The notes under the pieces were generated by a model. It saw only the letters and a program-made list of their open reading frames with translations, had not been told where the DNA came from and ran no database searches. Source: a virus (lineage: Duplodnaviria > Heunggongvirae > Uroviricota > Caudoviricetes). From it: 10,801 nucleotides of DNA. The DNA is taken from the IMG/VR virus record IMGVR_UViG_2529292726_000024, positions 1 through 10,801 of that record, one strand, 5' to 3'. Below, one piece after another: positions 1 to 10,801 of this stretch. How positions within the stretch are numbered: the first letter of the stretch is position 1; the number at the start of each line of letters is the position of its first letter. The translations under genes and the position numbers were made by a program.

Positions 1-223
1 GTAGCATCTCCAGCAGAGTTGTTGGTGTCAGAGCCGGCCTCTCTTTCAACAGAGGAACAAGCATGCTGTCCCACACAGCTTCCAGAGGATCTTTGCGTGT
101 GCGCCAGTGCCGAACACTGTTTTTTGCCCACTCTCCTTTTTCGATCCGACGACCAGAACGGACTGAGATACCAGCCTTCATGGCCGAGATATGCTGAGTT
201 ATACCTTTCTTACGCTGAGTCAT
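1..223 (-). CDS. hypothetical protein, N-terminal fragment (ORF continues beyond window start)
   Basis: Minus-strand ATG at 223-221 opens a frame (MTQRKKGITQHISAMKAGISVRSGRRIEKGEW...) that stays open to base 1; in-frame TAA upstream at 295-293 bounds the start. Absent from the ORF track because it has no stop in the window. Basic N-terminus, no clear Shine-Dalgarno. Function not recognised. Confidence 0.3.
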   Translation of the reverse strand, partial: MTQRKKGITQHISAMKAGISVRSGRRIEKGEWAKNSVRHWRTRKDPLEAVWDSMLVPLLKERPALTPTTLLEML

Positions 224-364
224 ATAGTAACTGACCTGAGAAGTATTGAGCGTCACGCCATTTCCTGTTGGATCATGTAAATGACACTCAGGTTACAAAA
301 CCGGCCAGAATAATCGGCGCCAGGCGGACTGAGTTATTGTCGTCTCATACTCCACGCTTATTTT

Positions 365-1705
365 TTAGGTAACGTCTAAGATTCGCTCAATGAAGCGCAT
401 TTGTTCGAGGTTTTGTTTAACGCGAATGCTGATCCCTCCCTGCTGGTTACGTGAACCAGCAAAGTAGAGACGAGCCTCTCCTTTCGCTTCTTCTTCTTCG
501 GTTTTGTTGATCGTTATTACCAGGTCAGCAATACGTACTTTTTCGATGTTGTCGGCAGCGTGCATCATTGTGGCAACTTCTGACGCGCCACCTTCACGGT
601 TTGTCTGCGATGCCGTGATCCCAGCAACGTTATGCTTGTCATAAAGAGCACGTAAATCGGTGTAGATACTACGAATGTTGGCGCGATCATCACGAAGGTC
701 ATAACTGGCACGCATCAAATCTGCGTAGTCGACAACAACCATGTCAGGCACCATGCCGTTGGCTTTCATGCTGTTAAGCACACGGTCCAGATCTGCCGGT
801 GACATACTTCCTGACGGACGCTCAACAACCCACAAACTACCAATACCCTTCGTAGCTCCCAACTCTGCCAACTTGCGATGAACTTCATCGCGCCGTTCCA
901 CCAACTTGGACATTTCCGTCTCCGACAATCTTGCATCAAAACGGTCGGATAAAATGGTGGTGTGAACCTCCAGCGAGAGATACAGAACATTGTAGCCAGC
1001 AAGTGTTGCGTTTATGGAAAACTCACCCATTGCGGTCGATTTACCGGATTTAGCGAACCCCATGAAGAGCACCATTTCGCGCTTTGCCCAGCCTTTTTGG
1101 TACAGCACCCTATCGAGAAGAGGGAGTCCAGTTGTAATACTGTTTGGTACATACTCCTCTGAAGCCTCATATTCACGCGCTTTCAATCGCTCACTTGCGG
1201 AGGTGTAGTAGTCATAGATTCCGGTCGCTTCGTTCGATCCAATCTGCTGAACCTTGGCCATGATTGCCATCGCCCCCTGAAAGTCGCCTTTCTCTTTCAG
1301 TTCAGCAGCCTTAATCAGAGCATCATCAAACGCTACACTTTTTGCGAAGGTTGATACCTGGTCAACCATGTACGAGGTATCGGACAATTTTTCTGCAAGA
1401 ATGCGCTTAAACGCAGCAACAACATCGGCGAATAGTTCCTCACGGATAGTCTTATCGCGTTTCGCACGCTTAAGCATATCCAGAATTGCAGATGAAGAGG
1501 GCGCGCTCTTGTACATACGGTAATAGCCCGAAACCATATTAACCAATATGGCATTGGCCGCATTGGCAAATTGGCTAGGCACAACCAGATCTCCCGCACG
1601 AGTAAGAAACTCGTGATCACGACAAAAATATGCCGTCAGTCTGTTCTGGAAATCTTCATCAAACTCTTCGGACAGCCCGCGTCCTGTATGGCAAAGTTCG
1701 GTCAT
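365..1705 (-). CDS. DnaB-family (SF4, RecA-fold) replicative DNA helicase
   Basis: 446-aa ORF; Walker A GFAKSGKST; DnaB-like motifs VVVDYADLM (Walker B/H2) and ITASQTNRE (H3); SD AAGGAA 5 nt upstream of ATG at 1705-1703. Family assignment from motifs seen in the translation. Confidence 0.82.
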   Translation of the reverse strand: MTELCHTGRGLSEEFDEDFQNRLTAYFCRDHEFLTRAGDLVVPSQFANAANAILVNMVSGYYRMYKSAPSSSAILDMLKRAKRDKTIREELFADVVAAFKRILAEKLSDTSYMVDQVSTFAKSVAFDDALIKAAELKEKGDFQGAMAIMAKVQQIGSNEATGIYDYYTSASERLKAREYEASEEYVPNSITTGLPLLDRVLYQKGWAKREMVLFMGFAKSGKSTAMGEFSINATLAGYNVLYLSLEVHTTILSDRFDARLSETEMSKLVERRDEVHRKLAELGATKGIGSLWVVERPSGSMSPADLDRVLNSMKANGMVPDMVVVDYADLMRASYDLRDDRANIRSIYTDLRALYDKHNVAGITASQTNREGGASEVATMMHAADNIEKVRIADLVITINKTEEEEAKGEARLYFAGSRNQQGGISIRVKQNLEQMRFIERILDVT

Positions 1706-1748
1706 GTGCTTTCCTTTGTTTTTTAAACAAATTGTTTTCTAGTATTAG

Positions 1749-2489
1749 TTAATTAGATAGGGGATCAATAAACCGCCGTGCTTCTTCCAGTTCTTCTGGA
1801 AAGTGGGCGTAAATAAGGCGCTCTGGAACGATTTCCATTAGCCAGATAGCGGAGAAAATTGCGCGTATGCGCTTGCTGCGAGGGATGGTGCGCAAACGCT
1901 CCAGAATCCACTCAAAATAGCTTTCCTGAATCGGGTTGAACTGCATGTCTCCCATATGCTTAAAGCTAACCAGAGAGTCATCCAGACGGGTTGTTGCGCG
2001 TCTGGCTAATTTCTCTTCAAATATCTCAATCAGTTCTGGCTGCCATAAATGCTGTGGGCGCGGCAGCTTGTCCCACAGCCGTCGTGCAGCTGCGGAAAGA
2101 ACGGTGGAGATAAAGTAGTCGTATGAGCAGCAATAGCGATCCGCAAACTGGCGTGCTTTCCATAGCGACGTTTTATTGGCAGTCGACAACTCCTGATAAG
2201 GCAGACGTTTTAACCCGGTGGTGAACGGAGCTGTTTCAAAGTGTTCGCGACCGTGCGTCAGCATGATATTTGAGTACTGACGTTTGTATGCCTCCGTAAA
2301 AAGACAGGTGGCCATGAGAGGATGCATGTCGCGGTAATCAAACCACTTCGTCTCGAAGAGTTCAGCCTCGTCTTTACAGCGCGACAAACCAATGTTTTCA
2401 GCGACCCACTTGTCCATAACAGCGGTATTCCACTCTGTCATGAAGTCGTACTGGTCGTTGTCGATGGTATCGAAAAAGATTTGGCTCAT
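1749..2489 (-). CDS. hypothetical protein, immediately upstream of the helicase gene (possible replication initiator or helicase loader by position only)
   Basis: Long ORF, 43-nt gap to helicase start, same strand. First ATG at 2489-2487 has SD AGGTGA 5 nt upstream; the track start at 2498 is a GTG. Aromatic-rich, no motif recognised. Confidence 0.6.
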   Translation of the reverse strand: MSQIFFDTIDNDQYDFMTEWNTAVMDKWVAENIGLSRCKDEAELFETKWFDYRDMHPLMATCLFTEAYKRQYSNIMLTHGREHFETAPFTTGLKRLPYQELSTANKTSLWKARQFADRYCCSYDYFISTVLSAAARRLWDKLPRPQHLWQPELIEIFEEKLARRATTRLDDSLVSFKHMGDMQFNPIQESYFEWILERLRTIPRSKRIRAIFSAIWLMEIVPERLIYAHFPEELEEARRFIDPLSN

Positions 2490-2498
2490 GTGGCTCAC

Positions 2499-2591
2499 CT
2501 GGTGGGTAGTTACTTACTTATCACAATGAGCGGATGATAGCGACTGGTGGCAGTTTTTGGAAGTGAAAACGGAAGGGAGTTGTTCTGGTGG
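2499..2591. repeat. three direct CTGGTGG heptamer repeats in the divergent control region (candidate iterons/operators)
   Basis: CTGGTGG at 2499-2505, 2544-2550 and 2585-2591 (spacing 45 and 41 bp); the first overlaps the SD of the 246-aa gene on the opposite strand. None is preceded by G, so none is a canonical Chi octamer. Confidence 0.4.
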
Positions 2592-2714
2592 TGTCTTTTA
2601 AAAGACCTGCTTCCGTATATATTTAATAAGTTACTTATTATTTATATACAGAAACAGGCTCCTAATGGATACCAAGAACAACATAATTTGACTCCAACCC
2701 CAGATGCTATGTCA

Positions 2715-2748
2715 TTGACAGATTTATCAAGGGAGATCATGTTAGAAT
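2715..2748 (+). promoter_or_regulatory. candidate sigma70-type promoter for the 352-aa ORF
   Basis: TTGACA at 2715-2720 and extended -10-like TGtTAGAAT at 2740-2748; spacing 22 bp is longer than optimal, so this is weak evidence. Confidence 0.25.
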
Positions 2749-2778
2749 CAGTGTTTTAGCCTCGTGGATATTGTCACC

Positions 2779-3837
2779 ATGCGCATGAATAGACTTCCAG
2801 GATATGGCCTTCCCGAACTGGCTTTTTGGCCTCAGCCTAAATATGAACGGAATAAATGGTCGATGTTCTGTCTGAAACTCCGTAATGATGGAACCCTTGC
2901 TTGGTATCGGCGATATGTTGATCGTGGTATGCCAAACCACGCTTTTGATGACGACTACGATAACTATCCTGAAGCAAGAAAAGCGGCATTAGAGCTGAAT
3001 AAAAACGTGAGCTTTGACATTGAAAAACTTCCTCTATCTATGTTTCAAAAGAAGTCATTGCGTTTGAAAGTTGACAAAGCACTCAAAGCCAAATCACGTC
3101 TCATGGATGAAGAGCATATAATGCTCAACGAAGCAATTAAGGCACACGCCAACGATCCGCGAGTGACATTAAATGAGTTAATAATTAACCCAGATTACGA
3201 AACTTTGCGTCAACCCCTTTTTGACGTGCTAAGCGAGATGCCTTACTTACATTTTGTTTTTCTTCCCAAATTCCAAGTTTCACTTCAACTCGTTGCTCCT
3301 AACACTTGGGAATGTTCATATAACAACAAAGCTAAGACAGCGAAGATCTGCTACCAAGAACGCATAGCCAGAGGTTTTGGTTTATCAGGTGCTGCACATT
3401 GGGGAAAAACAAAAGCGACTATTCGCTCAATGCTTCTGCCGCGTGCTAACCGGTTACTGCAACTCGCCAGCGTAAAAAGAATGCTGGATGAAGCTCTCAG
3501 GAATGGGCAAAAGGTACTGGTTGTTGGCAACTTTGTTTTCTGGTTTGAGGACAAAAATCAGGTAGGTTGGAGTGTTAAAGTTGCTAGCGAAAGCGAAACC
3601 ACCTCAAGAGGCAATACGCTCTGGAAAGAAGGAACTATCATTTCAAAAAATCACGGTCGAATTGTCGTGCTGCCGTATACAAAAGAAAACGGTAAACATG
3701 TAAAAGGTTATACCAAGAATGCCCCTAACGACGGCAACGCAATTCCGAGACATAAGGATGAGTATGTCGAGTTGCCCTTTGAAATTTTGGATGGTGACTT
3801 GATGTTCAGTCTGTTCGGTGAGCTTAACTACGAATAG
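2779..3837 (+). CDS. hypothetical protein (352 aa from ATG 2779; 357 aa if the GTG at 2764 is used), orphan accessory gene of unknown function
   Basis: Uninterrupted ORF on the strand opposite to both flanking modules; terminator-like hairpin downstream; AT-richer than neighbours by hand count (3001-3060 about 32% GC versus about 45% for 1381-1440 in the helicase). No Walker, HTH, TM or nuclease motif recognised. Start codon uncertain; no strong SD. Confidence 0.6.
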   Translation: MRMNRLPGYGLPELAFWPQPKYERNKWSMFCLKLRNDGTLAWYRRYVDRGMPNHAFDDDYDNYPEARKAALELNKNVSFDIEKLPLSMFQKKSLRLKVDKALKAKSRLMDEEHIMLNEAIKAHANDPRVTLNELIINPDYETLRQPLFDVLSEMPYLHFVFLPKFQVSLQLVAPNTWECSYNNKAKTAKICYQERIARGFGLSGAAHWGKTKATIRSMLLPRANRLLQLASVKRMLDEALRNGQKVLVVGNFVFWFEDKNQVGWSVKVASESETTSRGNTLWKEGTIISKNHGRIVVLPYTKENGKHVKGYTKNAPNDGNAIPRHKDEYVELPFEILDGDLMFSLFGELNYE

Positions 3838-3854
3838 CTTTCATAGAACGAAAT

Positions 3855-3892
3855 ATTTCTAAGGCTGTCCAATGCAGACCAGCCTTAGAGAT
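3855..3892. terminator. bidirectional terminator-like hairpin between convergent genes
   Basis: Stem 3855-3867 pairs with 3880-3892 (core CTAAGGCTG / CAGCCTTAG, 9 perfect bp, extendable to 13 with one wobble), 12-nt loop; T-rich flank on both strands. Lies between the stop at 3835-3837 (+) and the stop at 3900-3898 (-). Confidence 0.45.
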
Positions 3893-3897
3893 TTATA

Positions 3898-4257
3898 TCA
3901 ACCTTTCTTCATTAACTCGCGTTTAATTTCATCGGTACGCATCGTGACATCGGCAGCGGTGATCGCCTCATTCAATTTCACGATGTCCTCGATTTCCTGC
4001 GGTGACTTCTCTGCCAGATGGAAAATGGCTGCTCGAATCACGTCAGAACGAGTGAACTTCTCGAAGCGAGGGATGAACTTCATCATCTCCAGCAGTTCGA
4101 AGTATTCGTCCTCCAGTGACATTGTGCGGCTTTTAATTTTCTCTTTGCCACGAGTCGGGCGTCCCTGTGGTCTGACTGGTTGGCGCAAAGGAGTTGTGTT
4201 CTTAGCCGGTGCATCAGGCTCTTTGCGCTTTGCTAGGTCACCCATTTTCATGGACAT
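3898..4257 (-). CDS. small partition-locus partner protein (ParG/ParB-like centromere-binding protein candidate)
   Basis: 119-aa ORF whose ATG (4257-4255) overlaps the ParA stop (4259-4257) as TAATG; basic, Pro-rich N-terminal tail and short C-terminal domain, typical of small partner proteins of ParF-type ATPases. Assignment is by context, not motif. Confidence 0.5.
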   Translation of the reverse strand: MSMKMGDLAKRKEPDAPAKNTTPLRQPVRPQGRPTRGKEKIKSRTMSLEDEYFELLEMMKFIPRFEKFTRSDVIRAAIFHLAEKSPQEIEDIVKLNEAITAADVTMRTDEIKRELMKKG

Positions 4258-4925
4258 TATTCTTCTTCCTCCAGACTCAACAGATAATCTACAAATTCTT
4301 CAAACTCGGCTTCCGCCTTTTTGTCGCGCTCGCTACCGGTCATTTCAAAGATAGAACGACCAGACTCTTCCGCATCATCATAGACGTTGCGGTTATATAG
4401 ATTGACTGGCGCAGACTCGATTCCAAACGTCTCAACAATCTCTTTAGCCGCCAGAATGCGAGACACTTGTGATGGCAAAGCCGGGCACTGGTTCATGACC
4501 GCGCGGACCTTCACTTTATCGTTTACATTGCGAACATTGTCGATAATAGGATCGATGTCACGTAAAGATTTCAAATCACGACGCTTAGGACGCAGCGGGA
4601 TAATGATAACGTCAGCCATCAGCATCGCTTGTCGCTGAATTTCGGAGTCGAAGCCACCAGCATCTACCACTACAAACTCAGCTCTACCCTGAAGCGATTT
4701 TAGGTGCTTAATGATGTCATCCTGAACGTATGCAAAAGGAATCAGCTCAAGGTCTTCGTTCTGTCGACGGTCTTCACACCAGCTCGTTGTCGTGCGCTGA
4801 ATATCTATATCGGTAATATAAACCTTCTTCTTCTTTTTGACTTTCAGGCAAACGGCAATTTGCTGGGCAACGGTGGATTTGCCAGGCCCGCCCTTTGTGC
4901 CGCCAACCACAAAGATCTTGGTCAT
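4257..4925 (-). CDS. ParA/ParF-family partition ATPase (deviant Walker A)
   Basis: 222 aa; deviant Walker A GGTKGGPGKST near the N-terminus; acidic C-terminus; small size typical of type Ib ParA. Confidence 0.8.
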   Translation of the reverse strand: MTKIFVVGGTKGGPGKSTVAQQIAVCLKVKKKKKVYITDIDIQRTTTSWCEDRRQNEDLELIPFAYVQDDIIKHLKSLQGRAEFVVVDAGGFDSEIQRQAMLMADVIIIPLRPKRRDLKSLRDIDPIIDNVRNVNDKVKVRAVMNQCPALPSQVSRILAAKEIVETFGIESAPVNLYNRNVYDDAEESGRSIFEMTGSERDKKAEAEFEEFVDYLLSLEEEE

Positions 4926-4960
4926 TGGAGAGTTCCCTTTGCGTATATAATTATCGTCTG

Positions 4961-4973
4961 AAACAACTTGTTT
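4961..4973. promoter_or_regulatory. palindrome upstream of parA-like gene (candidate operator/centromere element)
   Basis: AAACAA-c-TTGTTT at 4961-4973, about 36 bp upstream of the parA ATG. Additional inverted repeat GTACGG-N7-CCGTAC at 5105-5123 in the same intergenic region. Confidence 0.25.
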
Positions 4974-5128
4974 TCTTATATGTGATATAGCCTAAATGCC
5001 TACGGCTGCGGTGTAAAGGTTAAATGGTAGGTTGTGATTAACAATTGGCAAACATAGCTTGTATTTGTCTGTTGAAAAAAGTAACAATGACCTCTATATT
5101 ACAAGTACGGTGATATGCCGTACACAAT

Positions 5129-5188
5129 TTGATAATGCACACGTAATGGGCTATAGCCTTTTAAAGTAATTTTTGAGTCGAAAACTCA
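5129..5188 (+). promoter_or_regulatory. candidate promoter and operator of the toxin-antitoxin operon
   Basis: TTGATA (5129-5134), 17-bp spacer, TATAGC (5152-5157); downstream inverted repeat TGAGT-cgaaa-ACTCA at 5174-5188, positioned like an autoregulatory operator. Confidence 0.3.
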
Positions 5189-5243
5189 GTTTGAACAGAG
5201 GAGATTGATGGCCTTCCTACATCACGGCCATCAGGAGGAATAC

Positions 5244-5513
5244 ATGTCAGCACTAAAAAAGCAGCGCATCGATTTGAGATTAACCGATGACGATAAAAGC
5301 ATCATCGAGGAAGCTGCCGCAATGTCTAACCAGAGCATTACTCAGTTTATGGTTAGCAGTGCATCTGAACGTGCCGTGAAAGTTATAGAGCAACACCGTA
5401 GACTAGTTCTGAATGAAGAATCCTGGAATCTGGTTATGGACGCTATAAGCAATCCTCCGGCACCGAACGACAAGCTGAAACGAGCTGCTGATCGTCTGAA
5501 AAGCATGGAGTAG
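5244..5513 (+). CDS. type II antitoxin, DUF1778 (RHH) family, AtaR/TacA/KacA-like
   Basis: MSALKKQRIDLRLTDDDKS... matches the conserved N-terminus of DUF1778 antitoxins as I remember them. SD AGGAGG 5 nt upstream of ATG 5244; an alternative in-frame ATG at 5208 also has an SD. Stop is 7 nt before the toxin start. Confidence 0.8.
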   Translation: MSALKKQRIDLRLTDDDKSIIEEAAAMSNQSITQFMVSSASERAVKVIEQHRRLVLNEESWNLVMDAISNPPAPNDKLKRAADRLKSME

Positions 5514-5520
5514 TTTACTC

Positions 5521-6042
5521 GTGGATAATATAAAGATAGAAATTTTCTCTGGAGAGAAAGATTATGATTTGAATGGTTTTGATTGCGGTGAAGAATCACT
5601 AAATGCCTTTTTAACCAACCACTTAAAAAGGCAGCATGAGGGAAAAATTCTTCGCGCTTATGTGCTTTGCACGAAAGAAGGCAGACCAAAAGTGTTAGGG
5701 TATTACACTTTGTCAGGTAGCTGCTTTGAAAAGGAGTCCTTACCTTCAAGAAGCCAGCAAAAGAAGGTACCTTATCGGAATGTTCCAAGTGTTACTTTGG
5801 GTAGGCTGGCTTTGGACAAGTCCCTTCAAGGTCAAGGATTTGGCTCAATGCTTGTAACACATGCAATGCGCGTTGTGTACAATGCATCTCTTGCTGTAGG
5901 CATTCATGGACTTTTCGTTGAGGCGTTAAATGACAAAGCCAAGGCGTTTTATAAAAGTTTAGACTTTATCCAGCTGGTTGGTAACAACGAGCGTTCTTTG
6001 TTCTATCCTACAAAATCTATCGAAAAATTGTTCGAAGAATAA
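5521..6042 (+). CDS. GNAT-family N-acetyltransferase toxin (AtaT/TacT/ItaT-like, aminoacyl-tRNA acetylating)
   Basis: 173 aa, GTG start; acetyl-CoA-binding motif LQGQGFGSML; conserved FDCGEE and VGIHGLFVEALN segments remembered from AtaT-family toxins; directly downstream of the DUF1778 antitoxin. Confidence 0.8.
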   Translation: MDNIKIEIFSGEKDYDLNGFDCGEESLNAFLTNHLKRQHEGKILRAYVLCTKEGRPKVLGYYTLSGSCFEKESLPSRSQQKKVPYRNVPSVTLGRLALDKSLQGQGFGSMLVTHAMRVVYNASLAVGIHGLFVEALNDKAKAFYKSLDFIQLVGNNERSLFYPTKSIEKLFEE

Positions 6043-6047
6043 TGTAC

Positions 6048-6065
6048 TCCCCTCAAGTGAGGGGA
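6048..6065 (-). terminator. terminator-like hairpin between the converging TA operon and the minus-strand membrane cassette
   Basis: TCCCCTCA (6048-6055) pairs with TGAGGGGA (6058-6065); on the minus strand it follows the stop at 6076-6074 and precedes a U-rich stretch; the plus-strand flank is not U-rich. Confidence 0.35.
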
Positions 6066-6073
6066 ACTTCGCA

Positions 6074-6289
6074 TCACCAACCGCAAACTCTCTCTCCCAT
6101 CGTATTGTGAAAAAGGATTTGGCGTTCGGTTTCTTCGGTCATCACATCATTATTGCTGATATAGATAGGCCCAGCTCCATCGCAGAACAATACGCTGGCG
6201 GTTTGTGGTTTAATGACGCACCCACTTATCATACAACTCACGATGAACGGCAGAAGCATCTTTCTGACGTATTTTATTGCTCGTCTCAT
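6074..6289 (-). CDS. candidate o-spanin-like outer-membrane lipoprotein, overlapping the 3-prime end of the upstream gene in the +1 frame
   Basis: Lipoprotein signal MRRAIKYVRKMLLPFIVSCMISGC with lipobox ISGC (alternative start at ATG 6259). Overlaps the 6210-6461 gene by 80 nt in another frame, the classic overlapped Rz/Rz1 arrangement. Mature part is not proline-rich, so the assignment is tentative. Confidence 0.4.
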   Translation of the reverse strand: MRRAIKYVRKMLLPFIVSCMISGCVIKPQTASVLFCDGAGPIYISNNDVMTEETERQILFHNTMGERVCGW

Positions 6290-6461
6290 TCACCACTTCC
6301 ACTGTGCTTTGAAGTCGTTTTCTGTCTTCCTGTTTTGCCTTCTCTTCCATTGCTCGTCGCGCCGCATTCCCGCCCATCGTGTAAGCGCCGACAAGAACGA
6401 AAAGAACGGCAGCCAGCGTAATCAAAGCAACTTTTAGCTTTGTCATCAGGCTGCCTAGCAT
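6210..6461 (-). CDS. candidate i-spanin-like protein (N-terminal TM helix, charged periplasmic helix)
   Basis: ATG at 6461-6459 with SD AAGGGA upstream; MLGSLMTKLKVALITLAAVLFVLVGAYT is a single N-terminal TM, followed by a charged helical region (AARRAMEEKAKQEDRKRLQ...). Short (83 aa) for an Rz-like protein. Confidence 0.42.
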   Translation of the reverse strand: MLGSLMTKLKVALITLAAVLFVLVGAYTMGGNAARRAMEEKAKQEDRKRLQSTVEVVNETSNKIRQKDASAVHRELYDKWVRH

Positions 6462-6462
6462 A

Positions 6463-7155
6463 TTAGACCATCCCTTTCTGGTGTTTTCTTCCCTGCGACC
6501 AGGCAATGAATCCTGCCACAACAATAGTGGCAATACCGAAGATGATGCGTACTGTATCCCCGCTAGAGATATGACCTTGTGCTTTATCCATAGCAGCGGA
6601 AACCTGCGGCATAACATCGGCCAGCTGCGCCAGACCAATACCTGCTGTAACAGTTGCGCCTGCGGTTTCTTTAGTTACAGGAACAGCCTTCACGGTTTTC
6701 ACCGGCTTAACAACGCCAGCTCGACGCAGACCTTCCTCAATAACTTCTACCGCATACCAGGTGTTCAGCGTTTTTAGCGGGCCTCGGCCATTCTCGTGGC
6801 GAATGATTGCCTCAACCAAAGGTCGAAGGATGTCGTAATCATGCAGATCGATGATCATGTCTGCGGTTACACCAACGGCTTTAGACACCTCATTAATGTA
6901 GGCGTCAGTATTGTTTTCATTCGGCGGTGCCCAACGTTCAATAACTTCACGAATGGTATCGATACTTGAGCCGTCTTTTGCGCGACGTTTGTCGTGGTAG
7001 GTAATTAGAGTCACCGCCAGCGCACGAATCCCCCAAACAGGGTCTTTAAACGTGCAAAAGCGCGGTTCGTCTGGATTCGCAACCAGACCTTGCCACGGTG
7101 ATCCTTTATCAAGATTACCGGGGTTATTATTACGAATGCCTCTCGGAGTCTTCAT
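6463..7155 (-). CDS. tail-anchored membrane protein (C-terminal TM); endolysin-like only by its position in the cassette, unverified
   Basis: 230 aa from ATG 7155 (SD AGGAG 7 nt upstream; the track start at 7182 is a GTG). N-terminal soluble domain with RNNNPGNL, C-terminal TM IIFGIATIVVAGFIAW. No catalytic motif of a known muralytic family recognised. Confidence 0.4.
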   Translation of the reverse strand: MKTPRGIRNNNPGNLDKGSPWQGLVANPDEPRFCTFKDPVWGIRALAVTLITYHDKRRAKDGSSIDTIREVIERWAPPNENNTDAYINEVSKAVGVTADMIIDLHDYDILRPLVEAIIRHENGRGPLKTLNTWYAVEVIEEGLRRAGVVKPVKTVKAVPVTKETAGATVTAGIGLAQLADVMPQVSAAMDKAQGHISSGDTVRIIFGIATIVVAGFIAWSQGRKHQKGMV

Positions 7156-7168
7156 CCTTGATCTCCTG

Positions 7169-7492
7169 TTATTGCAGTCCACTTTTTACGCCATACGCGG
7201 CTAACCCCAAAAGCAGTGCGGTAATAATGAACGACGTTATTTTAGAAACAATGCCGCCAAAGAACCCACTTGAGATGGAATCTAACCGGTTAAGGAGTTT
7301 GTCCAGATTGGAGTGTTGAATACTATGTTGCGCCGGGGTCATATCACCAAAGTAGGTTTTCAGCTGATCATTGACCTCCTGGCCAATTTCTTCACGTAGC
7401 TCTTTACCTAATTTGCCAACAACCTCCCGAGCAACGATCGCGGCAATACGCTCAACTTGCTCTGTTGTAACGCCCGCCATCTCGTTCGACAT
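7169..7492 (-). CDS. small tail-anchored membrane protein (holin-like by position, unverified)
   Basis: ATG at 7492 has a strong SD GGAGG 5 nt upstream (alternative ATG at 7504 lacks one). About 85-aa charged N-terminal region then a single C-terminal TM ITSFIITALLLGLAAYGV. Stop is 13 nt before the next gene. Confidence 0.4.
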   Translation of the reverse strand: MSNEMAGVTTEQVERIAAIVAREVVGKLGKELREEIGQEVNDQLKTYFGDMTPAQHSIQHSNLDKLLNRLDSISSGFFGGIVSKITSFIITALLLGLAAYGVKSGLQ

Positions 7493-7573
7493 GTTTTCCT
7501 CCATGAAAAGTCAAATCGGGATGGCGGATTTATATCACATTTCACCCTTTTGTTGTAGGTGTGTACTTACCTA

Positions 7574-7807
7574 TCATTCAGCATTGCAACCGATTGATGA
7601 GAAAGCACCTACTCCAACCCATCGCCAGTTATAGATGCTACCCGCTTTGTATAAGGTATAGTCGTTCACTTTTTTAACAGCATATATGGGTATGACTGTC
7701 TCCTGTCCACCAATGATAGCTTCACCATAACATATAGGTGTCGGCAATTTCTGGCAGCCAGTAAGAGAGAGAACAACAGCTATTGTTAGAAATAATCTTT
7801 TCATCAT
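7574..7807 (-). CDS. small lipoprotein, 77 aa (candidate Cor-like superinfection-exclusion lipoprotein)
   Basis: Signal peptide MMKRLFLTIAVVLSLTGC with lipobox LTGC; starts 4 nt after the stop of the 202-aa gene; size and position after the tail-fibre genes recall Cor-type lipoproteins of lambdoid/N15-like phages, but sequence similarity is not verified. Confidence 0.55.
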   Translation of the reverse strand: MMKRLFLTIAVVLSLTGCQKLPTPICYGEAIIGGQETVIPIYAVKKVNDYTLYKAGSIYNWRWVGVGAFSSIGCNAE

Positions 7808-7814
7808 TTACTCA

Positions 7815-8423
7815 TCAGTTATACAGATTTCTATTTATTACCGGTACTCTGCCATTTACGCTAAAACTATGGCCGCCATTAAGTTGGTTTACGAATATCG
7901 AGCTAACAGTATTTCCATATGCCGCATATCCATAAACCATTGTCATGGCTCCGCCCGGTACTGGAACAGCGAACACATTCGCATATGTTGGGATTATCGC
8001 TGGAGGGTAATCAAAAACATGCCCTCCAGAGCTGTTCCACTCCGTATTATTAAGAAAGGTAAATGAAAGTGGGATATTTGCCGTATTATAGATTTCCTCC
8101 CCTTGTGCATTGAAAAAACTCATGCCCCAAGTTTCTTTTTTGGCTATACCTTTCGAAAATACGTATATCGTGGCACTAGAGTCGCTACCCTGACCTCCGA
8201 AACTGTAAATCACCTGGTTGTTACGCACTATTCTGTTGGCTATTAATGAAACAGCTTTCGAATAGGCAACAAAAATAATCGGTGAACGATCTGGAGATAT
8301 TTTGGTGTTAAACTCTGTTCCGCCGGACAAAGAAACAACCTGCTTTCTCTGAAAAACGATAGGAGACAAAGAAGGAGACATCCAGACCTTCCCGTCAGAT
8401 CGATATATCTTGCTTCCGTACAT
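7815..8423 (-). CDS. hypothetical protein, 202 aa, Gly/Ser/Asn/Tyr-rich, probably beta-rich
   Basis: ATG at 8423-8421 overlaps the stop of the upstream gene as TAATG (translational coupling). No TM segment or catalytic motif seen. Confidence 0.55.
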   Translation of the reverse strand: MYGSKIYRSDGKVWMSPSLSPIVFQRKQVVSLSGGTEFNTKISPDRSPIIFVAYSKAVSLIANRIVRNNQVIYSFGGQGSDSSATIYVFSKGIAKKETWGMSFFNAQGEEIYNTANIPLSFTFLNNTEWNSSGGHVFDYPPAIIPTYANVFAVPVPGGAMTMVYGYAAYGNTVSSIFVNQLNGGHSFSVNGRVPVINRNLYN

Positions 8424-8677
8424 TATTTTTGAAAAACCAATATGTTTAAATTACCACTAGCTCCAGACCACGAAATGGTATTTCCAGAAACCGTAAGACT
8501 TGTGTACTTTCCATTGGTTACGTCCATTATGTAATAGTCGATTCCCAATCCCGCCTCAACCTCATATGTTCTACTTCCTGAACCAGAGGGAGTAAAATAA
8601 TCGAGGTAATAAACAGGGGCCAACGCATTGACCATCTCCTGTCTTGATGGCGACCAAACCTGTGCACCATAGCTCAT
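8423..8677 (-). CDS. hypothetical protein, 84 aa
   Basis: ATG at 8677 with SD AAGGA 7 nt upstream; first gene after the tail-fibre stop; coupled to the 202-aa gene. No motif recognised. Confidence 0.5.
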   Translation of the reverse strand: MSYGAQVWSPSRQEMVNALAPVYYLDYFTPSGSGSRTYEVEAGLGIDYYIMDVTNGKYTSLTVSGNTISWSGASGNLNILVFQK

Positions 8678-8702
8678 AAATATATCCTTATACTTTTAAG
8701 CA

Positions 8703-8725
8703 GGGGCTGGTTTAGCTCCAGCCCC
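8703..8725. other. GC-rich hairpin between the tail-fibre gene and the downstream cassette
   Basis: GGGGCTGG (8703-8710) pairs with CCAGCCCC (8718-8725), 7-nt loop. U-rich flank only on the plus strand, so it is not a convincing terminator for the minus-strand operon; possibly an RNA-stability or processing element. Confidence 0.3.
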
Positions 8726-8737
8726 GATTGAAGTTGT

Positions 8738-10534
8738 TTATTCTTTAGGTGAATTTAACTTCGTTTCAAGCTCCTCAACCCTTTTGGTCAATTGCTGAAT
8801 ATGATGAATGAGTGGTACAACCAAACGCTCATACATCACTCCTTCAGCGACCATACCATTTGAGGAAATACCTTCTGGAGAATCATTATTTGTTGGTTCA
8901 CGCCAATGGACATATTGCGGGGCAATCTCACCAACCTCTTCAGCAATAAGGCCGTAATACCCCCAATCCTTTCGGTCACCTCGACAAATTGAACGATACC
9001 AAACAGGTCTTAATGACAAAAGTTCATCAGCATATCGATCTTGTAATGTTTCAATATCCTTTTTATAGCGCCTTGAAGACGTTGAACGCCAAACTGTATT
9101 GATACCTGGGTTTGGATCAATGTACATATTGGCACCGCTAGTAGTTGTGCCAATATCCCATATAGCAAACCCTCCACTACCGCCTGATTTGACAACCAGT
9201 GTTTCAGCAACAATATCCAGGTTGCCACTATAGCCTGTCAGTGATGATCTGCTTGCATAGGAACTTAGAAGGTTTGCTACCTCTGTTTTCGTGTAAGCAT
9301 TAAGGTTAGCCGCAGTCAAAGTTATATCGGCAGAGCCATCAAACGCCACACCAGCAATTTTCCTTGCTGTCTGCAATTTTGTGGCGGTTGCGGCATTACC
9401 AGTAGTGTTCTGATTACCAGTGGCATTCACACCAGGAATGGAGTCCCTTGATGTATATACCTGCGCCCACGCTGACCATGCCGCAACTGTGTAATCTCTT
9501 CGGGAGCGAATGAAAACCGGCGCATGTGCACCGCTCGTACCACTCCAGCCAATAAGCAACTCGCCCTCACCAGCAGCACTCGCACCTTTCATGTGCAATA
9601 CGTTGCCATACGTGGTCGGGTAGCTATTGTTGTACACCTCATACATTTGAATGCCAGCAGTGCCTTGAGTAGAGCCGCTTAACGCCGTAACTCGGCCACG
9701 AGATACCAATGTATTAATATTGATATCGCCTGAACCATCAAACTTAACACCATTGATGTTTCTCGCTGTTTGCAACTTCGTAGCTGTTGAAGCATTACCG
9801 TTCAAACTACCATTTACGCCACCAGTCACATTTAGTCCATTACCAATTGATACAGCACCGCTGGTATTATTAATTGTAATAGGTCGCAAACCGTTCCATG
9901 AACCTAATGTGTCTCCTGATGCTGTTAGCAGGAAATATGTGTTCGCCCCATCATTACGGATAAAGAACCCAAAGTTACCGTAAGCAATGCGGAAACCATT
10001 TGCATATTTTGAAACGATCTCACCAGAAGACGTTAACCCTCCAGATAATGTGCCACCTGAAAGCGGTAATGCTCCTACATCAGAAGCTGTTGGTTTGTTT
10101 CTAGTGTTATACGCTCTGCGCCATCCAGGTGAATAACTTGAGCCATTAGACACATAGATAAACTCCGCATTAGTGAGTGCACCAGAGACATTTGTCGTAG
10201 TGGCCGTTGTTATTCGAATGGTGTAATTGTTGGTATTATTGCTGAATACTTCTATCACAGCACCCGCCAGTGGAATAATGCCACAACCAGTTTCACTGTC
10301 TGGTATGGATGCACTATTCGCATACGCCCATGCACAACGAGCGATCCATGCTTTCGTACTGAATGCCCCGTTATTTTGCAACAAAGTAACTAACTGGGCT
10401 GTCGTTATTGCCCCTCCATTACTTCCTGTAGTTAACCAACCAGTAGGAGATGCCGGGCAACCTATATTTGCTGGCGACAAGGCAATATTTGCCGAGCCGT
10501 CAAACGACACCCCATTGATAGTACGCGCAGTCTG
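8738..10534 (-). pseudogene. tail fibre protein with C-terminal S74 intramolecular-chaperone domain, 5-prime truncated by IS2 insertion
   Basis: Three copies of the tail-fibre repeat LQTAR-INGV-FDGS; C-terminal domain with SSRRYKKDI (S74 auto-cleavage consensus) and ...VPLIHHIQQLTKRVEELETKL. The reading frame runs into the IS2 left end at 10535, so the first ~45 codons of the 643-aa track ORF derive from IS2. Confidence 0.8.
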
Positions 10535-10801
10535 TAGACTGCCCCCCTGAATCTCCAGACAACCAGTATCACTTAAATAAGTGATAGTCTTAATACTAGT
10601 TTTTAGACTAGTCATTGGAGAACAGATGATTGATGTCTTAGGGCCGGAGAAACGCAGACGGCGTACCACACAGGAAAAGATCGCAATTGTTCAGCAGAGC
10701 TTTGAACCGGGGATGACGGTCTCCCTCGTTGCCCGGCAACATGGTGTAGCAGCCAGCCAGTTATTTCTCTGGCGTAAGCAATACCAGGAAGGAAGTCTTA
10801 C
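10535..10801 (+). mobile_element. IS2 (IS3 family), left end, partial (runs off window)
   Basis: Sequence from TAGACTG at 10535 through the insC start matches the IS2 left end as I remember it (near-identical, one or two mismatches in the terminal repeat). Boundary good to about 3 bp. Confidence 0.85.
10626..10801 (+). CDS. insC: IS2 transposase OrfA (InsC), N-terminal part
   Basis: [58 protein letters not shown] is the recognised InsC N-terminus; SD GGAG upstream; ORF continues beyond the window. Confidence 0.85.

Follow-up and report, generated by a model that had tools for sequence, protein, structure and literature searches.

A probable SSU5-family phage-plasmid segment, bounded by two insertion sequences, in the draft genome of Escherichia coli 2875150

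Bacteriophage P1 belongs to the myoviruses and carries type Ia ParAB/parS together with phd-doc; the genome of N15 is linear and encodes a protelomerase as well as SopAB. What both share is the lifestyle of a plasmid prophage which unites partition and addiction functions with a full set of virion and lysis genes (PMC7969092). The same report defined the SSU5-type family of phage-plasmids, with Salmonella phage SSU5 (NC_018843) being the type member of the SSU5 supergroup. Experimental characterization is available for the virion-forming plasmid prophage Cyrano (pLF82, OV696614), which was found to be a plasmid of ~5.5 copies per cell, to yield siphovirus virions, as documented by DNase-protected genomes and TEM particles, and to be induced 39-fold by ciprofloxacin; in Cyrano lysogens, expression of the toxin-antitoxin genes and CYRAN_29 exceeds the prophage background by a factor of 9-60 (PMC9928086). 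Virion packaging of SSU5-type phage-plasmids has been reported as well (PMC12977533).

The DNA analysed here, referred to as the window, corresponds to the entire length of contig APXK01000047.1 (10,801 bp) from the draft genome of E. coli 2875150. A first-pass annotation had listed a replicative helicase, a ParA-type partition locus, a toxin-antitoxin module, a tail fibre and lysis-like membrane genes, and had read this combination as a phage-plasmid of the P1-, N15- or SSU5-like kind. All five gene classes were found at high significance (Table 1) and the phage-plasmid reading is supported by identity and synteny with SSU5, Cyrano and the E. coli plasmid p503046_111, which together assign the window to the SSU5/Cyrano-type E. 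coli viruses living as ~110-kb plasmids. The SSU5 part of the initial guess thus stood, and the N15-like part did not, as the relatives are circular and no protelomerase is annotated in Cyrano; in contrast to P1 and N15, these relatives combine a circular genome with a siphoviral virion, and no P1 or N15 record was found among the phage matches of the window.

Table 1. Features of the 10,801-bp window with their positions, strands and supporting matches
Feature	Position	Strand	Evidence
ISEc10 (IS21 family), terminal 349 bp	1-349	-	istA 5' end leftwards off contig, codons in 2-256
CTCCAC, 6-bp target-site duplication of ISEc10	350-355		same hexamer at other IS end in p503046_111
DnaB-like replicative helicase	365-1705	-	Pfam DnaB_C 5.5e-13; phrog_19 1.1e-87
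Conserved phage-plasmid protein, 246 aa by PGAP	1749-2498	-	phrog_2500 3.1e-113
Orphan 357-aa cargo gene (352 aa as called)	2764-3837	+	phrog_22329 1.4e-257
Inverted repeat, 13-bp arms	3855-3892		between convergent cargo gene and par operon
119-aa protein, start overlapping parA stop	3898-4257	-	phrog_5111 4.5e-80
ParA/ParF-type partition ATPase, 222 aa	4257-4925	-	phrog_164 4.2e-51; MipZ/AAA_31/CbiA
Divergent control region, parA / toxin-antitoxin operon	4926-5243		promoter scan
RHH antitoxin, TacA/DUF1778 family (AtaR/KacA-like), 89 aa	5244-5513	+	Pfam TacA1 8.6e-26
GNAT acetyltransferase toxin (AtaT/KacT-like), 173 aa	5521-6042	+	Pfam Acetyltransf_1/7
GC-rich hairpin	6046-6067		stem 7-9 bp, z about -2, weak U-tracts
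Rz1-type outer-membrane lipoprotein spanin	6074-6289	-	lipobox ISGC; phrog_1275 2.3e-24
Rz-type inner-membrane spanin (i-spanin), 83 aa	6210-6461	-	phrog_1026 4.3e-24; TM in residues 1-32
Enc34/M4Lys-type endolysin	6463-7155	-	PDB 7Q47 3.5e-54; phrog_873 2.1e-88
Putative holin, 107 aa	7169-7492	-	phrog_5093 2.2e-68 (family of unknown function); single C-terminal TM 76-106
Cor superinfection-exclusion lipoprotein	7574-7807	-	NCBIfam lamb_exclu_cor 8.7e-23 (above cut-off); phrog_1119 7.8e-30
Conserved protein between fibre and cor genes, 188 aa as called	7815-8423	-	phrog_425 5.8e-49
Conserved 84-aa protein	8423-8677	-	phrog_557 2.4e-24
Side tail fibre, C-terminal 598 codons (786-1383)	8738-10534	-	Gp34_trimer 7.1e-31; Peptidase_S74 4.9e-07; phrog_3299 E=0
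IS2 left end	10535-10801	+	inverted repeat TAGACTG..., insA start 10626, rightwards off contig

The closest element identified is p503046_111 (CP025888.1; E. coli 503046, human stool, India), a closed circular plasmid of 111,957 bp that matches window positions 1-10534 at 99.99% identity with one mismatch (window 6491) and shares the ISEc10 insertion, the CTCCAC duplication, the 357-aa cargo gene and the toxin-antitoxin pair; it differs in that its fibre gene is intact and free of IS2, and its record is unannotated. Terminase and capsid genes had been proposed as a check of the phage-plasmid reading, and on this near-identical proxy they were recovered within a gene set comprising TerS/TerL, portal, major capsid (MCP), tape-measure (TMP), J, integrase, repressor, Pol III alpha, RepA and ParB, whereby repA, encoding the plasmid initiator, lies outside the window. 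A second circular plasmid, p1_20409 (109,253 bp), is 99.7% identical to the window. Cyrano matches at ~97% identity, patchily (conserved blocks 96.8-98%) but with the same order from fibre to helicase, and has ParA, its partner protein, the toxin-antitoxin pair, the lysis cassette and the helicase in common with the window. It differs in possessing no IS elements, in carrying CYRAN_30 in place of the 357-aa gene, in the missing cor region (no match to window ~7575-9255) and in its diverged fibre (85-88% in parts, 1,341 aa), and its RepA shares only 49% identity with the p503046_111 protein. For SSU5, nucleotide identity amounts to 82% over 46% of the window, and the order of fibre, two small genes, cor, holin, endolysin, Rz/Rz1, ParA, helicase and primase is identical; however, SSU5 has two other genes at the site of the GNAT toxin-antitoxin pair, another small gene after parA and different cargo, including DUF2971, and its tail-fibre adhesin is encoded by a separate gene. 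The element is already known, an ordinary member of a well-known family, and its sole local peculiarity is the flanking insertion sequences, one of which splits the tail-fibre gene.

Both window ends are points where the assembly broke at an IS; bases 1-349 (ISEc10) and 10535-10801 (IS2) are insertion sequences and not phage-plasmid DNA. The ISEc10 segment matches the istA ends of ISEc10 from 870 E. coli genomes at 98.6-99.7% identity. As p503046_111 harbours two copies of this 2,410-bp element, the second with a 6-bp duplication of its own (GAGAGG), the element end could be fixed at ...CGTCTCATA. The CTCCAC hexamer is situated in the spacer between helicase and primase, 10-15 nt past the stop codon of the helicase gene; in Cyrano and p1_20409 this spacer is uninterrupted. 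At the opposite end, the IS2 segment (97-99.6% identity to IS2 copies in many records, absent at the matching position in p503046_111) cuts the 1,383-codon fibre gene at 10534/10535, exactly between codons 785 and 786; the gene is intact in both p503046_111 and p1_20409. The tail fibre called from the window alone is hence real, but what is present is its C-terminal part and not the whole gene; this part includes the receptor-binding portion and the C-terminal intramolecular chaperone domain. At the single visible junction IS2 could represent a simple insertion or the edge of a deletion or rearrangement. Very probably, an intact side fibre cannot be made from this copy, and since IS2 splits the gene the copy may be devoid of side fibres.

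Considering these data, it is very likely that the window represents 10.2 kb of a phage-plasmid of the SSU5 family in E. coli 2875150, recovered as a separate contig because the IS elements at both ends broke the short-read assembly. Judged from its relatives, the element would in lysogeny be a ~110-kb circle maintained as a low-copy plasmid, with a RepA-type initiator driving its replication, whereby the ParF-like ParA, probably together with the small downstream protein, would distribute the circle to daughter cells and the AtaRT/KacAT-type pair would stabilise it through post-segregational killing. Upon plasmid loss, the labile RHH antitoxin is expected to decay, and the GNAT toxin would then acetylate aminoacyl-tRNAs and block translation. 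Following DNA damage, inactivation of the repressor would allow the phage-type replication module, of which the window holds the helicase while primase, ligase and Pol III alpha are encoded outside, to amplify the genome; the late operon would then give rise to a siphovirus particle, and its end in the window (side fibre, two small proteins, Cor, holin, Enc34-type endolysin and Rz/Rz1) would lead on to lysis. Laboratory lambda without side fibres is still infectious through J, and by analogy the 2875150 element may have kept its infectivity, though with a change in adsorption or host range.

A possible, though somewhat doubtful, sub-case of this explanation, which implies no other origin, is that the phage-plasmid is decaying and now persists as a plasmid only, being held by ParA and the toxin-antitoxin pair and forming no infectious particles. 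Here, the precise interruption of the fibre gene would matter, as IS2 lies antisense in the late operon and may exert polar effects on cor and the lysis genes, and ISEc10 stands between the helicase gene and those for primase and ligase; yet the same ISEc10 insertion is found in the otherwise complete p503046_111, whose central fibre protein J is intact, and the infectivity of lambda lacking side fibres likewise speaks against loss of infectivity. Defective and hybrid phage-plasmids have been reported (PMC12977533), and IS gain or loss was reported as the commonest difference among SSU5-group elements (bioRxiv 10.1101/2025.09.12.675607), both of which are in line with decay.

Readings that place the segment outside a complete phage-plasmid were weighed against its distribution. 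The non-IS core of the window is present in 264 of 5,426 complete E. coli genomes at 487 places, all of them plasmid, and the helicase-to-holin core was found on a chromosome at 0 of these 487 places; the chromosomal flanks named beforehand as evidence against a phage-plasmid were thus not encountered at population level. This argues against a remnant captured by IS elements and moved into the chromosome or an unrelated plasmid of a strain without a complete phage-plasmid, a scenario we consider improbable. IS elements at both segment ends would fit it, as would an integrated plasmid of S. Agona that matches the SSU5 repB/parA region without structural genes, and rare chromosomal phage-plasmid pieces as well as defective chromosomal phage-plasmids have been described. 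However, contig breaks at IS copies are what short-read assemblers are expected to produce, the ISEc10 junction with its target duplication agrees base for base with circular p503046_111, and since ISEc10 and IS2 belong to different families they form no composite transposon. An ordinary integrated lambdoid prophage having acquired a partition ATPase and a toxin-antitoxin pair by chance is exceedingly improbable and refuted at population level: Cor, Rz/Rz1 spanins and side tail fibres do occur in such prophages, and chromosomal prophages match the window in its fibre and IS segments, but the helicase-to-holin core is without chromosomal match in the 5,426 genomes and the genes are arranged throughout as in SSU5 and Cyrano. 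Cyrano itself carries an integrase-family gene, and an integrase alone would therefore not speak against a phage-plasmid. For the 2875150 copy, circularity, extrachromosomal state, copy number and completeness are not readable from the window, as it is a draft contig ending in IS repeats.

Within the maintenance region, ParA was confirmed as the partition ATPase of the proposed locus; its NCBIfam ParA_partition match (1.9e-33) is under that model's cut-off, and its nearest solved structure is ParF of TP228 (4DZZ, 1.2e-10), hence a remote similarity only. Like in the type Ib system ParF-ParG-parH of TP228, the window ParA is small, lacks an N-terminal DNA-binding domain and precedes a small gene with which it overlaps at the stop and start codons; the product of this gene is presumed to be its ParG-like centromere-binding partner. 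The family of this product is confined to SSU5-like contigs, and in the family alignment the N-terminal peptide MGDLAKR is conserved, with a basic linker and a core of strand-helix-helix-like type seen as well. For the partner and centromere components of the locus the searches were negative: the 119-aa protein does not detectably resemble ParG or any other RHH protein of solved structure, with PDB phmmer/hmmsearch, AlphaFold2 plus Foldseek and hhalign giving no significant match, and no iterated centromere-like repeats were found, the divergent region included. The Cyrano annotation of this protein as 'RelE/ParE putative toxin' was backed by no search.

The addiction module proved to be an AtaRT/KacAT-type GNAT pair, both proteins matching AtaRT (E. 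coli O157) and KacAT (Klebsiella pneumoniae) over full length (antitoxin: KacA 5ZGN 6.6e-42, AtaR 6AJM 1.3e-40; toxin: AtaT 6GTS 8e-79, KacT 5ZGN 3.7e-74), with PGAP labelling the former as TacA family antitoxin. As in these systems, the antitoxin gene comes first and the toxin gene follows after 7 nt; those characterised so far reside on chromosomes, whereas the window pair belongs to a plasmid prophage, at the late/maintenance junction. The mechanism of GNAT toxins has been described (PMC7595197, PMC6698736). The pair is present in only part of the SSU5 family, and its absence from SSU5 identifies it as accessory. The promoter scan placed the best sigma-70-like site of the window at 5072-5100 (+; 10/12 matches), followed by the imperfect palindrome GTACGGTGATATGCCGTAC at 5105-5123; on the model of KacA autoregulation (PMC6698736), this palindrome is a candidate operator for the antitoxin.

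Convergent terminators had been proposed near 6050; what was found is one hairpin, not two, located in the 31 nt that separate the stop codons of the convergent toxin and Rz1 genes, U-tract poor on both strands and probably serving as bidirectional terminator and module boundary. In the whole window, terminator-like sites show no excess (11 versus 9.9 in shuffled sequence). The inverted repeat next to the cargo gene is, by its position, probably a bidirectional terminator too. Replication and maintenance genes do lie left and late genes right of the boundary, though in proportions of about 56% and 41% instead of two thirds and one third, and on the right the window holds the last genes of the late operon, at its 3' end (fibre, then cor, then lysis), rather than the start of a virion block.

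The lysis-like membrane genes resolved into a holin/endolysin/Rz/Rz1 cassette. Rz1, uncalled in the source assembly annotation, overlaps the Rz 3' end by 80 nt in another frame and possesses a signal-like hydrophobic segment (residues 8-26) with Cys24. The endolysin joins an N-terminal catalytic domain to a C-terminal TM anchor (199-222), and its Enc34-type family has been described (PMC8943055, PMC7143992). The holin role is putative, being assigned from gene position; the counterparts in Cyrano and SSU5 are annotated as holins. Both small proteins between fibre and cor lack a hydrophobic segment, the phrog_425 protein (syntenic with SSU5_024) despite the name 'membrane associated'; the phrog_557 gene, syntenic with SSU5_023, is directly downstream of the fibre.

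At the left, the helicase, correctly recognised from the outset, is 99.6% identical to that of Cyrano (by way of p503046_111) and is the first gene of a phage-type replication module continuing with primase and ligase beyond the IS. Directly upstream of it, the phrog_2500 gene is syntenic with CYRAN_31 and SSU5_038, its product giving no match in Pfam, NCBIfam or PADLOC. The adjoining cargo gene occupies a variable slot of lower GC, filled by other genes in Cyrano, SSU5 and most E. coli relatives. Its 357-aa product gave no match in Pfam, NCBIfam, PADLOC or a fold search, and with 346 homologues across Gammaproteobacteria this orphan gene constitutes a side lead.

When the whole window was run by megablast against phage records, Escherichia phage Cyrano (pLF82), a characterized E. 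coli phage-plasmid, came out as the best match (96.8% identity, patchy, covering 64% of the window). Salmonella phage SSU5 ranked next (82%, 46% of the window), and Klebsiella SSU5-like phages came after it. The best plasmid match was p503046_111 (CP025888.1), a closed circle of 111,957 bp to which window positions 1-10534 align unbroken with 99.99% identity, a base-by-base comparison revealing one mismatch, at 6491. Gene order is conserved with SSU5, and all core open reading frames match the same PHROGs. Judged by sequence and gene repertoire against SSU5, pHCM2 and pSLy3-type elements, the element belongs to the SSU5 supergroup, an already known family of phage-plasmids, and a plasmid almost identical to it has been deposited. 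SSU5 and its relatives constitute the largest phage-plasmid supergroup (PMC7969092, Pfeifer et al. 2021); for Cyrano, about 5.5 copies per cell, virions documented by qPCR and TEM, and a 39-fold induction by ciprofloxacin were reported (PMC9928086), and virion packaging was described for SSU5-type elements from clinical strains (PMC12977533). The first-pass annotation, which had reasoned that a plasmid prophage of the P1-, N15- or SSU5-like kind is present, is thus supported in favor of the SSU5 family by sequence, gene order and the near-identical circular proxy, and the helicase, the toxin-antitoxin module (AtaRT/KacAT homologues), the tail fibre and the lysis-like membrane genes (putative holin, endolysin, Rz and Rz1) on which it was built were all recovered. 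Chromosomal flanks, which it had named as the finding that would speak against it, were looked for across the population: the IS-free core (360-7520) occurs in 264 of 5,426 complete E. coli genomes at 487 places, all of them plasmid-borne and none chromosomal, the plasmid records concerned being mostly 100-116 kb in size. About 5% of complete E. coli genomes hence harbour SSU5-type phage-plasmids, in each case on plasmids. As an integrase-family gene belongs to Cyrano, an integrase alone would not refute the phage-plasmid assignment.

The window comprises all of contig APXK01000047.1 (10,801 bp) from the draft assembly GCA_000356245.1 of Escherichia coli 2875150. Fibre and lysis genes lie within it, while terminase, portal, capsid and tape measure genes were seen only in the proxy p503046_111, the remainder of the strain 2875150 copy being on other contigs; the terminase and capsid genes to be sought beyond the window are accordingly found in a plasmid of 99.99% identity, which encodes TerS, TerL, the portal, the major capsid protein, the tape measure protein, J and an intact fibre, next to an integrase, a repressor, Pol III alpha, RepA (49% identical to Cyrano RepA) and two ParB-like proteins. 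ParA is encoded inside the window. RepA, the initiator of plasmid replication, is encoded about 30 kb away and thus beyond the window; it was encountered in the proxies only. The relatives are circles, and the Cyrano annotation lists no protelomerase. The contig, ending as it does in IS repeats, does not itself reveal whether the strain 2875150 copy is circular or complete, or how many copies there are per cell; for an extrachromosomal replicon of roughly 95-125 kb, as expected in the supergroup, the plasmid-borne occurrence of the core in complete genomes is indirect evidence.

Features of the window with their positions, strands and the matches by which they were identified
Feature	Position	Strand	Evidence and remarks
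ISEc10 (IS21 family) end	1-349		5' part of istA reads leftwards; RefSeq annotation
Helicase	365-1705	-	DnaB_C, phrog_19
Orphan cargo gene	2764-3837	+	357 aa; phrog_22329
Presumed ParA partner	3898-4257	-	119 aa; overlaps parA stop; labelled 'RelE/ParE putative toxin' in Cyrano
ParA-type ATPase	4257-4925	-	222 aa; phrog_164 4.2e-51; AAA_31/MipZ/CbiA
TacA/DUF1778 antitoxin	5244-5513	+	Pfam TacA1 90 bits (cut-off 21); KacA 6.6e-42
GNAT toxin	5521-6042	+	AtaT 6GTS 8e-79, KacT 5ZGN 3.7e-74 over residues 1-172
Hairpin	6046-6067		In 31-nt gap; weak U-tracts, modest z-score
Rz1 lipoprotein o-spanin	6074-6289	-	phrog_1275, about 1e-24; ISGC lipobox
Rz i-spanin	6210-6461	-	phrog_1026, about 1e-24; N-terminal TM segment
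Endolysin	6463-7155	-	Enc34 endolysin catalytic domain, PDB 7Q47, 3.5e-54; C-terminal TM segment
Putative holin	7169-7492	-	107 aa, one C-terminal TM segment; directly upstream of endolysin
Cor exclusion lipoprotein	7574-7807	-	Above NCBIfam cut-off
Tail fibre	8738-10534	-	Gp34_trimer and C-terminal Peptidase_S74 chaperone domain
IS2 (IS3 family) left end	10535-10801		TAGACTG... repeat; insA start 10626

Both contig ends consist of multicopy insertion sequences, as is typical for short-read assemblies, and as a consequence they say nothing about the replicon. At the left end, ISEc10 occupies the helicase-primase spacer, which is uninterrupted in Cyrano and in p1_20409, a second circular relative. 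In p503046_111 the element measures 2,410 bp and is present in two identical copies, the second at 89221-91630, which are flanked by the different 6-bp duplications CTCCAC and GAGAGG; from these two copies with their different flanks it follows that the IS ends at window position 349 and that 350-355 is the duplicated stretch. The proxy thereby confirms the 6-bp duplication as well as the two ends of the element, of which the window itself holds one, together with the duplicated hexamer. ISEc10 copies of unrelated E. coli genomes match the window for 5-14 nt past position 349, by which a longer ISEc10 was initially suggested; this was ruled out by the two identical p503046_111 copies, and the extended matches possibly reflect a target-site preference resembling CTCCAC. 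At the right end, the left repeat and the insA start of IS2 were identified, with the other end and the 5-bp duplication lying off the contig. As p503046_111 reads straight across this point, the IS2 junction is private to strain 2875150 among the records searched. Near-identical SSU5-group elements were reported to differ most commonly by gain and loss of IS elements (bioRxiv 10.1101/2025.09.12.675607). Little is new in the element as such, given that its family is described and a near-identical closed plasmid is public; what the case documents is rather that, by means of a proxy, a draft contig of 10 kb bounded by IS elements permits a confident phage-plasmid assignment, and that replicon boundaries must not be read into contig ends made of IS repeats. 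Phage-plasmids are known as vehicles of resistance genes (PMC9600943).

The IS2 insertion documents a split side-fibre allele and bears on whether this copy still spreads by infection. In p503046_111 and p1_20409 the intact side-fibre gene comprises 1,383 codons, and IS2 locates exactly between codons 785 and 786 (10534/10535), so that the window retains only the C-terminal 598 codons with the receptor-binding region and the chaperone domain. The source annotation gives a 625-aa fusion (8738-10615, minus strand) whose ATG start lies inside the IS2 repeat and whose first 27 residues derive from the IS2 inverted repeat. Very probably, an intact side fibre cannot be assembled by the strain 2875150 copy, and because IS2 splits the fibre gene, its virion production and infectivity are in doubt. 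A weaker, second reading is that IS2 inactivation of the fibre gene may mark a copy in transition from phage-plasmid to plain plasmid. IS2 is oriented antisense to the late operon and could exert polar effects on the lysis genes and cor. Side fibres are dispensable for infection by lambda, and in p503046_111 a J-type central fibre is encoded separately from the side fibre; infectivity of the split copy may thus persist with altered adsorption. Within the fibre gene, a 77-nt direct repeat was found (9324-9400 and 9723-9799; 75% identity, 399 nt apart, in frame), consistent with repeated shaft modules, and such modules could promote recombination.

The right third of the window had been taken as the start of the virion block. 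The Cyrano map runs from terminase via capsid and tape measure to J, fibre, holin, endolysin, Rz and Rz1; beyond Rz1, and convergent to it, the toxin-antitoxin pair follows, then ParA, its small partner, cargo, helicase, primase and ligase. This order identifies the right part of the window as the distal end of the late operon instead, and the helicase is part of a phage-type replication module. Likewise, of the convergent terminators proposed near 6050 as separating the two parts, one hairpin was all that was identified, and terminator-like sites across the window are not enriched as compared to shuffled sequence. Neither Rfam nor tRNA matches were obtained in the window.

Within the lysis cassette, the domain match assigns the endolysin to the peptidoglycan hydrolases, and its C-terminal transmembrane segment is a feature in common with Enc34 and M4Lys, the latter reported to lyse without a holin (PMC7143992). 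The holin is putatively so named from its position and from the annotation of others, its PHROG carrying no functional assignment. The Rz1 gene shares 80 nt with the end of Rz, and by their profile matches both products constitute a two-component spanin. The Rz1 gene is uncalled in the source assembly and in p1_20409 (PGAP), and the Cyrano annotation is shorter and non-overlapping. Between fibre and holin, Cor and two small conserved proteins are encoded, an arrangement shared with SSU5. The latter two (7815-8423 and 8423-8677, both on the minus strand, between fibre and cor) carry the PHROGs and SSU5 names 'membrane associated protein' and 'outer membrane protein'; as their products possess neither a hydrophobic segment nor a signal sequence, these membrane names look unfounded.

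Of the ParA-type partition locus proposed earlier, the ATPase was confirmed, while no iterated centromere repeats were found. The ParA protein scored 115.7 with the NCBIfam ParA_partition model and hence below the model cut-off of 180; among solved structures, ParF of TP228 comes closest to it (4DZZ, 1.2e-10), and its sequence is that of a small Walker-type ParA devoid of an N-terminal DNA-binding domain, as found in type Ib partition. By the par operon, the search for iterated centromere repeats turned up nothing beyond short palindromes and scattered repeats of 7-14 nt in two copies (4920-5250, 3830-3900), and the centromere may be cryptic or located elsewhere. Position and sequence pattern point to the 119-aa protein as presumed partner of ParA. 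It belongs to a small family restricted to SSU5-like contigs, and the family alignment revealed (i) an invariant N-terminal MGDLAKR peptide, (ii) a basic proline-rich linker, the N-terminus being basic and disordered, and (iii) a strand-helix-helix-like core, SRTMS(I/L)EDE...FTRSDVIRAAI. These three features would suit a ParG-like adaptor. No significant match for such an identity was obtained by phmmer against the PDB, by hmmsearch of the family profile against the PDB, by Pfam at E<=5, by Foldseek against the PDB with a single-sequence AlphaFold2 model (mean pLDDT 67), or by hhalign with a ParG sequence; in none of the searches was RelE or ParE matched either. The 'RelE/ParE toxin' label is probably wrong, and a ParG-like adaptor would fit position and sequence pattern better. 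Flagging this doubtful annotation, together with pointing out an uncharacterized, widely conserved cargo gene, is part of what the analysis contributes.

The toxin-antitoxin pair matches AtaR/KacA and AtaT/KacT over their full length (1e-40 to 8e-79), with the antitoxin gene directly upstream of the toxin gene in the same operon, separated by a 7-nt gap. On homology it is a TacAT/AtaRT/KacAT-type system, combining a GNAT toxin with a DUF1778/TacA RHH antitoxin. Toxins of this type acetylate aminoacyl-tRNAs and thereby block translation, and their RHH antitoxins neutralize them and autoregulate the operon (PMC7595197, PMC6698736); in Cyrano lysogens, toxin-antitoxin expression amounts to 35-60 times the prophage background (PMC9928086). 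The best promoter-like site of the window (5072-5100) lies upstream of the antitoxin gene, and behind it stands an imperfect palindrome of 19 bp (5105-5123) that, by analogy, is a plausible candidate operator.

Two slots vary among the relatives. One is that of the toxin-antitoxin pair, which SSU5 and many of the E. coli relatives lack; the other, at about 2500-3900, is bordered by the phrog_2500 gene and the par operon, and in other plasmids was found to hold LEM-3-like GIY-YIG, DUF2971, P-loop NTPase or membrane proteins. Here it is occupied by the orphan cargo gene, whose 357-aa product matched no entry in domain or defence databases and has about 350 conserved homologues across Gammaproteobacteria. 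Its N-terminal fold was modelled confidently and gave no structural match; a C-terminal motif is nearly invariant, and the monomer prediction yielded no model of this conserved C-terminus. The homologues stand alone in accessory positions: in Vibrio with a Gabija-like OLD-ATPase/UvrD pair preceding and a HEPN-Toprim gene following, in a Pseudomonas prophage between SMEK_N and SLATT genes, and in Salmonella and Aeromonas beside integrases. These accessory, defence-island-like or integrase-adjacent slots render the gene a candidate defence-related gene. That the slot is an SSU5-type accessory hotspot whose occupant serves, on its own and in a manner not described before, in anti-phage defence or counter-defence is a speculative and rather unlikely proposal. 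In a comparison of the proxies, the 779-aa RecA homologue of Cyrano aligned to p503046_111 only as residues 16-76 and 487-779 (about 4417-5442), suggestive of a disruption or of a difference in an intein or insert.

Follow-up and report, generated by a model that had tools for sequence, protein, structure and literature searches.

A predicted all-helical protein encoded ahead of a DnaB-family helicase in an SSU5-like phage-plasmid may represent a novel type of helicase loader

Helicase loading is a step of replication in bacteria and phages at which unrelated proteins have repeatedly replaced one another (DnaC, DciA, lambda P, gp59, G39P/VdhL). In T4 the proteins concerned are gp59, the helicase gp41 and the primase gp61; gp59 is all-helical, has no ATPase, and its gene is not adjacent to gene 41. 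Initiators of the lambda, P22 and SPP1 type bind DNA by a winged helix and carry iterons inside their own gene. Non-AAA+ loaders of phage origin have been described as well, namely SPP1 G39P and VdhL1/VdhL2; for the latter two the role as a loader was inferred from synteny, and a stimulation of DnaB was shown (PMC11087808). Phages SSU5, RHEph10 and nickie were reported by Pfeifer et al. to be related to one another, and the protein considered here is not covered in that work. We found no report on it in the literature.

The window, which here means the whole analysed stretch of 10,801 nucleotides, originates from p503046_111, an E. coli plasmid that belongs to the SSU5-like phage-plasmids. An earlier note on this DNA had assigned a DnaB-like helicase and a 246-residue upstream partner to it, and the open reading frames place both genes as claimed, on the minus strand at positions 365-1705 (helicase) and 1749-2489. 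We refer to the upstream product as protein X. The arrangement follows the order known from lambda O/P, P22 gp18/gp12 and SPP1 G38P/G39P/G40P, in which an accessory initiation protein comes first and the helicase second. The region is best explained as the first part of an operon that serves the lytic replication of this phage-plasmid type and would lead from a promoter region through X and a hexameric helicase of the gp41/DnaB type to a primase of the DnaG/gp61 type.

The predicted helicase and the protein encoded ahead of it

The gene at 365-1705 (446 amino acids, ATG start) is predicted to encode a replicative helicase of the DnaB family (SF4) and of T4 gp41 type, for which a hexameric ring and 5'-3' unwinding would be expected. 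The earlier call of a DnaB-like SF4 enzyme is supported by a Pfam DnaB_C match above the gathering score (E 5.5e-13, 49.3 bits with a cut-off of 27, residues 190-424) and by phrog_19, “DnaB-like replicative helicase” (E 1e-87). The translation contains a Walker A (GFAKSGKST) and a Walker B motif (VVVDYADLM), and the Pfam search additionally returned AAA_25 and a KaiC-type ATPase. In a search of PDB sequences the closest solved structures are 8due/8dtp (E 6e-12, residues 55-410), which we take to be T4 gp41.

Pfam covers the C-terminal domain only, starting at residue 190. The N-terminal part aligns weakly: the NCBIfam phage_DnaB and DnaB alignments, which span residues 30-371, start at residue 29-30, and the alignment with gp41 starts at residue 55. 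As the NCBIfam scores remain far under the equivalog cut-offs (38 bits versus 385 for TIGR00665 and 50.8 versus 498.65 for phage_DnaB TIGR03600), the helicase is regarded as a distant phage-type member and not as a DnaB orthologue.

A spacer of 43 nt (1706-1748, minus strand) with the ribosome-binding site AAAGGAAAG separates the helicase gene from the gene of protein X. No terminator was found between the two genes by the terminator scan, which makes their co-transcription probable, and an Rfam search of the entire window yielded zero RNA families. If the ATG at the start of X is used, 246 amino acids result, while the alternative GTG at 2498 leads to 249. In an alignment of 14 relatives, conservation covers the ATG and the codons that follow, and the bases ahead of it vary; in RefSeq the same 246-residue product is annotated in a 99.4%-identical plasmid.

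Protein X is acidic (pI 5.8) and contains 14.2% Trp, Phe and Tyr. The earlier description as aromatic-rich without a nameable motif holds, since searches with the single sequence gave zero matches in Pfam, NCBIfam, PADLOC and the PDB sequences. The protein belongs to phrog_2500 (E 3e-113; residues 4-244 of the 249-residue form against profile positions 1-247 of 248), a PHROGs family of unknown function without annotation. All 90 sampled relatives match this profile, including a long form described below, and an exhaustive profile search resulted in 767 clusters at 50% identity (E<=1e-3).

Neither the single sequence nor the family profiles retrieved anything under E 0.29 from the PDB sequences, and profile searches with separate alignments of the short and the long form gave no match there. 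Pfam matched just one of the 90 relatives, through HNH_3; this is probably a fusion to a homing endonuclease and carries no information here. None of the 90 matches a Pfam family of helicase loaders (DnaC/DnaI AAA+, lambda P, DciA, T4 gp59, G39P/VdhL), and NCBIfam also returned none. An AlphaFold2 model calculated from the 90-sequence alignment consists of 13 helices and zero strands (pLDDT 92.4, pTM 0.90). It supersedes an earlier model from 20 close relatives (pLDDT 75.7), for which Foldseek against PDB and BFVD had reported nothing under E 0.3. With the new model no fold match in the PDB was obtained (best E 2.3, TM<0.2; all TM<0.3), and 9oa1, an entry of DnaB with lambda P, ranks no better than E 6.3 (TM 0.12). 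A likeness to a known loader or initiator, the roles named for this slot in the earlier note, was seen neither in sequence nor in fold.

T4 gp59 is similar to X in size and, like the model of X, all-helical without an ATPase. Sequence and fold similarity were not detected even though gp59 is contained in the PDB, and X is acidic in SSU5-like elements. Charge is not a conserved property of the X family, where the pI ranges from 5.3 to 9.7. The VdhL proteins share with X that both are families of phage origin and unknown function with copies in bacterial chromosomes; the VdhL fold is G39P-like (PMC11087808), whereas the X model has no such match. As the family is large, unannotated and confidently modelled, it is ready for direct testing.

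Gene neighbourhood and a possible role in helicase loading

To obtain diverse loci the scan of viral contigs was rerun with a distant query, as a first scan had given close SSU5-like loci only. In the resulting sample of 76 contigs, the X proteins of which are 26-38% identical to the query that retrieved them, 74 carry a helicase of this type on the strand of X and at most 2.5 kb downstream of it, and in the remaining two it is a bit further away. A primase comes after the helicase in nearly all viral contigs long enough to show it. The order of X and helicase is also found in RHEph10, nickie, BUCTxx99 and two bacterial contigs of ~105 kb, and nearly all groups of cultured phages with a helicase at least 36% identical carry X as well. 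The initiator or loader slot suggested by the earlier note is supported by position only; similarity to a known loader or initiator was not detected, nor were iterons in or near the gene. Part of the adjacency may reflect ancestry, because the syntenic phages represent one broad clade of ~110-kb siphoviruses with collinear genomes. As a side observation, unnamed open reading frames occupy the X slot in Xanthomonas phage JGB6.

A second neighbour is PhoH, which is encoded within 1.5 kb upstream of X in 67 out of 72 viral contigs. This could be taken as a hint that X has another conserved early function, e.g. in host takeover, anti-defence, as a partner of PhoH or as a recombination accessory, and merely travels with the replication block; its position is indeed the sole link of X to DNA replication. 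In SSU5-like elements, however, variable cargo replaces the upstream PhoH, and X, helicase and primase remain linked behind a conserved palindrome. The linkage of X is to the helicase and not to PhoH. Genes for anti-defence are usually variable, whereas X is fixed in position across the sampled diverse members of the phage clade, and the PADLOC search gave no match. We consider a function unrelated to helicase loading to be quite unlikely.

The authors favor, with a probability of about 40%, that protein X is a helicase-loading or replication-initiation factor non-homologous to those described, an assignment based on association. The two genes lie 43 nt apart here and the helicase follows closely in diverse contigs. 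Among the examined parts of SSU5 (~80% of the genome) no recognisable helicase loader is annotated. With ~240 residues and a helical, non-enzymatic-looking chain, X resembles T4 gp59 in size and class, and non-homologous loaders derived from phages have a precedent in VdhL1/2 (PMC11087808). The missing similarity to any solved structure, known loaders included, argues against this reading, as do the variable charge and the occurrence of the long form without a nearby helicase. From the gene association we infer that the helical core of X could bind the DnaB-family helicase and help to place it on the DNA at initiation, and in phages the helicase served in this manner would be the phage's own.

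The long form of X possesses four extra cysteines (C-x13-C-x2-C-x5-C) and a basic tail rich in arginine and lysine. Its genes adjoin integrases in alphaproteobacterial islands. In the DNA fetched for these loci, up to 7 kb on each side, no DnaB-like helicase or primase was present, which indicates that the X family can work without a cognate helicase. The cargo of the islands comprises defence genes (restriction-modification, GmrSD, MmeI-type, PDC-S44) and no replication genes, an observation that favors the function unrelated to loading discussed above. If X is a loader, the added four-cysteine module (Zn or Fe-S) and the basic tail of the long form might bind DNA, while the same core might recruit the helicase of the host. 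The library entry of phrog_2500 does not describe the chromosomal form with its cysteine cluster.

In its most extended version the loader reading states that phrog_2500 would be a new loader or initiation adaptor for replicative helicases, with a fold that has no detectable relative in the PDB, which would serve gp41-type helicases in a widespread clade of ~110-kb phages and in SSU5-like phage-plasmids of clinical relevance. Its long form would enable minimal alphaproteobacterial islands with integrases to take over the helicase of the host and to replicate once excised. Taken as a whole this is doubtful. If true, one more loader family, with a novel fold, would extend the picture of repeated replacement, and it would offer an entry point to how SSU5-like phage-plasmids, carriers of ESBL genes in Enterobacteriaceae, replicate lytically. 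Should X turn out to be a regulator or an unrelated protein, what remains is an ordinary “hypothetical protein” within a known replication module.

The upstream region and potential DNA binding by protein X

Positions 2490-2605 (minus strand) are the conserved 5' part of the operon of X and helicase. An alignment of 14 SSU5-like loci reveals the invariant blocks TCCCTTC, GTT, ACTTCC, CAGTCG and TAAGTAAGT. A candidate promoter, TTCCAA-17 nt-TATCAT, is possible in this region according to a reading by eye; as a consensus sigma-70 scan of 300-2900 returned no promoter, we infer it from the reading only.

The region further contains three heptamers CCACCAG/CTGGTGG, with the plus-strand copies of CTGGTGG at 2499-2505, 2544-2550 and 2585-2591. 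The whole window has five copies compared to 0.87 expected, a number reached in none of 200 shuffles. The heptamers decay to a ..CCAG core across the 14 aligned loci, and three exact copies occur in none of 56 distinct upstream regions from SSU5-like elements, 31 of which have not a single one. We therefore rejected the heptamers as conserved iterons and regard them as lineage-specific, and binding of the 246-residue protein to them, for which the earlier note had proposed a test, was not supported. An interpretation as Chi was dismissed, since a full Chi site has a G ahead of the heptamer, which all three copies lack. Within 300-2800 the repeat search detected no repeat family beyond chance pairs, no tandem repeats, and no iterons in or near the X gene; in the absence of repeats, a lambda-O-style origin inside the gene was rejected.

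Repeat search, RNA folding and comparison with relatives identified an AT-rich palindrome of 53 nt with 26-nt arms at 2606-2658. The corresponding RNA hairpin has -32 kcal/mol (z -8.65) and TCTTTT comes after it on the minus strand. The arms are kept in 55 out of 56 distinct relatives, and in most relatives, SSU5 among them, nucleotide homology stops at ~2660. The palindrome is where the conserved replication block gives way to variable cargo. It probably acts as a minus-strand terminator and possibly as a protein-binding site in addition.

This organization raises the question whether X itself is a sequence-specific DNA binder, either an initiator binding the lytic origin or a transcriptional regulator that controls the replication operon through the conserved upstream region. 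X opens the operon behind the conserved non-coding block and the conserved palindrome, and an origin binder is encoded immediately before the loader or helicase in lambda, P22 and SPP1. The stretch with the highest conservation, WKARQxADxLGxPYDFF (helices 103-117 and 123-136), appears helix-turn-helix-like by eye. In the long form, the cysteine cluster and the Arg/Lys-rich tail are typical of DNA binders, and its location beside integrases, in four loci with a small divergent HTH-like partner gene, is reminiscent of island cassettes for regulation or replication. Against this, no helix-turn-helix or winged-helix family was detected in the 90 members, and the model has no fold match to DNA-binding proteins. 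Unlike the initiators of lambda, P22 and SPP1, X has a strand-free model and a gene without internal repeats, and the iterons and beta strands of lambda O, P22 gp18 or plasmid Rep proteins are both lacking. Neither iterons nor AT-rich origin-like features occur inside or beside the gene, the heptamers are not conserved, and the SSU5-type protein is acidic. A role of X as a sequence-specific initiator or regulator of this kind is in our view rather unlikely.

The insertion sequence and the displaced primase

The earlier note had seen no primase and considered the priming arrangement unclear. The window itself indeed contains zero primase genes (open reading frame list, Pfam, PHROGs), as a consequence of where it ends. 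The arrangement is clear from the relatives, where the primase follows the helicase; here it is present, and shifted by 2.4 kb due to an insertion sequence of the IS21 family. It is encoded at 8686-9798 of the source plasmid, just outside the window, and is assigned to the DnaG/T4 gp61 type by phrog_47, “DNA primase” (E 7e-65). Toprim_2 matches at the Pfam cut-off and DNAG_N just under it. In the PDB, 5guj (E 6e-6) and, weakly, the primase chain 8dvf_H of the T4 primosome (E 1.6e-3), presumably gp61, were found; among solved structures the helicase is likewise closest to a T4 protein, gp41. Together with the CPVCGS...C of the translation, the primase is predicted to comprise a zinc-binding region, a DnaG catalytic core and a TOPRIM domain.

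Positions 1-349 of the window (minus strand) are the right end of the 2410-bp insertion sequence with the 5' part of istA, ending at ~256; they interrupt the replication module and are no part of it. Helicase and primase of the source plasmid are separated by genes for IstA (499 residues, Mu-transpos_C_2) and IstB (251 residues, IstB_IS21 E 9.5e-62). The 6-bp target-site duplication CTCCAC (350-355), which in relatives lies within a hairpin between helicase and primase, occurs as a single copy in an uninterrupted plasmid and flanks the element on both sides in the source plasmid. Nucleotide homology to uninterrupted relatives restarts at position 350. The separation of helicase and primase may leave p503046_111 defective for lytic growth. 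The terminal inverted repeats of the element are imperfect, with 12 out of 14 positions matching at the ends.

A phage-type helicase and a separate primase

Judged by nucleotide identity, the window belongs to an SSU5-like phage-plasmid, since it shares 100% identity (4 kb compared) with the E. coli plasmid p503046_111 (CP025888.1, 111,957 bp), approximately 98-99% with many E. coli phage-plasmids and the phages Cyrano and PhiR41_1, and approximately 80% with Salmonella phage SSU5. The positions which the earlier note had given for the helicase gene (365-1705) and the gene preceding it (1749-2489), both on the minus strand, were confirmed exactly. Its DnaB-like call also holds, as the 446-aa helicase exceeds the gathering score of Pfam DnaB_C. 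The product is matched by phrog_19 ("DnaB-like replicative helicase", E 1e-87), the NCBIfam models DnaB and phage_DnaB align to residues 30-371 far under their equivalog cut-offs, and the closest solved structures are 8due, 8dtp and 8g0z (E 6e-12, residues 55-410), which we take to be entries of the T4 gp41 primosome. By these matches it is a phage-type, gp41-like member of the DnaB family and not a DnaB orthologue. The helicase as such is ordinary, and this type of module is already well known.

The impression that no primase is present is correct for the window itself but not for the module. The helicase gene of SSU5 and of uninterrupted E. coli relatives is followed by one for a 370-aa primase (SSU5_040). 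The source plasmid carries an inserted IS21-family element of 2410 bp (IstA and IstB; 9940-12349 of the plasmid DNA, L003) 9 bp past the helicase stop codon, within a hairpin of the helicase-primase intergenic DNA, with a 6-bp target duplication (CTCCAC, on the window side reaching 355); positions 1-349 of the window are the end of this element. The primase gene lies just past it (L003 8686-9798; phrog_47, E 7e-65), with weak matches to Toprim_2 and DNAG_N and PDB matches to 5guj and 8dvf chain H. The seeming lack of a primase is thus due to the window end and the insertion. As the primase gene follows the helicase in relatives and is found beyond the element here, the module consists of the helicase and a separate DnaG/gp61-type primase. 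The insertion may be polar on primase expression, rendering the phage-plasmid defective for lytic replication.

Family and predicted fold of the 246-aa protein

The 246-aa protein encoded before the helicase (X) starts at an ATG at 2489 which is kept in 14 aligned relatives and is also the start in RefSeq. As had been remarked, it is aromatic-rich (14.2%; pI 5.8) and has no nameable motif: its sequence finds no match in Pfam, NCBIfam, PADLOC or the PDB sequences, and its sole label is phrog_2500, "unknown function". A word-indexed search returned 33 clusters only, all from Enterobacterales SSU5-like elements; an exhaustive profile search returned 767 clusters (50% identity) at E<=1e-3 and 486 at E<=1e-10, with members mostly of 220-260 aa. 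All 90 sampled relatives match phrog_2500, and none of them has an informative Pfam domain. In the metagenomic relative P0097 an N-terminal HNH_3 endonuclease domain is fused to the phrog_2500 core, probably as a homing-endonuclease fusion.

The profile search and structure prediction proposed in the earlier note led to phrog_2500 and a confident all-helical model, but to no named homologue or fold. The AlphaFold2 model, built on a 90-sequence alignment, has 13 helices and zero strands (pLDDT 92.4, pTM 0.90). Foldseek against the PDB gave no match (best E 2.3, TM <0.3), nor did profile searches of the PDB sequences with the family, so that the modelled fold has no detectable solved relative in the PDB, among them the known helicase loaders and initiators deposited there. 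Most of the conserved positions are aromatic and look structural (KWFDYR, WKARQxADxxGxPYDF, LPRPxQL), with R113, D117 and Y123 invariant and no catalytic signature evident among them. We report a large, unannotated and confidently modelled family with no solved structural relative.

A conserved neighbor of the helicase

Cultured phages with this family (approximately 105-120 kb) comprise SSU5-like elements, Rhizobium RHEph10-like, Pseudomonas nickie-like and Stenotrophomonas phages, the first three previously described as mutual distant relatives (Pfeifer et al., PMC7969092). In each group the gene order is PhoH, X, optionally a small ORF, DnaB-like helicase, primase and ligase. The small ORF (69-89 aa) occurs in nickie-like and Stenotrophomonas phages (L085 7713-7982, L086 7640-7849) and is missing in SSU5-like elements; the nickie copy has a weak, sub-threshold Hfq match. 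A diverse set of 80 viral contigs was also sampled, with X proteins 26-38% identical to the query that found them. Of the 76 with enough flank, 74 have the helicase on the same strand no more than 2.5 kb downstream, and two have it slightly farther away; PhoH precedes X in 67 of 72. Nearly all cultured-phage groups whose helicase is 36% or more identical carry X too; in Xanthomonas phage JGB6 unnamed ORFs occupy its slot.

In SSU5-like elements all DNA upstream of a conserved palindrome is swapped for variable cargo, and X, helicase and primase are still together, which ties X to the helicase and not to PhoH. X might still be an unrelated early function merely travelling with the replication block; we consider this improbable. 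The best-supported reading, to which we assign a probability of roughly 0.4, is that X may assist the gp41-type helicase as a loader or assembly factor. It is based on three points: the conserved position, which was seen in one broad, collinear phage clade, the fact that no helicase loader is annotated in the SSU5 parts examined (where SSB, recombinase, exonucleases, polymerase, ligase and a plasmid Rep-like gene are), and VdhL as a precedent for non-homologous phage-derived helicase loaders (PMC11087808). Should X turn out to load the helicase, the family would add one more variant to a functional class that is already known.

A long form of 320-366 aa, approximately 18 of the 139 relatives listed, is encoded on alphaproteobacterial chromosomes (L087-L095, L181-L184). 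It adds a basic RERxRRxRAK tail and a C-x13-C-x2-C-x5-C cluster, the spacing of which is reminiscent of 4Fe-4S "iron staple" and WhiB-type clusters; this extra module has the appearance of a DNA binder. A tyrosine integrase adjoins the gene in most loci, tRNA-Arg(CCG) is near it in three, and the cargo often consists of restriction or other defence genes (restriction, MmeI, GmrSD, PDC-S44). The loci look like very small integrative islands with the integrase and the phrog_2500 protein as sole shared genes. No related helicase or primase was found in the fetched DNA, up to 7 kb on each side, so the core domain can do without a phage helicase of its own. With a DNA-binding extension, the core might serve to capture the host helicase for the island. 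In four loci (L088 1273-1746, L089 6308-6778, L182 6400-6888, L184 6297-6839) a divergently transcribed HTH-like partner of approximately 156-180 aa shares the motif KKRDxAYY...SVRQAAxKAGLIHLP; the L089 copy has no Pfam, PHROG or PADLOC match.

Upstream DNA and neighboring genes

Alternatively, X could be a sequence-specific DNA binder, namely an initiator or operon regulator, and its middle motif WKARQxADxxGxPYDF resembles a helix-turn-helix. We regard this as rather unlikely. The earlier note had placed X in an initiator or loader slot with CTGGTGG repeats as possible targets; this is partly supported, in that the position before the helicase is conserved, but the proposed binding sites are not supported. 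The three plus-strand copies (2499, 2544, 2585) are real and above chance expectation; they are not Chi sites. In the alignment of 14 relatives the heptamer decays to a CCAG core, and when 56 distinct SSU5-like upstream regions were compared, 31 lacked any exact copy and not one contained three, making it, by sequence comparison, a poor candidate cognate site for a conserved protein. Neither the X gene nor the DNA around it contains iterons or tandem repeats.

Several short conserved blocks lie between 2490 and 2605, followed by a 53-nt AT-rich palindrome (2606-2658) whose arms are present in 55 of the 56 relatives; in most relatives it marks precisely where the conserved replication block gives way to variable cargo. 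Its hairpin (-32 kcal/mol, z -8.65) is followed by a T-run on the minus strand. It is most simply a terminator insulating the replication operon, and could alternatively act as an operator; no Rfam family matches anywhere in the window. Its center (AATAAGTAACTTATT) is similar to the stretch 2507-2521, close to where X starts.

The variable slot holds a divergent 357-aa gene (2764-3837, plus strand; phrog_22329, unknown function) with no Pfam, NCBIfam or PADLOC match, which is shared with relatives from E. coli and Klebsiella but replaced in SSU5 by a DUF2971 gene. On the minus strand (3898-4925) a 222-aa ParA-type partition ATPase is followed by a 119-aa protein (phrog_5111, an unknown family), presumably its centromere-binding partner. 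A TacA-like (DUF1778) antitoxin and GNAT acetyltransferase toxin pair (5205-6042, plus strand) is a plasmid-addiction module. The window also encodes a lysis block and a tail-fibre gene (8738-10669, minus strand) with a T4 Gp34 trimerisation domain and a C-terminal Peptidase_S74 intramolecular chaperone domain, which in relatives continues from a longer fibre gene.

Follow-up and report, generated by a model that had tools for sequence, protein, structure and literature searches.

Phage morons are autonomous units of promoter, gene and terminator, often of deviant composition, familiar from the lambdoid phage literature. Among the anti-phage defence systems carried by phage-plasmids are PD-T4-3 and PD-T7-5, both of which came out of a functional selection in E. 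coli (PMC9519451). An independent survey records them in the SSU5 phage-plasmids of E. coli and Shigella (bioRxiv 10.1101/2025.09.12.675607). According to the same survey, DefenseFinder detects zero defence systems in pHCM2-like phage-plasmids and in the pWPMR2-like phage-plasmids of S. sonnei (bioRxiv 10.1101/2025.09.12.675607). Phage plating was reported to be 10- to 100-fold lower in the presence of an SSU5-like plasmid, studied as a whole plasmid (PMC8969562), and an anti-phage phenotype has been reported for the Klebsiella plasmid p2 (CP085480). Elsewhere in phages and their satellites, the portal-adjacent locus of P2 is a known hotspot (PMC9519451, PMC9122126), and when eight loci with unknown genes were picked at random from P4 hotspots, six of them gave phage protection (PMC13586616).

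The window analysed here is the whole stretch of 10,801 nucleotides at positions 1 to 10,801 of the IMG/VR virus record IMGVR_UViG_2529292726_000024 (Caudoviricetes). Its matches to IncFIB plasmids of E. coli and to SSU5-type phages, and the gene set around its long open reading frame, identify it by sequence comparison as part of an SSU5/pHCM2-type phage-plasmid. The E. coli plasmids that match the window at 99-100% identity are ∼110 kb in size, are typed as IncFIB and non-mobilizable, and have genes for phage tails, DNA ligase and helicase; SSU5-type Klebsiella and Escherichia phage records match at lower identity. The gene considered below, which we call the cargo gene, is carried by 37 of 5,426 complete E. 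coli genomes, on plasmids every time. It lies among the following features:

365-1705, minus strand: DnaB-like helicase gene
1749-2498, minus strand: phrog_2500, a conserved gene of unknown function
2606-2658, no strand: inverted repeat, an AT-rich, near-perfect palindrome of 53 bp (26-nt arms, 85% complementary) at the left edge of the slot
2660-3895 (about), plus strand: exchangeable cargo cassette of ∼1.24 kb (promoter region, single gene, terminator), as delimited by blastn against relatives
2740-2748, plus strand: extended -10-like promoter element, TGTTAGAAT, kept in most of the homologues compared
2779-3837, plus strand: cargo gene, coding for a protein of 352 aa in the uncharacterised family PHROG 22329 (match E 1.4e-257)
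3855-3892, no strand: terminator-like hairpin between the convergent cargo and parB-like genes, part of the cassette (inverted repeat, folding energy)
3898-4257, minus strand: small parB-like gene, phrog_5111
4257-4925, minus strand: parA, coding for a ParA/MipZ ATPase
5205-6042, plus strand: TacA/GNAT toxin-antitoxin pair

The initial annotation of this DNA had described a single long reading frame for a 352-aa protein, opposite in strand to both neighbours and placed between replication and partition modules. This arrangement is confirmed: the gene is on the plus strand, the phrog_2500 and parB-like genes on either side of it are on the minus strand, and the helicase-side genes lie to the left and parAB to the right. 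The span given for it, 2715-3892, takes in the flanks as well as the reading frame, which itself occupies 2779-3837. The reading frame was also said to be AT-richer than its surroundings, which holds at 42.7% GC (GC3 41%) against 47-49% in the flanking genes (GC3 50-57%) and 45.3% in the whole window, although the hand-counted lower bound of 32% was not reproduced. We propose that the gene is a stand-alone accessory moron and most likely a new anti-phage defence gene, a reading drawn largely from context to which we assign a probability of about 0.6.

Comparison with related elements indicates that the gene occupies a variable and modular slot with exact cassette borders. By blastn, the window is matched at 97-99% identity by four relatives that have other cargo, up to position 2658/2659 and again from 3896-3900, and the homology to relatives with other cargo or with an empty slot stops at 2658-2661. 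On the right, the cassette is bordered by the stop codon that ends the parB-like gene. Where a relative's slot is empty, only ∼30 bp separate the palindrome from that stop codon, and in these alignments the 53-bp palindrome belongs to the conserved backbone and lies outside the cassette. All six of the related plasmid records examined are typed IncFIB. We surveyed the slot in 75 related IMG/VR contigs holding both flanking genes, which fall into 18 slot types. Its contents include:

PD-T4-3, a GIY-YIG protein: 25 contigs
the cargo gene: 17 contigs (13 alone, 4 with a DUF2971 gene)
DUF2971 / PDC-S31 alone: 10 contigs
a pair of genes of unknown function (250 aa and 140 aa): ∼8 contigs
KAP NTPase / PDC-S49: 6 contigs
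PD-T7-5: 4 contigs
empty: 4 contigs

The alternative occupants were matched by PADLOC HMMs for PD-T4-3 (E 1.6e-23) and PD-T7-5 (E 1.5e-139), with further matches to PDC-S31 (E 4.7e-41) and PDC-S49 (E 5.4e-22). The locus therefore combines two features of a defence hotspot, a variable slot between conserved core genes and validated defence systems among the alternative occupants. The initial annotation had named conserved synteny in all relatives as an observation that would speak against accessory cargo; the gene is found at the locus in only 138 of the 733 plasmid records with shared flanks, being absent from 595, and in only 17 of the 75 viral contigs. It is carried by Salmonella plasmids of the pHCM2 type and by S. 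sonnei plasmids of the same type, and the DefenseFinder blank for pHCM2-like and pWPMR2-like elements shows only that this cargo gene goes unrecognised. The literature searched held no description of this phage-plasmid slot as a hotspot or of the protein family, and searches by accession or PHROG id returned nothing on the family. The pair of 250-aa and 140-aa genes and a 225-aa gene are further candidates in the slot.

The location between the helicase/replication genes and parAB brings to mind a role in the maintenance or competition of the element, through replication control, an accessory function in partition, incompatibility, exclusion of related plasmids or post-segregational killing. 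With its pI of 9.3 the protein is basic and might be a DNA binder, and a homologue on a Pantoea plasmid lies near par and stbA genes. However, the gene appears dispensable for replication and partition, as it is absent from most relatives with the same flanks and some slots are empty; a repeat scan found no iterons or direct repeats around it, there is no antitoxin-type partner gene, and plasmid functions would be meaningless for the many homologues that reside in chromosomal islands or integrated prophages. A maintenance role is very improbable on this evidence. A replication initiator (Rep), considered for the position beside parAB and for the IncFIB typing, was rejected on the same absence from most relatives, the empty slots and the lack of iterons. 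A type II toxin-antitoxin system was likewise rejected, as no small co-conserved partner was found, either at 60 loci of homologues or in the cassette, where the only second reading frames are antisense.

The cassette has the elements expected of a self-contained unit. The long plus-strand reading frame spans 2764-3837 if read from a GTG, and the start codon common to homologues is the ATG at 2779, preceded at 10-13 nt by an SD-like GGA; the homologues all begin with M-R, and the 352-aa product ends at the stop codon at 3835-3837. The promoter-like signals attributed to the gene by the initial annotation were borne out in part. A strict two-hexamer consensus scan of 2400-4000 found no canonical -35/-10 pair, whereas the extended -10-like element is conserved: TGnTAAAAT precedes the ATG by ∼30-38 nt in most of the homologues compared, despite the unrelated surrounding DNA. 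This comparison took in phage-plasmids, an Enterobacter chromosome, Pantoea and a Salmonella prophage, the last of which has a poorer match. The hairpin reported downstream of the gene is found at 3855-3892. Its arms (3855-3867 and 3880-3892) are 92% complementary, its folding energy is -18.5 kcal/mol on the plus strand and -19.1 on the minus strand, and its stem shows compensatory changes in homologues (CTG/CAG, CGG/CCG, TAG/CTA). With a predicted promoter and terminator of its own around one gene, and a composition unlike that of its flanks, the cargo unit has the makeup of a moron.

A first search recovered at least 346 homologues of the protein, nearly all of 346-357 aa and every one of them named "hypothetical protein". 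In pairwise comparisons with seven homologues dN/dS is 0.07-0.10, and residues 1-200 have 2-3 times the dN of residues 201-352. The low dN/dS and the near-constant length of the 346 homologues indicate that the cargo gene is real and under strong purifying selection. The best 120 of the 346 homologues have identities of 48% or more and come from Enterobacterales, Vibrio, Shewanella, Aeromonas, Pseudomonas and further genera. Scanning a single genome of each species yielded 61 loci and adds Janthinobacterium, Herbaspirillum, Caulobacter, Brevundimonas, Xanthomonas and Stenotrophomonas. Across Proteobacteria the homologues are single genes. The commonest neighbour family is present at no more than 12 of 60 loci, which argues that there is no obligate partner gene; those 12 loci, with housekeeping neighbours that include a P-type ATPase, look like one chromosomal site. 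Occasional copies are inactivated, by an IS1 insertion or, in Salmonella, as split genes.

The homologues are found in diverse mobile settings. A Serratia P2-like prophage has its copy (74% identical) between gpA and the portal gene, adjoining an AAA_15/AAA_21 ATPase, and so in the portal-adjacent hotspot known from P2. In Salmonella and Citrobacter the homologue is at the end of a lambdoid prophage and adjoins the integrase, while a Pseudomonas prophage holds it at a moron position among the tail genes, beside SMEK_N and SLATT_4. In a Pseudomonas island it accompanies P4-type beta/cII, Gabija, AbiJ and Bub genes. Some Vibrio islands combine it with Gabija and HEPN-Toprim genes, and others with a CAP12-type TIR, a NERD-helicase and an SMC-like ATPase. 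The copy in a Shewanella prophage is next to AbiTii and a NucS-like gene, Aeromonas has one in a small integrative element, and others are carried by Pantoea plasmids. GajA, AriA, AbiLi, LmuB, Old, AAA_15/21/23, UvrD helicases and integrases recur among 136 representative neighbours within 4 kb, a qualitative list that was drawn up without a matched random control. Homologues in unrelated genomes thus lie by defence genes or in known hotspots, on a qualitative assessment. The description of the gene as accessory cargo and a defence or anti-defence candidate is supported by these settings, by the variability of the slot and by the presence of PD-T4-3 and PD-T7-5 as alternatives. Sequence comparison firmly establishes that the gene is accessory, that it travels as a unit of one gene together with its predicted signals, and that the slots it occupies are ones in which mobile elements keep defence genes.

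Mobile elements also bring in lysogenic-conversion cargo of kinds unrelated to phages, such as a factor in host fitness or virulence, or a toxic gene that is selfish and brings no benefit. The Salmonella prophage copy adjoins an SspH-type LRR/NEL effector gene, and the inactivated copies (the IS1 insertion and the Salmonella split genes) suggest a cost or dispensability. The range of hosts, which are marine, soil and enteric, nevertheless speaks against a role in virulence tied to particular hosts, it is defence and not virulence genes that recur as neighbours, and the protein has no hydrophobic segment; we consider this kind of cargo quite unlikely.

The cargo protein has a mass of 40.8 kDa and is basic, and it is predicted to be soluble, with a maximum of 0.98 in a 19-residue Kyte-Doolittle window. 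It can be divided into the following parts:

2779-3453, plus strand: N-terminal two-thirds, aa 1-225, faster-evolving (AlphaFold2 model, dN)
3490-3834, plus strand: C-terminal all-beta domain, aa 238-352, the most conserved part
3622-3750, plus strand: core motif, aa 282-324, common to distant proteins with unrelated N-termini

The AlphaFold2 model has a pLDDT of ∼90 over residues 1-220, where it shows two successive modules, each made up of a three-stranded sheet and a helix, and then a long helix. The model suggests an internal duplication of the two modules; the sequence does not (hhalign probability 6.7%), and the idea was rejected. The idea of a WGR-like first module was dropped, as it has no Pfam support in the protein or its distant relatives. 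The C-terminal domain is poorly predicted in the full-length model. A separate model of this domain, built from an alignment that included distant relatives, is all-beta with a pLDDT of 77, which is moderate confidence. The core motif reads W-x-EG-x-I-x-S-x-N-x-G-x-x-I-V-x-P-x-x-K-x-x-G-x-x-V-x-G-[YH]-T-[KR]-N-x-P-x-x-G-x-A-x-P-R. Its core positions include W282, S289, N291, G293, T312, K313 and R324, and the protein ends in an acidic tail (aa 331-352). In an exhaustive profile search some distant relatives align from residue ∼86 onward, and others share the core motif only, behind unrelated N-termini (zinc ribbons, charged helices, coiled coils). Ten distant relatives gave no Pfam domains apart from one sub-threshold match to DUF6613.

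The gene had been called an orphan, and the database searches agree. The family HMMs of Pfam-A and NCBIfam gave zero matches to the protein and those of PADLOC-DB v2.0.0 zero matches at E up to 1, no meaningful match was found among PDB sequences, and neither model has meaningful structural neighbours in PDB or BFVD. No housekeeping phage or plasmid protein was matched, an outcome that the initial annotation had named as contrary to its proposal. The missing fold match is weak evidence for a new fold, because the C-terminal domain is poor in the full-length model and of moderate confidence when modelled alone. A second word-indexed search for homologues, run with the profile of the C-terminal part, gave nothing beyond fragments of this family. 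Profile matches in PDB to NKG2-D (E 1.4), the ATP synthase gamma subunit and fibritin were attributed to chance. The designed protein Mitsuba-1, matched over 36 residues in a single-sequence search (E 1.9e-4), was treated in the same way, the match being to a short beta-trefoil repeat. A protein of 542 aa (P0247) with five matches to the N-terminal hairpin has beta-propeller-like repeats (YILKLKSDGSLDWYKTYGG), and its match too was set down to chance.

The segment FVFWFEDK (aa 251-258) had tentatively been singled out as a possible trace of a PD-(D/E)xK nuclease, and this suggestion failed. Within the segment D258 and K259 vary, and the close family shows invariance only at F254, W255 and E257; the wider family often replaces the E and has no invariant D upstream. 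The segment is moreover a predicted beta-hairpin in an all-beta domain, and neither the alpha/beta core fold of restriction-endonuclease-like proteins nor any other nuclease fold was found. The wider family has no conserved acidic or histidine residue, which argues against a PD-(D/E)xK or other metal-dependent nuclease. Invariance there is confined to W, P, S, N, G, T and R. The nature of these residues and the lack of conserved acidic or histidine positions favour a binding or scaffolding role over catalysis.

A stoichiometric binder would equally suit anti-defence cargo, a protein that by binding neutralises either a host immune system or a component of a rival element and so allows the phage-plasmid to establish itself or spread. 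The lack of conserved catalytic residues fits this alternative, the faster-evolving N-terminal part could be an arms-race interface, the gene is carried by many kinds of mobile elements, and phage-plasmids are known to carry anti-defence genes. Yet 352 aa is large in comparison with known anti-defence proteins. The Vibrio and Pseudomonas copies are often by defence genes and have no recognisable phage genes within their 8-10 kb flanks, and the positions in P2-like and lambdoid prophages are typical of genes expressed in the lysogen, not of early lytic blocks. Anti-defence is on balance unlikely, and defence appears favoured over it by context. The argument from hotspots is one of guilt by association, as hotspots hold anti-defence and other cargo too. 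No similarity to known defence proteins was found by sequence or fold, and none of the new systems named in the survey of P4 hotspots fits the cargo protein (PMC13586616). The six protective loci out of eight in that survey supply a base rate that speaks for defence.

As a defence gene, the cargo gene would act as a self-contained transcription unit in an SSU5/pHCM2-type hotspot between replication-side genes and parAB. Its protein would be expressed from the resident plasmid prophage against phages or mobile elements, and protection of the host from competing phages would protect the element too. The faster-evolving, basic N-terminal modules with their long helices might serve in trigger recognition or oligomerisation, while the conserved C-terminal beta-module might bind and block a conserved component of the phage or the host in a non-catalytic manner, with the result that infection is aborted or excluded. 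This assignment of N-terminal recognition or oligomerisation and C-terminal non-catalytic blocking is doubtful. At somewhat less than even odds, the protein may be the founding member of an unrecognised single-protein defence family, with a fold that has no solved relative. In that case its C-terminal beta-module (S-x-N-x-G ... G-[YH]-T-[KR]-N ... P-R), which seems to be non-catalytic, would be a new domain for effector action or interaction that many bacteria have combined with other N-termini, and the gene would be the defence-slot occupant in the pHCM2-type phage-plasmids of S. Typhi and in those of S. sonnei.

A defence function, if true, would add a single-gene system without a recognisable domain to the catalogue of bacterial immunity, and would provide a function for a widespread module that databases leave unannotated. 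It would also define a cargo hotspot beside parAB in the SSU5/pHCM2 phage-plasmids, which are common in E. coli, Klebsiella, Salmonella Typhi and Shigella sonnei, and this hotspot would be a ready source of more candidates. The finding would be of relevance to phage therapy and to the persistence of "cryptic" plasmids in clinical lineages.

Compared with known systems, the genetic form of the locus, hotspot cargo in the form of a moron, is one already described, while the protein belongs to an uncharacterised family with no detectable relatives of known function. The likeness to PD-(D/E)xK nucleases comes down to a hydrophobic stretch followed by E-D-K. P4 gop-beta-cII offers a closer parallel in position: at seven Pseudomonas loci a family member lies directly upstream of beta and a convergent cII, which is the place of gop. 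However, Gop has 133 aa and the cargo protein 352 aa, and the copy in the window and most homologues have no beta or cII nearby. Homology to P4 Gop was rejected (hhalign probability 0.2%), and there is no hidden gop-like reading frame between the Pseudomonas homologue and beta. PD-T4-3 and PD-T7-5 share with the cargo gene the same SSU5-type phage-plasmid slot, a similar size and a stand-alone organisation, but show no sequence similarity to the cargo protein (BLASTP E 4 or worse); PD-T4-3 has a recognisable nuclease domain, whereas the cargo protein has neither a recognisable domain nor conserved catalytic residues. The cargo unit resembles morons in its -10 element, terminator hairpin, lower GC, opposite orientation and insertion between conserved genes; the term describes a genetic form and makes no statement on function. 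The slot itself is most like the portal-adjacent hotspot of P2 (tin/old) and the hotspots of P4 satellites, which also have core-gene borders and many unrelated occupants, most of them defence genes (PMC9122126, PMC9519451, PMC13586616), and it differs from them in being part of a phage-plasmid and adjoining parAB.

The left edge of the cargo slot, in which the target gene (352 aa, PHROG 22329 family) lies, is marked by a palindrome:

2606-2658, near-perfect AT-rich palindrome of 53 bp with 26-nt arms, 108 bp upstream of the phrog_2500 gene

Every relative keeps the palindrome, even where the slot is empty, and the cargo cassettes all start immediately past it. It may serve the leftward operon as an operator or promoter element, be related to replication, or mark a boundary of recombination.

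Other relatives carry different genes in the same slot. A conserved gene pair encoding proteins of about 250 aa and 140 aa, which exists in several divergent versions, occupies it in about 8 of the 75 viral contigs surveyed, and a 225-aa gene is another occupant. Neither the pair nor the 225-aa gene has a match in PADLOC or Pfam. By the same slot logic as applied to the target gene, they are further defence candidates:

L017:1422-2589, L131:6362-7406 and L148:5831-6505 (coordinates within each locus), slot occupants without a known family (the about 250 + 140 aa pair and the 225-aa gene)

The region on the other side of parAB from the slot also differs between relatives:

5205-6042, TacA-like antitoxin and GNAT (TacT-like) toxin pair

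In Escherichia phage PhiR41_1 (L014:6287-7462) its position is taken by two unrelated genes of 258 aa and 132 aa, without Pfam or PADLOC match. This position looks like a second variable slot. Further along the window lies a long open reading frame:

8738-10669, minus strand, tail-fibre-like ORF of 643 aa

It contains repeats rich in glycine and serine, and its C-terminal segment resembles a domain of the intramolecular-chaperone or endosialidase type.

The target gene is frequent in Klebsiella relatives (protein cluster P0004, 167 members). One copy, in the E. coli plasmid pCTX (NZ_CP047004.1; L166:580-1876), is split by an IS1 insertion, and in 11 contigs of a Salmonella lineage the gene is broken into a 205-aa ORF and a 118-aa ORF (P0302 and P0303). 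These inactivated copies are consistent with a gene that is dispensable and possibly costly. The protein of the close family ends in a distinctive segment:

3769-3834 (aa 331-352), conserved acidic C-terminal tail, ELPFE-x-L-x-x-DLM-x-x-LFGEL-x-YE

The tail, within which a short helix is predicted, is absent from more distant relatives. Its appearance suggests a tip that contacts other proteins, and any likeness to clamp-binding or SSB-tail peptides is no more than an impression.

A phage phenotype has been described for an SSU5-like plasmid. In Klebsiella pneumoniae Kp1604 cured of p2 (CP085480), three lytic phages plate 10- to 100-fold better and transformation efficiency is also increased, effects that the authors suggest are due to a restriction-modification system (PMC8969562).

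Seven Pseudomonas loci place a family member in a setting that recalls P4:

L007, L008 and L009, about 10001-12933, Pseudomonas family member, beta gene and cII-like gene

The family member is followed by a 268-bp gap, a P4-type beta gene and then a convergent cII-like gene, and no gop-like ORF was found between the family member and the beta gene in these loci. Although without similarity to Gop, the Pseudomonas family member occupies the position held by gop in P4.

What the first reader, a model, noticed from the sequence alone, without database searches (positions are those of the whole stretch)
3898..5128. Compact ParA-type partition locus with overlapping partner gene and palindromes in its upstream region
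A partition system inside an element that also encodes tail fibre and lysis-like genes argues for extrachromosomal maintenance. The partner gene is translationally coupled through a TAATG overlap. The upstream region carries AAACAA-c-TTGTTT (4961-4973) and GTACGG-N7-CCGTAC (5105-5123), which could be operator or centromere sites, though I see no obvious tandem array.
Basis: partly seen in the sequence, partly recalled or inferred. Interest (0 to 1): 0.4.

Follow-up and report, generated by a model that had tools for sequence, protein, structure and literature searches.

The report
Phage-plasmid ParA partition operon

Summary
A 222-aa ParA (4257-4925, minus strand) is followed by a 119-aa gene (3898-4257) through a TAATG overlap, and both palindromes are where stated. 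The window is 100% identical to about 112-kb E. coli plasmids of the SSU5/pSLy3 phage-plasmid group, so extrachromosomal maintenance is correct.

ParA is a small ParF-like (type Ib) ATPase, not MinD or Soj. The partner belongs to a narrow, unnamed family that always sits directly after such a ParA. It has a disordered basic N-terminal tail. Its signals for a ribbon-helix-helix core are weak and unconfirmed.

The palindromes are not par-specific:
- AAACAA-N-TTGTTT occurs 9 times exactly in the full plasmid (0.03 expected) and 16 times with at most one mismatch. It occurs 11 and 20 times in phage SSU5. The copies sit upstream of start codons, most behind a -10-like element.
- The motif persists in Yersinia pMT1, which lacks this par module.
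- GTACGG-N7-CCGTAC sits at the start of the divergent kacAT-like promoter and occurs only where that module is present.

The centromere is unidentified. The best candidate is a unique, 96-97% conserved block (about 4980-5032) that contains the par promoter. This is an ordinary system with an uncharacterised adaptor and an unreported element-wide operator.

The parts
4257..4925 (-). parA: 222-aa small Walker-type (type Ib, ParF-like) partition ATPase. The deviant Walker A motif GGTKGGPGKST starts at residue 8, and there is no N-terminal DNA-binding extension.
   Evidence: ORF. (Pfam MipZ 7e-14, AAA_31 9e-14, CbiA). (PDB best hit ParF 4dzz, E 1.2e-10, aligned over residues 9-199). (NCBIfam ParA_partition 1.9e-33, but 115.7 bits against a cut-off of 180). 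(phrog_164 'ParA-like partition protein', 4e-51).
3898..4257 (-). Partner gene, 119 aa: putative centromere-binding adaptor. Residues 1-25 are disordered and basic, with a conserved MGDLAKR motif. An invariant KSRTMS-EDE segment is followed by helices at 48-59 and 70-82 (possible ribbon-helix-helix) and two further helices.
   Evidence: No Pfam hit. phrog_5111, function unknown. Only 25 close and 18 representative relatives. Alignments. AlphaFold models. Weak RHH signals. The gene always follows a 221-229-aa ParA.
4255..4272 (-). Gene junction: TAATG stop/start overlap (4255-4259) with GGAGG (4268-4272) 10 nt upstream of the partner ATG. Co-transcription and translational coupling are inferred.
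   Evidence: sequence. (junction conserved in 8 main-clade elements; -8 to +10 nt in distant lineages).
4958..5032 (-). Conserved cis-acting block directly upstream of parA. It is 96-97% identical across 8 elements whose third codon positions are only 61-72% identical.
   Evidence: Megablast hits to SSU5 and Klebsiella phages end at about window 5032.
4989..5017 (-). Putative par promoter, read by eye: -35 TTTACA (5017-5012), 17-nt spacer, -10 TAGGCT (4994-4989).
   Evidence: Sequence. Equivalent hexamers at the same place in diverged lineages: TTGTCA-17-TAGGCT (L010), TTGACC-17-TAACAT (L011), TTTACA-17-TAGTAT (L138), TTTACA-17-TAGGCT (L136). The consensus scanner did not report it because the -10 matches only 3 of 6 positions.
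4980..5032 (-). Par-specific part of the block (ACCTACCATTTAACCTTTACACCGCAGCCGTAGGCATTTAGGCTATATC). It is the best, but unproven, candidate for the partner's operator or centromere.
   Evidence: No other copy in the window. Only scattered 12-mer matches elsewhere in the 112.8-kb plasmid. High conservation. Short internal repeats (CATTTA twice, TAGGC twice, CCTAC/GTAGG) were seen by eye only.
4961..4973 (.). Palindrome 1, AAACAA-N-TTGTTT, about +9 to +22 of the putative par promoter. It is one copy of an element-wide promoter-proximal operator-like motif.
   Evidence: 3 matches in the window against 0.22 expected. (9 exact and 16 with at most 1 mismatch in the plasmid, against 0.03 and 0.88 expected). 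(all upstream of start codons). (SSU5: 11 and 20). (pMT1: 3 and 6). (no significant RNA fold).
1725..1737 (.). Second copy of the same palindrome (AAACAATTTGTTT), 19 nt upstream of the DnaB-like helicase start codon at 1705.
   Evidence: A copy upstream of the helicase gene, exact or with one mismatch, is also present in L001, L003, L010, L011 and L138.
5105..5123 (+). Palindrome 2, GTACGG-N7-CCGTAC: probable operator of the divergent kacAT/tacAT-like toxin-antitoxin operon, not part of par.
   Evidence: It lies just after the -10 of a + strand promoter-like site, TTGAAA-17-TATATT at 5072-5100. The arms are invariant and the spacer varies in the TA-bearing relatives L005 and L006; phage Cyrano is identical to the window across this stretch. 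It is absent from SSU5 and pJN2-26, which lack the TA genes. The antitoxin matches KacA with E 6.6e-42 and keeps R8, D10 and R12. KacAT binds a palindrome spanning its transcription start (PMC6698736).
5244..6042 (+). Neighbouring addiction module: KacA/TacA-type RHH antitoxin (5244-5513) and GNAT toxin (5521-6042).
   Evidence: TacA1 8.6e-26; GNAT families. (KacA 5zgn). (PGAP annotation).
3855..3892 (.). Inverted repeat (13-nt arms, 92% complementary, 12-nt loop) between the convergent partner gene and ORF 2764-3837. It marks the 3' edge of the par module and may be a terminator.
   Evidence: inverted repeat I3. Homology to many relatives begins at window 3895-3900. The terminator scan did not call it.

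Best explanation
Window 3898-5032 (minus strand) is the partition operon of an SSU5/pSLy3-type E. coli phage-plasmid.

Shown:
- A ParF-like small Walker ATPase gene is tightly coupled to a 119-aa gene.
- The 119-aa gene belongs to a narrow family that always follows such a ParA in this phage lineage.
- The unit, together with about 107 bp of upstream DNA, behaves as one conserved mosaic module.

Inferred from established type Ib systems (ParF-ParG of TP228, delta-omega of pSM19035):
- ATP-bound ParA dimers coat the nucleoid.
- Dimers of the partner bind plasmid DNA through a probable ribbon-helix-helix core.
- The partner's disordered lysine/arginine-rich N-terminal tail stimulates ParA ATPase.
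- The plasmid prophage copies are thereby moved apart before division.

Transcription most likely starts at TTTACA-N17-TAGGCT inside the conserved block.

The palindrome AAACAA-N-TTGTTT, just downstream of that start, is not a par centromere. It is one of 16-20 copies of an element-wide operator placed after -10-like boxes of many genes, including the helicase, nrdB, cobT-like and small-terminase-like genes. Some dimeric DNA-binding protein of the element therefore co-regulates par with those genes. A regulator other than the partner is the likelier binder.

The second palindrome is the operator of the adjacent KacA/GNAT toxin-antitoxin pair.

The true centromere is not identified. The unique conserved 50-bp stretch around the promoter is the leading candidate.
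For: Identity of the element. There are 774 plasmid records, 740 of them non-mobilizable, and phage SSU5 matches at 87%.

ParA class.

Partner always adjacent to ParA, down to 26-40% identity.

Junction conservation.

Disordered tail and helical core.

Weak RHH signals in one register:
- Pfam RHH_1 in 2 of 13 members, best E 0.005, aligning residues 49-85 of P0027 to profile positions 3-36.
- NCBIfam aCcr1, E 2e-4.
- CopG aligned in the helix1-turn-helix2 register, P 0.019.

Upstream block under selection: 96-97% identical against 61-72% at third codon positions.

Promoter hexamers recur at the same place in five diverged lineages.

Palindrome 1 is element-wide and promoter-proximal.

Palindrome 1 persists without the par genes. 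pMT1 has no partner or small ParA (tblastn E > 0.7) yet keeps 3 exact and 6 near-exact copies in strongly diverged flanks.

Three distant partner-bearing lineages lack palindrome 1 at their par promoter.

Palindrome 2 belongs to kacAT.
Against: - No function was tested.
- No repeat array of the kind every characterised RHH centromere has was found.
- ParA scores below NCBIfam's trusted cut-off for the ParA_partition equivalog.
- The promoter was read by eye and not called by the scanner.
- The only motif shared by the par upstream regions of the window clade, L010, L011 and L138 is palindrome 1 itself. AAACAA-like half-sites occur in all seven lineages (9-mers in 6 of 7, against a maximum of 5 in 30 shuffles). 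This keeps open that the partner is its binder.
- The time at which pMT1 lost the module is unknown.
Confidence: 0.68

Rival explanations
1. The partner itself binds AAACAA-N-TTGTTT. The 16-20 dispersed palindromes would then be both operators and centromere sites. The partition adaptor would double as a global repressor of replication and packaging genes, working like KorB-IncC of RK2, omega-delta of pSM19035, or the dispersed SopB sites of phage-plasmid N15.
For: - The palindrome sits at the par promoter, where a type Ib adaptor normally autoregulates.
- It is the only upstream element shared by the window clade, L010, L011 and L138, while the partner's putative DNA-reading segment KSRTMS is invariant.
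- AAACAA-like half-sites are found upstream of parA in all seven lineages.
- No other candidate array exists.
- Dispersed centromeres have a precedent in N15. This rests on my own knowledge, and on Ravin et al. 2008 as cited in PMC11652158.
Against: - pMT1 keeps the palindromes in diverged flanks without any partner homologue.
- L136, L137 and L142 have partners with the same or similar segment but no such palindrome next to the par promoter.
- The fixed position after a -10 box and the directional NAGA flank (24 of 36 sites, against 4 of 36 on the other side) point to promoter architecture rather than centromere function.
- Known RHH centromeres are clustered arrays, not single dyads.
Confidence: 0.2
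2. ParA works with the ParB/Srx-domain proteins encoded elsewhere on the element (annotated 'ParB-like partition protein' in SSU5), and the 119-aa gene is an unrelated small protein.
For: SSU5_125 and SSU5_126, and the plasmid genes RS00545 and RS00550, carry ParB N-terminal domains.
Against: - They lie about 80 kb from parA in the plasmid record, next to a DEAD-box helicase and the terminase genes.
- They are retained in pMT1, which has its own P1-type ParA/ParB and no small ParA.
- The 119-aa gene is coupled to parA in every lineage examined.
- Small type Ib ParAs are not known to pair with ParB-fold proteins (my own knowledge).
Confidence: 0.04
3. The pair is not a plasmid partition system. 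It would be a ParA/MipZ-like positioning or host-division-interfering module used in the lytic cycle, for example to place replicating phage DNA or to block host division.
For: - The top Pfam hit is MipZ, and PGAP names some copies 'division plane positioning ATPase MipZ'.
- The promoter carries the same operator as helicase, nrdB and terminase-side genes, which suggests co-regulation with lytic functions.
Against: - The MipZ match covers only residues 4-132, whereas ParF aligns over residues 9-199.
- The module is present in essentially all enterobacterial SSU5-type plasmids: 774 records carry par, against about 750 enterobacterial records that carry the helicase.
- pMT1, which lacks the module, carries a replacement P1-type par system. 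That is what one expects if the function is plasmid partition.
Confidence: 0.06
4. The 119-aa gene is a RelE/ParE-type toxin, as annotated in phage Cyrano, which would make parA-plus-partner part of an addiction system.
For: Only the depositor's product name for CYRAN_29.
Against: - No Pfam, NCBIfam or PADLOC toxin family matches.
- There is no PDB sequence match.
- The predicted structure is a disordered tail plus four helices, unlike the RelE/ParE fold.
- The true toxin-antitoxin pair lies next door.
Confidence: 0.01

Closest known systems
ParF-ParG of Salmonella plasmid TP228 (type Ib partition)
   Same: - A small ParA of about 205-220 aa without an N-terminal domain; ParF is the best solved relative.
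- A small downstream partner with a flexible basic N-terminal tail and a probable RHH core.
- Regulatory DNA lies upstream of the ATPase gene.
   Different: - Only about 25-30% identity to ParF.
- The partner has no detectable sequence similarity to ParG (no Pfam ParG hit) and carries two extra C-terminal helices.
- No array of ACTC-type tetramer boxes or any other iterated repeat was found upstream.
delta-omega of pSM19035 and KorB-IncC of RK2 (partition adaptor doubling as global regulator)
   Same: If rival 1 is true, one small DNA-binding adaptor would control many promoters and supply the centromeres. The 13-bp dyad dispersed at 16-20 sites resembles KorB's twelve 13-bp OB sites (my own knowledge).
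   Different: - No evidence links the partner to the palindrome.
- The sites persist in pMT1 without the partner.
- The sites lie downstream of the -10 box, not at KorB-like or omega-like positions.
- KorB is a ParB-fold protein, and omega binds heptad arrays.
Dispersed repressor operators of phage-plasmid P1 (C1) and dispersed sopC-like centromeres of N15
   Same: A short site is scattered over a plasmid prophage in front of many operons, including the replicative helicase gene. P1 ban is C1-controlled (my own knowledge).
   Different: - The sequence here is a symmetric 6-N-6 dyad, unlike the asymmetric 17-bp C1 site.
- The binder is unknown.
- Unlike in P1, the par promoter itself carries the site.
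KacAT / AtaRT / TacAT operator (GNAT toxin with RHH antitoxin)
   Same: Palindrome 2 has two 6-bp arms around an AT-rich centre at the transcription start of a kacA homologue whose DNA-contact residues R8, D10 and R12 are identical.
   Different: The operator sequence of the published complex was not compared base by base. Binding was not tested here.
SSU5_033 / SSU5_034 of Salmonella phage SSU5 and homologues in pHCM2- and pSLy3-type phage-plasmids
   Same: Direct orthologues: 87% DNA identity and the same synteny of tail fibre, lysis genes, parA, partner and helicase.
   Different: - Here a kacAT module and a 357-aa ORF flank the module.
- In SSU5 the partner is annotated with a shorter ORF and as hypothetical.

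Membership tests
Type Ib (ParF-like) plasmid partition ATPase | Deviant Walker A motif KGGxxK[ST] with the signature lysine, near the N terminus | tested here: met
   GGTKGGPGKST at residues 8-18 of the translation. It aligns to ParF KGGSGKTT.
Type Ib (ParF-like) plasmid partition ATPase | Small size (about 190-230 aa) with no N-terminal helix-turn-helix extension | tested here: met
   The protein is 222 aa. The Walker A motif starts at residue 8. Pfam domains cover the protein from residue 2.
Type Ib (ParF-like) plasmid partition ATPase | Closer to plasmid ParF/ParA than to MinD or chromosomal Soj | tested here: met
   PDB: ParF 1.2e-10 over residues 9-199; Soj 1e-4 over the N terminus only; no MinD match. 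NCBIfam: ParA_partition 1.9e-33 against MinD 1.3e-6.
Type Ib (ParF-like) plasmid partition ATPase | Reaches the curated score of NCBIfam NF041546 (ParA_partition equivalog) | tested here: not met
   115.7 bits against a cut-off of 180. It is a relative of, not a member of, that equivalog.
Type Ib (ParF-like) plasmid partition ATPase | Co-transcribed small centromere-binding partner immediately downstream | tested here: met
   TAATG overlap. Adjacency holds in all lineages down to 26% partner identity. DNA binding by the partner was not tested.
Type Ib (ParF-like) plasmid partition ATPase | Adjacent centromere made of iterated short repeats | tested here: not met
   No array in 3800-5260 or anywhere in the window. 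There is only a unique conserved block.
Type Ib (ParF-like) plasmid partition ATPase | Stabilises a low-copy replicon; ATPase stimulated by partner and DNA | not testable with these tools
   Needs plasmid-loss assays and biochemistry.
Ribbon-helix-helix centromere-binding proteins (ParG / omega type) | Beta-strand, helix, helix core that dimerises | tested here: inconclusive
   Weak signals in a consistent register: RHH_1 E 0.005 and 0.11 in 2 of 13 members; aCcr1 2e-4, below its cut-off; CopG P 0.019. Helices at 48-59 and 70-82 appear in the models. There was no fold match and no dimer model was possible.
Ribbon-helix-helix centromere-binding proteins (ParG / omega type) | Flexible basic N-terminal tail that contacts ParA | tested here: inconclusive
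   Residues 1-5 and 7-23 have pLDDT below 50. The tail is rich in K, R and P and has a conserved MGDLAKR motif. Interaction with ParA was not tested.
Ribbon-helix-helix centromere-binding proteins (ParG / omega type) | Sequence membership in Pfam ParG or a related named family | tested here: not met
   No Pfam family reaches its cut-off in any of 13 members.
KacAT/TacAT-type operator (for palindrome 2) | Palindrome at the transcription start of a GNAT-toxin/RHH-antitoxin operon, co-occurring with it | tested here: met
   Position relative to TTGAAA-17-TATATT. Present only with the TA genes, with conserved arms and a variable spacer. The antitoxin is a KacA homologue, E 6.6e-42. Published mode of binding: PMC6698736.
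RelE/ParE toxin (name given to the partner in phage Cyrano) | Match to a RelE/ParE family profile or fold | tested here: not met
   No such hit in Pfam, NCBIfam, PADLOC or PDB.
SSU5-supergroup phage-plasmid (pSLy3/SSU5 type) | About 100-115 kb non-integrating siphophage genome with IncFIB repA, phage structural and lysis genes, found as a plasmid | tested here: met
   100% match to circular E. coli plasmids of 112 kb typed IncFIB and non-mobilizable. The gene content includes terminase, portal, capsid, tape measure, repA, dnaE and nrdAB. Group names come from PMC11652158.

The most novel reading that the evidence does not exclude
The 119-aa partner would be a new family of partition adaptor that binds the dispersed AAACAA-N-TTGTTT dyads. 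One small protein would then serve three roles:
- centromere-binding protein;
- autoregulator of par;
- global repressor sitting just downstream of the start of 16-20 promoters for replication, nucleotide-metabolism and packaging genes.

This would couple plasmid-state maintenance to silencing of the lytic programme in SSU5-type phage-plasmids. It would be a KorB/omega-like logic built on a different fold and site geometry.
Probability: 0.2. Interest if true: 0.65.

Novelty: new member of a known kind. Interest (0 to 1): 0.35.

Why it matters
SSU5/pHCM2/pSLy3-type phage-plasmids are common in clinical E. coli, Salmonella, Klebsiella and Enterobacter. More than 770 plasmid records carry this module. 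Some of these elements carry resistance genes (PMC9600943, listed).

Their stable inheritance depends on a par system of which only the ATPase has a name. The adaptor is unannotated or mis-annotated, and no centromere is known.

Two points are practically useful for annotation:
- The conspicuous palindromes near parA belong to other circuits, an element-wide operator and the kacAT operator.
- The unique conserved block around the par promoter is the place to look for the centromere.

The element-wide dyad also gives a direct handle on how these elements regulate their lytic genes. No paper in the held library describes it.

Tried and rejected
- **Profile comparisons.** Only CopG aligned in the expected register, and weakly.
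- **PDB sequence searches of the partner.** Nothing was found.
- **Repeat searches for a centromere array.** Both were negative.
- **RNA explanations for palindrome 1.** There was no Rfam family in the window, and the leader folds no better than shuffles (z 0.14).
- **Scan of viral contigs for AAGAAAACAANTTGTTT**. It returned SSU5-size contigs with several copies plus many single, probably chance, matches. It did not discriminate who binds the motif.
- **Shared-motif search in par upstream regions of seven lineages** (the first attempt timed out). Only AAACAA-like words emerged, at modest significance.
- **Literature.** No paper in the held library describes the SSU5-type centromere, partner or operator. 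Gilcrease & Casjens 2018 is not held.
- **Defence-system reading.** PADLOC gave nothing meaningful.
- **Rejected after testing.** The Cyrano label 'RelE/ParE toxin' for the partner was rejected. So was the idea that the GTACGG palindrome belongs to par.
Full report
**Observation.**
- A 222-aa ORF lies on the minus strand at 4257-4925.
- A 119-aa ORF at 3898-4257 has an ATG that shares one base with the upstream TAA. The + strand CATTA at 4255-4259 reads TAATG on the coding strand.
- A GGAGG lies 10 nt upstream of that ATG.
- AAACAA-c-TTGTTT is at 4961-4973 and GTACGG-N7-CCGTAC is at 5105-5123.
- No tandem or iterated repeat exists in the region.

Taken alone, the two palindromes are not above chance. 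In 1000 Markov simulations of the 279-nt spacer, 22% contained two or more perfect dyads with 6-bp arms.

**What the element is.**
The 1.6-kb region is 100% identical to circular, non-mobilizable IncFIB E. coli plasmids of about 112 kb. It is 98-99.6% identical to the E. coli phages CMS-2020a, Cyrano and PhiR41_1, 87% to Salmonella phage SSU5, and about 80% to Klebsiella phage-plasmids.

The full plasmid NZ_MG904996.1 carries:
- terminase, portal, capsid, tape-measure and tail-fibre genes;
- holin, endolysin and spanin genes;
- repA, dnaE, nrdAB, thyA and a DnaB-like helicase.

It is therefore an SSU5-supergroup phage-plasmid. Reviews place the Escherichia members in the pSLy3 group (PMC11652158).

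**The ATPase.**
- Pfam matches are MipZ, AAA_31 and CbiA.
- The best solved relative is ParF of TP228 (E 1.2e-10, aligned over residues 9-199). It ranks ahead of MipZ (N-terminal 130 residues only) and Soj (1e-4). No MinD chain matched.
- NCBIfam's ParA_partition model gives 1.9e-33, but at 115.7 bits it is below the 180-bit equivalog cut-off.
- PHROGs places it in 'ParA-like partition protein'.
- The deviant Walker A motif GGTKGGPGKST begins at residue 8, and there is no N-terminal domain.

It is thus a small type Ib ParA related to ParF, but not a member of the curated equivalog.

**The partner.**
It has no Pfam family, and PHROGs lists it as of unknown function.

The family is narrow. There are 25 close clusters among 5.8 billion proteins. 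A profile search of 1.84 billion representatives found only 18.

Four distant members (26-40% identity) were traced to their contigs. Each sits directly after a 221-229-aa ParA, in the same synteny of tail fibre, lysis genes, parA, partner and helicase. The GAATAATGTCCATG junction is conserved in eight main-clade elements, and the gap ranges from -8 to +10 nt elsewhere. The pairing is therefore an evolutionarily stable operon.

Alignments show three conserved features:
- an N-terminal MGDLAKR motif;
- a K/R/P-rich stretch;
- an invariant I-K-S-R-T-M-S-x-E-D-E segment followed by F-T-R-S-D-V-I-R-A-A-I.

AlphaFold models give a disordered residue 1-25 region and helices at 48-59, 70-82, 86-97 and 101-118.

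A ribbon-helix-helix core (strand about 43-48, helix 1, helix 2) is suggested by several weak signals:
- Pfam RHH_1 hits in two members, in exactly that register (E 0.005);
- a sub-threshold hit to the RHH family aCcr1;
- an in-register alignment to CopG.

I treat RHH as likely but unproven. The Cyrano annotation 'RelE/ParE toxin' has no support.

**The upstream DNA.**
I aligned ten relatives. A block directly upstream of parA (window about 4958-5032) is 96-97% identical in eight elements. In the same elements parA and partner third codon positions are only 61% and 72% identical. The best 40-nt windows of the whole module lie in this block. Homology to SSU5 and the Klebsiella phages stops at about 5032.

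Inside the block I read a promoter, TTTACA (5017-5012)-N17-TAGGCT (4994-4989). Matching hexamers at the same position occur in diverged lineages:
- TTGTCA-17-TAGGCT in L010;
- TTGACC-17-TAACAT in L011;
- TTTACA-17-TAGTAT in L138;
- TTTACA-17-TAGGCT in L136.

The consensus scanner did not call it, because the -10 matches only three of six positions. This places palindrome 1 at about +9 to +22.

**Palindrome 1 is element-wide.**
A search of the window found a second copy (AAACAATTTGTTT, 1725-1737) 19 nt before the helicase start codon. There were three matches in all against 0.22 expected.

| Element | Exact copies | Copies with at most 1 mismatch | Expected (exact / at most 1 mismatch) |
|---|---|---|---|
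| E. coli plasmid NZ_MG904996.1 (112.8 kb) | 9 | 16 | 0.03 / 0.88 |
| Phage SSU5 | 11 | 20 | not computed |
| Y. pestis pMT1 | 3 | 6 | 0 / 0.37 |

In the E. coli plasmid, 15 of the 16 sites lie 11-66 nt upstream of the start codon of a same-strand gene. The sixteenth (88983) is in an unannotated stretch. The genes include parA, helicase, a cobT-like gene, nrdB, terB, a small-terminase-side gene and several small ORFs.

The pooled sites give a directional extended consensus: a -10-like (G)ATAAT or TAATTA element, about 12-14 nt, then cAAGA and the dyad. NAGA is on the 5' flank in 24 of 36 sites, against TCTN on the 3' flank in 4 of 36.

The parA leader has no significant RNA fold and there is no Rfam match. 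A double-stranded DNA site for a dimeric protein at the start of transcription is the simplest reading.

**Who binds palindrome 1?**
Yersinia pestis pMT1 is a relative that uses a P1-type ParA/ParB. It has no homologue of the small ParA or the partner (tblastn E > 0.7). It still keeps the palindrome in front of homologous genes whose flanks are strongly diverged.

Three distant partner-bearing lineages (L136, L137, L142) lack the dyad at the par promoter.

Both facts argue that another regulator is the binder. Candidates present in both the E. coli plasmid and pMT1 are a FljA-like protein (Pfam Flag1_repress, 9e-81) and a weak-HTH protein next to the integrase.

Against this:
- The dyad is the only upstream element shared by four clades whose partners keep the same putative DNA-reading segment.
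- AAACAA-like half-sites occur upstream of parA in all seven lineages.
- The date of par loss in pMT1 is unknown.

I therefore keep 'partner = global regulator with dispersed centromeres' as a live rival, at about 0.2.

**Palindrome 2.**
- It lies outside the conserved par block.
- It sits immediately after the -10 of a + strand promoter-like site, TTGAAA-17-TATATT at 5072-5100.
- It is found only in elements that carry the adjacent DUF1778/GNAT pair. Its arms are invariant and its spacer varies (GTACGG-CAATTTA-CCGTAC in L005, GTACGG-CGTCTTT-CCGTAC in L006). It is absent from SSU5 and pJN2-26.
- The antitoxin is a close homologue of KacA (5zgn, E 6.6e-42) with the DNA-contact residues R8, D10 and R12 unchanged.
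- KacA4KacT2 binds a pseudo-palindrome with an AT-rich centre spanning the kacAT transcription start (PMC6698736).

Palindrome 2 is therefore the toxin-antitoxin operator.

**The centromere.**
None was identified. No array exists in or next to the module, and homology ends at the partner's stop codon. The 4980-5032 part of the block has no second copy in the window or elsewhere in the plasmid and is too conserved to be explained by two promoter hexamers. It contains short repeats seen by eye (CATTTA twice, TAGGC twice, CCTAC/GTAGG). It is my best candidate for the partner's operator or centromere, but this is inference only.

**Mechanism and verdict.**
Shown:
- a ParF-like ATPase gene coupled to a conserved adaptor gene;
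- a strongly constrained upstream block;
- an element-wide operator in its leader;
- a neighbouring TA operator.

Inferred from type Ib systems:
- nucleoid-bound ParA-ATP;
- adaptor dimers on plasmid DNA;
- tail-stimulated ATP hydrolysis;
- ratchet-like separation of prophage-plasmid copies.

The parA gene is already annotated in SSU5 and its relatives. The adaptor family, the missing centromere and the dispersed dyad are undescribed in the literature I could search.

I rate the finding as a new member of a known kind, with interest 0.35. The side observation (the element-wide operator and the open question of its binder) is more interesting than the locus itself.

Noticed in passing
window 1725-1737 and 4961-4973; whole plasmid NZ_MG904996.1 (L012-L014); SSU5 (L143-L145); pMT1 (L015-L016): An element-wide promoter-proximal dyad AAACAA-N-TTGTTT. 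It has a directional extended consensus: a -10-like GATAAT/TAATTA, about 12-14 nt, then cAAGA and the dyad. Counts are 9 exact and 16 near-exact copies in the E. coli plasmid (0.03 and 0.88 expected), 11 and 20 in SSU5, and 3 and 6 in pMT1. It precedes parA, helicase, cobT-like, nrdB and terminase-side genes and many small ORFs. The binder is unknown, and the motif is not described in the papers searched.
   Followed up: partly
L014:14686-15210 (plasmid RS00515; SSU5_121; pMT1 YPO_RS00680): A 174-aa protein of the FljA family (Pfam Flag1_repress, E 9e-81, with a weak Hfq-like hit) is conserved in the E. coli plasmid, SSU5 and pMT1. It is a candidate binder of the dyad or of the corresponding 5' leaders.
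   Followed up: no
L014:19011-20359 (RS00545/RS00550); SSU5_125/126: Two ParB/Srx N-terminal-domain proteins lie next to a DEAD-box helicase, upstream of the terminase genes. SSU5 calls them 'ParB-like partition protein'. They are retained in pMT1, which has its own ParAB, so they are probably not the partners of the small ParA.
   Followed up: partly
window 2764-3837 (+): A 357-aa ORF of unknown function (phrog_22329; no Pfam or PADLOC hit) is convergent with the partner gene. It is present only in the subset of E. coli plasmids that match the query end to end. Most relatives diverge exactly at the partner's stop codon (about 3896-3900), so this is a mosaic cargo slot.
   Followed up: partly
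L002:3003-3362 (phage Cyrano CYRAN_29): The partner orthologue is annotated 'RelE/ParE putative toxin'. No profile or structural evidence supports this, so it is probably a mis-annotation.
   Followed up: yes
window 5205-6042 (+): A KacA/GNAT (kacAT/tacAT-type) toxin-antitoxin module lies divergent from parA. It is present in only some relatives: window, Cyrano, L005 and L006. SSU5, pJN2-26 and L007-L011 carry other genes there.
   Followed up: partly
plasmid NZ_MG904996.1 82205-82218 (inside the type I R-M hsdM gene): A 14-nt exact reverse-complement match to CTTTACACCGCAGC, which spans the -35 of the par promoter. It is probably chance (roughly 0.1 expected) and lies in cargo DNA.
   Followed up: no
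window 3855-3892: An inverted repeat with 13-nt arms (92% complementary, 12-nt loop) lies between the convergent genes at the edge of the par module. It is a possible bidirectional terminator, though the T-run scan did not call it.
   Followed up: no
window 6463-7504 (-), 7815-10669 (-): By synteny with SSU5_026-030, these are the holin, endolysin and spanin genes. A Peptidase_S74-type tail-fibre gene lies upstream in related contigs.
   Followed up: partly

Follow-up and report, generated by a model that had tools for sequence, protein, structure and literature searches.

[quoted passage not shown] The closest described relatives of the gene pair considered here are AtaR-AtaT of E. coli O157:H7 (PDB 6AJM, 6GTS, 7CHD), encoded on the chromosome between livJ and panM, and KacA-KacT of Klebsiella pneumoniae (PDB 5XUN, 5ZGN). 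In AtaT, mutations at G108 (acetyl-CoA binding), Y144 (catalytic), Y85, R95, F30 and L27 lower toxicity, as do changes at H34/R37/R40, S76, S78 and the lysines of helix alpha-3 (PMC7595197). The 27-bp KacAT operator is a pseudo-palindrome lying across the transcription start; R8 and R12 of KacA are essential for binding to it, the substitution D10A weakens binding, and the system is regulated by conditional cooperativity (PMC6698736). GNAT toxins from four Klebsiella clades arrest growth, each being countered by its cognate RHH antitoxin, and cross-neutralisation between chromosomal and plasmid GNAT-RHH systems has been shown in that genus (PMC9431474). Among phage-plasmids, the SSU5 supercommunity has TA systems in its shell genome (PMC7969092), and a pair of Escherichia phage Cyrano has been published as a 'KacT acetyltransferase-type toxin' and a 'putative antitoxin' that are expressed in lysogeny (PMC9928086). 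The type II system phd-doc is carried by the plasmid prophage of P1, where it is described as an addiction system that regulates itself through conditional cooperativity (PMC6698736, PMC7969092).

Nucleotide comparison of the window (the whole stretch of 10,801 nt that was analysed) showed that nt 1-10534 are 99.99% identical to E. coli plasmid p503046_111 (CP025888.1). The segment nt 350-10534 is 96-99.7% identical to many non-mobilizable E. coli plasmids of ~110 kb and to phage Cyrano, and ~82% identical to Salmonella phage SSU5. Judged by its gene content (Table 1) and these matches, the window is from an SSU5-like E. coli phage-plasmid. Its left end (nt 1-349) lies inside an IS21-like element, ISEc10, that has entered between the genes for helicase and primase, and its right end (nt 10535-10801) is an IS2 that interrupts a tail fibre gene and is missing from CP025888.1. 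Relative to Cyrano, both insertions are additional. The window's copy of the element has probably lost its function as a phage and is kept solely as a plasmid, and if this is so its partition and addiction functions would weigh more. The small gene that overlaps parA is labelled 'RelE/ParE putative toxin' in the Cyrano annotation. That label looks doubtful; a Pfam search of the gene product gave no match, and the position of the gene suggests a centromere-binding partner of ParA.

Table 1. Features of the window in positional order, with the basis of each call.
Feature	Position (nt)	Strand	Basis or remark
DnaB-like helicase gene	365-1705	minus	Gene content, fits SSU5-like phage-plasmid
Small parA partner gene, parB-like	3898-4257	minus	Overlaps parA stop codon
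parA, partition ATPase (backbone context)	4257-4925	minus	NCBIfam ParA_partition, E 1.9e-33; phrog_164 ParA-like
Exchangeable 1,057-bp cassette: promoter, operator, leader, two genes, hairpin	5033-6089		blastn versus pERB3f3 and SSU5
Sigma-70-type promoter, TTGAAA (5072-5077), 17-nt spacer, TATATT (5095-5100)	5072-5100	+	Consensus scan, 10/12
Predicted AtaR/KacA-type operator GTACGGTGATATGCCGTAC, GTACGG-N7-CCGTAC (6-bp arms, 7-bp spacer)	5105-5123		Palindrome conserved across family
Long leader with three conserved palindromes	5124-5243	+	Alignment to 89% variant
Leader palindrome 1, GGGCTATAGCC	5148-5158	+	Invariant in 89% variant
Leader palindrome 2, TGAGT-N5-ACTCA (TTTGAGTCGAAAACTCAGTTT)	5174-5188	+	Invariant in 89% variant
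Leader palindrome 3, TGATGGCC-N12-GGCCATCA	5206-5233	+	Abuts Shine-Dalgarno sequence; spacer N12/13 across variants
Antitoxin gene, 89 aa, RHH N-terminus and toxin-binding C-terminus (DUF1778/TacA1)	5244-5513	+	Pfam PF08681
Toxin gene (GNAT), 173 aa, GTG start, predicted aminoacyl-tRNA N-acetyltransferase	5521-6042	+	PDB and Pfam matches
GC-rich hairpin, 9 pairs (5 G-C), between the convergent TA operon and spanin gene	6046-6067		Terminator-like on minus strand
Rz1-like outer-membrane spanin gene (context)	6074-6289	minus	phrog_1275 Rz-like spanin, E 2.3e-24; last codons at right cassette junction
Spanin, endolysin, holin and tail fibre genes	beyond the TA pair	minus	Gene content

The initial annotation had placed a GNAT/DUF1778 pair of the AtaT-AtaR kind beside the partition genes and divergent from parA, and both statements were borne out. 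The pair consists of two plus-strand ORFs with Pfam and PDB matches and 69-80% identity to the latter; antitoxin precedes toxin with a 7-nt gap (5513 to 5521), and 318 bp separate the start codons of the antitoxin gene and parA. Gene order and sizes match those of AtaR-AtaT, although the window pair is carried by a phage-plasmid and its DNA identity to the chromosomal ataRT genes is merely ~65%. From these protein similarities, the pair is a member of the AtaRT/KacAT clade of GNAT-RHH type II systems. It is an ordinary member of its family and already known: RefSeq annotates the two genes as a GNAT family N-acetyltransferase and a DUF1778/TacA-family antitoxin, and the published Cyrano pair (CYRAN_27/CYRAN_26; pLF82, OV696614) is another copy of this cassette in the corresponding slot, with 97% DNA identity overall, an identical antitoxin (100%) and a toxin 95.4% identical to that of the window.

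The antitoxin matches TacA1/DUF1778 (E 5.7e-26) over 79 of the 80 profile positions, and a PDB search returned KacA (E 6.6e-42) and AtaR (E 1.3e-40), to which it is 80% and 76% identical, respectively, without gaps. KacA is thus its closest solved relative, and the KacA residues that read DNA (R8, D10 and R12) are all present in the alignment. Comparison favours the ATG at nt 5244, which is preceded by the Shine‒Dalgarno sequence AGGAGG (nt 5233-5238), as the best antitoxin start, and similarity to AtaR and KacA starts from the Met of this codon. In the Cyrano annotation, the gene (306 nt) was started at an upstream ATG that corresponds to nt 5208 of the window. A longer product of 101-102 aa, beginning at TTG 5205 or ATG 5208, was ruled out, as the frame is not conserved: in a cassette variant with 89% identity, a 1-nt indel breaks the frame upstream of nt 5244, and the GAGGAG Shine‒Dalgarno sequence before ATG 5208 is lost. 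The start codon is now backed by comparison, which is useful for annotation.

Of the promoter matches in the region, TTGAAA-17-TATATT is the best; both its hexamers are invariant in the 89% variant. An equivalent promoter lies upstream of the operator in the seven other plasmid and phage-plasmid loci compared, i.e., the 89% cassette variant, SSU5-like elements of Enterobacter and Citrobacter, a Klebsiella virulence plasmid, and IncF plasmids of E. coli and Salmonella. The palindrome GTACGGTGATATGCCGTAC starts 4 nt past the −10 hexamer of the window promoter, at the expected transcription start (predicted at about nt 5106-5108); it is unique within the window and was matched in none of 200 shuffles. 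The ataR gene of O157:H7 is preceded by GTACGGTGACATACCGTAC, which has the same GTACGG...CCGTAC arms at the same 7-bp spacing. A single copy of GTACGG-N7-CCGTAC was present in every one of nine loci (8/8 plasmid or phage-plasmid GNAT-RHH loci and O157 ataRT), with a −10 hexamer ~4 nt upstream of it (TATATT, TATAGT or TATTAT in the seven loci listed above), and neither of two relatives that lack a TA pair contains it. The arms do not change between cassette variants; the spacer does. This placement agrees with the published description of the KacAT operator as spanning the transcription start. GTACGG-N7-CCGTAC at nt 5105-5123 is accordingly presented as the predicted operator of the family.

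Two other upstream elements had been pointed out earlier, and both are physically there. The promoter-like element is TTGATA-17-TATAGC (nt 5129-5157), but its −10 hexamer is without T at position 6, it was not called by the scan and it sits downstream of the predicted operator; it is not favoured as the promoter, and TTGAAA-17-TATATT is the better candidate. The palindrome TGAGT-N5-ACTCA was found where described, once in the window (0.02 chance matches expected). As an operator it was ruled out, since the family-wide palindrome is the one 51 nt further upstream; TGAGT-N5-ACTCA is not conserved outside this cassette lineage, and its position is in the transcribed leader.

That leader is a point of difference from the chromosomal system. 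The operator and the antitoxin start are 120 nt apart, compared to ~19 nt in chromosomal ataRT, and the same distance is 76-222 nt in the plasmid and phage-plasmid GNAT-RHH loci (e.g., L009:2367-2501 and L013:2289-2510). Substitutions relative to the 89% variant cluster between the three palindromes, which stand out as invariant islands, and all three are predicted to form hairpins in the centroid folds of both variants. The conservation of the palindromes represents two effective lineages and is suggestive. The folding energy of the leader is within the ordinary range (z −0.2 and −1.05), and an Rfam search of it returned no RNA family, the sole hit being a chance miRNA match (E 0.38). A palindrome-bearing leader of this length, missing from chromosomal ataRT, suggests regulation beyond the AtaRT/KacAT model. 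Inspection by eye of other lineages showed that a hairpin often lies directly 5' of the Shine‒Dalgarno sequence, and the Enterobacter leader carries about seven tandem CTGAAAA heptamers, a unit similar to CGAAAACTCA of the window. Also seen was a 14-nt direct repeat, ATGTGATATAGCCT and ATGGGCTATAGCCT, at nt 4980-4993 in the backbone upstream of parA and at nt 5146-5159 in the cassette leader, which may be due to chance or be a common protein-binding site.

The toxin gene begins with GTG at nt 5521, 10 nt downstream of GGAG (nt 5507-5510). Pfam returned generic GNAT families for its product (E ~1e-6, above the gathering scores), and an NCBIfam search of the protein gave no specific model above cut-off. 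In the PDB search, AtaT (6GTS, 6AJM; E 8e-79) and KacT (5ZGN; E 3.7e-74) matched end to end and ungapped, with 69% identity to AtaT over 172 residues. The acetyl-CoA loop QGQGFG (residues 103-108), which includes G108, fits the GNAT motif Q/R-x-x-G-x-G/A, and the catalytic tyrosine (Y144 in AtaT, Y145 in KacT) is Y144 in the window toxin and present in 10/10 aligned homologs. The initial annotation had made its reading depend on the catalytic residues of the family, and these are all present: the toxin retains G108, Y144, Y85, R95, F30, L27, H34 and R37 of AtaT, as well as S76, S78, K81, K82, P84, L136 and K165. The residues for the tRNA acceptor end are identical in all seven cases (F30, H34, R37, K81, K82, Y85 and R95). 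By alignment, then, the catalytic machinery is intact. Six tRNA-contact or pocket positions differ from AtaT (R40E, N41G, R71K, K77R, K79Q and A26S), which makes AtaT an unsafe guide to the tRNA target. AtaT reportedly acts on Met-tRNAfMet and on the Gly, Trp, Tyr and Phe tRNAs, a range that the six substitutions may have shifted.

Both genes are under purifying selection, as estimated between cassette variants, with dN/dS values of 0.04-0.05 (antitoxin) and 0.06-0.15 (toxin). In Cyrano lysogens of E. coli LF82, the KacT-type toxin and the antitoxin were found at 35x and 60x the local prophage background, respectively, and the element is maintained at ~5.5 copies per cell (PMC9928086). These data bear on whether the GNAT protein could instead be a non-toxic acetyltransferase, for example with a protein or a small molecule as its substrate, or whether the pair could be a decaying remnant without toxin activity. 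Such a reading could appeal to the generic domain that Pfam alone sees, to the absence of a specific NCBIfam model above cut-off, and to AtaT being reported to acetylate the protein EspB at K206 (PMC7957018). It is very improbable given the full-length ungapped identity to AtaT with tRNA-binding and catalytic residues kept, the translationally adjacent cognate DUF1778 antitoxin with its predicted operator intact, the low dN/dS of the toxin gene, and the transcription of the Cyrano copy in lysogens.

The limits of the unit were defined by blastn comparison with pERB3f3 and SSU5, which lack the TA pair. Homology to these elements ends at nt 5032 of the window and is back at nt 6090-6092. The left junction follows nt 5032 (...GGTTAAATGGTAGGT), and the right junction (6089/6090) is located within the final codons of the gene for the Rz1-like spanin. 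The extent first given for the pair, nt 5129-6042, holds both genes, but the functional unit is nt 5033-6089, with the promoter and predicted operator upstream of nt 5129. The hairpin downstream of the toxin gene also falls within cassette-specific DNA. At nt 6074-6092, the spanin is seen to end in ...GERVCGW; in relatives with other slot contents, it has 4-9 extra C-terminal residues.

Alignment of related elements indicates that the slot between parA and the lysis genes is variable. The close cassette variants examined (100%, 97% and 89%) are all in the same slot. The SSU5-like elements of Enterobacter and Citrobacter have other GNAT-RHH alleles there, with toxins 62-63% and antitoxins 87-88% identical to those of the window. 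In pERB3f3 (L002:5253-6373) and SSU5 (L004:5930-7086; SSU5_032/031), the slot is occupied by a minus-strand two-gene module, phrog_3307 and phrog_2594, the function of which is unknown to PHROG. Its products are ~233-250 aa and 127-140 aa in length, the pERB3f3 and SSU5 versions are 33-37% identical, and Pfam and PADLOC searches of the module gave no match. This module and the GNAT-RHH cassette are mutually exclusive, and it could be an uncharacterised TA or defence pair. Recombination has probably also acted within the cassette. Between the window and Cyrano, the antitoxin gene is identical and one base differs in the upstream promoter and leader region (from nt 5025), while the toxin gene differs at 26 sites (dS 0.16), which points to a breakpoint between the two genes.

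Such turnover could reflect competition between incompatible phage-plasmids, in which the resident's allele kills cells after the resident is displaced by a relative without the matching antitoxin, a process that would select for exchange of alleles. The patchy carriage of the cassette fits this, as ~760 plasmids in PLSDB have this parA region and 143 have at least 80% of the cassette query, as do the at least three distinct GNAT-RHH lineages and the unrelated two-gene module found at the same junctions, and the recombination just described. The pattern is, however, equally compatible with ordinary recombination at a permissive site, and competition of this kind would refine an addiction role rather than form a distinct mechanism. 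As the main explanation we consider it improbable.

The variable slot also raises the question of defence, which the initial annotation had offered beside plasmid addiction. The pair might be mainly an abortive infection or exclusion device, in which an invading phage or a shut-off of host transcription depletes a labile antitoxin and the toxin halts translation. Variable accessory slots of prophages are typical places for defence cargo, and the different alleles in the Enterobacter and Citrobacter slot are what an arms race predicts. On the K. pneumoniae plasmid pKP35_vir (L010:1-1573), a GNAT-RHH pair with 70% identity lies ~0.9 kb from SAVED-domain and nucleotidyltransferase genes that look like CBASS components in defence-island-like surroundings. 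Nevertheless, neither protein matched a family among the PADLOC-DB 2.0.0 models at E ≤ 0.01, a literature search found no demonstrated anti-phage activity of any GNAT-RHH pair, and in the cassette lineage both genes are under strong purifying selection rather than the diversifying kind. Defence as the main role is therefore possible but unlikely.

Very probably, the locus is a self-contained, autoregulated type II TA cassette of the AtaRT/KacAT family that occupies the partition‒lysis slot of an SSU5-like phage-plasmid and most likely acts through post-segregational growth arrest. Transcription would start from the TTGAAA-17-TATATT promoter, and an antitoxin dimer would read GTACGG-N7-CCGTAC through its N-terminal RHH domain (R8, D10, R12). 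By analogy with AtaRT and KacAT, a toxin-antitoxin4-toxin heterohexamer would be the tightest repressor and excess toxin would de-repress the operon, while the C-terminus of the antitoxin would wrap around the toxin and block dimerisation as well as the acetyl-CoA site. Free toxin, again as in those systems, would dimerise, bind acetyl-CoA at QGQGFG and, with Y144 as the catalytic residue, acetylate the alpha-amino group of aminoacyl-tRNAs, which would stop translation. Loss of the low-copy plasmid prophage would then lead to growth arrest, stabilising the element by the same logic as phd-doc of P1. The likeness to phd-doc is functional only; the proteins and their chemistry are unrelated, Doc being a Fic-family kinase and not a GNAT acetyltransferase.

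Post-segregational growth arrest is the most economical role and the most likely one, and the position of the cassette next to parA and the parB-like gene was counted in favour of addiction; we infer toxicity, the tRNAs hit, antitoxin lability and addiction alike. Its contribution may vary with the genetic background. The annotation of Cyrano includes other TA pairs, such as HicAB (PMC9928086), and because this relative has them the window pair may be redundant for stability. Of the complete E. coli genomes, ~30% have a chromosomal ataRT, and two GNAT-RHH copies were counted in at least 71 genomes. If a chromosomal antitoxin cross-neutralises the toxin, addiction would be weaker in hosts bearing ataRT; cross-neutralisation as described in Klebsiella (PMC9431474) could modulate addiction here.

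A further, rather speculative proposal that we regard as improbable is that the long leader is a second regulatory layer and the parA‒lysis slot a dedicated exchange site, in which GNAT-RHH alleles and the phrog_3307 and phrog_2594 module are functional equivalents. If true, the leader would couple production of the antitoxin to the phage-plasmid's state, by way of RNA stability, control of translation or binding of a second protein to the DNA.

For a family as thoroughly solved as this one, another member has little import beyond correct annotation. What is useful is that the promoter and predicted operator have been placed and that the pair is recognised as a discrete, exchangeable cassette whose junctions are fixed, in enterobacterial phage-plasmids of a very common group. 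The cassette provides an easy handle on what TA pairs do for plasmid prophages, be it stability, competition between elements or defence.

Follow-up and report, generated by a model that had tools for sequence, protein, structure and literature searches.

The four minus-strand genes at positions 7492-6074 of the analysed window (the whole 10,801-nucleotide stretch of the Caudoviricetes record IMGVR_UViG_2529292726_000024) are very probably the late-expressed genes for host lysis of an SSU5-like phage-plasmid, acting by the mechanism proposed below. The cassette they form is already known as the standard annotated lysis cassette of these phage-plasmids. The structure of its genes, the families to which their products belong, and the conservation of the catalytic residues and of synteny were established directly in the present analysis. 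The 230-aa protein falls by sequence into a characterised family of cell-wall-cutting enzymes, whereas the protein in the holin position matched no holin family.

Gene content, relatives and surroundings of the cassette

An earlier note on this DNA had described a four-gene membrane cassette at 6074-7492, and all four co-directional open reading frames were indeed found there on the minus strand, in the order 107-aa protein, 230-aa protein, 83-aa protein and lipoprotein. The features are as follows:

7169..7492, minus strand: 107-aa tail-anchored membrane protein (phrog_5093, E=2e-68, function unknown)
6463..7155, minus strand: 230-aa endolysin of the Enc34/M4Lys type (PDB 7Q47; phrog_873)
6210..6461, minus strand: 83-aa predicted i-spanin, Rz-like (phrog_1026, Rz-like spanin, E=4e-24)
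6074..6289, minus strand: predicted o-spanin lipoprotein, Rz1-like (phrog_1275, E=2e-24)
6046..6067, no strand assigned: GC-rich hairpin, with the terminator-like site GTTCCCCTCACTTGAGGGGAGT on the minus strand

Pfam and NCBIfam scans returned no significant match for any of the four proteins, and the informative searches were those against PHROGs and the PDB sequences only.

The whole window is 98.5% identical at the nucleotide level to Escherichia phage Cyrano and 82% identical to Salmonella phage SSU5. In both phages the four genes recur with unchanged order and orientation (CYRAN_22-25 and SSU5_026-030, respectively) and are annotated as holin, endolysin, Rz and Rz1, and identities to the SSU5 proteins amount to 95% for the 107-aa protein, 93% for the 230-aa protein, 78% for the i-spanin and 69% for the o-spanin. 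Essentially the only differences concern Rz1: unlike the gene in the window, the Cyrano CDS comprises 120 nt from a GTG and lacks the signal peptide and lipobox, and the SSU5 record gives two alternative Rz1 starts. The close similarity to these annotated cassettes supports the suggestion of the earlier note that the locus might serve lysis, but not its qualification as 'divergent'; the other function that it had entertained, a different membrane-associated one, found no support. The four-gene order is kept in ~75 IMG/VR contigs and in 406 PLSDB plasmid records, so that the arrangement cannot be attributed to chance. A literature search for functional work on the SSU5 lysis genes found none.

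The cassette is preceded by tail-fibre genes and closed by the hairpin, which sits between the convergent Rz1 and tacT-like toxin genes and, judging from its match to the consensus only, is likely the terminator of the lysis operon, possibly acting in both directions. No sigma-70 promoter was found in a scan of positions 5900-8000, and the cassette is probably transcribed by read-through from the upstream late genes.

An endolysin with a C-terminal membrane anchor

The 230-aa protein, whose RNNNPGNL motif had at first appeared unassignable to any muralytic family, is by its sequence an endolysin of the Enc34/M4Lys type (PHA02564), a characterised family of cell-wall-cutting enzymes. A phmmer search against the PDB matched residues 3-151 to the crystal structure of the Enc34 endolysin (7q47_A, E=3.5e-54), and the profile searches against endolysin and holin families that the earlier note had proposed returned the endolysin family phrog_873 for this protein (E=2e-88) and no holin family for the 107-aa protein. 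The catalytic domain is N-terminal (approximately residues 1-150, with PRGIRNNNPGNL at residues 4-15) and is followed by a linker. Residues W75 (ERWAPP), Y86 (DAYINE) and E121 (RHENG) correspond to Trp79, Tyr95 and Glu131 of Enc34, respectively, and are invariant in a five-sequence endolysin alignment. The domain has a GH73/GH23-like lysozyme alpha-lobe fold and most probably acts as an N-acetylglucosaminidase in which Glu121 serves as catalytic acid. Which bond the family cleaves has been deduced from structure, and mass spectrometry of M4Lys also suggested an endopeptidase-like product.

Kyte-Doolittle hydropathy in a 19-residue window (KD19) recovered the C-terminal transmembrane (TM) segments previously noticed in both upstream proteins, at residues 81-102 of the 107-aa protein and 201-219 of the endolysin. 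The claim that the endolysin carries a single such segment holds for the strong one (KD 2.0), which is followed by the basic tail RKHQKGMV, but in homologues the transmembrane domain (TMD) has been described as two helices, and a weakly hydrophobic Gly/Ala/Thr-rich helix is present here at about residues 164-182 (KD 1.1). A SAR endolysin was considered and rejected: the N-terminus (MKTPRGIRNNNPGN) is hydrophilic, and hydrophobic segments are found only at the C-terminal end.

The closest characterised systems are Enc34 ORF39, M4Lys of phage BSPM4 and the Siskin-type endolysins of Chi-like phages, with 46-58% identity over the full length (55% for the Chi-like 'lysis protein A'). Common to all are the PRGIRNNNPGN N-terminus, the catalytic Glu, Trp and Tyr, the proximal weakly hydrophobic helix, the ISSG turn, the distal TM segment and the basic tail, and this TMD architecture is kept across Salmonella, Pseudomonas and Aeromonas homologues. 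What differs is the upstream partner, which in Chi-like phages is a protein of ~112 aa with an N-terminal TM and here an unrelated protein with a C-terminal one. LysAP of Acidovorax phage AP1 likewise possesses a C-terminal TMD, needed for its membrane localisation and for lysis, but its GH24 lysozyme fold is unrelated to the catalytic fold of the 230-aa protein.

M4Lys alone lyses E. coli with no holin; a Sec inhibitor is without effect and the TMD is required, while the catalytic domain without the TMD degrades purified murein. Enc34 ORF39 is toxic at full length, and a truncated version comprising the domain acts on cells whose outer membrane has been permeabilised. Counted against the lysis-cassette reading is that, in M4Lys and Enc34 as well, the N-terminal catalytic domain has to get to the periplasm although the anchor lies at the C-terminal end.

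PHA02564 domains also occur in virion, internal core and tape-measure proteins of many phages, and Cor-type exclusion genes lie directly upstream of the cassette, which would fit a role of the cassette, or of its first two genes, in superinfection exclusion, in envelope remodelling or as a virion murein hydrolase for entry. We regard any such non-lytic role as very improbable: a ~230-aa protein combining this catalytic domain with a C-terminal TMD is the layout of the stand-alone Chi-like lysis enzymes and not of large virion proteins, the gene is flanked by a spanin pair, and the homologous M4Lys lyses from within.

An overlapped spanin pair

The last two genes are, as the earlier note had supposed, a two-component spanin pair, of the overlapped class and with a predicted function; besides the two PHROG matches listed above, the SSU5 spanins are included in the census of Kongari 2018, which assigns the o-spanin to the Chi family and lists the SSU5-type i-spanin as a singleton family. 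The Rz gene starts 1 nt past the endolysin stop and encodes an N-terminal TM segment (about residues 7-27) followed by a charged helical periplasmic domain of ~56 aa; a homologue from Pseudomonas Casjensviridae is 37% identical. The short length of this periplasmic part was counted against the lysis-cassette reading.

The o-spanin is made as a 71-aa precursor with the signal peptide MRRAIKYVRKMLLPFIVSCMISG ahead of the cysteine of the lipobox ISGC, yielding a mature protein of 48 aa from Cys24. The +2 residue is Val, and the Asp that would mediate inner-membrane retention is absent. A Chi-like o-spanin, that of SPN19, is 40% identical, including the conserved C-terminal ...GERxCGW. The lipobox and the +1 frame had been read correctly (6461-6289 = 172 = 3x57+1, which places the gene in the +1 frame), but the lipoprotein gene is not 'embedded': it shares only 80 nt with Rz and continues for 136 nt beyond the Rz stop, and the architecture is therefore 'overlapped'. 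In this class, represented by P2 LysB/LysC and the Chi/Enc34 family, a type-II i-spanin is likewise combined with an outer membrane lipoprotein whose gene has its start within that of the i-spanin, in the +1 frame, and its end beyond it, although the i-spanin here is short (83 aa) and devoid of periplasmic Cys.

The tail-anchored protein in the holin position

The 107-aa gene starts at the ATG at 7492, 5 nt downstream of a GGAGG Shine-Dalgarno sequence; an in-frame ATG further upstream, at 7504, has no Shine-Dalgarno. The unease expressed in the earlier note over this protein was justified. Neither it nor any of its 31 relatives matched a holin family in Pfam, PHROG or NCBIfam, phrog_5093 being the only match for all of them, and the 'holin' label in Cyrano and SSU5 was given by position only. 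Its role may be that of a holin, or of an antiholin or other regulator of lysis.

The single hydrophobic segment (KD19 2.0) is followed by a tail of 5 residues, KSGLQ (family mean, 9 residues and +1.2 charge). G49, H56 and H60, which form a G...HxxxH motif, are invariant across the 31 relatives. An AF2 model built from 31 diverse sequences (pLDDT 85.8, compared with 47 for a shallow alignment) consists of two long helices, residues 10-48 and 53-103, and a Foldseek search of this model against BFVD and the PDB gave no meaningful match, as expected for two long helices only.

A profile search for related loci with a five-sequence sub-alignment of the family recovered mostly SSU5-like loci. The phrog_5093 relatives (25-40% identity) are always encoded by the first gene of lysis cassettes, beside endolysins of at least five families (PHA02564, SLT, GH19, GH24 and M15). 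Outside the SSU5 type, almost all of these cassettes encode another small protein with 1-3 TM segments, which in L088/L092 is a recognised Holin_2-3; when the small TM proteins neighbouring distant relatives were scanned against PHROGs, only one was named as a holin. The SSU5-type cassette contains no small TM gene besides that for the 107-aa protein.

The 107-aa protein may be the sole true holin of the cassette. With its tail anchor and single TM segment, such a holin or pinholin would accumulate in the inner membrane, depolarise it or open holes in it, and thereby free or activate the tethered endolysin. We consider this reading quite possible, if somewhat short of an even chance. It is consistent with the annotation in Cyrano and SSU5, with the lack of any other candidate in the SSU5-type cassette, with the association of the family with lysis cassettes whatever the endolysin type, and with the TM region being the best conserved part of the family and rich in Gly and other small residues (GFFGG...LGLAAYG). 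Like canonical holins (I-III), the protein is small, has at least one TMD and is encoded first in the cassette, directly upstream of the endolysin gene, but it lacks their charged hydrophilic C-terminal domain, its tail beyond the membrane being only ~5 aa. The absence of a fitting holin model, the second small TM protein in almost all non-SSU5 cassettes and the ability of M4Lys to lyse without any holin also argue against this reading. A literature search for functional work on tail-anchored holins found none.

The 'class IV' holin proposed for Chi-like phages (Siskin/Enc34 ORF38 type; ~112 aa, N-out, C-in) carries its TMD at the N-terminus, unlike the 107-aa protein, and homology between the two was rejected (hhalign of the family against the 112-aa protein of SPN19, probability 0.6%). 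A dual start of the holin/antiholin kind was considered on account of the MSNEM sequence and rejected because the second Met is not conserved among the relatives.

Alternatively, the protein might be a lysis regulator on the cytoplasmic face of the membrane, an antiholin or an analogue of the Mu gp25 releasin, that times the action of the endolysin TMD or of a separate holin; to this we accord an appreciable probability, though one well below even. Mu gp25 (99 aa) has a 73-aa cytoplasmic domain, one TM segment and 4 periplasmic residues, and the layout here is closely similar, with about 80 cytoplasmic residues, one TM segment and 5 external residues; both are membrane-tethered, mostly cytoplasmic helical proteins of ~100 aa in lysis regions, and both families are paired with diverse endolysin classes, membrane-anchored as well as soluble. 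The co-occurrence of phrog_5093 proteins with other holin-like proteins also favours regulation, and the invariant G...HxxxH in the soluble domain suggests a site of interaction or sensing rather than a mere pore former. Nevertheless, the TM segment of Mu gp25 is N-terminal and its gene lies downstream of the endolysin gene, the opposite of the situation here in both respects, and a strongly conserved TM segment would suit a pore former as well. Homology to Mu gp25 was rejected (hhalign probability 0.2%), and PF10805 (DUF2730) matched neither the 107-aa protein nor any of the 31 relatives.

More generally, we tentatively suggest, at rather less than even confidence, that phrog_5093 represents an undescribed family of tail-anchored phage lysis proteins (94-143 aa among the 31 aligned), defined by two long helices, the invariant G...HxxxH motif in the cytoplasmic part, the conserved C-terminal TM segment and a place at the head of lysis cassettes with at least five unrelated endolysin families, and that its mechanism may differ from that of canonical holins. 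Its members may act as a cytoplasm-facing trigger, or exert antiholin- or releasin-like control over anchored endolysins or partner holins. A literature search for experiments on members of the family found none.

Proposed mechanism of lysis

We infer the topology, the sequence of steps and the part played by the 107-aa protein as follows. The endolysin would stay tethered to the inner membrane through the TMD at its C-terminal end, with the C-terminus and its basic tail RKHQK in the cytoplasm. If M4Lys and Enc34 ORF39 are a guide, it is through this TMD that the catalytic domain would get to the murein, with no need for Sec and perhaps none for a separate holin. The 107-aa protein, a membrane-tethered helical protein that is probably mainly cytoplasmic (N-in/C-out), would determine, or help to determine, when the membrane step occurs, acting as a holin or pinholin with one TM segment or as a regulator. 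After murein cleavage, the i-spanin (83 aa) and the lipoprotein o-spanin (48 aa), bridging the periplasm, would fuse the inner and outer membranes.

Implications

In itself the finding is an ordinary one: enterobacterial phage-plasmids of this group are very common, this is their standard lysis cassette, and some of the 406 PLSDB records are known CTX-M-15 carriers. In RefSeq/PGAP annotations, the cassette genes are labelled 'hypothetical protein' and Rz1 is usually left out; the assignments made here could therefore be propagated there. The cassette joins a C-terminally anchored endolysin, the export route of which the literature leaves unexplained, with an uncharacterised tail-anchored protein, and learning what the 107-aa family does could uncover a further means of timing lysis in phages.

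Gene layout and topology of the cassette

According to the six-frame ORF list and the sequence, the interval 7492-6074 is filled exactly by four co-directional genes on the minus strand.

Genes of the cassette and the adjoining hairpin
7492..7169, minus strand: gene 1, 107-aa protein; perfect GGAGG 5 nt before the ATG
7155..6463, minus strand: gene 2, 230-aa endolysin; start 13 nt past the gene 1 stop
6461..6210, minus strand: gene 3, 83-aa Rz-like i-spanin; start one base past the gene 2 stop
6289..6074, minus strand: gene 4, Rz1-like o-spanin; start within gene 3, 172 nt past the gene 3 start
6067-6046: GC-rich hairpin between the cassette and the convergent toxin gene

The start that the earlier note had assigned to gene 1 is borne out by this GGAGG, whereas no ribosome-binding site precedes an in-frame ATG at 7504; 7492 is therefore the right start. 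The 172-nt offset places gene 4 in the +1 frame of gene 3. The two genes overlap by 80 nt and gene 4 extends 136 nt beyond gene 3, so that the spanin genes, previously described as embedded, are overlapped, which is the only correction to that observation. Hydropathy agrees with the topology sketched for all four proteins: a single C-terminal hydrophobic segment in the gene 1 product (residues ~81-102, followed by five residues), a weaker Gly/Ala/Thr-rich helix (~164-182) and a strong segment (201-219, followed by RKHQKGMV) in the gene 2 product, an N-terminal TM in the gene 3 product, and a lipoprotein signal, MRRAIKYVRKMLLPFIVSCMISG|C with Val at +2, in the gene 4 product.

The plus-strand interval 5205-6042, which converges on the lysis cassette, encodes a TacA-like antitoxin (PF08681, E=9e-26) together with a toxin of the GNAT acetyltransferase type, annotated KacT in Escherichia phage Cyrano, and the two transcription units have the hairpin at 6046-6067 in common.

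Phage-plasmid setting and distribution

Megablast matched positions 5900-7900 to Cyrano at 98.5% and to Salmonella phage SSU5 at 82%, and both records give the four genes as holin, endolysin, Rz and Rz1. These annotations, together with the family matches of the endolysin and spanins, uphold the proposed lysis cassette: the region very probably encodes an Enc34/M4Lys-type endolysin and a two-component spanin, and the non-lytic membrane function that had been weighed against it is very unlikely. The finding as stated is already known, since near-identical cassettes are annotated and the spanins catalogued.

The remaining content of the window, including a DnaB-like helicase, ParA, the TacA/GNAT-toxin pair, a Cor-like lipoprotein and a tail fibre with an S74 chaperone domain, fits an SSU5-like phage-plasmid. 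In PLSDB the cassette occurs in 406 plasmids, most of them ~110-kb non-mobilizable replicons of E. coli, Enterobacter and Salmonella in which PGAP labels the cassette genes 'hypothetical protein', and ~75 IMG/VR contigs have the same gene order.

Between tail fibre and lysis cassette (7574-8423, minus strand) lie the lipoprotein of the Cor-like superinfection-exclusion type (phrog_1119) and a protein labelled 'membrane associated protein' (phrog_425); in two divergent relatives, L083 and L084, a ~1.3-kb insert (L083 4986-6299) encoding a 93-aa lipoprotein and a 220-aa protein instead splits the cassette between endolysin and Rz. A 357-aa ORF (2764-3837, plus strand) without a Pfam match occupies a low-GC stretch (41-42%); the corresponding place in Cyrano, adjoining the par genes, holds a hypothetical gene of 267 aa on the opposite strand, so the region appears variable. 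Directly downstream of parA and overlapping its stop is a 119-aa ORF (3898-4257, minus strand), annotated 'RelE/ParE putative toxin' in Cyrano and lacking a Pfam match; its location points to a small centromere-binding partner of the ParB/ParG type rather than to a toxin.

The endolysin belongs to a studied type

The RNNNPGNL motif of the 230-aa protein, which the earlier note could not place, falls in a protein that a PDB sequence search assigns to the Enc34 endolysin: residues 3-151 match 7q47_A ('Endolysin', E=3.5e-54), the catalytic domain of ORF39 from Hafnia phage Enc34 (Cernooka et al. 2022, PMC8943055). That enzyme, most probably a GH73-like N-acetylglucosaminidase, has a catalytic Glu131 and conserved Trp79 and Tyr95 (PMC8943055); their counterparts here, E121, W75 and Y86, do not vary when the protein is aligned with homologues from Salmonella, Pseudomonas and Aeromonas. 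The gene 2 product also has the architecture, an N-terminal catalytic domain with a C-terminal TMD and basic tail, described for Enc34 (PMC8943055), Siskin (PMC6498227) and M4Lys (PMC7143992). Judged by its sequence, it belongs to an endolysin type that is already known from experimental study, with a crystal structure and lysis experiments. M4Lys alone lyses E. coli, unaffected by a Sec inhibitor; lysis is lost without the TMD or the last 13 residues of it, and the TMD by itself is only bacteriostatic (Bai et al. 2020, PMC7143992). Full-length Enc34 ORF39 is toxic (PMC8943055). As for how the N-terminal domain gains access to the murein, the Siskin authors predicted an N-in/C-in hairpin (PMC6498227); the M4Lys authors favoured N-out (PMC7143992).

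Using tblastn, full-length homologues (46-56% identity) were found in Chi-like and other Casjensviridae, and the catalytic domain alone inside virion, internal-core and tape-measure proteins of ~800 phage records, which explains PHROG matches to 'head', 'tail' and 'injection transglycosylase' families.

Probable exchange of spanin alleles within the SSU5 group

Genes 3 and 4 match phrog_1026 and phrog_1275, respectively, both 'Rz-like spanin' (E ~1e-24). Homology between the o-spanin and that of Chi-like phage SPN19 is visible and extends to two conserved periplasmic Cys and a C-terminal GERxCGW. The SSU5 o-spanin has been assigned to the Chi family, and the SSU5 i-spanin listed as a singleton within the overlapped class (Kongari et al. 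2018). Across IMG/VR loci L008-L085, identity to the window ranges from 62% to 100% for Rz1, independently of the other genes (typical mosaicism), and from 63% to 100% for Rz, whereas the 107-aa protein and endolysin mostly stay at 87-100%, which indicates recombinational exchange of spanin alleles.

The Cyrano 'Rz1 spanin' CDS (CYRAN_25, L001 5176-5295) is 120 nt from a GTG, which removes signal peptide and lipobox, and RefSeq plasmid records have only three 'hypothetical proteins' under the cassette, Rz1 apparently not being called; both look like annotation errors.

A lysis-associated family with an invariant G...HxxxH motif

The 107-aa protein is the only cassette component not accounted for by prior work. 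No Pfam or NCBIfam family was found, and its sole family match is phrog_5093, 'unknown function'. In the phage collection the gene is limited to SSU5-like records, and a word-indexed search recovered relatives only at identities of at least 59%. Searching 1.84 billion cluster representatives with a profile yielded 63 relatives (E<=1e-3), most of ~100-140 aa and of the same layout. All 31 aligned relatives matched phrog_5093 and none matched Pfam. Invariant among them are G49, H56 and H60, within the motif YFGDMTxxQHxxQHxRxDKLL...D..S.NFWG that precedes the TM helix; the two His, four residues apart (HxxxH), lie on one helical face, and G...HxxxH could serve a lysis protein in metal binding or pH sensing. 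AlphaFold modelling with this alignment (pLDDT 85.8) gave two long helices, 10-48 and 53-103, with the break between them at the invariant Gly. Across the family, the N-terminal part (80-115 residues) is net acidic and has no signal sequence, and the mean length of the C-terminal tail is 9 residues; tail anchoring is almost certain, and the bulk of the protein is predicted to be cytoplasmic.

Fold searches with the model found nothing, and hhalign rejected kinship to the putative holin of Chi-like phages, which has an N-terminal TM (probability 0.6%), and to the Mu gp25 releasin (0.2%). The gene is also present, at 91% identity, in a 2,959-bp GenBank record, 'Klebsiella phage Kpn_R1' (PQ800163.1); this entry may represent a lysis region cloned for functional work that has not been published.

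In each of the distinct contexts examined outside the SSU5 group, the phrog_5093 gene is the first of the lysis region, preceded by tail-fibre or other structural-type genes.

Genes downstream of the phrog_5093 gene in non-SSU5 loci
L088, L092: Holin_2-3, SLT transglycosylase with N-terminal TM, i-spanin-like
L089: GH19, 2-TM protein
L091: two small TM proteins, GH24 lysozyme
L096: Peptidase_M15_3, 1-TM protein, i-spanin-like
L006, L086, L094: M15-type peptidases
L007: small TM proteins; no recognisable endolysin found nearby

The SLT endolysins of L088 (4684-5400) and L092 (1114-1830) have an N-terminal TM helix of KD 2.4-2.7, suggesting SAR or signal-anchored endolysins downstream of the Holin_2-3 protein.

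The phrog_5093 family is thus a lysis-cassette component not tied to one endolysin type, and this variety speaks against a role as a partner specific to the anchored endolysin. The reading as a tail-anchored holin or pinholin, in keeping with the Cyrano and SSU5 annotations, is tentative; in most other phrog_5093 cassettes there is in addition a separate gene for a small TM protein, which is a recognised holin in one lineage, so the phrog_5093 protein need not be the holin. An antiholin or other lysis regulator is only slightly less likely. The closest functional analogy, as distinct from a relative, is Mu gp25, a cytoplasmic protein of 99 aa that is tethered to the membrane and pairs with many classes of endolysin. 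The remaining interest of the cassette lies in the phrog_5093 family and in the export route of C-terminally anchored endolysins.

Follow-up and report, generated by a model that had tools for sequence, protein, structure and literature searches.

A diverged cor gene in an optional cassette between the tail and lysis genes of an SSU5-like phage-plasmid of Escherichia coli, with FhuA as the probable target of its product

The stretch of DNA analysed here, 10,801 nucleotides long and called the window below, is, going by its megablast matches, part of a non-integrated SSU5-like E. coli phage-plasmid of roughly 100-115 kb. It carries genes for a DnaB-like helicase and ParA, a GNAT/RHH toxin-antitoxin pair, a lysis cassette, cor, two further small genes, a tail-fibre gene and one end of an IS2 element (Table 1). 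Read along the minus strand, the order is J (which lies outside the window), the lateral tail fibre, an 84-aa protein, a 202-aa protein, cor, a spacer, a holin-like gene, the endolysin and Rz/Rz1. The o-spanin ORF of the lysis cassette (6074-6289, PHROG 1275) is nested with the Rz gene (6210-6638, PHROG 1026). Between parA and the lysis genes, positions 5205-6042 of the plus strand encode an RHH-type antitoxin of 102 aa and a GNAT acetyltransferase toxin of 173 aa; the pair is annotated in Cyrano as an antitoxin with a KacT-type toxin, and pECAZ162_2 has at this site, on the opposite strand, two hypothetical genes of no relation to the pair.

Table 1. Position of cor, of the parts of its product and of the neighbouring features in the window
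Feature	Coordinates	Strand	Basis or remark
cor CDS	7574..7807	minus	77-aa precursor if read from the first ATG; stop codon 7574-7576
Signal peptide, residues 1-17 (MMKRLFLTIAVVLSLTG)	7757..7807	minus	sequence reading
Lipobox L15-T16-G17-C18	7754-7765	minus	sequence reading
Mature lipoprotein C18-E77, 60 aa, 6.6 kDa	7577..7756	minus	small beta-sheet fold (predicted)
Spacer between cor and the holin-like gene, 69 nt	7505..7575	minus	conserved SSU5-type backbone (lysis module) resumes here
202-aa protein, cassette gene 2	7815..8423	minus	PHROG 425, E 5.8e-49; homolog of N15 gp23, T1 gp31, HK022 gp26
84-aa protein, cassette gene 1	8423..8677	minus	PHROG 557, E 2.4e-24; homolog of N15 gp22, T1 gp32, HK022 gp25
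Lateral tail-fibre gene, 3' part, C-terminal ~598 aa	8738..10534	minus	Gp34_trimer E 7e-31, Peptidase_S74 E 5e-7, tail-fibre PHROGs
IS2 end within the tail-fibre gene	10535..10801		95.5-99.6% identity to annotated IS2; IS2-family transposase features

The tail-fibre gene is incomplete. Its intact homolog in pECAZ162_2 (3774 nt) aligns only up to window position 10534; the 3' 1797 nt of the gene are still contiguous with the cassette, and the rest has been cut off upstream by IS2. The junction between IS2 and the gene (10534/10535) occurs in none of 5,426 complete E. coli genomes. With its lateral tail-fibre gene disrupted by IS2, the present phage-plasmid may have a defect in adsorption, yet it retains cor.

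The first-pass annotation of this locus had described a 77-aa ORF with a clean LTGC lipoprotein signal. The ORF is there, on the minus strand, which had been left unstated, and its translation reads MMKRLFLTIAVVLSLTGCQKLPTPICYGEAIIGGQETVIPIYAVKKVNDYTLYKAGSIYNWRWVGVGAFSSIGCNAE, but its start is likelier to lie one codon further in. Indeed, one natural allele (L009) has ACG in place of the first ATG, and the RefSeq protein is 76 aa long; cor therefore probably starts at the second ATG, at 7804, and yields a precursor of 76 aa. The mature protein is the same whichever ATG starts translation. As for the lipoprotein signal, it is present as described: the N-terminus of the precursor is MMKRLFLTIAVVLSLTG followed by CQK, with cleavage before Cys18, and consists of a basic n-region (KR), a hydrophobic core and the lipobox L-T-G-C, whose Cys is invariant in an alignment of 64 sequences. 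The Pfam lipid-attachment motif LPAM_1 scores 16.6 bits, under its cutoff of 20; this generic, sub-threshold motif is the sole Pfam match of the ORF, and Pfam holds no Cor family.

The residue that follows the lipid-bearing Cys is Gln and not Asp. Under the Lol sorting rule, this +2 residue predicts outer-membrane targeting of Cor, which we infer to be lipidated and to sit in the inner leaflet of that membrane. The two remaining Cys of the mature protein, Cys9 and Cys57 (C26 and C74 of the precursor), presumably form an intramolecular disulfide.

That the product resembles Cor had been guessed from its size, lipobox and position; family profiles and pairwise alignments now give this guess the evidence that it lacked, and the value of the result lies chiefly in the quality of the annotation. 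The protein reaches 80.1 bits (E 9e-23) with the NCBIfam equivalog NF047972, "phage exclusion lipoprotein Cor", the cutoff of which is 31; residues 2-75 align to positions 1-77 of the 78 in this profile. PHROG 1119, "Cor superinfection exclusion protein", matches it at E 7.8e-30 over profile positions 1-76 of 78, with 104 bits as compared with 105 for T1 Cor and 112 for N15 Cor. The alignment to the Cor proteins of phi80, N15 and HK022 that the first-pass annotation had proposed as a check gave significant similarity, at 42-47% identity: HK022 Cor is 47% identical (BLASTP, E 2e-24), and N15 Cor and phi80 Cor are 42-43% identical, each being recovered by tblastn at 42% and E 2e-19. When the mature proteins are compared, the window Cor shares 45-47% identity with the lambdoid Cors and T1 Cor shares 31-36% with them; the window protein falls within the range of sequences covered by the T1 and lambdoid Cors, which are linked to FhuA. 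A profile search of a large protein database, with a 6-member alignment as the query, returned 263 homologs in Enterobacterales, called Cor wherever the source gives a name. A single-sequence query of the same database gave 4 hits only, the word index being weak on a 77-aa query. By these profiles and alignments, the product of 7574-7807 is a genuine, full-length and conserved member of the Cor family of phage exclusion lipoproteins. The gene is, moreover, already known: the identical protein carries the Cor name in public databases (RefSeq WP_021520500.1, "cor: phage exclusion lipoprotein Cor"), and identical DNA on RefSeq plasmids bears the annotation cor.

The Cys that mark the family are in place: C18, C26 and C74, like G56, do not vary among the 64 aligned sequences, and the spacing of the mature Cys (1/9/57) is that of T1 Cor. 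Of the core motifs GG and AG-Y-P-F-N-W-x-W-V, the window Cor has G33, G34, A55, G56, W61, W63 and V64. The near-invariant P58 and F59 are Ile and Tyr in the window and Val and Phe in SSU5; the family motif AG-Y-P-F-NW accordingly reads AG-S-I-Y-NW in the window (region 7634-7645, residues 55-58) and AG-S-V-F-NW in SSU5.

Other identities were considered for this small ORF. A chance ORF was rejected in view of the matches to the family HMMs, at E 8e-30 and 9e-23, and of the conservation and the excess of synonymous changes described below. A Bor/Lom-type virulence lipoprotein was rejected, since no hit to such a family was obtained, and so was an o-spanin of the Rz1 type, as Cor is the only PHROG match and the spanin pair is located elsewhere. 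The PADLOC models of anti-phage defence matched neither cor nor its two partner genes.

The position of the gene, which had been likened to the cor site of lambdoid and N15-like phages, proves to be just that, with cor as the last member of a three-gene cassette known from such phages. The order PHROG 557, PHROG 425, PHROG 1119 is common to the window, N15, T1 and HK022, and by annotation to phi80 and SSU5 also. The cassette directly follows J in T1 (gp32, gp31, cor), N15 (gp22-24), phi80 (gp22, gp23, cor) and HK022 (gp25, gp26, cor). PHROG 557 takes in the N15, T1 and HK022 counterparts of the 84-aa protein as well, and the counterparts of the 202-aa protein in the same three phages match PHROG 425 at E 5e-71 to 1e-75. 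Between the window and the FhuA phages, the identity of the partner proteins is as low as 19-28%, and it is chiefly by profile that they can be recognised. The 202-aa protein, a candidate tail-tip receptor-binding or accessory protein, is 75.6% identical to that of SSU5 and 29-32% identical to those of Tunavirus phages. The 1-nt overlap of the first two cassette genes is kept in the window, N15, T1, HK022 and phi80. In the window, a gap of 7 nt separates the stop codon of the 202-aa gene from the ATG of cor.

The databases give the gp23-like protein as 188 aa, with a start at window position 8381; the SSU5 counterpart lies at 11381-11989 of the SSU5 locus (L003). When the ORF is read from 8423 as 202 aa, its N-terminus can be aligned to N15 gp23, T1 gp31 and HK022 gp26. 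The annotated 188-aa start is therefore probably wrong, since the longer N-terminus aligns and the 1-nt overlap is regained.

Homologs of the 202-aa protein, at 23-26% identity, are widespread in Stx-converting and 933W-like phages, and Cor homologs (58% identity) are found in some Stx phages, short-tailed ones (vB_EcoP_...) included. The families of the cassette therefore extend past the siphoviruses that are known to use FhuA.

The expression context of cor in the window differs from that in HK022, N15 and phi80. The gap upstream of cor is 7 nt in the window as against 107-111 nt in HK022, N15 and phi80; a promoter-like site lies in this gap in N15, and in N15 and phi80 cor is followed by a strong terminator with a 9-bp stem. 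Consensus scans, which are weak evidence, predicted no promoter-like or terminator-like sites flanking cor in the window. Since the gene is coupled to the tail-fibre and receptor-binding protein genes and runs into the lysis cassette without a promoter gap or terminator of its own, cor is probably made at least within the late tail-to-lysis transcript, unlike an autonomous moron, a reading that leans in part on these weak scans.

How common is the cassette in its lineage? Among 5,426 complete E. coli genomes in RefSeq, the holin-like gene of the backbone is present in 216 (~4%) and the window allele of cor, at 95.7-100% nucleotide identity, in 68 (~1.3%). Both genes are plasmid-borne in every case, with no chromosomal copy. 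The cassette is thus optional, being carried by 68 of the 216 genomes with the SSU5-type backbone. The cor ORF is intact, and purifying selection is seen in a comparison of E. coli alleles with up to 4.3% difference in DNA: cor and both genes upstream show an excess of synonymous changes, with pN/pS of 0-0.45 from small counts, and the amino-acid changes in Cor are confined to residue 49 and the C-terminal tail.

The SSU5-like phages Cyrano and PhiR41_1 are without all three cassette genes. In blastn comparisons, window positions 6900-7575 are 99.0% identical to Cyrano and 95.7% identical to PhiR41_1, and nothing aligns over 7576-9255. The homology to these cassette-less relatives stops at 7575, within the cor stop codon. 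The variable host-range region is therefore bounded on its proximal side by cor, and the spacer is part of the lysis module. Another SSU5-like element without cor, CP054387.1 (Escherichia phage CMS-2020a), has at 88719-89168, well away from the tail-fibre locus, a distant PHROG-425-like match with 27% identity and 75% query coverage; this may be a paralog of the gp23-like protein that belongs to the backbone.

A cassette-positive plasmid and the cassette-negative Cyrano share 98.9% identity over the C-terminal 183 aa of J. A covariation of the presence of the cassette with the C-terminus of J, as expected if the partner proteins dock on a matching J tip, was not found in this comparison. As the presence of the cassette does not follow the J tip here, a link between cassette and receptor stays putative in this lineage. 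An optional cassette on a constant J tip is a small, testable addition to the work on receptor-specificity loci.

What could such a protein do in the cell? The AlphaFold2 model, built from the 64-sequence alignment, has a mean pLDDT of 87, rising to 93-94 over residues 21-70, and consists of the signal-peptide helix followed by a four-stranded beta unit. A Foldseek search of the PDB with this model gave no significant match. In a structural comparison with 48,164 chains, FhuA-bound Llp of T5 is the single best match. No sequence homology to Llp was detected, and a sequence-profile search of the PDB shows Llp only at E 0.3. The fold predicted for Cor is thus Llp-like, T5 Llp being its closest counterpart. 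Llp is periplasmic and binds the plug and the periplasmic face of FhuA, where it captures a non-native state of the plug; the loops EL7 and EL8 turn inward and cover the site at which phages bind (PMC9586334). The same study notes that Cor proteins share the terminal disulfide of Llp and probably act alike (PMC9586334). A more recent report likewise finds a shared predicted fold, and stresses that the way in which Cor works at the molecular level has yet to be solved (bioRxiv 10.64898/2026.03.26.714494). As quoted in the literature, cor alone sufficed to inactivate FhuA in earlier work.

The receptor can be approached through the company that cor keeps. In the study that describes the "extended cor cassette", T1, HK022, N15, ES18 and phi80 are all noted as FhuA-dependent, and so are 10 of the 10 BASEL phages with the full cassette, whereas Cor-like proteins that lack one or both partners are associated with BtuB (PMC13164509). 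The locus downstream of gpJ has been read as encoding the true receptor-binding proteins together with a cognate exclusion lipoprotein (PMC8594841; bioRxiv 10.64898/2026.04.02.716166). Our literature searches on phage-plasmids with Cor and FhuA returned no functional work on an SSU5-type Cor, and those on the receptors of SSU5 and phage-plasmids and Cor, and on PhiR41_1, returned nothing relevant.

Taken together, the ORF is the cor gene of an SSU5-like phage-plasmid, and we consider it likely that its product blocks FhuA by a mechanism like that of Llp. The 60-aa mature protein, held by its Cys9-Cys57 disulfide, would bind the plug and the periplasmic face of the TonB-dependent ferrichrome transporter FhuA and fix it in a non-native state. 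The extracellular loops of FhuA would then refuse the receptor-binding proteins of phages, and transport would be jammed. Cells that produce Cor would in this way resist the FhuA-dependent phages T1, T5, phi80, HK022 and N15, as well as the element's own relatives, and progeny virions would be spared from loss on FhuA in cell debris. We infer the choice of FhuA as the target, the allosteric nature of the blockade, the disulfide and the timing of expression from the comparisons above.

The molecular route is one point on which a different reading has to be weighed. FhuA could be inactivated in a manner unlike that of Llp, through other outer-membrane proteins or through the two cassette partners, which would alter the environment or the accessibility of FhuA. 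We regard this as unlikely, given that FhuA-bound Llp tops the structural matches, that the terminal disulfide is common to Llp (PMC9586334) and that cor was enough for the inactivation in the earlier work quoted above. The target itself is a second point. The protein may be a true Cor-family lipoprotein that acts, in SSU5-type elements, not on FhuA but on a different outer-membrane receptor, for instance BtuB or some further TonB-dependent transporter, and that excludes other phages. Cor-like lipoproteins do exist in BtuB-dependent phages (PMC13164509), exclusion lipoproteins for other receptors occupy the same locus (PMC8594841; bioRxiv 10.64898/2026.04.02.716166), and the SSU5-type subgroup alters the near-invariant Y-P-F; furthermore, the partner proteins have diverged to 19-28% identity and the window Cor is merely 57-59% identical to that of SSU5. 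However, the BtuB-associated Cor-like proteins of the BASEL phages miss at least one partner and the window has the full, FhuA-linked cassette (PMC13164509), the NF047972 score is far over its cutoff, and divergence as such does not take the window Cor out of the range of the FhuA-linked T1 and lambdoid Cors. A change of target thus appears quite unlikely. A bolder form of the same idea holds that the SSU5-type Cor has been retargeted off FhuA, or that the cassette is a portable receptor module which, on one and the same J tip, switches the terminal receptor and the matching exclusion together. The retargeting is suggested by the altered YPF, by cor being the fastest-diverging gene of the cassette, by its late-operon setting and by its gain and loss with the partners on an unchanged J tip; we hold both versions to be rather improbable. 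Were the portable module real, phage-plasmids would change receptor and exclusion in a single step.

A role outside exclusion is, in our estimate, extremely improbable. The gene adjoins the holin-endolysin-Rz/Rz1 genes and has no predicted promoter of its own, its host element appears crippled by the IS2 in the tail-fibre gene, and two thirds of the related plasmids do without the cassette, all of which would suit an unexpressed or decaying passenger or a spanin-like accessory of lysis. But a decaying gene would sit badly with an ORF that is intact, under purifying selection and identical in many plasmids, and a lysis accessory with a protein that has strong homology to Cor and none to spanins, in an element that has its o-spanin as a separate ORF (6074-6289). 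Moreover, the cor-less Cyrano and PhiR41_1 retain the entire lysis module, and for this reason cor cannot be counted as part of it.

If FhuA is indeed blocked by an Llp-like Cor that is expressed from the plasmid, strains that carry the element would resist T1, T5 and phi80, which is relevant to the choice of therapy phages. FhuA also serves as the entry point for other ligands, and carriers of cor would probably resist colicin M, microcin J25 and albomycin as well, at the expense of ferrichrome uptake.

In comparison with known systems, the likeness to T5 Llp (PDB 8A60, 7QJF) lies in the predicted fold and the terminal Cys pair, whereas at the level of sequence the two have no detectable homology. 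The Cor of T1 (ST30), a virulent phage, shares PHROG 1119, the 1/9/57 spacing of the mature Cys and the cassette partners with the window protein, but is only 22-28% identical to it, and T1 cor stands on the opposite strand, with convergent transcription. The Cors of HK022, phi80 and N15 (and mEp167) are nearer: they belong to the same NF047972/PHROG 1119 family, are of the same size and are 42-49% identical, and they have in common with the window Cor the lipobox Cys, two further Cys, the GG and the AG..NWRWV core. In these phages too the gene comes third, after the gp22-like and gp23-like genes, and lies downstream of the tail genes. The window protein departs from them by S-I-Y in place of Y-P-F and by a linker past the lipid-bearing Cys that is three residues shorter. 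The setting differs also, since the host element is a circular SSU5-like phage-plasmid of ~110 kb and not a lambdoid or N15-like phage, and the lateral tail-fibre gene, which comes after cor in the HK022, phi80 and N15 systems, occupies the interval between J and the cassette in the window.

The closest phage homolog is SSU5_025 of Salmonella phage SSU5, at 57-59% identity, which has borne the name "Cor-like protein" since its deposition. The gene order of SSU5 is that of the window (tail fibre, 84 aa, ~200 aa, cor, holin, endolysin, spanins), with the differences that SSU5 has an extra tail-fibre adhesin gene and Salmonella as its host. Between the two elements, Cor is the most diverged gene product of the cassette: it is 59% identical, whereas the 84-aa protein reaches 68% and the 202-aa protein 76%. 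What is mildly new here is the context only, namely a diverged, optional, late-operon cor cassette that is carried by SSU5-like phage-plasmids on an unchanged J tip.

What the first reader, a model, noticed from the sequence alone, without database searches (positions are those of the whole stretch)
7574..8677. Tightly coupled three-gene cassette (84 aa, 202 aa, lipoprotein) immediately downstream of the tail fibre: candidate novel system
The genes are packed with a 1-nt TAATG overlap and a 4-nt gap, implying co-translation and a shared function. The two larger proteins have no motif I recognise (Gly/Ser/Asn/Tyr-rich, no TM). The location just beyond the tail-fibre gene is a known moron and defence hotspot in tailed prophages. 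Alternatively they could be distal fibre or adhesin accessories, which the S74 self-chaperoning fibre would not obviously need.
Basis: partly seen in the sequence, partly recalled or inferred. Interest (0 to 1): 0.65.

Follow-up and report, generated by a model that had tools for sequence, protein, structure and literature searches.

The report
Phage receptor-binding and self-exclusion cassette
The three genes are a phage-plasmid's copy of the known "cor cassette": the lipoprotein is the exclusion protein Cor, and the 202-aa protein has the fold of a proven phage receptor-binding protein, so this looks like host-recognition equipment, not a new defence system.

Summary
Three co-directional minus-strand genes (84 aa, 202 aa, 77-aa lipoprotein) lie between a tail-fibre gene and the holin gene of an SSU5-like E. 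coli phage-plasmid. The TAATG overlap is real. The second gap is 7 nt, not 4.

The cassette is not a new system. The lipoprotein is Cor, a known superinfection-exclusion lipoprotein. The 84-aa and 202-aa proteins belong to phrog_557 and phrog_425. These are the families of N15/phi80 gp22 and gp23, which sit in the same order before cor in phi80, and which the literature reports before cor in T1, N15, HK022 and ES18.

Nearly every related plasmid carries exactly one copy of the pair. Cor co-occurs only with this allele.

Most likely the 202-aa protein is the terminal RBP on the central J fibre. The 84-aa protein would be its partner, and Cor would block the same receptor, possibly FhuA. RBP function is inferred, not shown.

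Verdict: new member of a known kind, modest interest.

The parts
8423..8677 (-). 84-aa protein, phrog_557 family (N15/phi80 gp22-like). Small beta-sandwich, proposed partner, adaptor or chaperone of the receptor-binding protein.
7815..8423 (-). 202-aa protein, phrog_425 family (N15/phi80 gp23-like). Proposed terminal receptor-binding protein that docks on the tip of the central fibre J.
7574..7807 (-). Cor superinfection-exclusion lipoprotein precursor, 77 aa.
   Evidence: NCBIfam NF047972 'phage exclusion lipoprotein Cor', 80.1 bits against a cutoff of 31. phrog_1119 E 7.8e-30. Lipobox LTGC with Cys18, and Cys26 and Cys74 invariant in an alignment with the phi80, SSU5, Stx-phage and Warwickvirus Cor proteins. 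43% identical to phi80 Cor in that alignment.
8703..8725 (-). 8-bp GC-rich hairpin (GGGGCTGG / CCAGCCCC, 7-nt loop) in the 60-nt spacer between the fibre stop and the 84-aa start.
   Evidence: Read directly from the sequence. It is not followed by a T-run and was not called as a terminator. Its function was not tested.
8738..10526 (-). 3' part of the lateral tail-fibre gene (Gp34-trimer and Peptidase_S74 domains). Context only, not part of the cassette's proposed function.
   Evidence: Pfam and PHROG hits. The gene is cut at about 10527 by IS2.
7169..7504 (-). Holin gene, which starts the lysis cassette. It marks the downstream boundary of the variable region.
   Evidence: phrog_5093 E 2e-68. 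Annotated as holin in Cyrano and SSU5. Homology to phage Cyrano (99.4%) runs from the holin gene up to window position 7575, the cor stop codon, and ends there.

Best explanation
The cassette is the host-recognition and self-exclusion module of an SSU5-like phage-plasmid. It is a diverged copy of the gp22-gp23-cor cassette of phi80, N15, T1, HK022 and ES18. The three genes are made together from the late tail-to-lysis transcript. The 202-aa protein is a soluble two-beta-sandwich adhesin. Its conserved N-terminal 'base' docks on the short conserved C-terminal tip of the J-like central fibre, and its variable loops bind an outer-membrane protein receptor, which triggers irreversible adsorption. 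The 84-aa protein is a single small beta-sandwich with the same N-terminal module. It assembles with the adhesin or on the same J tip, as an adaptor, co-adhesin or chaperone. Cor is exported, lipidated and sent to the outer membrane. There it binds the same receptor from the periplasmic side and blocks adsorption of this and related phages to infected or lysogenic cells and to lysis debris. The receptor is probably FhuA, by analogy with phi80, N15 and T1 Cor, but it was not determined. Shown here: the family memberships, the fold match, the gene order, the distribution and the J-tip homology. Inferred: presence in the virion, docking on J, the identity of the receptor, and the role of the 84-aa protein.
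For: 1. Cor identity is supported by HMM scores well above cutoff, the lipobox and the conserved cysteines.
2. phi80 has the same order and tight packing, J-gp22(100 aa)-gp23(224 aa)-cor. SSU5 has it too, as SSU5_023-025.
4. There is weak sequence-level support for the same link. A phrog_425 member, CYRAN_89, also hits phrog_1265, the Rtp44 family, at E 1.9e-6. hhalign of the family against Rtp44 gives E 4.8e-4.
5. Two studies link allelic variants of the RBP locus downstream of gpJ to the terminal receptor, one of the alleles being FhuA-specific (PMC8594841; bioRxiv 10.64898/2026.04.02.716166). A third links this cor cassette specifically to FhuA use (PMC13164509).
6. The J proteins of phi80, SSU5, sister plasmids of the window, Cyrano and Warwickviruses are homologous up to their last residue. 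They lack lambda J's terminal ~200-aa receptor-binding domain.
7. 241 plasmid records hold a 202-aa homologue in 249 places, so there is essentially one copy per element. That fits an essential part better than an optional moron.
8. Cor co-occurs with this allele only: 73 Escherichia records have the trio and 73 have Cor.
9. Warwickvirus phage tunus has the same three families in a different order: Cor-like lipoprotein, 92 aa, 204 aa.
10. Family conservation is highest at the N-terminus and the last residues and lowest in between, with indels in the middle. The LptD RBPs show the same base-versus-tip pattern (PMC13035648).
11. The list of genes expressed in the Cyrano lysogen does not include its copy of the pair (PMC9928086).
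Against: No experiment shows that any phrog_425 or phrog_557 protein is in a virion or binds a receptor. The cryo-EM structure of T1 did not resolve the distal J tip (PMC11945409). In the window the trio is separated from J by the lateral-fibre gene. In about 115 related plasmids and in phage Cyrano the homologous pair lies among early or accessory genes, far from the tail genes and without Cor, which is unusual for a structural gene. 933W-like short-tailed phages carry the pair without Cor, and some Stx phages carry Cor without the pair. The Foldseek global TM-score to 9rpt_C is low (0.32) and sequence identity is 14%. SSU5's published receptor, which I recall from the literature and did not check here, is the LPS core and not FhuA. 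The authors of the KanT1 paper assume instead that the two proteins act in exclusion.
Confidence: 0.66

Rival explanations
1. All three proteins together form a superinfection-exclusion or defence system. The 84-aa and 202-aa proteins would help Cor reach, recognise or inactivate the receptor.
For: The pair is tightly coupled to cor here, in SSU5 and in phi80. PHROGs files phrog_425 under 'moron, auxiliary metabolic gene and host takeover' and names the pair 'membrane associated' and 'outer membrane' proteins. PMC13164509 proposes a role in exclusion. In Cyrano-type elements the pair lies outside the tail module.
Against: Neither protein has a signal peptide, lipobox or TM segment, so neither can reach the periplasm or outer membrane where Cor acts. 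There is no PADLOC hit. The PHROG names are unreliable: the Rtp44 family, whose member from Oekolampad is a proven RBP, carries the same kind of 'membrane protein / moron' label. The pair occurs without Cor in 933W and Cyrano, and Cor occurs without the pair in phi367. The fold match is to an adhesin. One copy per element argues for an essential function. The pair is not on the list of genes expressed in the Cyrano lysogen.
Confidence: 0.15
2. The 84-aa and 202-aa proteins are accessories of the adjacent lateral tail fibre, acting as a distal adhesin or an assembly chaperone.
For: The cassette lies immediately downstream of the lateral-fibre gene. Variable regions of related elements swap the fibre end and what follows it.
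Against: The identical trio follows two unrelated fibre ends: an S74 self-chaperoning end here and in pECAZ162_2, and a fibre plus its own Tfa chaperone in NZ_CP061757 and SSU5. There is no similarity to Tfa or gp38-type families. In phi80 the trio follows J and precedes the side fibre, separated from it by an annotated terminator. The fibre gene in this window is itself broken by IS2, while the trio is intact and identical to that of other plasmids.
Confidence: 0.06
3. The two larger genes have some other role unrelated to adsorption or exclusion, such as a lysis accessory, because they sit next to the holin gene. On this reading the fold match reflects only a common lectin-like beta-sandwich scaffold.
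For: The cassette abuts the lysis cassette. Beta-sandwich folds recur widely, and the 84-aa model gives only generic matches.
Confidence: 0.05

Closest known systems
gp22-gp23-cor cassette of phi80, N15, T1, HK022 and ES18 (the 'extended cor cassette', or FhuA-type RBP locus)
   Same: The same three protein families appear in the same order, tightly packed and co-directional with the tail genes. The J proteins share a homologous C-terminal tip (PMC13164509).
   Different: The 202-aa protein is only 20-28% identical to other family members, and the 84-aa protein is about 26% identical to phi80 gp22. It is 84 aa long against about 100 aa. The cassette lies after the lateral-fibre gene rather than directly after J. 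The host element is a ~110-kb phage-plasmid. Its receptor is unknown.
Rtp44 / RBP-Oekolampad plus Rtp45, the LptD-type RBP and exclusion-lipoprotein locus of small siphophages (PDB 9RPT, 9RPS)
   Different: The sequence families differ (phrog_1265 against phrog_425, and phrog_4281 against Cor). The LptD adhesin is a single protein of 254-311 aa, whereas here there are two proteins of 84 and 202 aa. That locus is convergent with J. Its receptor is LptD.
T5 pb5 and Llp
   Same: The logic is the same: a monomeric adhesin at the tip of a central fibre, plus a small outer-membrane lipoprotein of about 77 aa that disables the same receptor (FhuA) from the periplasmic side (PMC9586334, as cited).
CYRAN_88/CYRAN_89-type pair of other E. 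coli SSU5-like phage-plasmids, and 933W gp64/gp65
   Same: The same two families occur as an adjacent pair.
   Different: About 26% identity to the 202-aa protein. No Cor gene alongside. In Cyrano-type elements the pair sits in a different part of the genome. The two alleles almost never occur in the same plasmid.

Membership tests
Cor superinfection-exclusion lipoprotein (NCBIfam NF047972, phrog_1119) | Profile score above the curated cutoff over the full length | tested here: met
   80.1 bits against a cutoff of 31, residues 2-75 of 77. phrog_1119 E 7.8e-30.
Cor superinfection-exclusion lipoprotein (NCBIfam NF047972, phrog_1119) | Signal peptide with a lipobox cysteine, and a conserved cysteine pair in the mature protein | tested here: met
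   LSLTGC with Cys18. Cys26 and Cys74 are invariant across the five Cor proteins aligned.
Cor superinfection-exclusion lipoprotein (NCBIfam NF047972, phrog_1119) | Blocks adsorption of FhuA-dependent phages when expressed | not testable with these tools
   Needs plating of T1, phi80 and T5 on cells that express the gene.
Extended cor cassette / RBP locus of phi80, N15 and T1 (gp22-gp23-cor) | Members of phrog_557 and phrog_425 lie immediately upstream of cor, in that order, on the same strand | tested here: met
   phi80 was compared and SSU5.
Extended cor cassette / RBP locus of phi80, N15 and T1 (gp22-gp23-cor) | Located directly downstream of the gpJ homologue | tested here: not met
   In sister plasmids and in SSU5 the lateral-fibre gene, with or without tfa, lies between J and the trio. 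The trio is still in the same tail-gene block.
Extended cor cassette / RBP locus of phi80, N15 and T1 (gp22-gp23-cor) | J protein ends in the short conserved tip shared by phages with a separately encoded adhesin, without a lambda-type terminal receptor-binding domain | tested here: met
   J of two sister plasmids with a 99.9-100% identical trio aligns with phi80 J (39.5% identity) and tunus J (about 32%) up to the last residues. Lambda J aligns only upstream of that tip. J itself lies outside the window.
Extended cor cassette / RBP locus of phi80, N15 and T1 (gp22-gp23-cor) | The phage uses FhuA as its terminal receptor | not testable with these tools
   No receptor data exist for this element. 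Identity to characterised members is too low to transfer specificity.
Small-siphophage receptor-binding protein fold (RBP-Oekolampad / Rtp44, PDB 9RPT) | Structural similarity well above background | tested here: met
Small-siphophage receptor-binding protein fold (RBP-Oekolampad / Rtp44, PDB 9RPT) | Detectable sequence homology | tested here: inconclusive
   hhalign of the family against Rtp44 gives prob 32%, E 4.8e-4. The relative CYRAN_89 hits phrog_1265 at E 1.9e-6, but the window protein does not. No PDB hit by sequence profile.
Small-siphophage receptor-binding protein fold (RBP-Oekolampad / Rtp44, PDB 9RPT) | Present in the virion and binds an outer-membrane protein | not testable with these tools
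   Needs virion proteomics and binding assays.
Known anti-phage defence systems (PADLOC-DB) | Any component matches a defence-system model | tested here: not met
   No hit for any of the three proteins at E of 0.1 or less.
Tail-fibre assembly or chaperone proteins (Tfa, gp38-like) | Family match, and dependence on one particular fibre type | tested here: not met
   No Pfam or PHROG match to such families. The identical trio is combined with two different fibre ends, one of which has its own Tfa.

The most novel reading that the evidence does not exclude
The FhuA-type (phrog_425) and LptD-type (phrog_1265) adhesins, so far called unrelated, would be one ancient superfamily of monomeric lectin-like tip adhesins. 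In the phrog_425 branch the adhesin would be split into two proteins that share one N-terminal docking module. The 84-aa protein would then fill the remaining sites of the trimeric J tip and resolve the three-to-one symmetry mismatch. SSU5-like phage-plasmids would switch terminal receptor by choosing between two mutually exclusive loci, only one of which comes with a Cor blocker.
Probability: 0.25. Interest if true: 0.5.

Novelty: new member of a known kind. Interest (0 to 1): 0.3.

Why it matters
SSU5-like phage-plasmids are common in clinical Enterobacteriaceae, and phage-plasmids as a class can carry resistance genes. What decides which cells they can enter has hardly been described. Reading this cassette as the terminal adhesin plus its matching receptor blocker gives a concrete, swappable host-range determinant to test. 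It also suggests that lysogens are protected from other phages that use the same receptor. More generally, the fold match ties the still uncharacterised gp22/gp23 proteins of phi80, N15 and T1 to an experimentally proven adhesin. It also shows that database labels such as 'outer membrane protein', 'membrane associated protein' and 'moron' are misleading for these families.

Tried and rejected
- Pfam and NCBIfam gave nothing for the two larger proteins. PADLOC gave nothing for any of the three.
- The word-indexed protein search found only close relatives of the 202-aa protein. The exhaustive HMMER search found a small family of 34 representatives. One of them, a 1611-aa low-complexity repeat protein, I dismissed as spurious after reading it.
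- A sequence-profile search of the PDB found nothing.
- I tested whether a long J (a C-terminal extension replacing the RBP locus) explains the missing trio in Cyrano. It does not. J is 1574-1575 aa and over 99% identical at the C-terminus in elements with and without the trio.
- I looked for a lipoprotein next to the Cyrano-type pair and found none.
- The promoter and terminator scan found no independent transcription unit around the trio: two weak promoter-like sites, fewer than in shuffled sequence, and no terminator at the hairpin.
- The 2006 Rtp genome paper, the first description of the cassette, is not held in the library.
- Papers on SSU5 and FhuA gave no receptor data for this group.

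Full report
**What is there.** The window is part of an SSU5-like phage-plasmid of E. coli. The region 7400-8800 is 100% identical to several ~110-kb non-mobilizable plasmids. The flanks encode ParA, a DnaB-like helicase, a toxin-antitoxin pair and a lysis cassette like those of phages SSU5 and Cyrano. Reading the minus strand, the order is: a lateral tail-fibre gene with Gp34-trimer and Peptidase_S74 domains (8738 upward); an 84-aa ORF (8677-8423); a 202-aa ORF (8423-7815); a 77-aa lipoprotein ORF (7807-7574); then holin, endolysin and spanins.

The one-base TAATG overlap is real. The second spacer is 7 nt (TGA TGAGTAA ATG), not 4. Only the first gene has a good Shine-Dalgarno sequence. The two larger proteins have no Pfam or NCBIfam domain, no hydrophobic segment and no cysteine.

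**It is a real, conserved unit.** The 1104-bp trio occurs in 126 plasmid records, full-length in 123. Seventy-three are in Escherichia at 95-100% identity. Fifty-three are in Enterobacter, Salmonella, Citrobacter and Kluyvera at about 68% nucleotide identity. SSU5 itself has the trio as SSU5_023-025. At the protein level these are 68%, 76% and 59% identical to the window's 84-aa, 202-aa and Cor proteins.

**What the parts are.** The lipoprotein is Cor. NCBIfam 'phage exclusion lipoprotein Cor' scores 80 bits against a cutoff of 31, and phrog_1119 gives E 8e-30. It has the lipobox LTGC and two further cysteines that are invariant across the phi80, SSU5, Stx-phage and Warwickvirus Cor proteins.

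The 84-aa protein belongs to phrog_557 (E 2e-24) and the 202-aa protein to phrog_425 (E 6e-49). In phi80 the genes after J are gp22 (100 aa, phrog_557 type), gp23 (224 aa, phrog_425 type) and cor, annotated as similar to N15 gp22, gp23 and Cor. That is the same order and packing as here.

A 2026 paper describes this 'extended cor cassette' in T1, HK022, N15, ES18 and phi80, citing the 2006 Rtp genome paper. It links the cassette to use of FhuA as receptor and reports no structural match for the two upstream proteins (PMC13164509). The BASEL study and a 2026 preprint treat the locus downstream of gpJ as the place where small siphophages encode their terminal receptor-binding protein. With it come one or two accessory proteins and a cognate exclusion protein (PMC8594841; 10.64898/2026.04.02.716166).

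**New evidence on the 202-aa protein.** An exhaustive profile search found a small family of 34 representatives, mostly 204-234 aa. An alignment of 26 members gave a confident AlphaFold2 model: pLDDT 89.2, pTM 0.86, all-beta.

That protein was shown by cryo-EM to bind the extracellular face of LptD. The adjacent small lipoprotein of the related phage Rtp, Rtp45, binds the periplasmic face and prevents RBP binding (PMC12685063).

Weak sequence signals point the same way. A phrog_425 member from phage Cyrano also hits phrog_1265, the Rtp44 family, at E 1.9e-6. hhalign of the family against Rtp44 aligns the conserved core at E 4.8e-4, though with only 32% probability. Both families carry 'membrane protein' and 'moron' labels in PHROGs. 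These labels are clearly unreliable, since the Rtp44 family includes a proven adhesin.

In the LptD adhesins the N-terminus lies in the conserved 'base', which is thought to attach to the tail (PMC13035648). In the 202-aa family, conservation is likewise highest at the N-terminus and the last residues, and lowest, with indels, in between. I infer that both proteins use this module to dock on the same partner. The exact role of the 84-aa protein is open.

**Context that discriminates between readings.**

- *Different lateral fibres.* The identical trio follows two different lateral-fibre ends: the S74 type here and in pECAZ162_2, and a fibre with its own Tfa in NZ_CP061757 and SSU5. It is therefore not an accessory of the S74 fibre.
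- *J tip.* The J proteins of sister plasmids, SSU5, Cyrano, phi80 and Warwickviruses are homologous up to their last residue. Lambda J matches them only upstream and then continues into its own ~200-residue receptor-binding domain. These J proteins therefore look like carriers of a separate adhesin.
- *Copy number.* tblastn finds a 202-aa homologue in 241 plasmid records at 249 places. About 126 carry the trio allele. About 115 carry a ~26%-identical allele at another locus, the CYRAN_88/89 type, which has no lipoprotein gene alongside it in Cyrano. One copy per element, in one of two alternative forms, fits an essential part better than an optional moron.
- *Cor linkage.* Cor occurs in 73 Escherichia plasmid records, the same number as the trio.
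- *Warwickvirus.* Phage tunus has the same three families in the order Cor-like lipoprotein, 92 aa, 204 aa, convergent with J.
- *Expression.* The published list of genes expressed in the Cyrano lysogen does not include its pair (PMC9928086).
- *Defence models.* No defence-system model matches any of the three proteins.

**Most likely mechanism.** Late in infection the three genes are translated together. The 202-aa protein, with the 84-aa protein, assembles on the tip of the central fibre J and binds an outer-membrane protein, which commits the phage to DNA injection. Cor goes to the outer membrane of the infected or lysogenic cell and disables the same receptor from the periplasmic side.

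The receptor is probably FhuA, because Cor proteins of phi80, N15 and T1 act on FhuA. However, Cor-like proteins also occur in BtuB-dependent phages, and identity to characterised members is low, so this remains a guess. My confidence in the whole reading is about two-thirds. Identification of Cor is near-certain.

**What speaks against it.** No member of either family has been shown in a virion or bound to a receptor. The distal J tip was not resolved in the T1 structure. The trio is not directly next to J here. The Cyrano-type allele sits among early or accessory genes. The pair and Cor can each occur without the other.

The main rival is that the pair assists Cor in exclusion. It is weakened by the lack of any export signal in either protein and by the fold match, but it is not excluded.

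**Comparison and novelty.** This is a diverged member of a known cassette, 20-28% identical for the 202-aa protein, in a group of elements where I found no description of it. It works like the Rtp44/Rtp45 and pb5/Llp pairs: an adhesin plus a blocker of the same receptor. What may be new is modest:

- the structural link between the phrog_425 family and the LptD adhesin family, which a recent preprint counts among four 'unrelated' RBP families;
- the N-terminal module shared by the two proteins;
- the two mutually exclusive loci in SSU5-like phage-plasmids.

Its 'adhesin accessory' alternative is close, but for the central fibre, not the lateral one.

Noticed in passing
window 10527-10801 (runs off the window end): An IS2 element is inserted in the lateral tail-fibre gene. 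The plus strand from 10626 encodes the N-terminus of the IS2 TnpA/InsC repressor (NF006928 E 1.8e-37). Bases from about 10527 on match IS2 copies at up to 98.9% identity in thousands of plasmids. The listed 643-aa fibre ORF therefore starts inside IS2 sequence, and only about 596 C-terminal residues belong to the fibre. This element probably makes no intact lateral fibre.
   Followed up: yes
L009 12416-12982, L010 2596-3162, L002 6431-6997 (equivalent to window 7815-8423): Public annotations start the 202-aa gene 14 codons too late, giving 188 aa and a false 41-nt gap. The conserved family N-terminus and the TAATG overlap support the longer ORF. The cor gene shows no annotated feature under the match in any of the E. 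coli plasmid records listed, while the Enterobacter and Salmonella records call it 'lipoprotein'.
   Followed up: partly
L008 4001-4899 (phage Cyrano CYRAN_88/89), and about 115 plasmid records: E. coli SSU5-like elements without the trio carry a distant allele of the same pair. In Cyrano it lies at a different locus, between P1 TciA/TciB-like genes and a DNA methyltransferase-like gene (annotated DUF4942), with no lipoprotein gene nearby. The two alleles almost never co-occur: 241 records, 249 places.
   Followed up: partly
L003 2025-3189 (phage tunus gp02-gp04): Warwickvirus gp02 is an 89-aa lipoprotein (lipobox LTGC) that matches the Cor family (phrog_1119 E 8e-8). The Warwickvirus locus convergent with J therefore holds the same three families in a different order.
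   Followed up: yes
L004 4768-5618 (phage 933W gp64/gp65), L006 3486-3713 (phage phi367): Short-tailed Stx phages of the 933W type carry the pair between a tail-fibre gene and lom, without Cor. Stx phage phi367 carries the closest non-SSU5 Cor (58% identity) right after a tail-fibre adhesin gene, without an adjacent pair (a phrog_557-type 'outer membrane protein' gene lies about 3 kb downstream, cut by the locus end). The 933W gp64 annotation appears truncated at the N-terminus relative to the family.
   Followed up: no
L010 about 3459-3620 (equivalent to window 8678-8800 and beyond): Plasmid NZ_CP061757 keeps at least the last 63 bases of the S74-type fibre gene as non-coding DNA between its own tfa gene and the 84-aa gene. 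This is a scar of a fibre-module swap just upstream of the trio.
   Followed up: partly
window 8703-8725: A perfect 8-bp GC-rich hairpin lies between the fibre stop and the 84-aa start. No T-run follows on either strand, and it was not called as a terminator. It could be a transcript-stabilising structure or a recombination boundary.
   Followed up: partly
L009 16135-17589 and L010 7119-8573: In both sister plasmids a 1455-bp stretch between the J stop and the annotated start of the lateral-fibre gene has no listed feature. It may be the 5' part of the fibre gene annotated as a pseudogene, or simply missing from the plasmid gene table.
   Followed up: no
window 5205-6042 and 4257-4925: A DUF1778 antitoxin / GNAT acetyltransferase toxin pair (KacT/TacT type by the Cyrano annotation) and a ParA partition ATPase lie just beyond the lysis cassette. 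This is the plasmid-maintenance side of the element.
   Followed up: no

Follow-up and report, generated by a model that had tools for sequence, protein, structure and literature searches.

The right end of the window, as we call the whole 10,801-nt stretch of DNA analyzed here, holds one half of a side-fibre gene that appears to have been split when a single IS2 transposed into an SSU5-like phage-plasmid of E. coli 2875150. Based on sequence comparisons, we give this reading a probability of roughly 0.9. In the proposed course of events, one 1331-bp IS2 (IS3 family) would have inserted between codons 785 and 786 of 1383, antisense to the fibre gene, and duplicated its 5-bp target CAGAC. The 5' part would then end as an 845-aa ORF, with fibre residues 1-787 followed by 58 junk residues from the IS2 right end; it would retain the tail-attachment end and the Ala/Ser-rich shaft, but would have lost the receptor-binding modules of the distal part along with the S74 chaperone at the C-terminus. 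The 3' remnant would be left with 598 codons and no native start, and would look like an ORF of 625-643 aa, as its frame continues without a stop through 45 codons of IS2 sequence. The assembly would have broken inside IS2 owing to the several copies of this element in the strain. Finally, no functional side fibres would be made, and any virions would bear the J-like central fibre only, with slower adsorption or fewer hosts as the outcome.

Table 1. Features of the window around the insertion (positions are those of the window)
Feature	Position	Strand	Comparison
First gene downstream of the fibre gene, 84 aa, phrog_557	8423..8677	-	Gene order same as in p4_0.2
3' remnant of the side tail-fibre gene, codons 786-1383 and stop	8738..10534	-	100% identical to CP025888.1, 99.8% to p4_0.2
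5-bp target-site duplication GTCTG (+ strand; CAGAC on the fibre coding strand)	10530..10534	.	Repeated next to the IS2 right end on APXK01000140.1
Antisense-IS2 codons (45) extending the fibre frame to a GTG	10535..10669	-	Not native fibre sequence
IS2 left end (IRL side), cut by the contig end	10535..10801	+	267/267 identity to full 1331-bp IS2 copies

IS2 ends, target duplication and partner contig

The entire window corresponds to contig APXK01000047.1 (10,801 bp) of the E. coli 2875150 draft assembly GCA_000356245.1, the right end of which lies 267 nt into IS2. The initial annotation had recognized the IS2 left end at 10535 and its flank as GTCTG, and had made its reading depend on this assignment surviving alignment, which it did: the terminal part of the window is identical throughout to the left end of two full-length copies (L005 and L006). 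It opens with TAGACTGCCCCCCTGAATCTCC, directly preceded by the GTCTG flank; the terminal inverted repeat begins TAGACTGCCCCCC and the sequence from 10535 reads TAGACTGCCCCCCTGAATCTCCAGACAACC... The reference copies terminate ...GGGGCAAATCCA, and the right end on the partner contig described below has 0 mismatches over 322 nt. One of these reference copies (L006) is also flanked by a 5-bp target duplication (ATGTT). The insC/orfA start is the ATG at 10626, 92 nt from the element end; the window includes only the first 58 codons of orfA, and their translation matches the OrfA N-terminus, with a match to the HTH_Tnp_1 domain. Elsewhere, IS2 copies with identical ends are 1331 bp long and annotated with a programmed frameshift (orfA-orfB transposase, programmed -1), and the element was found in 4599 of 5426 complete E. 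coli genomes, many E. coli genomes having copies that match 10535-10801 at 100% identity.

The partner contig was sought by predicting a product from the fibre 5' part, CAGAC and the IS2 right end, and then looking up its internal Met starts exactly. The predicted product has 787 fibre residues followed by GFAPIFPDICYH...LVWA, for a total of 845 aa. Exact look-up of the full 845-aa chimera returned no protein record; the 391-aa version from the internal Met455 is exactly ENB14488.1, from the same strain, encoded on APXK01000140.1. This contig (42,272 bp, same assembly) carries fibre codons 1-787 and then the IS2 right end, with the 845-aa chimeric ORF present in its DNA (L011 8639-11176). It terminates in ...GAAGTTGCAGAC/TGGATTTGCCCC (slashes mark the junctions) and then 322 nt of IS2, and the minus strand of the window reads ...GGGGGGCAGTCTA/CAGACTGCGCGT at its own junction. 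CAGAC is found at both IS2 junctions as a 5-bp direct duplication (partner copy at L011 10994-10998). The uninterrupted sequence at the breakpoint is gcagtctg/caacttcgtagc, with the target site spanning gcagtctgcaacttcg. On the coding strand the break is at K-L/Q-T-A-R, between Leu785 and Gln786, in the third of five LQTAR motifs, just as the initial annotation had located it within one of these repeats; the Leu at the junction is re-created by chance from the terminal CTA codon of IS2. When the two contigs are joined minus IS2 and one CAGAC, the resulting 13,797 nt are colinear with plasmid CP025888.1 at 99.993% identity with 0 gaps.

The matching CAGAC duplication, together with this gap-free reconstitution, is the signature of a simple IS2 transposition, and by this comparison the event is of that kind. 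Hence, of the two fates proposed earlier for the native 5' part, namely a position beyond IS2 or deletion, the first holds and the second is excluded; the IS2 right end, the 5-bp duplication and the fibre 5' part that were to be looked for were all located on APXK01000140.1. We infer from the matching target duplication that both halves flank one continuous IS2, the internal 742 nt of which lie on neither contig. Given that just 267 + 322 nt of IS2 ends were assembled with their flanks and that IS2 occurs at least once more in the strain, the fibre halves might instead have been separated after the insertion by IS2-IS2 recombination, i.e., by a cointegrate that joined the phage-plasmid to the chromosome or to a different plasmid, by inversion or by formation of a composite IS2-X-IS2. 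We consider this to have a slim chance: the perfect duplication and gap-free reconstitution are what a simple insertion leaves, the rearrangement would be an extra, unsupported event, and reports of SSU5-type phage-plasmids describe them solely as extrachromosomal (PMC9600943).

A mis-assembly, with the IS2-fibre junction as a chimeric contig end and the fibre gene intact in the strain, might be suspected as the contig ends in a multi-copy repeat, a situation error-prone for short-read assemblers. However, it would have to produce reciprocal junctions at the same nucleotide on two independent contigs together with a 5-bp duplication typical of IS2; further, no contig with an uninterrupted junction surfaced, and both chimeras are among the annotated proteins of the strain. 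We therefore regard it as extremely unlikely. It may be that just a fraction of the cells in the sequenced culture carry the insertion.

Searches with the N-terminal 785 aa recovered only full-length relatives and no 5' fragment among the best 120 of 6538 matches. A search with a synthetic junction peptide returned no 5' chimera, and found instead a different IS2 junction of the same strain (product P0198). The exact IS2-fibre junction was absent from 5426 complete E. coli genomes, PLSDB, species-representative genomes, IMG/VR and metagenomes; among the collections searched, the insertion is, by sequence, private to strain 2875150.

The P0198 junction is a further IS2 right-end junction, on contig APXK01000051.1 (L010, 1035 bp), which points to several IS2 copies in strain 2875150 and explains the contig breaks, including the end of the window within IS2. 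It adjoins an IS1 fragment. P0198 itself is a 90-aa chimera named 'putative receptor-like kinase domain protein', and it ends in the IS2 read-through peptide (58-59 residues) that also closes the 5' fibre chimera. At the other end, window positions 1-256 (minus strand) hold codons 1-85 of an ORF for an IS21-family transposase of 499 aa (NF033546, 227 bits), which is seen in full in locus L013 (33-1532, minus strand). This IS21-family insertion is also present in CP025888.1, and matches of Cyrano and SSU5 to the window begin only at position 350. With one end in an IS21-family element and the other in IS2, both contig ends are repeat-induced assembly breaks. The 120-nt fibre repeats were considered as a cause of the break and rejected, being only ~70% identical at the DNA level.

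The target beside the IS2 left end mirrors the IS end itself (gCAGTCTg/tAGACTGc, window 10523-10546), and because of this similarity the BLAST alignment continued past the junction for 17 nt of flank. In other E. coli strains, an unrelated IS2 site, within the gene for an anaerobic sulfatase maturase, reads ...gcagcgtctgg/TAGACTG (L012 1205-1225). Such IS-end-like targets may reflect a target preference of IS2, on a sample of two sites, the second of which was chosen by similarity.

The interrupted fibre gene and its annotated halves

The 1797 nt of the 3' remnant match ~110-kb non-mobilizable E. coli plasmids with up to 100% identity. In the RefSeq record of p4_0.2, the fragment is the 3' end of a 4152-nt CDS for a 1383-aa 'tail fiber domain-containing protein', directly downstream of the gene for a J-like 'phage tail tip fiber protein'. 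The complete fibre has an N-terminal region, a long Ala/Ser-rich shaft, five LQTAR modules, a Gp34_trimer-like domain (residues 906-1006) and a C-terminal Peptidase_S74 intramolecular chaperone domain (1271-1327). The modules share the motif ATKLQTAR-x-I-x-GV-x-FDGS, with LQTAR at aa 705, 745, 785, 1039 and 1172. The distal domains are recovered in the 625-aa product of the window at scores comparable to those in a full-length relative: 107.6 versus 107.7 bits for PF21446, and 30.5 versus 27.2 bits for Peptidase_S74 (PF13884), for which the Pfam gathering cut-off is 22. The S74 motif region can be seen in the sequence (..TSSRRYKKDIETL..), with a putative role in autocatalytic release and trimer formation. 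Further, phrog_3299 matches the fibre end to end, and the protein resembles, by sequence similarity, solved fragments of Mu protein S and T4 gp34.

Among the matches listed (P0001-P0120), fibres with a 90-100% identical N-terminal 785 aa display differing C-terminal modules and span 1049-1362 aa, with Gp34_trimer/S74, Phage_fiber_2 and Collar/Phage_fiber modules swapped among them. From the sequences, the swap seems to be located around the LQTAR repeat modules, possible linkers for recombination.

Clustered at 90%, the 625-aa product groups with proteins of 689-695 aa on more than 200 contigs, annotated as 'chaperone of endosialidase', and these could be taken to mean that the 3' fragment is a free-standing functional gene for a separate distal fibre subunit of ~600-700 aa. 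This was also the refuting case named in the initial annotation, that the fragment is complete in its relatives. However, the contigs in question (L007-L009 3931-8088; P0122, P0123, P0126) carry a single 1385-aa ORF that starts at an ATG directly behind the J gene and shares the stop of the shorter calls, and the N-termini of the shorter calls are internal fibre residues with M in place of the native residue, such as an internal Leu, the starts being TTG or other codons. The 4152-nt RefSeq CDS and the full-length phrog_3299 match speak for one long gene, and the frame upstream of the fragment in the window is antisense IS2 with no RBS or promoter match. We find a separate subunit hardly credible. 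By this comparison, the 689-695 aa calls are internal-start annotation artefacts of the 1383-1385 aa ORF. Gene finders evidently have difficulty with the Ala/Ser-rich region, calling spurious reverse ORFs there too. Annotations of this fibre at 689-695 aa, of which there are hundreds in other genomes, represent truncated gene calls, a systematic error.

In the window, the mechanical ORF on the minus strand (8738..10669) has 643 aa. Its codons 1-45 (10669-10535) are antisense IS2, and the other 598 are identical to residues 786-1383 of the CP025888.1 fibre. This bears out the earlier proposals that the frame stays open through about 45 codons of IS2, that the apparent N-terminus is derived from the element and that the ORF is a chimera, the fragment being the C-terminal 43% of the 1383-1385 aa ORF. 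The ATG claimed at 10669 has to be corrected: the start codon at 10669-10667 is GTG, and the first in-frame ATG, at 10615, gives the 625-aa product used by NCBI (ENB17514.1 / WP_001404397.1). Exact look-up of the 643-aa ORF with either V or M as its first residue found nothing, only the 625-aa ATG version being on record. The window ORF is devoid of residues 1-785, which comprise the native N-terminal attachment region and the start codon. Direct reading revealed no Shine-Dalgarno-like sequence ahead of the 10615 ATG, and no sigma-70-like site was detected on the minus strand in 10535-10801. Expression of the remnant driven by IS2 was considered and rejected, as no sigma-70-like match occurs on the minus strand within the IS2 end; the outward -35 element of IS2 sits at its right end (IRR) and not at its left end. 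For curation, this means that one IS2-disrupted gene has given rise to two separate records, a 391-aa 'phage tail fiber repeat family protein' (ENB14488.1) for its 5' half and a 625-aa 'chaperone of endosialidase family protein' for its 3' half, both with IS2-derived junk residues.

The SSU5-like element and the neighboring genes

The element is SSU5-like: it matches Escherichia phage Cyrano at 97.9% identity and Salmonella phage SSU5 at 82%. The Cyrano match covers 69% of window positions 1-8737, and plasmid CP025888.1 (111,957 bp) matches the window at 100% identity. The DnaB-like helicase, ParA, TacA/GNAT pair, endolysin, spanin and Cor, along with the identity to Cyrano and SSU5, assign it to the SSU5-type phage-plasmids; synteny and identity agree in this, the 2875150 copy being known from draft contigs and the ~110-kb replicon from its relatives.

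On APXK01000140.1, an intact gene for a 1574-aa J-like tail-tip (central) fibre lies immediately upstream of the side-fibre gene, in the company of tail genes for a tape measure and for Phage_min_tail, Phage_tail_L and JAB/NlpC-P60 homologues (M-, L- and K-like). On the other side of the insertion, the 84-aa gene (Table 1) is followed by genes for a 202-aa membrane protein, Cor, the endolysin and the spanin. Genes downstream of the fibre could feel polarity from the IS2 insertion. The 60-nt gap between the fibre stop and the next gene holds a perfect 8-bp GC-rich hairpin (window 8703-8725; GGGGCTGG, 7-nt loop, CCAGCCCC), with no clear T-run on either strand. Judged by its sequence and position, this hairpin may be a terminator or RNA-processing site that ends the tail operon, in which case it would limit the polarity of IS2 on cor and the lysis genes.

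Two other loci of the window concern accessory functions. A variable locus (2660-3900) has an ORF for 357 aa (2764-3837, plus strand) with no Pfam or NCBIfam match, also found in CP025888.1; p4_0.2 instead has a gene for a LEM-3-like GIY-YIG nuclease at this locus. Between ParA and the lysis genes (5244-6042, plus strand) is a TacA (DUF1778) antitoxin with a GNAT acetyltransferase toxin (KacT in Cyrano), which, going by its sequence relatives, is probably a plasmid-maintenance module of the phage-plasmid.

Adsorption and comparison with known systems

The predicted loss of function rests on the missing S74 chaperone and distal domains of the 5' product and on the fact that lambda and T5 are known to do without their side fibres. 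In characterized S74-class fibres (endosialidase, T5 pb1), the chaperone is needed for trimer folding. The 3' remnant is without a native start, Shine-Dalgarno-like sequence or sigma-70-like match, so it is very unlikely that the IS2-split element makes functional side fibres. Such a loss probably slows or narrows adsorption and need not render the particles non-infectious: given the intact 1574-aa J-like gene, the effect would, by analogy with lambda PaPa or T5, be a slowing or narrowing rather than abolition. The side fibres of lambda and T5 speed adsorption 10-30 fold and are dispensable for plaque formation (PMC12617516). On natural hosts bearing O-antigen, a side fibre can be required, as described for Gifsy-1 (PMC12312913), and by this analogy the phenotype could be more severe on O-antigen hosts than that of lambda PaPa. 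The element had earlier been called probably defective for adsorption unless another fibre gene exists. The J-like gene upstream is such a gene; 'defective' is too strong a term, and 'side-fibre-less' is the description supported.

The insertion is a real but ordinary event of an already-known kind, and IS insertions have been discussed in the literature as a route to the inactivation of phage-plasmids (PMC10879196). Its main value lies in annotation clean-up and it opens no new question; it is a further case of a temperate element decaying through an IS and, provided that the element is otherwise intact, predicts an SSU5-like particle without side fibres. A larger meaning has a very thin likelihood, whether the insertion is seen as the first step from phage-plasmid to pure plasmid, or a distal fragment expressed by read-through is seen as a free receptor-binding or exclusion protein, or, in a weaker variant, IS2 is taken to select targets that mimic its own end (gCAGTCTg versus tAGACTGc).

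Four known systems offer comparisons. First, as in other gene disruptions by IS2 (IS3 family), we see an identical left end, a 5-bp target duplication, an OrfA (InsC) start 92 nt in and what would be two non-functional parts of one gene; there is no mechanistic difference from the IS2 disruptions known in E. coli, phages and plasmids, only this particular insertion site being absent from the collections searched. Second, the element shares with the SSU5 / pHCM2-type phage-plasmids (Cyrano, p4_0.2, p503046_111) the order helicase, ParA, TacAT-like pair, lysis genes, cor, fibre and J, with 97-100% identity to E. coli members and 82% to SSU5; it differs in the IS2 in the fibre gene and an IS21-family element adjoining the helicase gene. 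Third, the fibre resembles those with an S74 chaperone (endosialidase, T5 pb1) and with modules like those of Mu S and T4 gp34, PF13884 and PF21446 both scoring above their cut-offs in the distal part, but its N-terminal 785 residues are common to variants with quite different C-terminal modules. Fourth, the stf frameshift of lambda PaPa (versus Ur-lambda) and the mutants of the T5 L-shaped fibre (pb1) provide parallels to the predicted particle, being siphoviruses with a J-type central fibre and mutated accessory side fibres; in the present phage-plasmid the gene is interrupted by an IS, not frameshifted, the dispensability of its side fibre would hold by analogy only, and natural hosts with O-antigen may need it.
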